DNA of 64,000 nucleotides from Paragordius varius (taxonomy: Eukaryota; Animalia; Nematomorpha): the NCBI GenBank assembly GCA_964247055.1, contig OZ176051.1:15066001-15130000 (forward strand), in the 5' to 3' direction. The translations under genes and the position numbers were made by a program. The notes under the pieces were generated by a model. It made no database searches, was not told the origin of the DNA, and saw only the letters and a list, made by a program, of their open reading frames with translations. Each line of letters opens with the position of its first letter. The stretch's first letter is position 1. Shown in pieces: positions 1-64,000 of this stretch.

Positions 1-1152
1 TTTCATTTTTTACTATGAATGTTTAACATGGTGTGTCTGTCTAGAGTGCAGAGTTAAATGTTTGTCAAATCGAATTTGTCAACGTCAAATAATTCTGTCG
101 TAGTAATGAAAAAAACAAGACTCTTCTTTTTTTCTTTTAGTCATTCAGTTTCATGTTGAGAACATTATTTTACCGTTTTAACAAATATATAACATTGATA
201 TTTTGTACATATGCTTAATAAAATGCACAAAACGAAAATTTGCAATATGAAAAACTTAGTTTTAGTTCAACTCTAGAAACGTAACCATTAATGTTTAATT
301 TTATAACAAATAAAATTATGGTTAGAAATCAAATTATCCAAAATCAAATTTTACTTTTGAACCATTTTCTTTTGTTCTCAGCAGGTTTTAATTAATAACC
401 AAAATTTTTAAAGTACATTAAGAAAATCTATCAAAAAATTTTATCCTTATTTGACTTTATTTTGGATATCTGAATTAAATTTATCATCCAATTTATTATA
501 TGTAAAAATTTTAGGAGTTTTATTTAATTTTTATATTAATTTTAATATAAATATGTAAACATTTTAAGCGTTTTACAGTTTGGTTGGAGGCAAAATAAGG
601 CCATACATATATTTTTATTTTTGGTATTTGGCATTTACTAAAGCGCTTTAATCCCCATTTTTTTCCAATTGTAACAGCCTGTCCTCAATTCTGCTAATAT
701 ATCAGTTTTTTACAAATATTGATGTATTGGAGAGGTCGAATTGCAAGATTTTAAATAGTACCGTTTTTCACATATATCCATTTTGGATTTAATGAAAAGT
801 TTGCCAAATTTGAATTGGTGTCTCTGCATTATTGTCTACCCATTAAATACTTTTGCCTTTTAAGTGTATTAAAAGGACGCCATCTTTTGAGCTGAAATTT
901 TATAGAAACCCTAACTCTATAAATTTAGGCTTTTTATATATTGAAAATATATCTTAAAATAATAATAAACCATAATGACTCAAATTTTATTATTATTTTT
1001 TGAATTATCCTTAATTTTCACTTTTTGCCCGATTTCAATTTTTTATTAATATTTCAAAAACTAGGTTGTAGGCAAATAAATTTTGCAGCAAATGAATACG
1101 CTCGTCATAAGTACCTCATGAAAAAAAAATTTTTGTTTTTTTGCATACAGTG

Positions 1153-1177
1153 TATATATATATATATATATATATAT
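1153..1177. repeat. (TA)n microsatellite
   Basis: About 12 perfect TA units. Confidence 0.9.
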
Positions 1178-2016
1178 TATGATAGAAAAAATTATCAGGA
1201 ATTTCATGATACCTTAGGTTGGGTTGGCTTTACAATTTTTTTATAAAAGATATTTTGTGGAAAGTGCTCCATATCAGAAAATGGCAAAATTTGAGCACAT
1301 TTTTTAAAAAATATTAGATGAAGCAAAATGTTTCATTTCATTAAATATTACTACTATAATTTGTCATAAACTACTTAAATAAAAAACAAAACAATATTTT
1401 AGTAAAATTATAATTTTTGGAGGGGCTTCGAAGTTGCTTTTCTAAAACGTGGTTTTACGCAAAAATCCCCGGCGCGATTTAATTTCTAAATATAGTCTAT
1501 CAAAAAAAATCTTTATTAAAAAATGCATACTTTTTACAGAAATAAATTTTTAGCAAAATTTATTGAAGCGTACTTGCTTGTTTAGGCATGATGAAAACGA
1601 TTATAAATGCTATAAAAACACTTTTTCCATATATAATGATGTTGAACATTTCTATCACCTAAGAATTTAATTTTAAAAATTATTTGTATAAGTGTTTTTA
1701 TATAAAAATCACCAAAATTTGAAAGTAAACCCTTAGATTAAAATTCTGAAGCGATAGAAATAAACATTAAAATATATAGAAATGTGTTTTACATTAAAAA
1801 GCGTGTTTATAACGTTTCCATCATGTCTAGGTTGATTTAATTGGACATATGTGTTTGGTTGAATTTAAAAGCTATAAATTAATGTACAATAATGGATGCT
1901 AAAATTTATTTAAAATTCCAATTATCAGTAAATCACATGATTTAAAATAATTATTAATCACGAGGAGTGAGCCCTATAGTGTGTAATTAAAATAAAGATT
2001 TCGTTTTTAATTTTAT

Positions 2017-5000
2017 TTAATCGATAGTGCATGTTTTATGGGATATCTGAAGAGGTCTGCATGAAAATTTGCGTTTCGTCGATTCCATAGATCCAAGCGC
2101 CAAAAATAAATTTTTTATCGCAACTTGATTCATGTATGGATTCTCACAAAATTCCTTTAATATGTTTTATAAGAAGTAATATAGGAATGTAATTGAGGAT
2201 ATCAATAAAACACATACTTCCAGCATATATTCCAATTGCAATTCGGTCATATTTCTTGTTTGACTACTATTGGAGGAAGTAGCTATCTATTTTTTACAAA
2301 ATTAATATGAATTAAAAATACATGATGATAAGCCGTTTTTATGTATATTTAAAATATATTGTTTTTTTGGTAATATTTCCAAAACATACCGTCGCTAATT
2401 CTATGGCATTTCGTAAACGAACGATTTGCCGAAAGGTATCATTGCATATTTTTTCTATAATATGGATATCATATATAACAGAATGCACAATTGGGTTGGC
2501 TTATTTACATAAAAGTTGGTCAATTTGTAATACACTAGCATATGTCATAAAATAAACTTTGTCCATGATCAAATAAGCAAAGGTAGTATATGATAAAAAA
2601 GTAGTTTCAACATTTTGTTGGTTTTTTCATACACTACTGTGTTGCAAATTGACCAACTATAATGTTAATAAACCAGCGTAAATGTGAAAACTTAGAATAG
2701 CCATATAATTTTAGAGTAAGTTAAAATAATCACCAAAAGGTAAGAGTTTATATCCAAACATGAAATTGTTTCTATAAAAAATATTCATTAAATTATATGA
2801 GAAAATTTAATTTTAGCATAATCATACACAAAAGATGCTCCAGGCTCGGAATTCACAATTGGCACCAAACTATTCAAAAAAACGGTCCACACAAATTAAG
2901 AGGGGGGCATATCTCATTTAGTTTTATAATAATTACAAAAGAATATAAATTCATTAAAAACACACCACCTACCAGGATGGTGCAATGTTACGATAATGTG
3001 TGTTTCGTGCATTAAAGAAATCATGCATGTTGGATAAATAGGATTCGGCTGTCGGGATTGGATTAATCTAATGTATAGCATTATGTGTTTAAGAATTTTT
3101 ATATTGTCCTACTATACCTTCAACTAAAATATCACGTGAAAATTATCCTTTTAATTAAATGTGGATAATTTAAACAAATTTGGAATATTTTACTATATCT
3201 TATACCATTTACACTTCAAGAGTGTCCTTGAACAATTCAAGTTGGTCCTTGAACAATTCAAGTTGGTCCTTGAACAATTCAAGTTGGTCCTTGAACAGTT
3301 CAAGTAGGTCCTTGAACAATTCAAGTTGGTCCTTAAACAATTCAAATTAGTCCTTGAACTTCATGGTGATCCTTGATCACTTCAAGATGGTGCTTTAACA
3401 TTTTAAGGAACATTTCAAGTTTTTCTTTCAACATTTTATTTAGTTTTATAAGTGATTAAAATATGTATCATTCATTTATTATTTCATTTTTAACCCTTTA
3501 TCTCAGTTTTTAAACCAAACCTTTTTTTATTTTCGTACCGTATATGTTTATTAATTCTTAATACATTTCAATATTACCATAATTTTAACGTGTCATAAAA
3601 CAATCTTATAATATATTTACGATTATATGGTAATTAAAACATTCAAAGCTAAATTGTTGAATTGGAAAAAATATTACGACTAAACAAAAAAAGTGAATAA
3701 AAAAAACTTTAATTTACAATCAAAAATACTTACGAGGCAAGATATTAGATTGAAAAATAAAAAAGGGTATAATATGCATTTATCGTACGCACATAAATAA
3801 AAGTAAAGGATAAACTTAAAGTGTTAAAGGACAACATTCTTGAAGTTCAAATTATATCATTTGCCAAAAATATACATTATAATTTGGTAGACTATTATTT
3901 TTCATGAGGCTTAAATTTTTTTTATTTAATTTAACGGTTTATATATTAAAAGTGTGCATTTTCTTTTTAATTACAGTCATGTATCCTTTATTTTATAAAA
4001 AATTTATTTTCTTTCGTTAAATGGGTATAAATATTTCTTAAAGAATGGAAAAAAACAACAGCTCTATGGTATTAACAATATCATATTCATCAAAAAATTA
4101 AAGAATTACCATAGAGCTCTTGTTTTTCCATTCTTCTTTACCAAATATTTATACCCATTTAACGAAAGAAATTAAATTCTTGATAAAATGGATACATTAC
4201 TGTATATTGCAATCAAACTTAAGAGTATGTCATTTTAACAGTAAATATTTTTAATAAATTAATATGTATTCTACTAATTCGTGTTGAGTTTTATTTTGAA
4301 ATAAAAGAAAAATATACAGTTGCTATAATTCTTTGGAACTGAAAATATGGTAAATAAAAACATTGGAATATTACGTTGAAATAAAGATATAAAACACTGA
4401 TTAAGGAATTATATTTCAGTTATATAATTATGAAAATAAAATAAATACCAATTCCAGCGAATTATGTGGCTGAAAAAACAGGTTTGATACTGTTTTTCTA
4501 ATGCATCTCTGCAAAAATAGTTATCAAAAAAATTTACTGAATCATTTTTGTAATATCGTTGGTAGAAATCGGTTATGTTCACATACTTATTCACCATATT
4601 TTGCAACTGTAATATAAATCAATACATATAATAAAATAAATATACCTTTTAAACCAATTCACCCTTGAACAATTCAAATTCACTCTAAAATAAACTACGT
4701 TTTTATATGATCACAAATTACCTTAAAAAATAAATTTTTCTTAAAATTAAAACAAAACAGAAAAAAATAATAAACTATGTCATAAAGATATAATTTATAT
4801 ATTAATGATAAATTATATAATGGTGAATTTGAATTGTTAAGAATTTTCGAGGTTTTTTGTTGTATATGGTATATTTAAAATCTATATTCGATTTACACCT
4901 AAGACAAAGGTATATTGTTTTACTTTGGAAAGGGAAACTTCTTGTTGACTATGGTAAATTGAGTATTTTGTTAAATCCCATGGCTCGAAATTAATCATAT

Positions 5001-6300
5001 TTACACACCTGGCTGCCAGATTGTCGGAATTAAAATATTGTTGGGCTTGGTTTAACTTGGCCTGATGAGCTCTATAATCTGATACGGTGTAAGGTGCCAA
5101 CATATTTGCCACATATAGTAGAAGAAAGTCTTTTAATAATCTAACATTAAATCAAAAAATATATTGAGCATTCACGGGTAATTACTGAATTAAGAATGAT
5201 TGTAAAATAGTTTTTTCCTAGGATCGACATTTGTTGAAAATTATTGATGCTTGATAGGTTTTATATTCTACTTACGTTTTGTTTTCCTTAAACAAAGTTC
5301 CGACAAATGAACCATACATTTTAGTGAATTCGGGTCGAAAATCATAGAAATATATCTTATCTTGGCACTGAATCCCATGTTTATTCCAGCGTTTTCTCAT
5401 AACGGCAAACGCTAATTTCTAACAATGATAAAAATCAAAAATATTGATATCTTTACTTTATATATCCCATTGGAATCTCTAATATTCTTCAGTTTCTAAA
5501 ATAATTTTACATGAATGTCATTACTTCCCAATCAAGGTTGCTATCAATGTTTTTGCATTCCAAGGTTTTATTTGTTGTCCGTTGGGTAATCTGGAACGAC
5601 ATTTATATTTAAAATAAATAACATCATTGACATTCATAAATAATAATTATTGGTTAACTTATTACCTTAATCCATATAAATATAAATTACGTTAAAATTG
5701 AAAACTTAAGAAGGGCTTCAAACCTTAACAGAATCCAGAGATTCTAAAAATTCAACCCGATTCTGGGAGTTGGAATATATCCAATTTCTCCAGCATTTAC
5801 TAAGCATACCGGTTTCATAATTTTTTTATTTTATTTTTTTTTTGATTTTACATGAAAAGGGTAGGACAACCATAATTTAATGTTGTATAAAACTTTATAT
5901 TATAGATCATATGATAACTTTTAATATTCGATTGCAGTATATGATTCCCATGTTATTAATAATTATACAAATATCTACCTTTTCTTCAAGACAGCAACAG
6001 ACATAATTATTTAAAAAATGCATCATTTAAAACATTTGAAATCATGTAGTAAATAAAATTAACGTCTTCGACAACCATAAAAAATTGGGGAATCGCAAAT
6101 ATATGAAACATAGTTGGGATATTTATTTATTAGCATACTATCGTAATTAGAAGTCATAGTTTCAAGCAACAATAGATGGCTTTATAAAACGAAATTTTAT
6201 ATACTAATTGCGATGGCAGGCTAAGAAAATAATTCTCAAATGTTTTATATTTGACATTAAAAAATGTCCGTCATCGCGGTATTATGTAAAATATAAAAAT
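2017..6300 (-). CDS. Highly divergent neprilysin/M13 peptidase-like multi-exon gene, probably a non-peptidase homologue; 5' end not defined; several 1-bp indels
   Basis: GT-AG exons read by hand give ...LDWEKL...DKIYFYDFRPEF...LLKDFLLLYVANMLAPY...AARCVNMIN...FFDNYFCRDALEKQ...ESYLSNMHDFF...NEICPPLNLCGPFF...MTELQLEYML|EFCEN...FSCRPLQISHKTCTID*. The last exon is 2154-2017. Motif order and the C-terminal F-x-C...C-x-x-x-stop pattern match neprilysin. No HExxH in any frame at the expected position. Confidence 0.6.
2490..2700. mobile_element. Small MITE-like inverted repeat in an intron of the M13-like gene
   Basis: AAAGTTGGTCAATTTG...(~2514) versus CAAATTGACCAACTAT (~2645), with partial arm extension. 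Confidence 0.55.
3203..3855. mobile_element. Second foldback-like element (family B): TA|TACCATTT terminus plus 21-bp tandem array TCCTTGAACAATTCAAGTTGG
   Basis: Six near-perfect units at 3225-3350 plus about three decayed units. The unit holds the CTTGAA-caa-TTCAAG palindrome. A degenerate inverse terminus lies at ~3820-3855. Confidence 0.6.
3940..4240. mobile_element. Foldback MITE (~300-bp imperfect palindrome) in an intron
   Basis: TTTCTTTCGTTAAATGGGTATAAATATTT (~4005) mirrored by AAATATTTATACCCATTTAACGAAAGAAA (~4144); CTCTATGGTA / TACCATAGAG inner arms. Confidence 0.7.
4640..4875. mobile_element. Small MITE with TATACC...GGTATA ends in an intron
   Basis: CTTGAACAATTCAAATTCAC versus GTGAATTTGAATTGTTAAG inverted arms; the arm motif resembles the family B unit. 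Confidence 0.45.
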
Positions 6301-6885
6301 GTAAAAGGTGTTTTCTATTTATGCCACGTTTGATTGTTCTTTTGTAAATTTAACCAATTTATTCAAAAAAGATAATTTAAACCCAATTCAAAGAAAGGTT
6401 ATAATTTTTTAATTTCTAGATATAAAACCTTGAATTTGATGTAAACTTCGGTTACCCTAAGCTCCAATATTAGATTCTAATGGCCTGGGAAAAATACGAT
6501 AAATCTCACAGGAAGATTTTGAAATATTTACATAGCCCTAAATACAGCTACAGCGTCAATAATCAAACGGAAAAAATGAATCACTTTATATATCATTATT
6601 ATACTATTTTTCAGCCAATAGCAACACTTTTTCAACCAAACGCAACAATTTTCAAAAACAACATTTTTAAGACAACACAACACTTTTCAGTTGTGTACGC
6701 TTGAAAAAATATTGTCTTTGCTTAAAAAAATTGTCGTCTGTGCCTGAATAAATGTTATATTTTTGAAAAAAATGTTGTGTTTCGATGAAAAAAATGGCTT
6801 TGGACTAAAAATTGCTATTACATAGAGGGCGCAAAAGGCATTAAAACTGATTTTTTGGGCATAGGAATTTGCAAAATTAATAATA

Positions 6886-8348
6886 TACCATTTCCCAGTC
6901 TAAATAAACGTTTTCCCAGTCAATCGAAACATTTTCCCAGTCAATCGAAACATTTTCCCAGTCAATCGAAACGTTTTCCCAGTCAATCGAAACGTTTTCC
7001 CAATCAATCGAAACGTTTTCCCAATCAATCAAAACATTTTCCCAGTCAATAAAAACATTTTCCCAATCAATAAAAACGTTTTCCCAATCAATAAAAACGG
7101 TTTTATTTTTGATGATAAATATCAAAACAAGAATATAAAAACAACTTTTAACCATTATCAGCGTAATATATGGATATTATTTTTTATAAAAACACCGTTA
7201 TTGAATGACAATTTTTCCAAATATATTCCAGTGCACAATCATTAATAACATATTCTTTAAAAAAATTTTTGGAATTTGAGATGTTTTTAAGATAATATTT
7301 TTTATTTTATTGATGGTTCGCATTATTTGCGGCTAACTTACAAAATCTATAGTTACGGATGAAATATTAAATATAAAAATAATGTATCAATTTTATCTCA
7401 AAGGTTATTTAACACTTCATATTGGATCTTAAACATAAATTTTACCCTAATTTTATAATATTTATCATTTGGTTCATCGGGTGCCCAATGCGGCTTTATC
7501 TTTGTGCGGCCCGCTAAAATTTAGAAATCCATATGCAAAATTATGCCCACAAAATCTTAGTAATATTCATATTTCTTACGCAATTACTCTTAATGAGTCT
7601 ATTAAATTGGGAACAAATTAAAAAAATTATTATATTTTTGTATTTTACAGTCTTATGTCTAATCAAAAAATTATTTATGAAATATATCGAATGCGGAACG
7701 CCGTGCTTTTTAAGTAATGCGGCCCGCGAAGCCATTTGGTTAGACACCCCTGTTTTAGTCAAATATCTTTTTATTAAATATTTTTAAATTTAGATATTTT
7801 TTCCGACAGTATTTTTATGGAAAAACTTGACATGTTTAAAAACTGTTTTAAAGCGTTCGGCAATTATTATTGCGAACCATCAATAAAATAAAAAATATTA
7901 TATCAAAAACATCTCAAATTCCAAAAATATAATTTTTAAAGAATAAGTCATTAATGGTGCACTGGAATATACTTGGTAAATTGTCATTCAATAATTGTGT
8001 TTTTATAAAAAAATAATATCCTAATATTACGCTAATAATGGTTAAAAGTTATTTTTATATCTTGTTTTAATATTTACCATCAAAAATAAAACCGTTTTTA
8101 TTGATTTGGAAAATGTTTTTATTGATTGGGAAAATGTTTTTATTGACTGGGAAAATGTTTTGATTGATTGGGAAAACGTTTCGATTGATTGGGAAAGCGT
8201 TTCGATTGATTGGGAAAACGTTTTGATTGATTGGGAAAACGTTTCGAATGACTGGGAAAACGTTTCGATTGACTGGGAAAACGTTTCGATAGACTGGGAA
8301 AATGTTTCGATTGACTGGGAAAACGTTTATTTAGACTGGGAAATGGTA
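6886..8348. mobile_element. Non-autonomous foldback-type element, family A copy 1
   Basis: TA|TACCATTTCCCAGTCTAAATAAACG ... CGTTTATTTAGACTGGGAAATGGTA|TA. Inverted arms of ~443 and ~486 bp carry 10 and 12 copies of the 21-bp unit ATTGACTGGGAAAACGTTTCG. The ~530-bp core is shared with copy 2. Confidence 0.93.
7480..7752 (-). mobile_element. Captured hAT (Charlie/Buster-like) terminus inside family A copy 1
   Basis: Ends GCGGCCCGCGAAGCCATTTGGTTAGACACCCCTG (reverse complement CAGGGGTGTCTAACC...CGCGGGCCGC), with a second GCGGCCCG upstream. No partner end found. Confidence 0.6.
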
Positions 8349-8976
8349 TATATAATGTGAGTATATAATATATATTATCGGTTAATGTACTCCAAGAATC
8401 TATCTATTTATATAATGTCATACTTAAGTTAACAATTTATAATGGTTAAAAAATATAACCCGTAAATATTAAAGTGGTTTGAGAATTAATATTGGTGTCT
8501 ATACATTATTTATCAACAAGGTACGTATTCATCAGATTTACTGTATTCACACATTATAATTAAATCTTACATATTTAAATTTATATTCCTTTAAGTCGTT
8601 GTATGTTAAATTATATGTATTAAATTCACAACCGTAAAATTAAAAAAAAAACTCTGCCAACGGTAATGATAGGTAAGAGCCAAAGTAAAAATTGTTACAA
8701 AAATCGCCGGTTCTAGTAGTTCAGATAATTAGAAATTACTCCAAACACGGTTATCCTTTTTTTCAACCTAACACGAAGCTTTGATAAAAAACTTTTTATA
8801 ATATTTTTAAAATAATTTTCTAATTTCATCTGACTGATTACCTGAACCTTTTTAGTGGGATAATAAATGTAAATACGAGTAACAAAAAAGCGCAGTGTTA
8901 AATTTTAAGTAAATTTGCTTTGCTATTCCACAAAAATATAAATGTTAAAAATGGTATATAGGTAAAATAGCACGTG

Positions 8977-9749
8977 TTATAAAATATTAACCTTAGCAGT
9001 GATAATGTTAATCAGATTATTAAATGTATCATTCAATGCATGCCAGTTTTGTTCAATGCCCCCCATTGACAGATATAAAGACTTCATCATCTTAATATCT
9101 TCCTCAACCATCTTTTGATCCGCGATTACTTGTAAATCTTTCATGACCACCCTTTTAACAATCAGTTTTGGCATTTTTTCGCTTGAATGATAATTAACCG
9201 TATAATCAAAGGTTATTGGGGCTAAATCAAAATTATCACTCAAGATTTCTAAAATCGCCTTATTGATTTCAGTATCATCTATCGATGTGTTTGTATAAGT
9301 GATTTGACTAAAGTTGCCATACTTATTGAGCAATCTTTTTATTTTATCGATGGCCAATGTATTATTATTACTTTCGGGACTTTTATGGTAAGCCAGACAA
9401 GAATCGTAAATTGCTTTCATATTGGAGAGGTATCGATTGTTAGATATTGGTTTTTGATTATCTTAAAGAGCATATAAAAATATATATATTATCAAAAATT
9501 AAAAGCTATTAGTGACCTACCCAATTTTTTAATATAGGTTCTGTAAGTAATTGGTAATTGGCCGTGTTCCTTTTTACGAAAGTTTTGACAATAATTTTCA
9601 ATTGCATGACCACAATCTATAACTATAGCATAAAATAAAAAATCAATTTTTTTACCTTTAAGATCCGTCAAATTTAAGGATAAGAAAGCTGGTACGAAAT
9701 ATATAATCAAGGTATAAGTTACAATTACCACTAACGAAAACGGGTTCAT
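8977..9749 (-). CDS. Two-exon gene for a ~237-aa putative secreted protein of unknown family
   Basis: Exons 9749-9521 and 9461-8977 join in phase 1 (G|GTAGGT ... TTTAAG|AT). 714 nt with no stop. N-terminal hydrophobic MNPFSLVVIVTYTLIIYFVPAFLS. A further 3' exon cannot be excluded (AAG|GTTAAT near 8990). Confidence 0.72.
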
Positions 9750-10415
9750 ATTAACAATTAAAAGCGAAATGTTAAAAAAATAAATGAAAATGATATTGAA
9801 GTTCAAAAACAAGAGTCTTATAGACGATTCAATGTTTATAAGTCGTAAAATACGTAAACAGTTTTATTTCTACGTACAAAAAACGATCAAATATACGATA
9901 TTAATAAATAACTGATTGTTATACTAGGTAACATTACGCTTAGTGTATGTTAGATACAATTTATAACATTGGGATGGAGTGCTAGGGTAAGCGAAAAAAA
10001 CATTTTCAATTAAATTCTTTATTAACGCTGGATAAAAGTAAATATACTATTTACGTAATAAAAATATCAATAATATTATCAAAAACATACTGTTTCCCAG
10101 AATAAATAATTACGTTCAGTCTAAATTGGATATTATTGAAAGATAGTAACGCACATGCCAAATAAATATTCTTTTTTATAATTAATTGTAGTCAATCTGT
10201 ATTTTATTGTTTTATAAGTTATTTAATTGCCGCAATCGGCGCTTGGATCTAAATAGTAAAGTAACTTTGCTGTTGGTACAGAAAAAAAAATTGGTGCGTC
10301 TTAACTTAAAAATTTTTTTAATTACACAATTATGGTATCGATTAATTGATAATTAGGTATGTATAATTAAATTATTTATCGATTATCAAAACTGTCTTAA
10401 AAATCAGTATTAATA

Positions 10416-10530
10416 TATCATTTGCACTTAAAGTTGTCTGGAACATTTGAAGAATATGCTTAATCATTTCAAGTTTGTTTTGTTGGTTTTTTTAAACTTC
10501 AAAGTTGGTCGGAGCATTTTAAATTGTATT
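10416..10530. repeat. Decayed family B terminus and 21-bp units
   Basis: TATCATTTGCACTTAAAGTTG..., TTCAAGTTTG, TTCAAAGTTGGTC resemble the 3203 element. Confidence 0.35.
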
Positions 10531-12969
10531 TATTTTTATTTTGACTATATTATCATTTAGCTGATTATTGCTAAGGTTTGTCATAAAAAATACTTTTTAC
10601 ATCCATCATGAATATTCTATATCATAAAAAGTATTAATAAAAAGGTAAATACAAATACTCTAATCTGTATTAGGTTATAAAAAAAATTTTCATTATGCAG
10701 GCTTTTTCAAATTTTTTATGACGTATATAACCTTTATAGATGCAAAGTAGAATTTATTTATAAATGGTTTCACCGGTTTCACTCACTCGTTGGCTTTGAA
10801 GAATAGAGGAATGTTAAGGCTCTGAGCTAATAAAAACCATTTATTAAAACCCATTTTAGATAGTTCGGCAATTTTATAACAGTTGTACAACAATTTGATA
10901 TTAAATAATTGAATTAGATTATGAGAGTATTTGTAAAATACTAAGATAGATGGACGGACATATGAAGGGAATGCAGCGAGACAAAATCATTGGATTTATG
11001 TGTAAACTTTTAGTTTTGATTAGCCCAAATTATTTTATTCTATAGCTTGGAAGATATTCCAACCACGAGTCAGCCGCGTGACCGGTCACACCAGTAATAG
11101 TTAAATTAACCATGAATCGTTAAAAAATTTTTTTAATTCATATTTGTTCATATAAAACACATATTTCTAATTTAGATACAAACAAACTGTTAAGGTAAGA
11201 ACAAATATTATCAGTCAGATCAATTATAAATGTAAACTTACAATATTTTATTTATAAATTAGCCACAATATGGCTCGCCATTAATTCATGGAGTGATATT
11301 CTCCTCTGAATATTGAATAAAAAAATTGAATTTCTTTATAAAACTTTGATATTGGGTTATATCAGGTTTTAAAAATTAAATTTGTAAGGTAAGGCTTTTC
11401 TAGTTTTTTAAACTTAATCTACATTGAGGTAGGTTGTCTAACATACAACGATAATTAAAATATATATTGAAGTTTTATTTATCATATCAAATGAAAATTT
11501 TTTTGTAAGGATAAACTAATACTGGATAGGTTTTTAGAGTAAGTGCATGATTTTAATATTAAATTTTATCTAAGGGGTAGAATATATACCATAAGTCTGT
11601 TAAAAAGATATAATTAAATTTTTTTCGTTACAACTTCCATATTTATCTGGTAAAATAAGGAAAATTTAAGGAGACTCAATAGTAAAACGGGGTCCCGACT
11701 GGTAAATCATAAAATAATTTTTATTGATCGGCATAGTAGATAAGGTATATTGCTGTGAACGTGGGATGTATCCTATATTGACACACGAAAACACCAAGCT
11801 TATCTGAAAATTTAAAAAATGATTCTGCTAAACACGCTTTTAACTATGGCCAGTAAATATTTTAATGACATAGATGCTTAAACCATCACAAGGATACAAA
11901 TATTAGTACATCAATTGAAATTTTTAAATATAGTAAAAACCATTAAAACACATTTAAACCCCCGAAAAAGCGTGTTTGAAATTTACATGTGAATTACATA
12001 GACAAACATACACATAATATATTTGAGTTTTGAAACTAGTACATCTATAACAGTTAGTTCAGATACATGATATCATACCCAAAGTTATATTTTTAAAAAC
12101 ATTGAAACGGTTCCAATTTGAATATATGCTCCATCCTAATAATAAATAAGTCAAAATACTAAAATAAAATTTATTTTAAAAATTTATATCTAACTAATTC
12201 GACGCCATTTTTTACAACATATCGTGTTTATCTGATTCTTAAAAAAAGCTAATTTAAGTATCTAATCACGAAGCAGAACATGTGGTATATTTTGCAATGT
12301 TATTTAGCTTATGCACACATTTCATGTTCACAAGATTTTTGTGAGGAATCTTTTTTAATGTTTTGGTGCATCCTTATTATATACGTGCAAACTTTTGAAA
12401 TGGTTTCAATTTGTTTCATGTTTTATTGGATTTCAAACAGGCCTGGGATCTTAAGAGCCCAGTTTGTGTGGATTGAAATTAGTGTGTCCTATCCTAGTGA
12501 TAATATTTTACTTCGCTTTTAAATTATATTTAAATAGATGAAAATTATTATTTATCCCAAAGATATAGCCCTTTTTTGATTATAATATATGTACGTAATG
12601 AAATTGTATATTATTTTGCAAATATTTCATTGTTAATCTATCAATAAAAGTTTTAATTAGTAATAATTAATATCATTCTGCTATTATATATATTATGTTT
12701 GTTTTACTCTTATATAAAACATGAGTAATATAGTTTTTTCGCAATACCTTGTTTTAACATTTCATCATCAATGAAAATACGTATATATTACACTACTAAA
12801 CTAAAAGAAAAGATTTCATTTAAATTTAGATAAAATCGCAAGATAGCGTCTGACTTAAACTTTGAAAGGCTAATTAATATCAAATATGCCCTACTGCATG
12901 TTGTCTTGAGATTTTATACTAGCGAGCCTATACTAATTTAGAATTTAAATAGCTATAACGTTTGTTAGG

Positions 12970-13990
12970 TGATAGATTTGAATACATCAGTGAGCTAACC
13001 TTAGACTAGACATATTTATATATTAGATTAGGATACATTTTTATAGACCATCTAGTATTTGAATTAAACTATTGTATCACTTTTGTATTTAACACCCACA
13101 CGTGATTTTACCCTTTAAACATGTTATTATATACATAAAATTATATAAACATCGCAAATTTTTTATAGTTTAGCTAATTTATCTCAATAAATCTTATTGT
13201 TTAATTAAGTCATCACATTTGGCCAGTTTTTTATCTCATTACATTCGTGCATGGAGGAATTAAGTCTCGAAGCATATGATCCCGCAACTAGTTTACATGA
13301 CGATTATATAAATAGAATCTTAAAAGTCAAAGTAATTCAAGGAGATGATAAAACAAAAAAAATGTTATTGGCCTAAATCTGCCAATACCATATTCCAAAG
13401 TTGAAGAGATTTATCCCGTACTCTTAGAAGTGGGGTGGGAGGCTTTGCTAGAAGCTATAAATATTTGCAACTCCGCATGAAGCCAAGGAATCAGTGAGGG
13501 ATTATTTGGCAAGATGCAATACTAAGAATCAAAGATGGGTTTTTTGGAGCGTTACAACTCAAGAGGTTGGAAATAAATCTGTTCATGAAATTTCCAGATG
13601 CAATGTTGGATGGAAAACCTGTTACGTGGGACATGGTGATAGGAATAACAATGGCGTACAAAAAGGATAGTTGTTTGATTGAACAGAGTTCTGACAATAG
13701 GCAGGTGAAAAAGAAGTGTGGAAAATGTGGGTACGTGCATCCGATCAACTGGTGTCTCGCTTCAAACAAAGAGTGTTACCGATGCAAAGAACAAGGTCAT
13801 TTTGGCAGGTGTCGCCGACGAGTTAATATAGTGAATGGTAATGAAGCCCGAACGCAAGCAAGTTTGAATGTCCATTAGGTGATGATGGTGTACGATACCG
13901 GACAAATATGATTAATTGGGAAGCACGTGGCTGAAGATTGGAAGGCCGATCTTAGTACCCGTGGGTCCAAACAACTTGATGAAACTGTTG
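12970..13990 (+). mobile_element. 5'-truncated piece of the Gypsy family found at 34805-41653: LTR (12970-13217), gag remnant, start of protease
   Basis: LTR TGATAGATTTGAATACATCAG...CATCACA followed by TTTGG. Gag with the knuckle CYRCKEQGHFGRC, matching 38085-38327. A YDTG protease motif lies at ~13890. Confidence 0.85.
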
Positions 13991-14100
13991 ATTTAATTAA
14001 TAGCTCTGCAAATTGCCCGGCATTCTTAATTTGAGCGATCTCATCCTTAAGTATTTCGAAACACTATTTTTATTGGAAAATATTCACTGAAATAGTTTAC

Positions 14101-15236
14101 CAGGCCTTCTTTTTGTAATTCCCGAACCCATTTATGATTGCTTAACGATCCCAACAAATATAAAAGTAAATAATTTAATATTTTTTGATGATATATTTAT
14201 TAGGTAACAATATACATATGCATATGAAAATATATAATTTAAAATTCGTTTTGAAACATATAAATTCTAAAATTAAATTTCCACAAAATGTTATAGAAAT
14301 GTTATTATTATACTTTCAAAAACAAAAGTGGATTTTGACCGTCTTAATTCTCTTTAATATATACAAGTAGTTGGGTGAATATTAAATATCTTGGTATAAA
14401 GTTTGAAAGTGCTGGACGTAAGACCTTTTCAACATTTTTTATCGCTGAATATTGGGATTGTGTTAAAGATGAGAAAGTAATTATATAAATATGTGATGTT
14501 GAATGGCAGAAGTGCACTTAACGCCATATCGGCGAATGTGGGAAATCCAGTTCTAGTTCTGATCCAGAATTCAGTCAAGGGCTTTTTTGGAATTGTAGTT
14601 TTAAGTTTGAGTCACACGAAAGCCTAGTAATTTTCTCTTGAGCTTTAAGAGGCAGATGCTCTCACTTAAACCAATACAAAACGGTTTTGAAACCATTTAT
14701 TGTAAATCAATGTACAATATAAATTGTGTCCGGAACTGTATTTCTAGCGCTTTAAGTGATCTACAATAGTTTTTGCAATAATAGTTTTACAGTGTAATTT
14801 CTTAATTACAAAATAAAACATTTCAAAGGAATTTTTTCCGACCCTATTGTTTCAAATGCTGATCAATTTAATTTTATCGTTTAAAGTAAATATATCGCAA
14901 TTTTTTCCTAGAAGAAGTTAAGATCGTTTAACTTCGCAAAAAAATCTTAAAATAACACAGGGACAGCCACATTTTGATAAATTCACTTTTTCGTTCAGTT
15001 ATTTTGATCATGTCTTAAATAACAATAATCTTTCTAAACTTTGTCCTGTTGATAACCATTTTTATTAATAACAAAGTTGTGTAGTTGGAATCCATTTATT
15101 TTTATAAGCGACTGTTATGGACATGGCTCATAATAAATTACGACCTTAACAGCATCCTGATTTATATCACTGGTGACCCCATAATTTTGCTGCGCGATCC
15201 CAAATAGGGTCCCGACCTATAGTTAAAAAAGCCATG
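14101..15236 (-). mobile_element. Internally deleted Buster-type hAT with transposase C-terminal remnant
   Basis: Ends CAGGCCTTCT / CATGGCTTTT with GGGTCCCGACC subterminal motifs. Minus strand reads FAKLNDLN, LSCDSNLKLQF, LTEFWIRTRTGFPTFADMALSALLPF, VEKVLRPALS, typical of the hATC region. No clean TSD. Confidence 0.75.
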
Positions 15237-15978
15237 GTTTGCATAATTAATTAGTTAATTTTAGCTGAATTAATTTCTACTTCACTCATTTAAGTTAACT
15301 TTGATGGAAGCAGAAAAAAATATCCGCTACTCTAAAAAAATGCCGAATCTTTTTTTTTAACTAAAAAATTACAATGTCTAAAATTTTATTAAAAACATTC
15401 ACTCAAAACTTATCATCTTAATTATTAAATCTATGGTAATCGGCAAGTTCATCCATATGTCTGTGTTATATTATCACTAAAATAGGTTTAATGTCCCATT
15501 TTATTGCCATTTCCATGGCATCTTTTTTTTGCGGTCATATAGTTTTTATATTTTAATAAGTTTGAGCTCTTTTTTCTTTTAAATCTGTATCATTTAATTA
15601 TGTTGCAAGACTTTATGGACTTTATCTATGATAATAAATATGCAAAAAAATATAATTCAAATTTACTTATTATTTTAATTACAGAAGCTTCATCCCGCTC
15701 ATATTTCTTAGAGAATTTTATATTGGTTAAAACCTCAATAATATCATAATTACTATATTTTATTGATAAGACGTATACCTCAAACTTATTTCAGATTCCT
15801 GATGAAAAACATTTTTTACAAAATTATTATTTCTCTTACTGTAATATGTTGGCCAACATTAATGTGAGTTAGCCTCCATTAAATTGCATATTGTATAATC
15901 AAAATAAATAAATTGAAATTACATGTTAGAGAATATTTGATGAATTTTTTACCTTTTCCTTTCCTTTTTTGTTTACTA

Positions 15979-16558
15979 TTAACACTTCGATTTGGGGTAT
16001 CTAAATATCCCAGACTAAATTTGAGTTAAGATTTTTAAAAAACTACTGAATGAAACGGTGCCAATTTAAATTTATGCTTCTATCCTAATAAAAATTATAT
16101 AAATATGCCAATATATCTAAATAAAATTTTGTTTTGAAAAAAAGTTTCATGTCGAATTCTTTCGACGCCATTATTATTTTATAAATTTGTTCCAAAATAT
16201 TGTCTTAATTTAATTTTAAGGGTAAAACTAAAGCTAATTTTTTTATAAATTAAATTTAACATTGATAGAAATAGAAAAAGGGGTTTATTTTGGTTTATTT
16301 TTTAATTTTACAATTTCACACATGTCACGTCAAAAAATTTTTACGTTTCGGTTTTAGCTTTAAATAAGTAATATCAAGTATTTTTGAATAAAACTTTTTA
16401 TATATTTCGGTTTATTAATGTTATATAAGTGCAAAATTTTGCAATGGTATCAATTCCTTCCATATACTTTAAAAAATTTAATTTTCAGGCCTGGGGTATT
16501 TAACTACCCCAATTTGAATCGAAGGACTAAAATGAATGTGTTGTATCCAAGTGTTAAA
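15979..16558. mobile_element. MITE with TTAA-CACTT ends (piggyBac-like target)
   Basis: TTAACACTT ... AAGTGTTAA; internal inverted GGGGTATCTAAATATCCCAG / CTGGGGTATTTAACTACCCC. Confidence 0.4.
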
Positions 16559-16999
16559 ACTGCCAGAAATTAATATAAGAACAAACAATATCATTATGGC
16601 TAAAATTTAAAATATAGTGAAAAAATGCATTTTTCACTCTTTCTTCCTTTAACTCAATAATATTAAAACTACATGAACCGATAAAAATAATTTCGGGCTT
16701 GAAGATTTATAAGCTTCACTTAATTTTTGGTGTTAACTATCTATACCCATTTATTTATTTTTTAACTATTTTAACTTTTTTAAGGTGTTAACTGGAGAGA
16801 ATTTGAAGGTGTTTATTAATTGTTAACTCATAATAAAACCGCTTATTGAATTAATGATATAAATGCATTTTTTCGCTTTTTCCTTTCGATCAATAATCAT
16901 TCTCTTTATTCTTTGCCTGTATACTTACAATCAGGCAATCATTACTTACATATCTGATAAAAAAAGGTAATAAATTTTGCCCCAAATTTAATATAAAAT

Positions 17000-17068
17000 A
17001 TAAAAAAGGGCCCCTGTTTCGCCTTGGGCCCCCCGCATTGCTCCCCCTAGCTCCCCGTAGCGCCACTG
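17000..17068 (-). mobile_element. Lone CAGTGGCG-type hAT/MITE terminus
   Basis: Reverse complement CAGTGGCGCTACGGGGAGCTAGGGGG...GGGCCC, same class as the ends at 22059, 23925, 42118 and 43820. Confidence 0.5.
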
Positions 17069-17870
17069 ATATGTGTGCAATATAACATAACTTGAATTAT
17101 ATACTAACTATTTTGCTTGAAGCTACAATTAACATGAACTGGGTGTATCACAAAGAGTTATAATTGTTTGCAATTATATAGGTGCGTTTGTGTCCACGAA
17201 AGTATGATCTAACTTAACATCACTCTTTCCCTATCCTTGATATCTATGGGGTGGGTCTCGGATTCGTGGGGGGTATCGCCGTTCTGTATGAGTGTCAGTT
17301 GTAGGTGCTATAGTGGGTGTTTGTTGGGATGGCAACTCAATGTTGGGTTTCGAGGGTAGGGGCGGAGGTAGGTCGGGCTTCGGTCGTTGCAGTAGGGTAC
17401 CTAACATATAGGTCATGCGATGGTGGAGTTTCTTCGGGCCAAATTGTCTTTTCCATTATTCTTTCATCTTCCTTCCCTTTGTCTCAGTTGATCGGCGTGT
17501 TTTCAGATGATTTTGTTATCATCTCGTATTTCATATGAGAGTAATCCGAGTCGTTTATTTACAATTCCTTCTCGCCAACCATTCGCTAGTTCATTTTTTA
17601 TATATACTTTTTCGTTTTCATGGTATTCGTGATTCGGTTGTACATCGTTTAAGAAGTCTGTTTTCGCATGTGATTAGATTGGGGGCGTAGTTTGTTTTAT
17701 AAAAGTTGTGCGGGACATGTATTTATAGCACTGTTTATGTTAGTGCGGTATCGCCGAAGGGTGTTATATATTTTTTGATTGGAAGTCACAGTCATCTTCT
17801 GCCTGATAATGTGTTTTGAGGGTATGTATCACTCGATCCACCATTCAGTTCCATTTTGGATAGGAACTAA
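17069..17870 (-). mobile_element. Gypsy integrase C-terminal remnant with PPT and 3' LTR
   Basis: Minus strand ...IYNTLRRYRTNINSAINTCPAQLL...TERRYPPRIRDPPHRYQG*, then purine tract TAGGGAAAGAG (17233-17223), then TG at 17222. Confidence 0.7.
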
Positions 17871-17932
17871 TGTTAAATCAAATTCCAGAAGCAATACTAT
17901 ATTTATTTTATTTTGTTGAATTCCAGTTTATA

Positions 17933-19186
17933 TCAAAGTTTACAGTGCGGGAAATATTAATGAAAATTTTTGTCGCAAAACATCTAAACAAATACTATCA
18001 TAGTGTAAAGCATTAGAACAGACGTGTCCGAAACCAAAATTAGTGTAGGATTTTGTATTTGTTCTCGAGCTGTTATCATTATTACGTTTGGAAATTGACA
18101 GATGCAATAAGATATGAAGAAAATAAGGTTCGATAAATCTCTTTTAACGAAAATTAATGGCTCTGTTGGCAATTTATCATTTTTATTGAGTGTTGATGAT
18201 CTCCTCGCTTCTTTAGTTAAGCTATTTTGACAGAGGTGGTTTTTTCTAACAGATTCATTCACATTTATAGTATATATTTGTATAGTTTCCATAGTTTTAA
18301 ACTTAAAATGCAAGCCAAGATATTTTTTACGAGTATTTGAGTCCTGTCTCACTAACCCTATCAGATACGTTAGTTTTATACCATAAAACAGGATTATAAA
18401 AGCGGGAAGATTGGAGAAAATGGTCATACAAATTATATCATAATACCCTACCCAATGCAGTACAAATATTTCACGATCAAAGTAATATATCTTTTCACTT
18501 GTTACTGTGTTTTCCTTCAAATCGGATGATAAAAGATAAAAGTAATTGTCTTGCGTAACATTTAAAAATGGGCAATTAAATTTCCAACATTTTCTACGTT
18601 ATACCAAAAAAGGCAGTAAATGAAAAGGCGATAGCTAGTATACAACTTATCCATGGAATAGAGAGCTTAATTAGCCTATATTTTGCACAGTATTGTTTGT
18701 ATTGTTGTAAAGGATGGACCAACGAGACATATTGGTCCCTTAACATGAATGCTAAAACTATTGTTCCTCCAACTTCCAAGCCATTAGATAACATTAGTGC
18801 TACATAAAGGCTTTTAGAAGGTTAGGATTAGCAACAAATGGAGAATCCTTAATTTTCATACATATCTGACGCATTTCATGCACGACACTCAGGATTGAAT
18901 TCCAAAAATTGATCCAAATCAGACTTGTCAAATAATAATAATACGACTGACTAGCTGGAAATGTCATATGTCTTCTTATTCGTCGCAATATTATGAGGCC
19001 TAAAGCATTTCCCAAGATGCCGGCTATGGAGAGGATCGGCCAAATTACCACTTGTAAATAAGTATCGAATTGGGAAATTGGCATTTCCAATTGCCAGGAA
19101 GGAATTTCGTTCCTACACTTTATAACTAAACCTTGTGTCTCCAAACATGAATTATTTTGATAAAATGAATATGACTTGACAACCAT
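17933..19186 (-). pseudogene. Intronless rhodopsin-class (peptide-receptor-like) GPCR, frameshifted in this sequence
   Basis: TM1 PILSIAGILGNAL; TM2 YYLTSLIWIN; TM3 ending LRDQYVSLVHP; ECL2 Cys; TM5 SNLPAFIIL; TM6 FISYCICQFPNVI; TM7. Three -1 shifts fall in runs at 18806-18808, 18606-18611 and 18590-18593. A TAG at 17984-17986 lies where the TM7 Tyr is expected. Confidence 0.85.
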
Positions 19187-20034
19187 AATATTTGTGGATA
19201 TATTAAAACTGGAGCAATTTACTTATTTTATTGTATAAAAGATATCAGGTAAATATGCAAATTGATAAATAATATTAATCAATCTCTCTCATCGCCAATG
19301 ACGTAAAATTTATTATTATAAAATAAATTAATATCTATTTTTAACGGTTGTAATTATATATAGCATGTATAAGTTAAAGACATTACAACAATCCGAAAAA
19401 AGTCATTAATAATTTATTACTTTTTTGATAGTATTCACCTTTTTATTTAACAAACTCCCTCAGAACATTAAAATTAACGCGTAAATATTTTGATCAACTT
19501 GGGCTTGTTTTCAACCCTATAACATATATAAGATGGAATTTAAATCATTGCGAAAATCGACAAAAATAAATTGATGTACCTAAAATATTTTTAAAAAATA
19601 ATTCAATATTACTTTATTTATTATGGAAAAACATTTAAGTTAGAAAACATGACACGTGGGCATACACCGATTTTAACCATATATAAAAAAAAAGCAAATG
19701 TTATTATAAAAAAACCTTTGCAAAATGTTTCATTGTAAAAAATTGTGAAAACAAAGGGGAAGTAATCAATTATTTTATTAATCTAATCATTAATGGAGAA
19801 CCAATATTTGAATTGGGTAACCTTTTTGAGTATTTAAAAAATATCGATCACAAATTTTTGTTAGATATAAAGGGGATTGGATGTGTTTAGGGATTCTAAA
19901 ATATTTGCGGGAAATTTGAGTTGATGGATTTTATATAAATAATATCATAAGGCAATATCATTTAATGATATTAGAGTTTCAAATAATGAGAAAACGCAAT
20001 AAATAATTTACTGTCTAAACATATCTAGTTTGCA

Positions 20035-20190
20035 TACCGTTTGCACTTCAAGATTTGCCTCTACTTCAAGTTGGTCCTTGAACATTCGCGGGTGTTGCTC
20101 CACACTTCTAGTTGGTTCTTTAACTTTTCAAGTTGCTCCCTAAATATTTCAAATTGGACTTTCAACTTTTGTAGATTGCTTTTAACTTTT
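20035..20190. repeat. Decayed family B terminus and 21-bp units
   Basis: TACCGTTTGCACTTCAAG followed by CTTCAAGTTGGTCCTTGAAC and further ~21-bp periodic variants. Confidence 0.5.
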
Positions 20191-20671
20191 ATCTATCAAA
20201 CCGTGTATCATTAATATTTTAATGTTTTTTACCTATTCTCTTGATTTGACCAAACTTTAAAAAAATTTACTTTTGATTCTAGAAACCGGGTATCTTTATG
20301 TTTAAAAAATTCATCAATGTTTTAATATGTAATGCAAAATATATAAGTTTTTTGATTACGATTTTTTGTTTAAAACATTTATAATTGAATAATATGGTTA
20401 AATAGAAAAAATTTCGAAACGAAAAATTGGTTTTTTAATAATTAATATTAATATTAAATAAATTAGAAATACCAACCGGCAACTTTTGCTATCCAAAAAT
20501 TTAAAATTTTATATAAATTATTATAAAAGAGTATGATTATCAGTTCAAGATTTGGCTGTATACTGTCTACAAAGTTCATTATGAGGGCAACCGAAGAGAA
20601 GTTATTGAATATATATCAAAATTATAGAGACAAAAGGAAAAGTAAAGGACAAAAATATTTTGTAAAAATAT

Positions 20672-20849
20672 TCATACTGGTTCATCTGTGGAGCTTTCCT
20701 CATCATCGCTCTGACGCCGATTTCGATTGTTATAGGCAATTCCTGAATCACTACTTTTGACCTGGTCATTGGCCTGTATAAATAGGAGTAAAGCTATAGC
20801 AATGGATATTAGCGAGATGCGTGGACATTTTTTAATTTTTTAGACTCAT
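20672..20849 (-). CDS. Possible small secreted peptide precursor (needs one indel near the start)
   Basis: Frame ...CPRISLISIAIALLLFIQANDQVKSSDSGIAYNNRNRRQSDDEESSTDEP|GTATGA: signal-like stretch, RNRR site, acidic tail. The upstream ATG at 20849 is out of frame across two A6 runs. Confidence 0.35.
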
Positions 20850-22058
20850 AGGCATTTGTTGAATAATATGATACAATTTATATTGTGAAGAAGTTAACAA
20901 AATATAAATATCAAAATATGACTTTCATAGACGATTCATGTCTTATATACCTTCATCTAGAGATCATTTAACCTATTAGTCCAACATTTAACAACCAAAC
21001 AAGTCTTTCAACAATAATTTTATAAATATTTTCTTAATTAAGCAATTTAATGAACAATAATAAGAATTTTTTCTTAATAAATAATAAAATTAAGTAGTAA
21101 ATATAATGACATGTATACTACAGTAGGTCATAACTTTATATTAAATTATTTCAGAAAAAGTAAAATACCATCTAAGTGAAGTATGTCGGTTAAAGAGTTT
21201 TATATTTTTTTAAATATCACCTCCTTAAATTCTAACCTATGACAAAATAGGAGGTAATAGCCATTAAATTATATTTGGAAAATTTTATTAATCTTGAGTT
21301 TTCCGCGTGAAATTTTTCTTAACATACTCTCTAATTGATAAAACAGATCCGCTAAATATGTCCTCCCTAGGCAAGAAAATAATATCTTACACAATGTGCT
21401 TATTTTTATAGTAAGAACTATCATTAATTACGTATAATGATCATAGTATTGTACCATACCTATTAAAAGAAAGGTTGATTATATTAATATAGATTTTATC
21501 TATCAGTATTTTGGTTAATGACATGATAAAGACCCTAAAAATTTAATTTGCAAATATATTAGCAAGTATAAAAATGACAATTTAAGGAAAAATTATAAAA
21601 TCTTATTTGGATGTTTGTTTCTATTCGGGACAAAAACTCTATAAAATTATTTATTAACATATTTCTAACTTGGTTAAAATTTTTTTACTCTATAGTTTTA
21701 CGAATAAGAAAATTTGAAGCATTCTAATCTATATTCTTCTAGACAAAAACTGAGAGACAGCAATTTGGTTTTGTTTTATATGAAATTTTTAGTTTTCTAA
21801 TAAGGCTTTTCACATCCATATTTCACTATATTAAAGCCAAAAGGCATCGGTTCAGATTCCAGTTGATTGAGAGCCTATCCCAGATTTTGCTCCGAATCCG
21901 TCAAGATGCAAAGGTCATCTGCGTAGGAGAGTACTTGGAAAAAGACGTTGGGAAAGCTCGAGTGAAACTTTCTTACTATTGAGTCCATTGCCGAGTTGAA
22001 GGGTTTTTGCCACAGAGGGCATCCTTGCTTCAGACCTCGTTCCGAATAATAGTCAACG

Positions 22059-23925
22059 CAGTGGCGTACCTAGCATTTGCAGCGCCTGGGGCATAAAACC
22101 GCCCTCCTTCTTTTCTTTTTGAAAACCAATATTACAATTTAGTAAAAAAAATACAAACGTTGCAACTAGGTCACATCTAATAGTTGATGAAAAAAAGAGA
22201 TAAATATTTTCAATTATTCCACAGGTCACAACAATAACATCTTGTTTTGCTACCGTAAATCCTTACTAAATTCAAAGGATAATCGTCACAGTTGACAAAT
22301 ATTGCTCTTTTGTTTTTTTTCCATACATCACAGTTGCATTATCATAGCATTAAGATATACAATTTGATAACTGAATATTATCCACATTTCGATTTATAAT
22401 GACCTTTTCATTTGACATTGCATCTTTGAATAAATAAAAAAAATCCAAAAGGATTATTTAATGATCATAATCAATGCACCTGATAACTTGAGAAATTTGT
22501 TCTCGGTGGGCTATATCCGGCGTTAAATGAAATATAAGTCCATAATATTTACTTTTTTTATGTAATCGATCAATTTACCTTTAACTGTTGAAACTAAAAG
22601 ATGTATAAACTTGTTAGGATTTTGGGTGAAACATAGGATAAAGTGGTGGGAGATTCTGTGTTTCTCATGCGTTCCCCCATTATTGGGTCAAACTAAGCTT
22701 CAAGTTTTAGTAAAGATAAGAGGTTTCTATGATTCAGTGCTGAGTCATTTAGATACATTAAACTTTTAACATCTACTTGAGAAGGGAGTTTTGGGTGATT
22801 AGAGATTTCATGCAGGGCAGTTTTCGATATAAAATATTTGGCCATCGATCCTTCCGATTGTATGTTAGCTTCTAGAGCAGAATCAATTCCTGTTTTATAT
22901 ATCAGTCTTCTTTCGGCCTCTTTCAAATGCTTTCCCATGATTGAGGCTATTTTCATGATGGATTAATCTATCTTTTATCCTCTATTTATTAAAATCATGC
23001 GTAGTTATAAGAGAAGATAAAGAATTAGATCAATTAAAAAGTAGGCAACAAAACAATACACAGATTTGTGATTCGATGATAAAAGCCAAGACCTCTCAAT
23101 TTTAAATCCTTCTTTTTTACCGACACGTCGAAAAAAACCAAGATTGGGGCATCGAACGATAATTTTTTGTGTTTCAAAGAGGTTGCATTTTTTTAAAATC
23201 CTTAATATCCACGAATAAATCTTTCTGGGAGTTGATTAGATATTAGGGGAACATTTTTTTATAAATTTTAAAAAGGCGACATCATCAAACTCTCTAGGTA
23301 TAGCGCTTGGAATTACCAATGGTATATTTGTAATTTTCTCATCTCTATTTATTGGAACAATAACTAGGTTTTCTGGTGTATTTAAGTAATTATATTTACA
23401 GGTACCGTTGTATTTGTGTCGCATACACTTTTTAAATGTCAGGGCCAGATATTTTCGTTAAATAAGATTTCATACTCATTCGCATTTTATTTGTTTTTTA
23501 TTCTGTTCCTGGATTTTTTGTTTATTTGCTAAACGCTGAGTTTAGGCATTGATATTTGATAAAAATGAAAATAAAAAATAGTGTATATTAATTATAAAAA
23601 CCTACCTTGTTAAAGATGAGATCTTGGGAATTTAAATAATATATTGGGTTTATATATTGAATATAATTAAAAAATAAAATGATTAATAATAAGAATAAGC
23701 GAAACGTTTTTTAAGCAATAAAAAGTTGTTTTTTGCATAATGTTCTCTCTTGATCTCATTTATATAATTTTATATTATTTTAGGGATTGTTACGTAAATA
23801 GCTGATGAAAGTTGTTATTAATTGCATAATTTAAATTTAATTAAAAAAAATTATTTAGGCGCCCCTAAATAACGACGCCCGGGGCATGATGCACCCCCTT
23901 GTCCCTCCCCATCGGTACGCCACTG
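22059..23925 (-). mobile_element. Deleted hAT element (Tip100/ZMYM1-like transposase pseudogene)
   Basis: Perfect 12-bp TIR CAGTGGCGTACC / GGTACGCCACTG. Minus-strand motifs ERSWL..VYCF, HENSLNH, FDPIM, TPDIAHREQIS, YDNATVM, CDDYPLNLV. No exact 8-bp TSD. Confidence 0.88.
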
Positions 23926-24476
23926 TCCGAACAGGTTGTTTTAACTGCCACCTGACTACGTGTTCTACTATCAAGTGAATTATAAAGTTCTTAAAATTTT
24001 CCTCCATGTCAACCCTCTTCAGCAAACGCATGACGTGCTTCCTATCCAGTTAATCAAAACCCTTAGTTATATCCAGGTAGCCCAGGTAGAGAGGGTGTTT
24101 ATGGCGTTTGCTTTTCTCGATGAAAATTACTAAAGAACAGAATAGGTCCATTATTCCTCCACCCCACTAAAACCACAGATTGCATGATGCAGTTCATCAT
24201 CAAAGGACTGAAGTCTGGACAGGGCAATGTTGGCCAATACTTTATACACTGTGTTCACGAGGTATAATCTTTAGGAATGGCTGGGTTCCTGCTTTGCAAT
24301 ATGGATTAACTCATATCACACCCTTTCCCCCGACAATATACAAGGACGTTGTCGGTGCACCAATCAATTTCTTTTTTCCAAACATCAGCTGCGCTGTGGT
24401 CTGGTCCTGTACATTTATAGTTTCGGAAGAATTCAATACCCAGTCGAAAGGTCCCTACATCAAACTTCACTGATAA

Positions 24477-25600
24477 CACTAGACAACAAATTTTTCTGCC
24501 ATTCGAGTTTTTTGCATTTTTTGATATTTAATATCATTTTAACAGTAAATCTGAAATAAAAATTATAACTCGTTGGAAGAATTTTGTATAATTTGATTTT
24601 TTTGATTATGCGCCCTCTTTATCAAAATTTTACTAAAAATGTTTTTCATTAAAAATATACAAGTAATGCCCATTTGTAATATATCATTCGAAAGAATATT
24701 AAAAACTCTATAAAATGTATACTAATATGTATTACATCGACAGTTAATATTGGACACAAAGAGCGACAAACGCGCGAAGCGAGAGCATTTTTTTAATTAT
24801 TATATTTTTATAACTAATGGATGAAAATAGCTCAAACTTTGTTTAGATGGAGATGAATGTCCAAAAAGGATAACACAAGAAAGTTTTTTTTTATTTAAAC
24901 ATTTTTTATTGCTTTTATGTCACTCAAAACAGCCATTTTTAAGTTTTTTGTTTTTTTAAAATTACCATCTCATCAATATTAATTTATTTTCTTTACAAAG
25001 CTGATAATTTCGAAAATTTAAAGATAAAAACAAAGTTTAATGTATTTTTAATCTTTTAGAGCCATTATGTAATAAATTTACAGTTATAACTATGCATTTT
25101 AGTATCCACTAGGTAAAATATTTATGATAATAATAATTTTTATTAAAAAAGCAAACCAAAAGCTTTTCCATATATTTTTTTTTAAATTAAATACTAATAT
25201 AACCCTAATAATTATATTAAAATAATTTATATGATTTTCAAATTAGTTTGTCTGTGAAAGTTCTTGACTTATTTAAGGATTGAAAATTTTGACCATTTAA
25301 ATCCAAATAACTTTTACATCCGATGGATTTAAATGACCTACTACCATTTAAAAGATGCAGTTTTTTGCGCTCTTTCGAATGATATAAAATACATGGCTTC
25401 ATATCTAAAACTTTAAATTTTCGAAATTTCGAGTTTAATGTTATATCGGGGCCAAAAATTATCGATAAACTCTAATATAAAAAAATTCTTCCATGTAAGA
25501 CCAATTTTCTTTTCAGATATACTAATTATGTTTTTTAATGAAATAAATTTTAAATTTACAAGAATGGCAGTTAAAAAAAGTTAAAATTTGTTGTCTAGTG
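24477..25600. mobile_element. Non-autonomous CMC element (Chapaev3/CACTA-type)
   Basis: TAA|CACTAGACAACAAATTTT ... AAAATTTGTTGTCTAGTG|TAA: perfect 18-bp TIR, 3-bp TAA TSD, additional CTGCCATTC/GAATGGCAG subterminal inversion. Confidence 0.85.
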
Positions 25601-27654
25601 TAATAGATGGTTATTGATAACGTCATCCTGGGCCGCTTTATTATCCCCCAACAATATGTAATGGCGGTGCAGACCCACATTCTTTTGACAGTCTATTACC
25701 AGCCTGCCATGAGAATGCAGACTAGTGCAGGGCCTGGGCCGTCGAAGCAGAAAATGAATCATAGAAAAATGTTTCCTTGAGTGCTTCTCATTAGCTGCCA
25801 GCCTAGAAAAATATCGTGAAGCAAACGTCTTCCTGTTGCGTTTCAAGCAATTCACATTGGCTTTGATCCATGCTCTGCGGCGACTCGTGTAACACTTATT
25901 CCGTATCGCTTAAGGAAATCGTTTAGTCCACTCAGATAACCAATCCTCGTAGACAGCACGCCTTTGCCTGTTTGGAAGTGAGTTCACCAAGCACTATGGT
26001 TCATTTAGATTTTGGACCTATTAAGGGGCGCGGAGGAATCCATGTCACCTGTAATTCAGCCCAGATCAAGAGATGATCGCTAATTAGATCGTTGTTGATC
26101 AAGCAACCAACATTCTTAATTATCGACACGTCTTTCTCTCGTACAATGACGAAATAAATTTGGGAAGGGCACACATTTATTGCAATTTTTGTGTACGTGT
26201 TGGCCATCCAGAAAAAAAGTGTTGCCAACAGTAGACCTCGGTCATCTCAAAAGGATGCAAGAAGTTTACCAGCCTTGGTGGAAGCAGTTATAGTGTGTTT
26301 TCCAATTGAACACAAAGATATGTTTGCTCCCACTGACCAAATATGAGACGATTTCGTGCCGGAACCGAATGTAGAATTAATTCTAAATCGTTCAAAAATT
26401 CAGCATACTCAGAGACATCATATGGGCCATGGGCACTAATAATATAGTGTTTAGTATTAATTTTTATTTGGAGCTCGGCCATATGAGAATGCGGTACCTA
26501 ATTAATAACCCGTCGCAGAATATTGCGCCTTTCCAAGAACCCAACTCCTCCAAACATATAATTTGCTTTGGTGATAAAGAGAGTGAAGTGCTGAATAAAT
26601 TTTCGGCGACCATCGAAGGTGCAGCGAGTTTCCTGAAGGTAAAGAAGTTAAAGGGAGTTATTTGTGAAAATCATTCTTACATCCGCCAATTTGTTATGAA
26701 TGCCAAAAACATTCCAACAGCCAAACTTGAGGAGATATGGGGTAGGCATATGAATACAGAAGCGGAGCAAATAATAAAATTAAATAGTTTGATATATGAT
26801 GCAATATAGTTGATTCAGTAAAAGACGTGATCAACTCATAAACAAGTGTTGAGTTGTGGTAACATTTTTTTAATTATCAAGTAATAAATTTTCGGATTGT
26901 TTTAATGGCCATGTGACACCTTATTTTACATTATTTTCTAAGTTACTTCAGTGATAATAATATATATTATATTTTTTTAAAATCAAGTCATAACAGAAAA
27001 TATTGATGGAAAAATATCGTCACCTCGAGGAGCATAAATATCGATTGATTTTTTATTAAATAAACTTATAATCATGATGTACTGTCAATTAACAAATTGT
27101 GTGATATAATTATTTTTATTCAGATACAAGAGTCTATATGCCTTAGTGCCCTTTTGACGAATCTGCTAATTTGAATAGATTTGATCGAGTATTTAAAGAA
27201 GCTGAGGCAATGTCGACTTTACTTTAACGCGTTTATAAGGGATGTTATTTGGGATTTTCAGGCTCTGTATATAGTGTAATTAAAACACATGTTTTTGTGA
27301 CGTGTAATGATGTTATTAATAAATGAGATAGAGATTTGTATGCGTAAACTTTTGATAAAATGATTATAAAAAATAAGCTTTGGACTTGGTGATTTGGATA
27401 TCAAAGAAAAAAATTGACAATTTATTGAATTTTAAACAAAAGTTAGTGAATAAGAGTTAACCTATATTAACCAAAATACAATTAATTTCATTATTTTTAT
27501 CGCATTCATAGTTAATATGATTATTTATATTTAAAATGTTTCTACGTTTCTTAAATATTAACAAAAAAGGTATAAAACCTTTATATTATATCAATTTTAT
27601 TTAACTTGGTAGAATTGCTACCAGATCGAATAGTTTGTAATTTTTTTAGCGTAA

Positions 27655-29015
27655 TAACTGTCGAGCAAGTTGTTTTGAATAAATGCAAATATTGACATTT
27701 TCTACAAAAATAGCGTATCACGCAGTTTAATGTAATGATTTTGCCAAAATATATAAAATTAGGGTTTGGTTGTAAAAATTTAAAGATTTTTTTTTCGTAT
27801 AAAATAAAAAATAGGCTGGACAAGTTTATCAATTTTGGGATTTTAATTCGGCTGAATTGAATGAATTTGGAATACTACAAGTAGTTTAACCCAAAAATAA
27901 ATTAAAATATAAAATTTTCGATATAAGAAGTTCTGGTTCTCATCCTTGAAAAAAATCTCAATAAATTAAAATATTTAATATTTTTTTGTGGTACCTGTTA
28001 TTTAAGATACAGTTAGGAGAGCTATTATTAATGATTTTGATATTTTTAAAACTTGACATTTTTGGGGTAGTTATCTATCCCATTGTGATTTAATAGTGAA
28101 GGCCAAAATAAAAATATGCTTTCTTTAGCCTTGTAAGCACATGATACATTTTTTTTCAAAAATAAAATTGTAAAAATATTTATCTAAAACCTTTCGCCAC
28201 TTTTTTTTCTTTTATTTTTCTAAATGCTAATACAAGGGAAATAAATGCATATCTCGGAAGATACTAAAAATATTTAACGGGAATCATAAGTATCAAAAGC
28301 TACAATATAAATCCATTTGATATTGACGGTAAAGTTGGATGAAATTTAAATATTCTGATAGAAAAATATCATAATTTTTACAGTGCTTTTGAGTTTGGCC
28401 CTCACATGTTATTAAGAAGTTATATCCACTTTAATGGATCACACAGATATTATTTTAATTTATTTTTTTTATATAAAAGCCAATTAAACTCATTTCATAA
28501 TAAACAGATCTTAGATTATTCCATTTACAAAACAATTAATTAAATTTTAATTTTTTGATGTGAGATTCAGTCCCACATTTTACCGCTAAAATAGGCCATA
28601 ACAAAAATGATCTAATAATATCCCGATCAGGTATAAAACATTTATATTATATCAATTTTATCTATGTTGGTAAAATTCTAAATACAGCAAAGGGAAAACG
28701 CAATTTATTCCGTTTCATGCTTTTTTTAAAATTATTTATAATTATAGGGTTAATTTCTTTTTTATGATATATCAAAATGTTAAAAATTATGTTTATTTTG
28801 TTATATACTATATATCAATCGGGCTTAAACCAGAAGTGTAAGTTTAGCTAGATAGATTGGCATAATTTATTTTACTGCAGTAACTGTCGAGCAAGTTGTT
28901 TTGATTTAATGCAAATATTTACATTTTCTGCAAAACTAACGTATCACGCACGAGTTTTATGTTATGATTTTGCCAAAATATATAAAAATTAGGCTTTGGT
29001 CCAAAAAATTTAAAA
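27655..29015. repeat. Direct duplication of ~135 bp (27655-27790 and 28881-29015)
   Basis: Both begin TAACTGTCGAGCAAGTTGTTTTGA and share CGTATCACGCA and GATTTTGCCAAAATATATAAAA. Confidence 0.8.
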
Positions 29016-29109
29016 ATATTTATTTAGTACCCAGTAATATCGTTATACATTGCCAAATTTAAATAATATTTACTTAATCTCTTTTAATACTATAGGCATT
29101 TTTATTCTC

Positions 29110-29117
29110 TATATAAG
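29110..29117 (+). promoter_or_regulatory. Candidate TATA box
   Basis: TATATAAG about 40-47 bp upstream of the ATG at 29157. Confidence 0.4.
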
Positions 29118-29156
29118 ACACCCAAAAATTATATCAAGGCTATTAATTTTTTTGCA

Positions 29157-31846
29157 ATGATACCACTATCAATTTTATTCCTATTTGGGTTCTGCGGTGT
29201 ATTAGCTCAAACTCAACCAAAGCCAAAAGATATATGGGTTAGATTTGGTGACGAATATTATTATGAACTTCTTGATGTATACAAAGGGAGAGCTAACATA
29301 ACTGTCAATTTTGCGTACAAAACATTTTCCTACCGTAATGTCAATTATAGTCAATTTCTTGATAAAGAGATCGCACCTAAATTGAATTTAGTGGATGGCC
29401 CTTATTCAGTACTGAAAAATGGCGTGACAGTTAGCCGTGGACAAATTTTTATTGAAGGTATATTCCTTATTAATAAGATACTCTTGTGCAATTGTTTTTT
29501 TGTATGATAGAGGCTACTTGTATGTTTCAATAAATATTAAATCCTTAAATTATGATTTGTAATTGCATATACTTTATGCTTTTGGTTATATATCATTGAA
29601 TAACAAAACAGTACATGTGATATTGTTACACGCTCTGTAAAGATTATTTTCTCAATTTAACCTTATCAATTGATATTTTATCTCCTATATTAAATTGTAA
29701 TTTTTCGATATATAGAACATACAGATATCATAGAGGTATCTCCGAATCAGATCAAAAAGTGTGAATTTGATATAGCTGAATTTTGGCAACCACTAAAAAA
29801 TTCTAAAACACCCCCTACCATTCAAATAACTACCAAATATGGAAAACGAGTGCCCTTCCAAGTGTCAAACAAAACGAAATTAATTTTTAATATACCTGGT
29901 AAATGTGATTATGCTGGAAGTTTGATTATTACCATAGATGGAAAAAAACTTGAAAACTATATTATAGTCTCCTACCCTTTGACGGAATACAGGAGCTACA
30001 ATGGGCGATTTATATTTGAGGAAGATTGTTCTGATTTGTTTAATGACCCAAATTTAGCAAAAAAGTGTCGATTAAACCTCTATAGTTTCAATCGAATTTC
30101 TGAAGTATCTAACGGGTCAATCCGGGCTAATATAACAGCGGTCCCTGATGAGACTTTAGTCCTTTTCGTGAATGGTTATACTTATAGAACTTGGGAAACT
30201 AAATTTGTTGGTATTTCATCATTTATAATTAATATTTTTATATAAATATATTTAACTTTAAGTGTCATGACTGTATATCCTGGTAGGTGAATATTAAAGT
30301 TTACAAAAGTCCTTATGCCATTGTTTTTATTTATCTCATATGCAAGGAAAATGACTCCAAACTATATATATATATTTAATGTAGGAACGTGGGACAAAGC
30401 TGGAAACTTTAAATATACCCCTAAAAGTTTAAGTAAGTTCTATTACTATTAATATTTTCTATGACAAATATATATTATAGAAATAATACATCATTCCTAT
30501 TTGTAAATATAACATTGTGTAAAAAATCAGATATTCCGACCTTTCATTAAAATATTTTGCTTTTATCACACATGCTAAACCATAAATTTAAACAGTACTT
30601 AAGATATTAATAATTAATATTAAATCGAAAATTCCTTGTCAAGTCAATTCCATATAGCGGATTCTTGCTTAAAAACTTAGAAGTGGTGTAATACCGTAAA
30701 ACAAACGCTCCTTAAATTTTACAAACACGTTAAATTTATTGAATATTAGCAACAAGCGTGCGGAAATACTATCAATGTGAAAATACAGTTAGTTTTTCAA
30801 CACTTGGATGGAATGTGAAAGATGTTGAGCTTCTCGGCCCTTCTTATGAATATTTGAACAAATTTAAGACGTCCATGGACAAAAATCAATTGATACTAAG
30901 TGTTCCGGGAACACAAATATCCAAATACGACAAAATATATCTAAAAAAATTGGATTCTCTTCATGAAATCAAATTGGTAGCTCAAGAGTGCAAAACTATT
31001 TCCAAAAGTATTATTTTTATTAAAATATATATTAAATTATAAATGATATAAGAGAATTGACTTTAACCTTTAAATTTTTATATATAAATGCAACATAATT
31101 ATTAAAATAAAAATTTATTTTTATTTAATGTTTAATATAGGGTATTTATTAATTAACCTAGAAGAATATATAATTGGCTATGAGTAGAAAAAAACGAAAC
31201 TCAATTGCTTTTCTAATGTAACTATTATATTAAAATTTTTATAGATAGTTGTCGGATAACACACAATTTTCCAGGGTTAAGTTTTATAGAGAATCTCATA
31301 CGATTTTTCATAAAATTTAATTTACCTAAATAAAATAGTATTTTAATAATTCTTTGGAACATTTAAAGCTAGATTGAGAAAATGTAGTTTGGTGGAAATT
31401 ACCTGATATTCACCTGCTTAATAATAATAAACAAAGTACAGAATGAGTCAAAACACATAGCCCTTTAAATATTCTCACACACATAAAAGATTCTTAGTTT
31501 ATTTTAGTTACTGATGACTAGAATTACTACAATTTGATTTTTTGCATAAAATTGATCGTAATATATTTTATAAGCCACCTCAATGCATTTTTTTTTTAAT
31601 GTGTAATATTTTTCTTTTATCGATATATTAGATATTAGATGGAATAATGCAAGGACGTGGGATCAAATCAAGTCACACCTCTTACCAAACCAATATTCCA
31701 CGGAAGTAACTGTCCATGCCAAGAATCAGTCTCGTTACACAATCGAATGCAGAGCGAATTCTTGTAGAAAATTGCTTCTTTCGGTCGGAGATCAACTCGC
31801 TATTATTAATAATCAATTAAAACTATTAATAACACAAAATATCTAA
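29157..31846 (+). CDS. Six-exon gene for a 446-aa secreted protein with no recognised domain
   Basis: Exons 29157-29457, 29716-30210, 30385-30432, 30750-31007, 31245-31275, 31639-31846. All introns GT-AG with consistent phases; 1341 nt, no internal stop. Signal peptide MIPLSILFLFGFCGVLA. Confidence 0.82.
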
Positions 31847-33149
31847 ATCAATTTCATTTTCCAATGATTTATTAAAGTTAGTTATTTTCCACAAATATTA
31901 AATAAATATTTAAAACAATTATTTAATTCTCATTTTGGAAGATTTTGAATAGCCAAAACAGAAGTAATTGAAACCTCATAATCTTAACGCTAGGATCTCG
32001 ATATTTATAATCCATTTGTCTCTACCAGCAATGTTCTACACGCGTACTTCGGCAGTAATTCGCTGCCAGCAATTATAAATATGAAAATTCAACATTTTAA
32101 TATATCATTTAAATTGAATTAATTTTTTTTTGAAATATTTAAGTGTTCGTGTCTTAGATCTGCACCAGATTTTGTATGTATTGCTTCATATTTTTAAGCT
32201 AAAATATTTATTACATTAGAGTGTATATAATTTTATGAGTTCTTTTAAGTGGCTCGTCGTTTTTAAAACATTAAAGCATATTAAGGAAGGCATTTTATAT
32301 TTAAGCCGTAGAAATGGGGCGCACTGAGGAACCAGGATTCTGCCCACGAAAAGCTCTTTTACATTTTGTAAATAATTTTTTAATTGTGAGCTCTCAAAGT
32401 CCAAAGTTTTTTGTTCTTTTAAAATGGGCTAGTTCTTTTAAAATAAACAAAATTTGGGGATAGCAATACATAATTAATTTTGATAGCACCTAAATTTTTT
32501 TTAAAAAATCATACTTTTTCAAATTGATTTTTTGCTAAATTTTGTTAAAGTGCTCATACTATTTTGAGGCAAATGGAAACGGTATGAATTCGAATATGCT
32601 GAACACTTCTATCAACTGGGATGGATTAACAATTTTTTACCTTTATGCTTTTTTGCCCTAGGTATACATTATAATGTAGTTTTATATCCCAGAGCTTAAT
32701 TTTGCGAATAAACTAAGTTAAAGTTATTTTAGTTAAAATAATTAACACACATTCCTCTTATGTGATGAAAAAAACTTATATCTTTTATTTGACTTCTAGA
32801 GTCTGAAAACTCCAAAACACGATTGAAACAAACAGCTGAAATTAATATAATATATTAAATTTTTTCTAGTAAAATGTGATTTGAAAGCTTTTTAAATTAT
32901 ATACAATTTTACCATAGCAATCATTTGCCTGATTAGCGATTTAAAATTAATATAAAAAATGGCACCAAAAATGTTTGAGATAAAGATTTTTTACAAATTG
33001 CATTTTTAAAAAATTTTTTGTACAACGCGCCCAAAAGACTAGAACATAAAAGTCAATTCAGCTTAATACGTTAATTTTTTAAGTAGTAGACACCACACTA
33101 AAAAAGCTCAGCCCTCAAACAAAAATATAAATGGTCGTTTGAAAACAGT

Positions 33150-34804
33150 GTTAAACATTTTTCTGCTACCAAAAACAATGCCTTCAGGGTCTGATTAATG
33201 ATCGTGAAAATTTAGATAAAAAATTCATATCTACAAGCAAAGCGTTAGGCGCAAAAATACTGCGTCGTTTAAAAAATACCCAGGCTATCGATTTTGGCAA
33301 CAATATAGAGAAAAAAACCAAGTCAAAAGTCTACAAATGGGCAAAGAGTTTACCTGAGTGCAATGAACAAAAGTATTCAGAAGTACACGCATATCCAATG
33401 CGATCAGCTTTAATCCGCAACTCGTTAATGAAAGCTTTCATGACTATTTTAAAGAGTCGCTAAACCATTCTATTAAAGTAGTTAACGACACTAACTCACT
33501 ATCTTTCCAGGTTGTGCAGGGTTTATAACCCTAAACGACATAGTAAAACCTCTATCCAAACTAAAAAACAAAAGAACACCCGGCTTATGCGAACGTATCT
33601 GTCGACTTAATTAAATGCATTGACCCGGCCATAATATGTCCTAATCTCTCCTATATGTTTAATAATATACTCAAAACAGACAAGATCCCTGATGAATGGA
33701 GATAGTTATATAATTCCAATTTACAAAGGGAAAGGCGATCCATGTCAACGCATACAGGTCTATCAAAATTCTAAAACATTCATTGAAAATATAAGAATAT
33801 GATTTTGCTCGGCAAACTTAAAAATAAACTACACACAAACGATATGCCAATAGGTTTTATCAATAATAAAATACAATAGATGCTATATTTATATTAAAAC
33901 AGTTACAATCGGCACATTCCATTTAATATCCACTTCATTAGCCTTTGTTGACCTAGAGAAGGCTTTTGATAGTGTAAAAACACTAATACCATGGGCTTTA
34001 AGGACGAATGGGCGCGAAGAATGGATCAAACAGGCAATTATGGATCTCTACCACAATAGTTATACCAAGATAAAAACTGCCTATGGCTTTACTCAAAATT
34101 TTTTATCGATTCCGGCTTGCATCGAGGCTCCATTACGAGCCCTATACTTTTCAATGTAATTCTAGATAAAATTACAGGCGTCATTAGGACAGGGTTACCG
34201 TGGCAGATCTTGTTCGCTGACGATTCTTTACTTACTTCCACCCAAGAAGACCTTGTATTTGAAAATTCAGAAATCTACTCTTGAAATTGGTATTGAAATA
34301 AATATTAGCAGAACTAAATTATGACACACTATTGATAAAAAACAAAGTACGCCTGTAGTGTTTGTAGAAAAGATATCAAATTTAACTCCTTAATGTGCTT
34401 TGGTTATCCCACCCTTGTTCCACAATTCCTATGTAAACCATGTAATGAGTTAACACCGATTCAAAGTACAAAACCATTTATTTGCAACCTACATGCAATT
34501 AAAACAGTAGATTCCTTGATATACCTCGGCGACGTTATTACCACTAAAGGAGGTATAGTTAATGGAATAAAACACCGATCCAACCAAGATTGGAAAAAAT
34601 ACCATTAAATCAAGCATAACAACAAATTAATAAACATTACAAAGCAAAAATATACACTACAGCGAACGGCTAGCCCTTACATACGGCGCAGAAACATGGC
34701 CATTAACTAAAACTAATAAAAATAAAATTTTACGAACAGAAATTAAATCCTCAAGACAATTTTGCATTAAACTCATCCAAAAATTTCAATAATAATTTTG
34801 ACGC
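33150..34804 (+). mobile_element. Decayed RTE-like LINE (RT region), host of the Gypsy insertion; continues at 41654
   Basis: YKGKGD, FVDLEKAFDSV, LFADD, YLGDVI and GAETWPL motifs in broken frames. Confidence 0.8.
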
Positions 34805-37800
34805 TGTGGTGACTCGGGAAACCGTAAAACAATAATATTTATAAATGTATTCAAACCTAATATATACATTTGTTATTCTAAAGCTAACTGATGTATTCAA
34901 ATCTATCATATCTTCTTATCCGAATCCAAGCCGATCTGGTGCTTTTCTTTCCCTAAGAGGATATCTTCTTTCAGATTCTTTCTCAGTTGTCTTTTCCGTT
35001 TTCATTTCAACCTGGGTGTCTTTCTCGTTTTCTTTTTCTTTGCTTTGTTCCTCCCCCACCTCCCGATTATTGGTTGTAATACATTCATCCTTTTGGTTTA
35101 TCGTTAAAACACCATCATCCCCCTCTCCGCCGTTCTCGACGCCGGTCAGCCGTAGATCCGCATTTTGCGAAGTGTTCGATATCCATCTTTTACCGAGTGC
35201 GAGAGTATCCCTGTTTTCTCCAAAATTGAAACTTTTTTCCACCCCGAATTGATTTCATTCTTTATGTACACTTCTTCGTCCGGTCTAAAAACTTGATTGG
35301 GTATTATGTCGTCCTCTAATTGTTGTGCGGGTGTTTCCCTAACTCAAGAGAAGGGGGTATTAATATGTCTTTTCAGAAATAAATTATACGGGCACTCTTT
35401 TGTGGCGCTATGTACGGCGGAGCGATAACCCCATAACACTTGATTTATTTTTTTGTCAGGAGTCAGCTTAGAATCCGTTAGCGATTTATACTGTCCTTTT
35501 AAGGTGTAAATGACGCGTTCCACCAGCCCTTTTGTTCGTGGATGATAGGGGGCACTAGTGACATGTTTAATGTTTGCTCGTTGCAAGGTATCTTTAAAAT
35601 ACTTTGATGCAGAATACGATGCATTATCGGTAACTATCATTTAGGGAAACCCGTACCTTACACACCAAATTTCTAACCAATGTAGTATGTTTGCAGAATT
35701 AACAGTGCTTAGCAATTCGACTTCAACCCATCTGGAGCTACTATCGATAGCTACTAACCAATAAAACCCATAAATAGGACGGGCAATATCAAGATGTATC
35801 CATTCCCAGATACCCGTATTAAAATTCCATTTGTACGTGGGATTGCCTTTTATGCTACTCCGGTTTAACTGACACCCCATACAAGATCTCACATAACTTT
35901 CGGTATCTTGACTTTTACCTGGCCAATAACCCTTGACTTGGCAGACTCTTTCATTACATTAGTCCCCGAATGTCCATCATGCAAAAATTTTAACGTTTCA
36001 TTGCGCAACGCCCTGGGAATAAAAAGATGATCGCCCCAATACAACAAATCATATGATTCTTGTATTTCGTTTCTTATGCTCAATATCAAAAAAATTGGAG
36101 ATGACCAATCATTATGATGTAGTGCCGCTTTTAATGTCATTAAAAACTCATCCCGTTAAGTATTTTCTTTAATTCGCTGTCCGTTTAAGTTGTCTGTTGT
36201 TAAAATGAATTACCTACTGGGTGCTCGCTCATCAACCTCCTCTGTCGGTTCTTCATACGGTAGACAATAACCAATCCGCCAAATTTTCCCAACCATTAAT
36301 ATATTGAATATTAAAATTATAATCGGCTGTTCTGAATATCCATCTTACTATTTCTACTATTGTTAATATTACTTAGATCTCTTTTACAGCCAAACAACTT
36401 GATTAGGAGTTTATGATCGGTTAATAATACGAACTTTCTGCCATACACAAACATTTTAAACTTTTCTAGCGCATACAAAATTGCCATTGCTTCTTGATCA
36501 ATTACCGAGAAATGTTGTTCTGCCTTTGCACATTTTGGATACGCAAAAGCTATCGGCCGTTTTCCATAACTTATCATATGTGATAAGACTGCTCCGAATC
36601 CATCATTCGTAGGGTCTGTTTCAAGCACCAAGGGAAGGTTTGGGTTAAACGGTATTAGACAATGCCCTACTCACCAACAGTTTAGCTTTATTAAAAACCC
36701 CTACTTTTTTTGTAGCCAACATCATTTCTTAGAACCTGTAAGCGCATGTAAATCCGCGATTGTAGCATGCAAAAATGGGATAAAACGAGCGTGAAAATTT
36801 ACATTCCCAAAAAAGATCGGAGTGATGTCTTATTGGTAGGTGTAGGACAATTGAAAATTGCTTTTACCTTTTCGTTATCAGGTTTAACTTTGTCTTATAT
36901 CCTAAGTATGACACTGAGGAACGAGCTAATTGAATTTTATCCTTTTTTAATTTCAAACCCACAGCAGCTAATTTGTTTAAAACTTTTTCTAAGTTATCCT
37001 TATGCTGCATTACCGTTGTTCCATTAACAATTACATCATCTAAGCATACCGCCGTACCTGGACAATCTTTTAATAACTCATCCATAATTTGTTGAAACAT
37101 GGGTGCACTACATATTCCCAATGGCAGTTTCTTGAATCGAAAAAGGACCTATATGCGAACCAAATGTGAGTAAATGTGGATAATCTTGGTGAATAGGCAT
37201 TTGCCAGTAAGCTTCTTTTAGATCTAAGGTCGTAAAAACCTTTCCCTGCCCGATTTTAAACACTAACTGATCAAACGTTGGAATCCAATGATCGACAGAA
37301 ACCAGACTTGGGTTAACAGTAACTCTAAAATCACCACATATGCTAATATCATTATTAATCTTTTTAACTATCACCAACGGAGTTACCCAGTCAATTCGTG
37401 TTTGCGAGGAGTTTATGGCCTCAATGATACCCGGACTTTCAAGCCTCTTTAATTCACTCTCCACCTTAGACTGAAGCGGAATTGGTACCCTCCTGGCCGC
37501 AAATCTTTTGGGGATACTCCCTTTTTTGAGAAACAACTTGATGGGTTGTCCCGTGTAACACCCCATACCCTCACAAAACAAATCCTTAAATTTATTATAT
37601 TCCACGTAATTAACATTTTTTACACATACAGGCTTTGGAAATCTGCATTCAAAACTTTTCATCCATGGTAATCCAAAAATGTTACCCCAATCATCCCTAG
37701 TAACCATACATTCCAACTGTTTGACCATACCATTCCATTTCACATCTACCATACATTGTCCCATCACCTCTACACCTTGCTGGTTGAACCCAACTATTGG

Positions 37801-40800
37801 ACCCGCGGGAGCTAAGGTCGGCCGCCCAATCTCCATCCACGTGCTCTTCTCAATCAATGATATTTGAGCTCCGGTATCGTACAACATCCTCACCCAATAG
37901 TCATTCAGACTTTCTTGCGTTCGGGCTTAATTATTATTAATGTTACCATTCATTATATTAATTCGCCGTCAACACCTGCCAAAATGACCTCGTCCTTTGC
38001 ATCTGTAACACTCTTTGTTTGAAGCGGGACACCAGTTGATCGCATGCAAGTACCCACATTTTCCACACTTCTTCTTTATTATCATCACCTGCTAATGGCA
38101 GAACCCTGTTTAATCAAATATCTGTTCGCCTTTTTGTACGCCATTGCCATTTCTACCACCATCTCCAACGTAACAGGTTTCCCATCAAACATTGCATCTG
38201 GAAATTTCGTGAACAGATCTATTTCCAATCTTTTTAGTTGTAACCTTCCAACAAACCCATCTCTGATTCTTAGCAATGCATCTTGCCCAAAGTTGCACCG
38301 GGCAGCACATTCCTTTATCCGAATCAAAATCCATCATCGATTCCGTGGCTTCCCTCCGGAGTTGCGTAAACTGGAACCTGGCTGCAAACACATTGTATGT
38401 CGGAGCAAATATATTTTTTCCAACTGCTACCGAATTCCACCCAACTTCCTCTAACAGTACAAGACAAAAGAATTTCTTCATCTTTGGAATATGGGATAGA
38501 CCGATGTAGGCCAATAACAAGTTTTTTTGTTTCGACATCTCCATGAATTAATTTCACTTTTAACATTCTATTTATATAATCGATATAGTCATCCAAGCAA
38601 TTTGCGGTATCATATTCCAGACTTAATTACTCCATGCACGAATGTAATGATGTAAAACGACCGCGCCAAATGTGGTGATTCGAGAAACTGTAAAAAAAGA
38701 ATATTTATTGAGATAAAATACAAAAACTAAACTATAAAAACTTGCGGTGTTTATATACTTTTTATGAAAAAAAAACATTTACATGTTGAACCAAGGTACA
38801 ATAAGGTGTGCAGGTTAAATACAAAATTAATACATATTTTTTAATTCAAATATAAAAGGTCATCAAAAATGTATTCAAATCCTATATATAAATTTGTCTA
38901 GTCACGCATGTAAACACATGCTTTTAATCGAGTGGGAAAGGTACGGTATACTTACCCATCTCTTATCGACCTTTTTTATAAAAAACATTAATTTTATACC
39001 TTCTTCGAACATTAGAAATAGTTATATTATATTCCTTACATATCCTTAACATATTTCTCATCATTCTCCCATTCTAAGCACATTCTGCTAATGTTGAAAT
39101 CACGTAATCTCAGCATCCGTACCGCAACGTGGTTTACGTGGAGCTTACAACAATCACAAATTAGATATAGTAGTATGACGAAGCATAAAATTGACATACT
39201 AGGAATTTCAAAGTCACACATTCCCTCTACCGGAACCTGAGAATTTGACAATCATATCTGTATTACTCCGGTTATCATTCGTTAAAATACAACGGTGTCG
39301 GTATAATAATGAATAAAAAGTTAGAAATTTATCGGACATTTTTAATCTAATCAATGAACGCAATCCGCATACAAACAACCCCTCAACCCATTACAATCTT
39401 TCAAATTTACGCCCCTATCTCCTCCTACAGCGATGACAACTGTGAAAATATTTACAGTGATTTCGACTTGGCGATTTCCCAATCAAAAAAAGATATCATA
39501 TTTATCTTAGGCGATTTCAATTCAATCATAGGAAAAGACAAAACACCTCCATGGGCATAAAAAAGGAGAGAGGAGATAGATTGATTGAATTTTGTGCTAA
39601 CCATCGTTTCTTCGTCTCAAACACCTTTTTTAAACAGCCCAAACGACGTCTATACACATGGCGTTCCCCGTGTCAAAGATACCGTAACCAAATTGACTTC
39701 ATATTATGTATGGTAAAATATAAAAGTTCATTTCATAATGTCAAATGCCTACCAGGATCGGATTGCTACAGCGGCCACAACCTATTGATCGCCAAACTCT
39801 GCATTAAATTACAACTCCCAAAATTTCCAAACCCATTAGAACAAGATTAGTTTATGATACAATCGACGACAAGTTTAGCACCGCTTTATCAAATCGTTTC
39901 GAGTGTCTTGATCATAATTCCGAAAACTATCAGAATATAAATTTTGGAACGCTATACACACAATCTGCAGAGACACCGCCGACGAATTTATACAGCCTCT
40001 CAAACGTACTAAACAAAAAATTAAATTATCAACAAAAAGTCTTCGCAGAAAAACGTAGAGAATCCAAAATCAAATGCAAATGGGATGAAAACAAACAACT
40101 AAACAGTGAATTTCAAAAGAGTGCAAGAGAGGACAAAAATAATTATTATGACCAACTGTGTGAAAAATTAAAAACAGACGCCAAAAATAACCAAAACCTT
40201 TTTGCCCATACAAACAATATTATTCCTCACAAAAAAGGTTTTTACAAGGGACCTATGAGAAACGACAACACCTCAATCATCACCGAAAAAGACGAAATTC
40301 GCAAACTCTGGCTTAAACACATAAGTAAACTATCCAACGTAAATAACCCCCAGACTATCAACGAACCTACTCACCAAAAAGAACCACCCATAATGAAAGA
40401 AGAACACGCTATAAAACACTAGTACGGAAAATCAGAGGGGCAAAAGACATCTCTACTAAATATTAAAATATATCCCAATCGATATACTTACCAAATTATT
40501 TCGAAATATATTTGAGGTGGAAAAAATTCCTGAGGATTGTTGCACATCAATTATGATTCCTATTTTAAAAAAGGGTAATACAGAACTGTGCGACAACTAT
40601 CACACCATATCGCTCATTAACCAGGTGTCCAAAGTTTTCCTAAAAAAATACATTTTCTACTAAATACCATTCGTGGCCCGATAATATCCACGATTCAGGC
40701 TGGTTTTAGAAAAGGTAGATGATGCCGAGACATAATATGCAATATGAGGTGGATACTAGAGAAACATATCGAATTCAACAGAGAATTGCACATGTGCTTT

Positions 40801-41653
40801 GTCGATTTTTCCAAAGCATTTGATTCTATTCAACACAATAAGTTACGAACATCCCTAAAACAACTTTGAGTACCAACACATCTAATCAACGTCATATTCT
40901 CAATTTACTTAAATTCCACGGCTGTAATATCTACACCTCACGGTATATCTAATTCCTATAAAGTACAAGTCGGCTTACGCCAAGGATGCGTTTTATCCCC
41001 AATTCTTTTTAACGCATACCTCGGATGCATAATAAGAAACATCCCAGAAACTTATGGCATTAATGTAGATGGAAACCTACTTACATCCGTTCACTAGGCG
41101 GATGATAGAGTCTTATTCGCAGACAGTGTAGACACATTATCGCAAGCTTTGCAAGTGTTTACAACTGAATGCAATTGGATTAAATATCAATTTCAAAAAA
41201 ACAAAAGTCCTGCAAATAAATCCGGCTCAAACCAATCCAATAATCCTCAACGGCAACCAGATCGAAACAGTAAGCAGCTTCACCTACTTAGGTAGCATTA
41301 TTAACAGTGAGAACAACTCTACGCCAGAAATAAAGCGAAGAATTGCTATTGCTAAAGCCTGCTAGGCAGCTTAATACGGCAAAAACTCTCCTTTTTCGGG
41401 CACATTATGAGAGCCATCTCACTTGAAAAGTCACTGATGCTGGGAAAAGTGAGTGGTGCTCGTAAAAGAGGGAGAAGACGAACTCGTTGGATGGATAACG
41501 TCCTCAAAGAAACCAACCAATCACAATCCGAACTAAGCGCTAGATCCGATATCCGCAATGAATGGAGAAGTTATATTTTCTATGTTGCAGTTAGTCGACT
41601 TTGACCTTAGCAACAACAACAAGATAATCTAACTGATGTATTCAAATCTATCA
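34805..41653 (-). mobile_element. Ty3/Gypsy LTR retrotransposon (Mag-like), decayed, 5-bp TSD GACGC
   Basis: TSD at 34800-34804 and 41654-41658. 3' LTR 34805-34908 (internally deleted). 5' LTR 38671-38903 plus 41623-41653. PBS-like TGGCGCGGTCG. Order gag (ATG 38635, CCHC), PR (YDTGA), RT (DLKEAY, CLDD), RH (ETDPTNDGFG), IN (WIHLDIARP, TDNA, GLVER). Confidence 0.93.
38904..41622 (+). mobile_element. Near full-length RTE-clade LINE inserted in the Gypsy 5' LTR
   Basis: EN (KIDILGIS, IYAP, ILGDFNS, NQIDF, GHNLL); RT (DFSKAFDS, GLRQGC, *ADD); BovB-like C-terminus LEKSLMLGKVSGARKRGRRRTRWMD; (CAA)n tail at 41611-41622. Confidence 0.88.
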
Positions 41654-41915
41654 GACGCCCACGCAATCTTTAAAAAGACCCAATTGATCATATAGACCAA
41701 TCCAAAAGATTAAGCTGGTTAGGACACATTGAGCGAAGAAGGTGATAATATTTTGAGAAAGATACAATATTAAAATTAGATTCAAATACTCTACCAGGTT
41801 GTCCTTTAAAAATATGGCACAAAACAATCACAGAAGATGTTGAGGAACAAAAAATTTATGTTAAAGACGATCACAACATCAAAACATGGAAGAATAAATG
41901 CATCAGGCACTCTCT
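41654..41915 (+). mobile_element. 3' continuation of the 33150-34804 LINE
   Basis: RLSWLGHIERR motif directly after the GACGC TSD. Confidence 0.7.
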
Positions 41916-42117
41916 ATTGAGTACCCTGATTTTCATTTTGTTTGGTGACTTTTCATTCAATGGTTTTTATACAACATTTTTTGTATAAAAGAGCTTAAAA
42001 TTACAATTGTAAGTTACAACATAATATCCAATTGTTTAGGTACAAAGGTCTGTATAAGTCTAATTGGATATTTTCGACTTTATGAATTCATTGTACCAAC
42101 CAATTCAGTCGTGAGAC

Positions 42118-43820
42118 CAGTGGCGTAGCTTGCATTTCTGGCGCCGGGTGCATGAAAGCGCCCTTTCCCCCTCCATGCAACTCCTTGCTTTTTTAAAAAT
42201 AATTAAATTCGAATGAGCGGGACGAATGTGGCCCGTCCTAAACAGAAGCACAGGAAAAAACATGCACATACAACTCTTTGAAAACGACGGCTTGCTTAGC
42301 AAATTTATCAAAAATTAAAATAATGATATTAGTTTCTGCGCGAAAAGTTCGTTTCAAACCTAAATGTTATATACAAGCAGTATTCAAAGTGCATTCGAAT
42401 GTGTGGCCCGACTAAAAAGTATTTTTTGAAAAATGCTTATGTCCGGAGAATGGCAATCCTGAGGTATTATAAACATCAAAAAATTTAAAAATTTAAATAT
42501 TAGTTTCCATGAAGACTGCCCTAGACATAAATATATCATATATATATAATTCACATTTATTTCCCTAGTATTTAATAAGGTCCTCTATTGTATGGCTACT
42601 GTCGAAAAGTATTGAGGCGCCGTAGTTAGTCACATGTTTTATTGTCGAATTACTCGAAAAATGCTGTCCCGCCGTTTTTTGGAAGTAAAGTGGAATTGGT
42701 ATTATGATCATTAGCATTATGCAAATATGATTGTAACCTTTCTCTTAATATTTGTGCGGTATAATTTTTTTTCCTTTTTTGTTTTTTATCTTGAGCGCTA
42801 ATTTTAGACATTCCTGATGATATAAAATTAAAATAATTATTTTTCGTATTTGAACTATTTACCTATCCTACTCGTCGAGATTATAATACTGAGCGAACGA
42901 TTGGAACAAAATTTAAAAATATTAATGCTTTAGTATATTGAAATCCATGAATTCAAACATGAACCGTTTTGGGCCTAGTCAGTTTTTTTTCTAATTTCGG
43001 TTCTTGTTCTATTTTTTTAATTAATTTTAATTTCAAAACGGTTCCACTAAATTTTAAGCAAAAATCTTATTTTTTCATTATTTGCGGTAACAGTTACCAA
43101 ATTATACGTTAAAATAGCCGTGAAAACAAACTTAATTAACCGGTTCAAACCTAACTCTAATAATTCACATATTAATATCGATTTATAAAATATATTTGAT
43201 GGCTATGTGTAAAAATACTTTAAGCTGTGTGGTTTATTTTGTGTTTTAAACATAGTCGAAAATATGTCTCAATATAAATATATATTCATATGTCATACCC
43301 CTCTAATGGAAAATCGGATAATAAAAAAAAATTTAAATTTCAAGAAGTAAAAGATCAAAGTTGCTATTGAGCTGCAAAAAAATGAAGGGAAACAAAAAAA
43401 GAAAAAAGCAAGATGATGTGCCATTATCAATTTTGCATTTAATAATTTTAAAAGAAAATTAATATTAGTAATTATCTTATACTTATAACTGACACTTTTG
43501 TGGTTTGAAGCAAATATTTGAAGGTGGGTTCCATGAATGATATAAACAGGAGGTCAAGAAAAGTAGGGTCTTTAAGATAAAGTGGAGTTATAATAAAAGA
43601 TTTGAAACAGATAGATTTAAATCTTGATAAAAAGAGAATTTCGATAAGATTGAAGGTTTGGGGCAATCATAAATGGGTGATTTTTCACGGATTATGTAAA
43701 AATAATAACTTTTGAATGCCTATTTTATTGTAATAAAATTAAATTTTTAAATCCGGCACCCCTTCAACTATGGCGCCCGTTGCATCAGACCTCCTTTCCA
43801 TACCCCTAGCTTCGCCACTG
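42118..43820. mobile_element. Non-autonomous CAGTGGCG-type (hAT-like) element
   Basis: TIR CAGTGGCGTAGCT / AGCTTCGCCACTG; body homologous to 55760-56970; no clean TSD. Confidence 0.75.
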
Positions 43821-44147
43821 TGATAGGCTAGATTTTAGATCTAAAAATATAAAATTTAACGTGGAAAAGCTTCTTTAGATCTTGTGAGCTGTAATATGTA
43901 TCGCTAATGTAGGTATATTATTTTTATTTTTAATTTATTTCGGTTTCATTTTTCATTTTAAGTACTCTATATATTTTACTGTTTAATTTTTCATTTATTA
44001 TTATTTTTTTCACTAACTTTTTAATTGTATTTTTTGGGTTTTTTAATGAAGCGTGAAGGCCAGACCTAGCCAGTCGCTTCACGGGAGGTAGGGACCAATG
44101 CTATAGAGTATGTTTTATCATTAATGTTGGTTTGTTATGAACTAAAT

Positions 44148-44452
44148 GAATTACAGTAAAAATTGAAATTATACGGACAAAACGTATAAATGTAAGACAA
44201 ATATTTTTTCTTAAGGAAAACCATACTTTTTTATATATAAATTTTTCTCATATAAGCTATTTAGTTACAATTATAAAATATAGAATTGATTGTATCAGTT
44301 ATATATAAATATATCTATTTCAAACTTTTCCATTTAAAACAATGAGTTATATTGATATAAATCTAGATTTAATAAGTATTGTTGTCTTTTTAAAAAAATA
44401 TTTGTTTTTGTATTTTTACGTTTTGTCCGTATAATTTCAGTTTGAGTGTAAT
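44148..44452. mobile_element. Foldback MITE
   Basis: TGAAATTATACGGACAAAACGTA versus TACGTTTTGTCCGTATAATTTCA inverted arms. Confidence 0.65.
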
Positions 44453-45649
44453 TAATGGAGATGAAATATAAATTTTCTGCATTCAGAAGACTAGATACCG
44501 TAGTAACTATGGGTGGAGTTTCAAAATTAGGAAACGCTTTTTCCTTAGCTTTTTTAAAAGATTCCTTATGGAGTGAATAATCTAAAGCAACCCTAAATAA
44601 TTAACATTATTTTTATAAGGAAACACTTGTTAAGTGAATATTAATTAAGAAATCCTACATATTTTTTGGGATACTAAATATCATCCGTAAATATTTATAA
44701 ATTTTATTACAATCGATAGTAGAGGATCAAACAAGGCATAGAGCTATACGGTTTTGAAATCATATTATATTTTTATTATATTCAATCAGTAAAACAAGCT
44801 TTTCAGATACATTTTATATATCTCAAGATTTAAAGTAATTTTTATGTTAATATTTTAGATTCTACTATTGGACTGCGGTGTAGATATTTACAAATTTGTT
44901 AAGACACAAAAAATATAACACATAAGGGAATCAATATATCTGATATGAAACAATTTCTACGATTTAATGAAAGCAATAATCTACATAACAAAATATACTT
45001 TCCCTGATTCCGATGAAAAGAGAGGAGAAGCCCTAAGTCCGCGAAAAAATTAGAATTTTTTTAAGATTTTTCGCAAATCTAAGGCATCAAATTTTTATTG
45101 GTCTAGTTTTTGGGGTGCACTTTTTAACTATCTTATTTTTGTTCAAGCCACAAAAATTGAGTCAATTAGTATCTTAATTCGTATAATAATAAACCATTAT
45201 TTTATAGAAAAATGTGTAAATCAAACTTTAAGCTATTTATTATTTATTATTATAAAATGTGGATTAGGTCCAAATAATATAAGAAAATATTTCCGATTCC
45301 GTGCGATCTTTTATAATAAAGTTTCCGGCAGTACTTTGATTATATTTTATAATTGCGGTTTTCATGTTATCAATTGCCTTTCTAGTTTGATCAATTTCAT
45401 AAATATTTTGTTTCCATAAAAAGTTCGATTTTATTTTTTATAAGCTTATTTTTCGTAATACTACATATGAATCATAGATGCATTTAAAGCTATAGGATAT
45501 CTAATATATATTAGTTTAAAGTTATTATACTAGAAGGTATCTTAGGTAATATAGGTTTTAGGAAACACAATGGTAAAACAGATGTTTTTCTATTTAAATT
45601 ATAAAGGAGACTCTTTCTTTGAAAAAGTGAGCATAGAAAACACTTAAAG

Positions 45650-47510
45650 GGTTTCCTTTTTATTCACTCTCCCTATAAGTCGTTAGTGATTCATGTTTAA
45701 GGATGTTTGCAGTGGGCCGTCATAATAGTGTGTCCAAGATTTGCCTAAAGGATATATTTGTAAGCTATTATAAGAGTTTTACCATTTTTAGCATTTATGC
45801 TCCTCAAATAGGGTTGACTAAACTGGAGAGATAATTTTTTGTTGGACGGAGAAATGACTATATTACTGAAAGACAGAGAATCATTTTGTAATGATTTTAA
45901 TGGACATGTGAGACCAAACAAAAGGGGTTTTGAGTTTTGGCTTGGCAGTAAAAATTGCTTTACATACGAAAGAAATAAGATTCACAAATCGATTATACTG
46001 TACCGCTAAAGTTTTTGAAGTATGCGATGTGCAAGGTCATGCCTAACCTGCAAGAGTACACAACATTTATGTGTAAATATATGACAGATATACCAGTGTT
46101 AAACGTAAGATAGCGCCGAAGATAATTAAATGGGATTTAAAAGGCATCCTAGACAGAGCGAATTATTAAAAGTTTGGTCTCAGTGGCTAAAACAGTTAGA
46201 AAGACAGGACTTAAGGTGTGTGAATGAAAATTGGTAGAAATCAGGTGTATAGAAAGGCATGCCTGAAAGATAAAAGAATAATACACCCGCCTAGCAGAAG
46301 ACAAGAATAAAAATAAAAAGATTTAAGAACTTAAAAGGCTTGTGAGAATGGTCATATAATCATTATATAAGGAGTTGAATATAAGCAAAGTCTAAACAAG
46401 TTTTTATTGACAAAGGCACTGAAGAAAGCTGGATTAAGGACAAAAATGGTAATTACTCGTTGAGGAAGATAAAATTTTAAGGAGGTGGAGAGAATATTTC
46501 CAGGACATTAATTTGGGCGTCAGTGAAACGAATTTACCCGAAACACCGGATTATATATCTGCGCATATTAAAAGTATAACAAAAGAAGAAGTCCACGTTG
46601 GTTTTGAAGTGTCTAAAGCTACAGGTCCAGACGATATTAGCATAATGTTAGAAAATAATATCAAAGAAGGTATAAAATTTTAAACTACTACAGGGAGAAT
46701 ATCATCCGAATAGAAGGAGATTTTTACTATTCCCATTTTAAGGGTAAAGATGATAAAATGATCTAACAATAGAGGGATATGGATGTGTCATACAATGAAG
46801 TTATTTAAAAAAGTAATATAAAAAATAATTTAAATAATCAGTAATAGAGGGTAATCAATTTGTTTATATTGGAAAGTCCACCATCGATCCGCACGCAGTA
46901 AGAAGAAAATTAAAACACGCAGGGAGTGCCAGATCTTATTGAAATAAATCAAGGTGTTTATCAGAGGTTAAGAATCAGTCCGTTGATATTTATTATATGC
47001 ATGGAAGAAGTTACTAAAGAAATGGGAAAATGTGGTGGCTGGTATTATACGAGTTGCATAAATTGAAAGAGTTGGTGAGAAAATGGATGATGTGTTACGA
47101 CCGTGCGGGTAAAAGTTTATAAAAAACCAATTTATAAATTTTGGTGGCAAAAAACGAAAAATAGAATTAGAAGAGGTTGGGTGTTAAAAGGTGAAGTGAA
47201 TACAAACTAAGAGCGATTTTACAGCAGATCGTTCTTTAACTTATGATACGAATTTGTATTGGGCGATAATATTGTTCTAAATGTCAAGAGTAGGATGTAC
47301 AGTGCCGTTTTACAGCCAATGATGTATTACTTACAGACCTACTTTGAAGTTACTGAACTGAATATGGTTAGATTGATGTGTGGTTTAACGCGAAAAGACA
47401 AGGTGAGGAATTTATATATTAGAGGAAATACGGAAATTAAGCCGATACGCAAAAGAGATGTTAAATTATCTTAGATAGTGACACCTAGAAAAAAAGAGAT
47501 GGTAAATACT
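45650..47510 (+). mobile_element. Strongly decayed RTE LINE; 3' end resumes at ~48983-49080 after family A copy 2
   Basis: DFNGHV, GPDDI, GKSTIDP and ELNMVRLMCGLTRKDKVRN..IRG motifs; RGRR..RWID after the insertion. Confidence 0.7.
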
Positions 47511-47519
47511 ATATATATA

Positions 47520-48945
47520 TACCATTTCCCAGTCTAAATAAACGTTTTCCCAGTCAATCGAAACATTTTCCCAATCAATCGAAACGTTTTCCCAGTCAAT
47601 CGAAACGTTTTCCCAGTCAATCGAAACGTTTTCCCAGTCAATCGAAACGTTTTCCCAGTCAATCGAAACATTTTCCCAGTCAATAAAAACATTTTCCCAA
47701 TCAATAAAAACGTTTTCCCAGTCAATAAAAACGCTTTTATTTTTGATGATAAATATCAAATCAAGATATTAAAAATAACTTTTAACCATTATCAGCGTAA
47801 TATTAGGATATTATTTTTTGTAAAAACACAATTATTGAATGACAATTTTTCCCAATTATATTCCAGTGCACAATCATTAACTTATTCTTTAAAAATTATA
47901 TTTATGGAATTTAAGATGTTTTTAAGTTGATGGTTCGCATTATTTGCGGCTAACTTACAAAATCTCTAGTTACGGATGAAATATTAAAAAAATAATATAC
48001 CATATCTCGGAGGTCATTTAACACTTCAAATTGTATCTAAAACATTAATTTTACCTAATTTTATAATATTTATCATTGGTTCATCGGGTGCCCAACGCGG
48101 CCTGCCGAGTATCTTTGTGCGGCCCGCTAAAAATTTAGAAATCCATATGCAAAAATATGCCCACATAATCTTAGTAATATTCATACTTTTTACGCAATTA
48201 TTCTGAATGATTCTATATTGGTAACAAATTAAAAAAATTGTTATTTTGTATTTTACAGTTTTATGTCTAATCGAAAATTTTTTTATGAAATATATCGAAT
48301 GCGGAACGCCGTTCTTTTTGAGTAATACGACCCGCGAAGCCATTTGGTTAGACACCCCTGTTTTAGTCAAATATCTTTTTATTAAATATCTTAAAATCAA
48401 AAAAATATTTACTGAAAAATTTTTTTGTTTAGATATTTTTTCCGACAGTATTTTTATGCAAAAACTTGACATGTGTAAAAACTGTTTTAAAGCGTTCGGC
48501 AAATATTAATGCTAACCATCAATAAAATAAAATATATTATCTTAAAAACATCTCAAATTCCAAAATATATCTTTTAACGAATAAGTCATTAATGATTGTG
48601 CACTGGAATATACTTAGAAATCGTCATTCAATAATTGTCTTTTTACAAAAAATAATATCCTAATATTACGCTGATAATGGTTAAAAGTTATTTTTATATC
48701 TTGTTTTGATATTTATCATCAAAAATAAAACCGTTTTTATTGACTGGGAAAACGTTTTTATTGATTGGGAAAATGTTTTTATTGACTGGGAAAACGTTTC
48801 GATTGACTGGGAAAACGTTTCGATTGACTGGGAAAATGTTTCGATTGACTGGGAAAACGTTTCGATTGACTGGGAAAACGTTCCGATTGATTGGGAAAAT
48901 GTTTCGATTGACTGGGAAAACGTTTATTTAGACTGGGAAATGGTA
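47520..48945. mobile_element. Non-autonomous foldback-type element, family A copy 2
   Basis: Same TA|TACCATTTCCCAGTC termini; 10+10 21-bp units; core collinear with 6886-8348, including the hAT end finishing at 48360; (TA)n on both flanks. Confidence 0.93.
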
Positions 48946-48983
<38 letters not shown>

Positions 48984-49245
48984 AAGGTAAGAGGGGAAGA
49001 AGGCACACTAAAACGCGATGGATTGATAGGTTAATTCAAATAAACTTAAAACGCAAGGACGCCATAGACAGGTATGGCGAAATAGTTTACGGATGTGATT
49101 GCTCGAGAGTGATATCATATAATGTAATTATTATTAAAAGTCGTAATCATGTAATCCTACATGGTATAATTTTAATATTATATGTGTGGCTTAAAAAATC
49201 TTGATGTTTAATGCGCGTAGCGTGCGCTGGAATTTGATCACTATA

Positions 49246-51778
49246 TACCATTTCCCAGTCTAAATAAACGTTTTCCAAGTCAATTGAAACATTTTCCCAG
49301 TCAATCGAAACATTTTCCCAGTCAATAAAAACATTTTCCCAGTCAATCGAAACGTTTTCCCAGTCAATCGAAACGTTTTCCCAGTCAATCGAAACATTTT
49401 CCCAGTCAATAAAAACGTTTTCCCAGTCAATAAAAACGGTTTTATTTTTGATAATAAATATCAAAACAAGATACAAAAATAATTTTAACCATTATCAGCG
49501 TAATACTAGGATATTATTTTGCTAAAAAAACACAAGTATTGAATAAGAATTTTTCCCATATATTCCACTACACAATCTTTTTATCTTTGAAAGCTATATT
49601 TTATTAGCTGGATGAGTATTTGATGGTTTTAGAGATTAAGAAAATTAATAATTTATTTATTTTATTAACGTTCGCATTAATATTCGGGGCTAACCTAAAA
49701 TATCCAAAGTTTCGGATTAGATTATAAAATTTATGTATTTTCAACTCTTTACAATCAAAAAGGAAACCTTTTAACTTTGTCCTTGATCAAAATACTGTTT
49801 TAAAAAATAATTTTACGATGAAAAAGTTGATTTTAATGAAAAATATATTGGATAAAATACAAATGCATAATATTATGGTACGCAAGTTTATGTTAATTGA
49901 AGATGTTTAAGTATGAATGTTTAAGGGCTAACTGAAACACAAATGGTAAACCTTTGTGACTATCTGGTGTGCAATATTGTAATTAAAAATATTATACCAT
50001 TATTTTCTCGTCTATTTTAATTTCTTGGATAAAAACCTTCCGTAGATTATTTTGCATACATCATATTATCTGTATAAGGTTCATTTTATTTAGTAATATT
50101 TTAGTAATGTCAGAAACAGGAATCAAGAAAAAAATAGTTTTATCTCAACAAGATAGAAAACGATTAGTAAAACGATTTTTTTTCGATGAAGAATGGACTG
50201 TGGATGTATCAAAGGATTTAGATATAAACTATAATACTGCTCGTCAAATTATGTATAAATATAAAAAAAACAATAGTTCAGAAATTCTAAACCGTGGAGG
50301 CACTAAAAACAAAAAAATAACGGAAGATATTATGCATTTCATAGATGATAAACTAACTTATCAGCCGTCATTAACAATTAACCAGTAAAAAAAATTTCTG
50401 GAAGATGAAAAAAAATAAAATTATCTAAATCCTCTATAGACCGAGTAATCAAATCTTTAAAAATAACTTTGAAGTTAGCCCATCATCTTAATGAAAAAGT
50501 CAATGATCTCAAATAATAGATTTAAGGAAAAAATACGTTATATGGTTTTCACAATTTTACTCCGATGACTTAACAAATATAATTTATTTGGATGAATGCG
50601 GTTATAATAACCATATTAGAGGAAGCCAAGGTCGATCCAAAAGTGGCACGAGAGCCAATATTGTGGTGCCTAGCGTAAAAGGCAGAAACATCCCTTTTAT
50701 TGGAGCTCTGTCATTAAGAGAAATGGTTTATTACGAAATAGAAAGCCAAAGAACAGTCAATTCCCAACGCTTTACAAGTTTTTTTGATGGACCTAGTGAA
50801 TATTTAAAGCGGGACGATATTAAATATCATTTTATTATGGACAATGCACGGATTCATAAAAAAATGAATTAAAAGGTAAACCGATTTATACAAATACAAA
50901 ATTGATCTTTTGTCCCCGCACAGTTATATGTTGAACCCAATCGAAATGGTATTTTCAAAAATAAAAAATTTTGTCCGACAAAATATTTAAATAATATGAA
51001 TGCGAATGTGGAATTAGTGAATCTAATAAAATTGGCAGCGGGCTCCATAACATCGGAGGATAGCAGATATTTTGAAAAGATAATGACAAATATGGTAAAG
51101 GCGGCAGCCGGTTTACCTTATATGTGATTATAACATATACAATAAATGAAAATCATTTTTTAATATATTATCTCAATTTGTCTCTCTAATAAAATCAAAC
51201 AATTATTTAGGTATATTTGTACAGTAATAGTCCAACTTTTTAAAAATAAGTTATTAAAGATTGTGTAGTGGAATATATGGGAAAAATTGTCATTCAATAT
51301 TTGTGTTTTTATGCAAAATAATACCCTAGTATTACGCTGATAATGGTTAAAAGTTATTTTTGTATCTTGTTTTGATATTTATTATCAAAAATAAAACCGT
51401 TTTTATTGACTGGGAAAACGTTTCGATTGACTGGGAAAACGTTTCGATTGACTGGGAAAACGTTTTATTGACTGGGAAAATGTTTCGATTGACTGGGAAA
51501 ACGTTTCGATTGACTGGGAAAACGTTTCGATTGACTGGGAAAATGTTTCGATTGACTGGGAAAACGTTTCGATTGACTGGGAAAACGTTTCGATTGACTG
51601 GGAAAATGTTTCGATTGACTGGGAAAACGTTTCGATTGACTGGGAAAACGTTTCGATTGACTGGGAAAATGTTTCGATTGACTGGGAAAACGTTTCGATT
51701 GACTGGGAAAATGTTTCGATTGACTGGGAAAACGTTTCGATTGACTGGGAAAATGTTTTGATTGACTGGGAAATGGTA
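49246..51778 (+). mobile_element. Putative autonomous family A element: IS630/Tc1 transposon with long array-containing TIRs
   Basis: TA TSD; left arm ~49246-49575 (9 units) and right arm ~51255-51778 (18 units); transposase gene between the arms. Confidence 0.92.
50107..51127 (+). pseudogene. IS630/Tc1-mariner DD34E transposase, ~341 aa after restoring five 1-bp homopolymer losses and one TAA
   Basis: N-terminal HTH-like region and RGG linker. Catalytic D in YLDECG (50591), D in MDNARIH (50840), E in LNPIE (50943); D-E spacing 34 after correction. 1021+5=1026 nt. Confidence 0.9.
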
Positions 51779-52248
51779 TATATAATGGCTGATTTTTTTC
51801 GTATAGATTATGGACGCTACAGGATATGGTTATACCAGCATTAATTAATAAAGTTATGTTATTGATATTTAAATAAAATCTTGTTTTTATCCGTTAGTTA
51901 ATCTCTTCAAGTAAGGGTATATTCGATAAAATTGTTAGTTGGTAATTATTTAATTGGATATAAGAAATGTTATATATATACGATGGCCATCCTATATTGA
52001 TGGGAAACTAGAAACAAGTTATTTTGCAATAAATACCATATAATTAACAATAACCCATCAGCGGTTTAAAATAAAACCGGGTGGGTTCGTAAGAAAATGA
52101 AACCGAGAGTTAGTGGAATGCTAAAATCTCAGGAATCGGGTTCCGGCTCGAAGCCCTTTTTATCCATACACTACTGTCTTGCCAATATCGTTATACATAA
52201 TGTACATACTGTATATGCAACACACTAATCATACGCCGATATTTTAGC

Positions 52249-52249
<1 letters not shown>

Positions 52250-52308
<59 letters not shown>
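52250..52308. repeat. (TA)n microsatellite
   Basis: About 29 perfect TA units. Confidence 0.95.
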
Positions 52309-52310
<2 letters not shown>

Positions 52311-52691
52311 TTTTTTATCATACGTTCAATTAATATCCAAAATTAAAAAATTTATATTATGAGCCCTAAAAAACAAATATATCATATATTTGGCACACTT
52401 TTACCCATCACATTGCCAAAAATAACGCACTATATATATTAAAATGTTAATCATATAACTTGGCGTCAATTAATTTTAATATAATTTTAGGAAAAAAATT
52501 GAGCTTTGATAGTAAAAAAACTAAATCAATATTTACTTATCCAAGATAGCGTCCAAAACTACATTAAAAAGGAAAATTATTGCCAATATTTTAATAATTA
52601 TAAATATTTATTTAGGCATTTGATAGAGTATATATATAGCTGACATAAATGACCAAAATCACATAATTTTGCCAAATCAAACGAATTTATA

Positions 52692-54452
52692 ATGATTGCC
52701 CTATCCTCTCTTTTGACCTTCTTTATCGTTTCTATCGCCATGTCCGATTGCAGATTGCTTAAAGGGAGAAACCAGCAACATTGGTAATATATATTTTTAA
52801 ATTACCATATATTATTAGTTAACAAAGGATACTAATAAGTTCAAGATATTTACCAAATTATATTAAATCTAATTGATATAAATCAAATATTTTGCCTAAT
52901 GTTTATCAGAATGCAGAGTTACACAGGCAGCAGATATGGGTGTACAAAATTTGAGACTTTGCTTGTCTGGATTTAGCATTGGGTCTCGACCTCATTATTC
53001 TGTGATGGCTTCTTTCGATGAACCTAACCGATTAAACAAAAATCCAATGGTGTATTCCTACCAACTTTGGCCTTATTACAATGCAACTTCCTTGTTTGAA
53101 GCTTATGGTCCCACATGGGCTAATGCTTTACATGTAAAATAATTTATTTGTCTTTGTAAGACATAATATTACCGTTTTCGTATATTTATACAGGCTAAGC
53201 ATTTTGAGTTGCCGAGATTGGTACCACAGCAAGAGTACATGTTAAAGGTATCAGCTTCACAAAAAAATATTTCACGAGGATCTTTTGCAGATTTCTTGCA
53301 ATTTAAAGGTATTTCGCAGTAGTTTACACATATATGCCATTTACGTTTAAATTGAGCTATTAATACATATCACCCTTTGCTCTTAATAATTATAATTGAT
53401 ACTTAACGTTAATCACCAATTATACGTTCGTAAGCCTAACACTTTATTATCTTTATGGTAGTTTTTTACTCCCAGAGAGAATAAATAATTATATAGATTT
53501 TTATATTGGTCTGAATTTAAAAAGCATTCTTTAGCCTTGGGAGGGCGCATAAAAAAATTTCCGAATAACTTAAAAATATAAAAAGATACCTGGCAATTCA
53601 TTTCGCCGTCATTTTTTCGTTGCAATTTTCAACAACGGGCAAAATAGTGTACACTGTTTAGAGATCAATGTTTGAAAATTAAATGTTAATCAAAATCAAA
53701 CAATAGAATATATTAAGTTTAAGCTATATACAAAACTAACCTAATGAGGTTGTTAATGAATTAACCACCTTAAATGGTTTAAAATAATCGCGACATAAAA
53801 ATAATTTATATAATCCTGATTGGAAAGTTTAGCTAAAAAATTTATTTATGGGCTATAAAGGTCAAAGTGTGATTCATATGTCTTTAAGGCTGAATTTAAA
53901 ATGTCAATGTTTATTTTCTATCATCCCTTCTTTTTTAGTGTCAGTGAATGGAAATGATTATAAACTTGAACAGCATGGTATGAAATTTTTCTTTATATAC
54001 CACTAATTAAATTTATTCTTAACTAATACTGAATACTAAATAGACATTTCCAAATCTTTTGCTAAAATTGTTCGAGCTACCACTACTTTTACTAATGAAG
54101 GCCGCACTAAAGATTTATTTGTATATATTGAACCCCTTTCCGAACATTTTGCCAAGGCTTATGGGATTGAAAATTTGGATATCATATTAAGTCGCCCAGA
54201 TGTAGAAGGAGAAAAGGCTCGACATGGGACTCTTGGTGTAAGTATTTACAACAGAATTTTTTATATTAGCAACATTTACTATAGATAGTAAATTTTTATA
54301 TAAAATAGTTAAAAAGCAGAATGTATCGGTTTTCCAACTTGAATCCAAGCTCTGAATATGAAGTCATCATTCGTCCTATATATAAAAATGGGGCTCATGC
54401 TTCAACAGAATACCTCTCTCACCGGATCTATGTAGATTTGGCTCAATGTTAA
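52692..54452 (+). CDS. Six-exon gene for a ~268-aa secreted protein with two FN3-like domains (1-nt phase conflict at exon 1/2)
   Basis: Exons 52692-52783, 52910-53133, 53194-53308, 53939-53977, 54044-54237, 54309-54452. Signal MIALSSLLTFFIVSIAMS. FN3 signatures LPRLVPQQEYMLKVSA and FSNLNPSSEYEVIIRP. Total 808 nt, one base in excess. Confidence 0.75.
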
Positions 54453-55249
54453 ATTCCTATTTGTTTAGATTTCACTGTTCAGTTATCAAAAGTTGTAGTT
54501 TTTCTCAAATTTTAGCCAATATATCTATTATAATAAATGATTACTTATGAAAAATATTAGGAAGTTTATTATTTATTAACCAATAAAAAATACAATATAA
54601 ATATATGTGCAGTAATTTAAATTCTTGGGCAATTTACTATATTTCTATTCGTAATTGAATTTTTGGCTGAGAACTTAAATAAGCCTTCTATAATTGCCTT
54701 AACAAAATTGCTAAATGTCATAATAGATAAAAAAAAGTTTTTTTTTTAAATTGCATACCTTAAATTAATATTTAAGCAGCATAACAAAACTTATAAAAGT
54801 GTTTTTATGATCAGTAACATATTTAAGCTTGAGATATTAATAAGAAAGATTTGCTTGTTTTCAGATTTATGTAAGCAATTCAATTTGACCTGAATGATAA
54901 AACGAAAAAAATTTAATTTTATTCAGGGTTTATATGTATTCATTTTCGAATTTATTAAATAAAACTCAAACATTTGCTGAAATGAAATCAAGAAATTCAA
55001 ATATTAATATATTTCCTTTTACATCTTTAATATAATAACTTAATAAGGTACACCAATAAATTAGTTAGTTTAGTTTGATAAGTTCGCGATAAGGAATAAT
55101 AACACAAACGTACTAATATTAAATAATGCTTAAGCCCCAAAACGCATTTAGAGTGATATATTTGTTTATTTTCACCATATTATATATTTCTACACGGTGT
55201 TATTTGTGTAATATTTAAATCTTCAAAAATTTGTATAATAATAAATATA

Positions 55250-55700
55250 AAAATACGTAGCATTCACTCATTTGAGAGTGGTCATGCCCTCTTCTTCGCG
55301 AACATCCCTAACTTTTAAATCCAGCTTTTTAAATCTTTATAACATGGTTTAGAATCGTTTTGGTCAATATGACTCTTTGGACTTAAGACATATCATTTGC
55401 TGCATAATGCGAAACATGCCCTAACCCATGTCACTCCGTTTGCCATTGTCACTTATCCATCCCAGTTTTAAATTGCGTATATAGTTCTATATCTTTTTTC
55501 CTGACTTCACTCAGCCGAGTGATTAAAACGCGACTTATAACGCTATCTTTTTTAATCTCCCAATTTTGTGATTTTATATGGTCGGCTAAATAACAGCATT
55601 AATTTAACTTCCGGGATCAAGATTAATATTCCTGTCACAAATTACATTAGATAGTTTTATGAACAATATACACTGCGTATAAAATGGCTATATATCCTGA
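55250..55700 (-). mobile_element. 3' fragment of an RTE-like LINE
   Basis: Minus strand NYIR...GLGHVSH...RRGH remnants. Confidence 0.45.
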
Positions 55701-55759
55701 TCATAATATATTTATTAACGTATCAGTATACTCTAGGTTTTGATTCTGGGACTTACGAG

Positions 55760-56970
55760 CAGAGGCGTAGCTTTCATTTTTGGCGCCCCCTCCATGCGAC
55801 CCTTTGCATTTTAAAAAAAAATTTAAATTTAAACAATGAGCGGGACGAAATGACTTACGTTTTGAACAGAAACAAATATGCACATTGGGTGCATACTTTA
55901 ACAACGACGGTTTGCTTGGCAGTATCAGTAATTAAACCAAAGATATTAGTTTCTGCGCAAGTTCGACTTTATATATAAATGTTGTATAAAAGCATTATGC
56001 AAACTGCATTCAAATGCGTAGCCCGACCAATTTTTCTTATTTAAACTATTGTACTATCCTACCCTTTGAGATTATATTAGAGAGCGAACGATTGGAATAA
56101 AACTCAAAATTATTAAGGTTTTATATAGTAAAAAATTTAAACCGGAACTGAAGGGTCTGGTTCCAAATCATTTTTCTTTCGGTTCCAGTTTCATTTTTTT
56201 AAATAAAGAACTTTTGATTCCAAAACCGTTGCACTATATTTTGATTAAAATATTTATTTTTTTCTGGGCCACATATAAAACTATAGAATGGCCATGAAAA
56301 CAAACAAAATTATTGTTCTAGATCACTTATCAATATATATTTAAAAAATATATTGTTGTTCATATGTTAAAAAACCTTATCTGTGCGGTACATTTTGAAT
56401 ATACTTGAAAATAGTGTATCAAAATAAATATATAATCATATTTGATACCTATTCAGTGGATAAGAAATATCTTATTTAATAAAATTAGAAGTAAGTTGCA
56501 ATTGAGCCAAAAGTTATTAGGGAAACAAAAAAATGAAAAACAAAAAATGAACTGCATAATATATGTAGATGTAGATGGTAATGCCCTAAATTAGGGAGAT
56601 AAAACAACATTTCTATTGGAATTCTTGTATCAATTTTAAATTTAATGAATTTTAACATAATGGGTGGCATTGAGCAAGCAATATATACAATTTTAAAAGA
56701 AAGTTAACATATAACTAAAAATGATCTAATCCTTATATCTGACACTTTGGTGATTTAAAGCAAATATAAGGTAAACTCCACGAAGAACAGGCGTAGAGAA
56801 AGGCAGGACCTTGAAAAATATAATAGCTATATGAAACAGATCATATGATGCAATAACTTTGACATTTTAGAGTAAAGTGTTAAAAATGATATAAATTAGA
56901 TTTGTTAAAAAATCACAAGTATATAAAATCACATAATATTTTTTATCGGTTTTATGTTTTCACCCTGGCT
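55760..56970. mobile_element. Second, right-truncated copy of the 42118-43820 hAT-like element
   Basis: CAGAGGCGTAGCTTTCATTTTTGGCGCC; shares AATGAGCGGGACGAA, AACGACGG and GAGCGAACGATTGGAA blocks. Confidence 0.7.
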
Positions 56971-58231
56971 TCAATAATCAAATAAAAATTACAATACATA
57001 AATATTTATATTTTAGATGTATACTAAATAATAGAGAATTGGAAAAATATTTGATTCTTTTATTTATTTCATTATGAGATATCGAACTAGTTAATAACAT
57101 GTGTTTGAAAACAAAGGTTAAAGAGCCAGTGTGTGAAAAGCATTAAATTTTAGTTAAATCGCATTTCTAAAATCCTACAATCCATTATTGATATATTATA
57201 TAAAATAAATATTTTTTTATATGAAATTTTGAAATAATAACATTTTAATTAGTGTAATCTATAAATCAAAGTCTTAGTCATTTTAAATATAAATTATGTA
57301 ATGAAATATCTATTAAAACAGCCGACTGCATAATTTTTCGGTTACTAGAATTATTGCAAAAAGTAATAATATTCTACATTTTTGACACAAAATGACACAT
57401 TGTGATTACAGAGTCAATTCCTGATAGCGAAAAAATCATACTCTTAATTTTTTTCGATTTGCAATAAACTTTTGTACCTATTAACGTTTTTACAATAATT
57501 ATACAATATGGTATAATTTTATATAATCACAAAGCATAAAAACATTTATTAACTATCATCTACATTTTATGATGAATAAATAAAATTACAAAAGAACGCA
57601 TAAAATTATTTTTTTGGTGATATGCAAAGTTATTTGGGAGTAAGCGACAAAGTTTCCACTTTGTTTTCCGTATCTGTAAACTGAATATAAAAAATATAGG
57701 CAAAATATTAAATGAGGGTTATTATTAAATGTGTGCTATTGAAACACTCGACCAAATAAAAATTATCTTTAAATTATTTTTAGTAAAATACCTAATTTAA
57801 ATGACTACCTATATAATTTGATAGGATTACAAAACTCCACACTTAATAAGAATTGTTTGAGAAATCATAATATAATAAAATTACTGCAATGGTCAACGGG
57901 TAAGGTCTTATAGTTGACTCCATCGTATATGAATTAGTGGATCGAATCCCTAAACGCATTAAATTAATGTTATTTTTTCAACGAAATAATCTTTTATAAA
58001 ACGACATATATTCAATTTTTGTACTTTCAAAATCTGGCGCTAAAGCAATATATAAGTCCAAATAGTTTTTGTGCATCAACACACAAATCAAATATTTATT
58101 TAAACAATATGTGAAACGTTAATATACATAAATTTACAGAATTCTTAGCAAGTTTTATATAACCTTTATTAAATTTTAAATTATACTAAACGTGATTATG
58201 TCTAAACTCTATATGTTAAAAAAATAAATTA

Positions 58232-59661
58232 TTACTTATTCTCAACATTTTCTATATATAAAAATTTTGTGTCAGAGGGCCCAACCATGGCTGTTTTTAA
58301 ATTTACAGATCAAAAATGATTATTGTTTAATCGATTTTAATTTAACTTACTTAACTTTCTGATAGGTTTCGCCGCTGGTGGGGGTGTTTCTCCAGCTTTC
58401 AGAATATAAGTATATTTATCTCTGGTAAAAGCTATTTTTTTATGAAAAAAACAATTAAGTATAAAAAATGTGATATGAGTAGTAGAAAAAATATTTTATT
58501 TTGTATAAATATAGCTGTTAAAAATTTTACGAAATCTTAATAAATTTGAAAGATAAACTTGCTGTGCCAGCAGGTAAGGTTAGGGAAATCGTTAAAACAC
58601 AACTACCGTCTACAGCCGAAATGGTGGTGCTGCCATTTTTATACAAAAAGCTTGCTGCTTTTGTTAATCGACTGCCATCTTTTACACAGGTGCCTTAAAA
58701 AAAATTATAAAATTGAAAATATAAATAAGTCAAGTTTTGGATCGGTTTGCACGTTTTGAAAGACCTTATTTTTTTGGATAAAATGAATACTCCCACCAAA
58801 TCGGTCCCGATAAATATGTATATTTTGATTCCAACAATTATATCTTGATGCTTTGGTTTTAGGGACAATAAGTTGGTAAATAATTAATTTTTATGGTAAA
58901 TGCTCGATATAGTAAAATCGCAAAATTATCACTCATTATTTAAATTTATGGTAAAATGTAAAGACTTTCAACTAAGAATTTGGATTGGAAAATATTAATT
59001 AATGCTGACATAATAAAAGATTTTGTAAAAAGGCTTGATTAGTTTTATATAAAATGTTGGTGAACCGTTTAAGGTATTATACGTAATAAGACTTAAGCGG
59101 TGGAACTCACCAAAAAAATTTGCAGGGCCAATATTTTTTGGGCACCAAATAACCCCGAAATTTTTTGCGCGCATATAAATCGCACTTAAAATGTCTCTTG
59201 TGGGATATTTATAATTTAACATAGATTGAAAACCCCCTAACAATGGTATACTATCGTTCGTAAGTGTTATTTAATATTCAATTCATATAAGACTACCCTC
59301 GAATACGGGGGTATGTAAAAAATCCTGATTAAATATAGATTCCTATATGAAAAAGTATTAGATAATCATTTTTTTGGCCCTAGGAGGGATTTAAGAAATA
59401 TTAAACTTTTGTGGTAACCATATAAAATGGATTAATTTGGGAAACATTTTGTTATATTTTTGGTAAATGCTTAATGCTTCATTCCAAAAAATAAATACCA
59501 TAAACTATATATAAAAAGCAAAACATACTTTTTAAAAAAATTATTAGATATTGTGCTAAGTCCGATTATGTTGTTCTAAAATTGGCTAGAAACCCACAAT
59601 GCATCTATGATTTTTTTTTTCAAAAAGGGTATACTTGTGACTTTAACACTTACCTGCCCAT
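58232..59661 (-). CDS. Unassigned multi-exon gene or pseudogene; middle exons unresolved
   Basis: GCCATGGGCAG|GTAAGT; phase-consistent exons giving IFYIPPYSRVV...LGGFQSMLNYKYPTRDI..., GTCVKDGSRLTKAASF...KFIKIS|DKYTYILKAGETPPPAAKPIRKL|TMVGPSDTKFLYIENVENK*. Confidence 0.4.
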
Positions 59662-59848
59662 GGCTGCCAATGATGTTAGAAAAATTGCGTAGTTTTGGGG
59701 TTAGAATTATGGCACGCAGTGTAAGAGTCCGGCGCCCTACTTACTATACAATCACGCCTATATTATATATAGGATTTATTAACATAAATTCCCCATCGCT
59801 TATTTGACGACGAGATTGAGAAAATTTTACTGAAGGATATGACTATAC

Positions 59849-61495
59849 CATGGCTTCTTCTTTTGTAGTTCCCGACCCCATTTATGATTGCGAATTTCTT
59901 AACAACCACAACAAATATAAAAAAATTCGTTGAAATAACACTTAGAAATTTTGTGGATAATATTTATCAGGGTTGTTTCGGTTTTGAGAGATTGACAAAA
60001 ATAAATCTACATTTTTTATAAATTTTTATAACATTTTCTGATTTATAGTAAATTTATACAAGATACTAGCAGGCCCTTTCACGCTTCGGTGTGGCGTCGT
60101 CTCTTTGATCATTATTTAATTTGCAATAAATAGAGTTAATGTACATAAAAAAATAATAATAAACATATTTAATAGAAAGAATGTCTTAATTATTCTTCTA
60201 CGGGTTTTTGCGCAGGCTGAAATATTTTACTCGAAATTGACCATATTTAATCTGTCCCTTCTTAAAGTTAATAGTCAACTATCATTGGATTTATTTTAAA
60301 ATTTTCGTTTTACGAAATCATGGTTAAAAGTTCTATTTTGAAATTGTGTTCATACATCTGGGATCAAGGGATATAAAAAGTAAATTATTTGTGGTCTTTT
60401 TTTAAAGGAAAGAGTAATATTATATGAATTCCCCAGAAATGTGTTTAACTGAACTCGTATGTCTTCTTTAGTTATTTGAAAATTAGCTCCAAAACTACGC
60501 CTATTTTGTATGGCGTCTCAGTTTTAAACCGGTAGACCTCTACCCGACTTATATAAAAGGCGCTGAGTTAATTCTTTGCCTTTATAGGACAAATATTCGG
60601 AATCATCTTTGATACCATCGTCTCATGAGTTATTCGAAAAAATACCTCAACACTAAATAATCGTTATATAATGGCGTTTTGGGGTTTAAAAGCCCCAAAT
60701 TAACGGCTAATTAAAGAACCCGACCTTAATTTTTACCTAGTTACGGAAAATATTAAGCTTTTAATGAGCACATATGGCTTCATAAATTTTCTGTAAATTA
60801 GCTTCAAAACAATGCAATTTCTATATAGTGGCGCTTTAGCGGCTATCTGTTTAACCAGCAGACATTTTCAAAAACACGAGAGAAAATTTTCTTTTAATAG
60901 AAAATAACTCGAATCCTCAGTAAATTTAACGGTCTCATAGCCTAAAAAATATTTAGTTTTTTAAAAAAATGGCATTTTACGGGGGGACCGGGTAAAAAGA
61001 AAGCCTAAATTAAAAAAGTAAGCCGACTAGGTTCGCGCAATCGATCATAATTAGAGCAAATCATATTTGAAATCGATTGATCCAACCGGAAAAATGTCTC
61101 AAAGACAATTCTAAACTTCTGTTTTAAAAAAAACCCGTTTTTCACACGGGGTGGGCCCGAACTGGGGGCCTAATTCAAAAAAGGGCCAAGCTATTGTCGG
61201 CCATTCATTATTAATAATATTTTTTTGACATTTGGATTTGAATGGGACCGGTTTTACGGAAACAGATCATTAAGCCAGCATTTTTTATTTTTATAAATAT
61301 ATAGATAATGATCGGAATAGAAATGCTGGTATAAACAGTCTTTCTGAACCAGAAAATTTTATGATATATTTATCTACGATGATTGTTATTTTTCTTACAA
61401 TAATTTTACAAATTAAAAAACATTTTTTTGTTAAATTGTATTTTTATCACTCGCGACCCCAAATGGGGTCGCGACCCATAGTTTAAGAAGCCCTG
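59849..61495. mobile_element. Non-autonomous Buster-type hAT with perfect 8-bp TSD
   Basis: GACTATAC|CATGGCTTCTT ... AAGAAGCCCTG|GACTATAC. The TSD has the central TA typical of Buster. The left end is homologous to 14101. Confidence 0.9.
60065..61306. mobile_element. Possible non-autonomous Helitron-like insert nested in the Buster element
   Basis: Starts ACTAGCAGGCCC...CACGCTTCGGTGTGGC and ends TTTTTATAAATATATAGAT, resembling ends I associate with small arthropod Helitron-like repeats. Confidence 0.35.
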
Positions 61496-62519
61496 GACTA
61501 TACTAATGAGTAGGTTTAATATATATGACAAAAGACTTAAGATTTCCATTAATGTTGATATTTAAGAGATATTTTTAATTTGAGCGGGATTTCGAATAAT
61601 TATTAAAATTTAACAATAATAATATATCCGAATATATGATGCTTTTTTCCGATTTTTATCGTCAAGTTTTTTTTCCAAACCAAAATTCTGTGTTCACCGC
61701 AAGATTTCAGTTTGCTCGTTTGTTTATAAATCATAAAACTTTTTTCAAGGGTTCAAAATTTGCGGAAAAGCACCACACAGCTTTTTATGTTTCGTCAATT
61801 AATTTTCTTAAATCCAAAAGAATCGGTATCCGAAGAGCGACAATAATAATGAATGCAAAAATGATAAGAATAATGGCAGAATGGCAAATGTGTTAATTTG
61901 GTGAGAATAATGTCCCGCATTCGGTAACTTGGTCACATTTGTTAAAAATCCTTTCCAAGCCATGGCCCATAGAACTCATTATAAAGATAATATAACGCTA
62001 ACAGTAAGTGAGGCAGACAAATTAATATTAACATAATGAGAAATAGCCGAGTGTATGGTTTTAGATATTGAAGCTGCTACTTTTTTGATCAGTAAAATAT
62101 AGGAAACGGTGAGAGATCCATTACTAGAATGTGGGTCAGGTCTATGAAAACAACCCAATTAACTCTTTAGGAAAGCCCTATCAAGGTATCGATAGATAAT
62201 GTGACAAAGGAGTTGGAAGGTTAGGTTATGGCAGAAGCGCCTGCCGTTATTTGGTTGTGGTGGGATCAAAATCAAATATTTTTCCTGGGTCGTTAAACAT
62301 TAAATATAATACACTGTATCCCAAATCGCCAAGCACAAAAAGTAGCCTAGGAACCTATTTATTTTGATAATGTATCAGGATTCTGATACTTTCAGTGCAC
62401 ATTTTTAATAAAATATTTTTTGGTAATAAATTCGTTGCTCCAAAAAATATTATTAAAATATATGATATAATATATTTTGAAAAGCAAAACAATACTTTAA
62501 TAAAATTTAATATTTAGAT

Positions 62520-63620
62520 GTGGACTCCGAAAGTCCCTTTCTAAAATGGGTTTGTCATATAATTTTATTATATGCTAGATTATGGCATCAAAACATATTT
62601 CTTTGAAAAATTCATAATTTGTTTTATACGTACTATCTACGATTTTGAGGCATGATGGAATTATAAGAGAACTGCATATTATAAAAACACTTATTGTATA
62701 ATGGTTCTGAACATTAGCCATATTAATGAAAATATTCCTAAAAACTTTGTTTTATGTGAATTGTTTCATATATTCATACAAATTTAATAGCAAACTAACG
62801 TTTAAGTGTGAGGTAAATGAAACGTTCATCGAATTGTATAAAAAGTGTAATAATATAAAGTGTTTTTACAACGTTGACATTGAAAATATCATAACACTCG
62901 CTTCACCAAAATTTTGCTAATAAAATTTTTAAACATTTCGGAAAAACTTTTCTAACAAAATTTAACAGTCATAAATTTTTATAGCCCAATATCGGATCTT
63001 TGTCTTTTATTTTTTTGCTTATTTTCACGGCCTAAAGTGGAAATACCGTATAATTTTCACTTCTGCAACATTCATAGTATAAATATTTTTATACAATATT
63101 CTGAAAATATTTTATCGACTAATCTTTTATGGGTTCAAGCACAAAATTGGAATGAAACAGTAGCCCTATATCCAAATACAATATTCAGGCATAAAACTTC
63201 CTAAATCAAAGAAGTTGGTGAAGTTTGTATTCATATTGTAAAAATATTTATATATTGTACGTTTCAAAATATACCACTTCCGCTTTGCAAACACACAAAA
63301 AATGCTGCATATACGAAATTGGGATGTATAAAAAATTGTGAATATATGTTTTTTAGTGACCCGTAAGAATCGGAACCAAAAGGACCATGAGAATAACATC
63401 AAAATATATTTATCAGAGAATATGTATTCTGTGGTACTTTTAAAATCGAATCGAAAGATTAGTGCGCATTATACCAAGTAAAATGTTTAAAAGCCGACGC
63501 TTCATCCAAAAAATAATTTAAAATTATGTTATACTATATTTAGTAGCAAATTTTAAATTAAAAGAACGTAGAAAGCCGAAATGGCGCTGAAATTTTATAA
63601 ATGACAGATGACATAAAAAA
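62520..63620 (-). pseudogene. Possible third, heavily decayed GPCR remnant
   Basis: Broken hydrophobic frames WYNAH, YCFIPILCLN and LNVSLLLNLYEY...NKVFRNIF in GPCR-like order. Confidence 0.28.
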
Positions 63621-64000
63621 TTGATCATTAAAATATTTACTTGCTTAAATAACAAAGTTAAATTTTGTTTACGTTATTTTTGGGGTATTTTGAAACTCCT
63701 TAGAAACATTATTAAACATTAAGATTTAAATACACTTTCTATAATTAGATGCTGCTAACTTTTATAATTTAATGATATTAGGCGAAAATTCGTGCGACAA
63801 CAGGAACATACATTGTGTTTTTTAGATAAAATTTTTTAATTTAAAGGTAAACAATTAACTAAAAATATCTTTTGACACCAAAGTTTAGCTAAATTATCTA
63901 ATGGGTTTCGCCACCATGCTTCATTTTACCTTTTAAAAATATATTTTGATATGTAGCATATATATAAAATTGTTATGGCACAATTACGTTTATTATATAA

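Follow-up and report, generated by a model that had tools for sequence, protein, structure and literature searches.

The element at 49246-51778 of the window (the whole 64-kb stretch of DNA analyzed here) is best read as a decayed cut-and-paste transposon that targets TA and belongs to a eukaryotic DD34E clade of IS630-like elements, with ends made of arrays of 21-bp units that putatively provide one footprint each; we put the probability of this reading at about 0.7. That it has the anatomy of a real transposon is confirmed. It is 2,533 bp long, with a TA directly outside both ends (49244-49245 on the left, 51779-51780 on the right); the left end reads TACCA from 49246, after the flanking TA, and the right end is its mirror at 51778. 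The first-pass annotation had described a TA target-site duplication and inverted arms of 330-530 bp with 9-18 tandem 21-bp units, and this is what was found. The left terminal inverted repeat (49246-49581, plus strand, about 336 bp) consists of a 5-bp tip, a 21-bp array and a unique inner segment; the right one (51256-51778, minus strand) covers about 523 bp. The left array has 9 units of 21 bp with the consensus TTTCCCAGTCAATCGAAACRT (49251-49439, plus strand, TRF score 265) and the right array 18 units, one of them 20 bp (51397-51773, minus strand, TRF score 676). Each array begins at base 6, straight after the TACCA tip. The unique inner inverted segment of each arm is about 146 bp (49440-49581, plus strand, in the left arm) and is 95% identical between left and right.

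The units are alike but not uniform. Among the 51 compared, 12 of the 21 positions are invariant, and in the three elements present in the window the unit types are ordered along the arrays as terminal, then middle, then inner. A special terminal unit occurs at five of the six element ends in the window and is missing from the right array of 49246-51778. Ten occurrences of the terminal 10-mer were counted in the window (1.9 expected). Long inverted ends with tandem repeats whose number varies between copies and between arms make this a foldback architecture. No match of the 21-bp unit was found among the viral contigs or plasmids searched, and a search of the sequence gave no tRNA and no Rfam family. 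The window as a whole is about 29% GC and has few genes.

We favor a TA duplication, with an element end starting TA or CA, over a Sailor-like TATA, because of the unit register and the empty allele. In relatives starting with CA the register of the units is kept, and it puts the start of the element at the second TA. In runs X1, X2 and X6, joints that connect the left flank with 51777 give a candidate allele without the element (with uncertain junction letters); TA units number three plus four at the filled site and apparently four at the empty one, a difference of three. These counts, from TA runs that are by nature unstable, fit two terminal TA plus one duplicated TA, and TATA is disfavored. 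There are (TA)n microsatellites at 48944-48983 and 52250-52308; a shorter relative of the element, E2, sits in a (TA)n microsatellite 300 bp from 49246-51778, which is consistent with TA targeting.

Between the arms is a broken IS630-like DD34E transposase gene (50107-51127, plus strand; 339 codons with X at the breaks) with a Pax-like two-HTH domain at the N-terminus and a DDE domain at the C-terminus. Its pieces were searched separately, and the breaks were read as X to give a 339-residue read-through protein. The core matches Pfam DDE_3 (E 1.5e-8) and NF033545 (IS630), and intact homologs score above the cut-off of the latter. The catalytic triad codons are D50591, D50840 and E50943 (50591-50945, plus strand); the 100 nt from D50840 to E50943 correspond to DD34E after allowing for two lost bases, and 35 of 36 intact homologs have this spacing. 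Aligned with the intact homolog P0003, the read-through protein is 39% identical over 324 columns with 4 gap columns. The N-terminal region used as a query matched only itself, and no RNA run among those searched contains the stretch. The earlier assignment of the enclosed gene to the DD34E transposases is thereby borne out, as is the IS630-like branch, given the NF033545 matches of the intact homologs and the microsporidian relatives described below.

The same annotation took the copy for the autonomous master of its family, and this claim fails. The gene has six breaks, which the earlier reading did not mention: an in-frame TAA stop (50386-50388, plus strand; TTA in most related copies of public runs) and five -1 frameshifts, each through the loss of one base from a short A or T run (50408-50990, plus strand; at about 50408-15, 50511, 50858-64, 50878-80 and 50986). 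There is thus no intact reading frame. In addition, the protein differs at 13 of 60 highly conserved columns (0-11 in intact members), and two of these are otherwise invariant (F to Y at 160, Y to H at 271). Public runs show what the multi-copy relatives retain. At 50387 the dominant letter of related sequence in four runs is T, giving a sense codon, and the stop letter is low in run X1 (275/8,127); at 50621 an A that restores a conserved Arg is dominant wherever covered; and many related copies have an extra A after 50407. Against the multi-copy type there are 11 differences in 362 bases, or about 3%.

Could the gene be intact in the organism, the breaks being homopolymer assembly errors or hidden micro-introns and the copy an autonomous master after all? 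That all five frameshifts are single-base losses within A or T runs would fit assembly errors. However, the sixth break is a substitution stop with a sense codon in the bulk of related copies, the conserved Arg at 50621 is likewise kept in that bulk, invariant residues are changed at 160 and 271, and a right-junction contig from public runs agrees with the window with zero gaps. Micro-introns were rejected: the alignment to P0003 has no additional segments of 20-30 nt, and four of the six breaks have no GT-AG window. We consider an intact gene very improbable. Because of the changes at conserved columns and the dominance of sense letters in related copies, 49246-51778 is a decayed member of its family and not the master; it is itself dead and of little value beyond being an example of long arrays.

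The two shorter relatives noted earlier in the same 64 kb are there, and both are non-autonomous: E1 (6886-8348, 1,463 bp, 10 and 12 units) and E2 (47520-48945, 1,426 bp, 10 and 10 units). Both have non-coding interiors, 86% identical between the two, and that of E2 is not derived from the transposase gene; the single long open frame in them has no Pfam match and no equal-length counterpart in E1. With 49246-51778 they have in common solely the arms and about 300 bp at the left. The idea that they are internal deletions of it was rejected, as no transposase remnant is present. Summed contig depth, which is not a copy number, is much lower over the transposase than over the arms and the non-coding interior, where it also exceeds that of the flanks. 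We take this only as a sign of a multi-copy family with many non-autonomous copies and fewer coding ones.

The same arms around a different, non-coding interior in E1 and E2 might suggest that a small IS630-like transposon had inserted into an unrelated non-coding foldback element, much as HB1 did in Drosophila FB4. Nevertheless, no inner inverted repeat or TA-flanked boundary was found around the transposase gene, and intact homologs from at least 10 samples lie directly inside arms of like design with the same tip motif. By this survey of homologs a nested insertion is effectively refuted, and the gene belongs to the arms.

Other repeats share the window. A sister family is represented by an end at 3203-3407 (a TACCA tip after TA, then 7-9 units of a different 21-mer) and by a decayed relative at 20034-20168, with a possible partner end near 3806-3852. 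Lying 70 bp upstream of E1 is a short MITE-like element (6602-6818) that has a TACTA tip and, at either end, degenerate 21-bp units. Hairpin-like inverted repeats starting TACAGT (3972-4204 and 44146-44456) are probably MITEs of the classical Tc1/mariner type. Broken remnants of Ty3/gypsy-like retrotransposons are found at 13000-13970 and 34840-38900, where one open piece has weak protease and RT matches, and open pieces at 39461-40419 resemble by eye the endonuclease region of a non-LTR retrotransposon, the first of them having no Pfam match. Two further open pieces, at 18803-19222 (minus strand) and 29088-30242 (plus strand), resemble host exons by eye, one for a receptor-like and one for a secreted-looking protein, and have no clear Pfam match.

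Homologs of the transposase, at about 35-45% identity, were found in metagenomes, in the microsporidia Enteropsectra breve, Cucumispora dikerogammari and Dictyocoela muelleri, and in the nematode Strongyloides papillosus. Where the flank was long enough, nearly all close loci proved to have 21-bp arrays within inverted ends. The array-bearing homologs from microsporidia and metagenomes are 28-45% identical in protein sequence and represent at least ten samples, with about half of the surveyed loci coming from one metagenome (Ga0307474). A period of 21 was in register in 38 of 84 flanks (at least two units), 27 of them with at least three units; the other periods from 15 to 28 reached at most one flank each, and shuffles 0.06. 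The test used a single terminal pattern, composed after the ends had been seen, and treated each period from 15 to 28 alike. Tips vary among relatives (TACCA, TAGCA, TAGGT, CACCT or CAGGG), while the units always start at base 6, and a loose unit consensus is common to 26 loci despite divergent unit sequences. L006, L002, L020, L021, L028, L041 and L075 are complete elements, each with a full-length match enclosed by arms of this kind. For instance, L006, from E. breve, shares the TACCATTT tip, carries some six units at each end and has an open frame of 357 codons. Unit number across the clade runs from about 1-2 (L008, L032) to 18; the D. muelleri locus L007 has about 16 units of 21-22 bp, and L004 has at least 11 and at least 17 at its contig ends.

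The survey of bacterial IS630 relatives found no arrays. In a quick maximum-likelihood tree (SH-aLRT support only, midpoint root; built without the near-duplicates L005, L010 and L014, most bacterial repeats and the named ITm references) the window protein falls in a clade of 43 rows (support 99) with arrays in every scored row. Arrays also occur in two more eukaryote-type clades and are absent from four rows that are not of bacterial type. On this comparison of sequences, the 21-bp array is a trait of the clade and not of this host. The first-pass idea of a single foldback family is accordingly right about the arrays and the architecture, which are real, but not about their extent, since the layout spans a wide clade and is not one family's peculiarity. 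The apparent foldback structure is an ordinary feature of this clade at its longest.

Some individual loci deserve mention. At L009:219-3299, in a related element, the transposase shares the space between degenerate units of 21-22 bp with a FLYWCH-MULE gene on the other strand, which may be a nested Mutator element. At L006:3769-6885 a second right-hand array end lies 1.4 kb past the first, and alternative ends could pair. In Musca, Calliphora and Lucilia (P0207-P0209) a zf-AD domain is fused to a remnant of such a transposase, possibly a domesticated gene; P0207 and P0208 cluster with the array-bearing loci L042, L045, L064 and L075.

What might the units bind? The structural model of P0003 has two three-helix bundles with a GG-K linker between them and an RNase H-like core, and matches the Mos1 and Sleeping Beauty structures. 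A sequence-profile comparison with the PDB put the Pax6 paired domain first, and 19 of 36 members match Pfam PAX. It is also observed that the N-terminal domain of the clade (alignment A1) scores nearer to Pax paired domains than to the solved binding domains of Tc1/mariner elements. B-DNA has about 10.5 bp per helical turn, and 21 bp is two turns. We infer that each unit is most likely one site, and one footprint, for the Pax-like bipartite N-terminal domain, because of the domain itself and of two precedents: in Sleeping Beauty a paired-type domain binds a bipartite direct repeat and the inner repeats govern ordered assembly (PMC5224488), and in Galileo the tandem repeats of the long TIRs are secondary transposase sites (PMC3688188). 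Co-variation between unit sequence and DNA-binding domain, corrected for catalytic-domain distance, was not significant (partial r 0.145, p 0.07). Compared with Pax6 probes (PMC7046147), the units resembled P6B (p 0.009) and the P6CON core (p 0.04), three other probes giving nothing significant in what were five post-hoc tests; the resemblance runs in the forward orientation, the reverse of the PAI-inside arrangement in Sleeping Beauty. We treat the weak likeness of the unit consensus to the P6B site as a lead only. As a still weaker extension, the Pax-like domain and the unit consensus may place the clade near the transposase ancestral to the paired domain.

In the mechanism we propose, the outermost unit, fixed 5 bp from the tip, would position the catalytic domain for cleavage, and the inner units, one per two helical turns, would load or titrate more transposase on the same helical face, as the additional sites do in Sleeping Beauty, Bari and Galileo. 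Slippage or unequal exchange would shift the number of units, and conversion would homogenize the two arms. The element at 49246-51778 and its short non-coding relatives would move, if at all, by means of transposase from intact copies elsewhere.

Since members with only 1-2 units exist, long arrays are dispensable, and this leaves room for neutral expansion: only the outermost unit would be functional, the rest being a minisatellite that grew from a duplicated binding site and was kept symmetrical by arm conversion, with a period of 21 bp that is merely the size of the single site. The range of unit numbers between relatives and the inequality between arms of one element fit such an origin, as does the right arm of 49246-51778, which is doubled and has lost the special terminal unit. 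On the other hand, two or more in-phase units are retained by almost all members whose flanks are long enough, across 28-45% protein identity, the period almost never drifts (L007, with 21-22 bp, is the one case), and the order of terminal, middle and inner units is kept in three elements. We regard neutral arrays as a real but minor possibility and prefer one putative footprint per unit. A bolder proposal, which we hold to be unlikely, is that this is an undescribed eukaryotic IS630-like clade in which several transposases load in helical phase, one per 21 bp, and unit number tunes activity. If true, this would be multi-site end assembly as in Mu, Tn7 and IS21, which this superfamily is not known to have.

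No description of a fixed 21-bp in-register array across an ITm clade was found in the literature covered, which excluded most subscription papers and the repeat databases. The idea is not new in kind, because expansion toward a foldback-like form has occurred several times over, in one case in mariner (Mcmar1, PMC3169594); Mcmar1, Galileo and the IR/DR elements are partial precedents for the layout. What long transposon ends with internal repeats are for is an open question (PMC3688188), and the clade offers a natural test series for it, with a fixed period, a fixed distance to the tip, 1 to 18 units and many unit sequences, as well as intact natural transposases such as that of L006. There are practical consequences too. 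Repeat annotation is likely to split such elements into a satellite and an unclassified transposase, and long inverted arrays at many places in this genome would be plausible sites of ectopic recombination (as may be inferred from PMC3169594).

Among known systems, the element is, by its sequence, a member of the IS630/Tc1/mariner group, having TIRs with a TA duplication and a DDE/D domain with an N-terminal pair of paired-like HTH motifs, but it is neither Tc1 proper nor of the IR/DR subgroup of Tc1. It has the 34-residue spacing of strict DD34E/Tc1 but not the Tc1-type catalytic motifs or CAGT-type ends (its ends are TACCA). Sleeping Beauty, Minos, Bari, Paris and S share with it the TA duplication, DD34E, a PAI+RED paired-like domain and more than one repeated site per end (PMC5224488, PMC8834629). 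Such IR/DR elements have two or three spaced direct repeats per end, in contrast to the 9-18 contiguous units of this element and arrays of up to 18 in the 21-bp clade, and their catalytic motifs are WSDE, QDNDPKH and WPSQSPDLNPIE (PMC8533490 Data S2), as against FIDES, LDNARIH and LSPYSYMLNPIE here.

The element also has the traits of DD34E/Gambol (DD34E, proximity to IS630, TA duplication), so that membership of Gambol, judged by description only, is plausible. The portions available of the accounts of Gambol, Hiker and Dici indicate shared DD34E (Gambol and Dici), TA duplication, closeness to IS630 and, for Gambol, long TIRs (PMC3212995, PMC13469147), and in those portions 21-bp arrays are not mentioned. 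DD35E/Hiker is set apart by its 35-residue spacing, and Dici-type elements, as far as described there, are unlike the present one in having ends that start CAGTC or CACTA and proteins of 430-480 aa. Is the clade then an already described family (Gambol, the ISRm11-type repeat-library class or a Repbase entry) with its repeats on record? Gambol is a DD34E group close to IS630 whose long TIRs survive in MITEs only in their outer part (PMC3212995), occurrences of it are given for Anopheles and Schmidtea (10.1101/2025.11.06.686975, supplement), and IS630-like fly proteins of similar length fall in a sister array-bearing clade. Against this, the literature on the layout and on Gambol, in the parts available, gave no account of 21-bp arrays in such elements, and we find it doubtful that the clade, arrays included, is already on record.

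Bacterial IS630 elements share the NF033545 match and the TA target, but the bacterial-type relatives have ends of 26-31 bp where detected, without arrays, and form a separate branch of the tree. Sailor (DD82E) has TATA outside ends that start with CC (PMC8533490), and neither its DD78-111E spacing, about 82 in that case, nor its duplication agrees with the spacing of 34 and the most likely TA duplication found here. Mcmar1 of Meloidogyne chitwoodi, a Tc1/mariner element with 355-bp TIRs of direct repeats and palindromes, has been cited as an expansion toward foldback (PMC3169594); it is a single mariner-like element, whereas the array described here is clade-wide, of fixed period and in register. 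Galileo (P superfamily), Tm1/Phantom (Mutator) and Drosophila FB likewise have long, internally repetitive TIRs of variable length, but they use transposases of other superfamilies and make other target duplications (9 bp in Tm1). Foldback is an architecture and not a lineage (PMC3169594), and in its working the present element may be likened to multi-site elements of the IR/DR or Galileo type.
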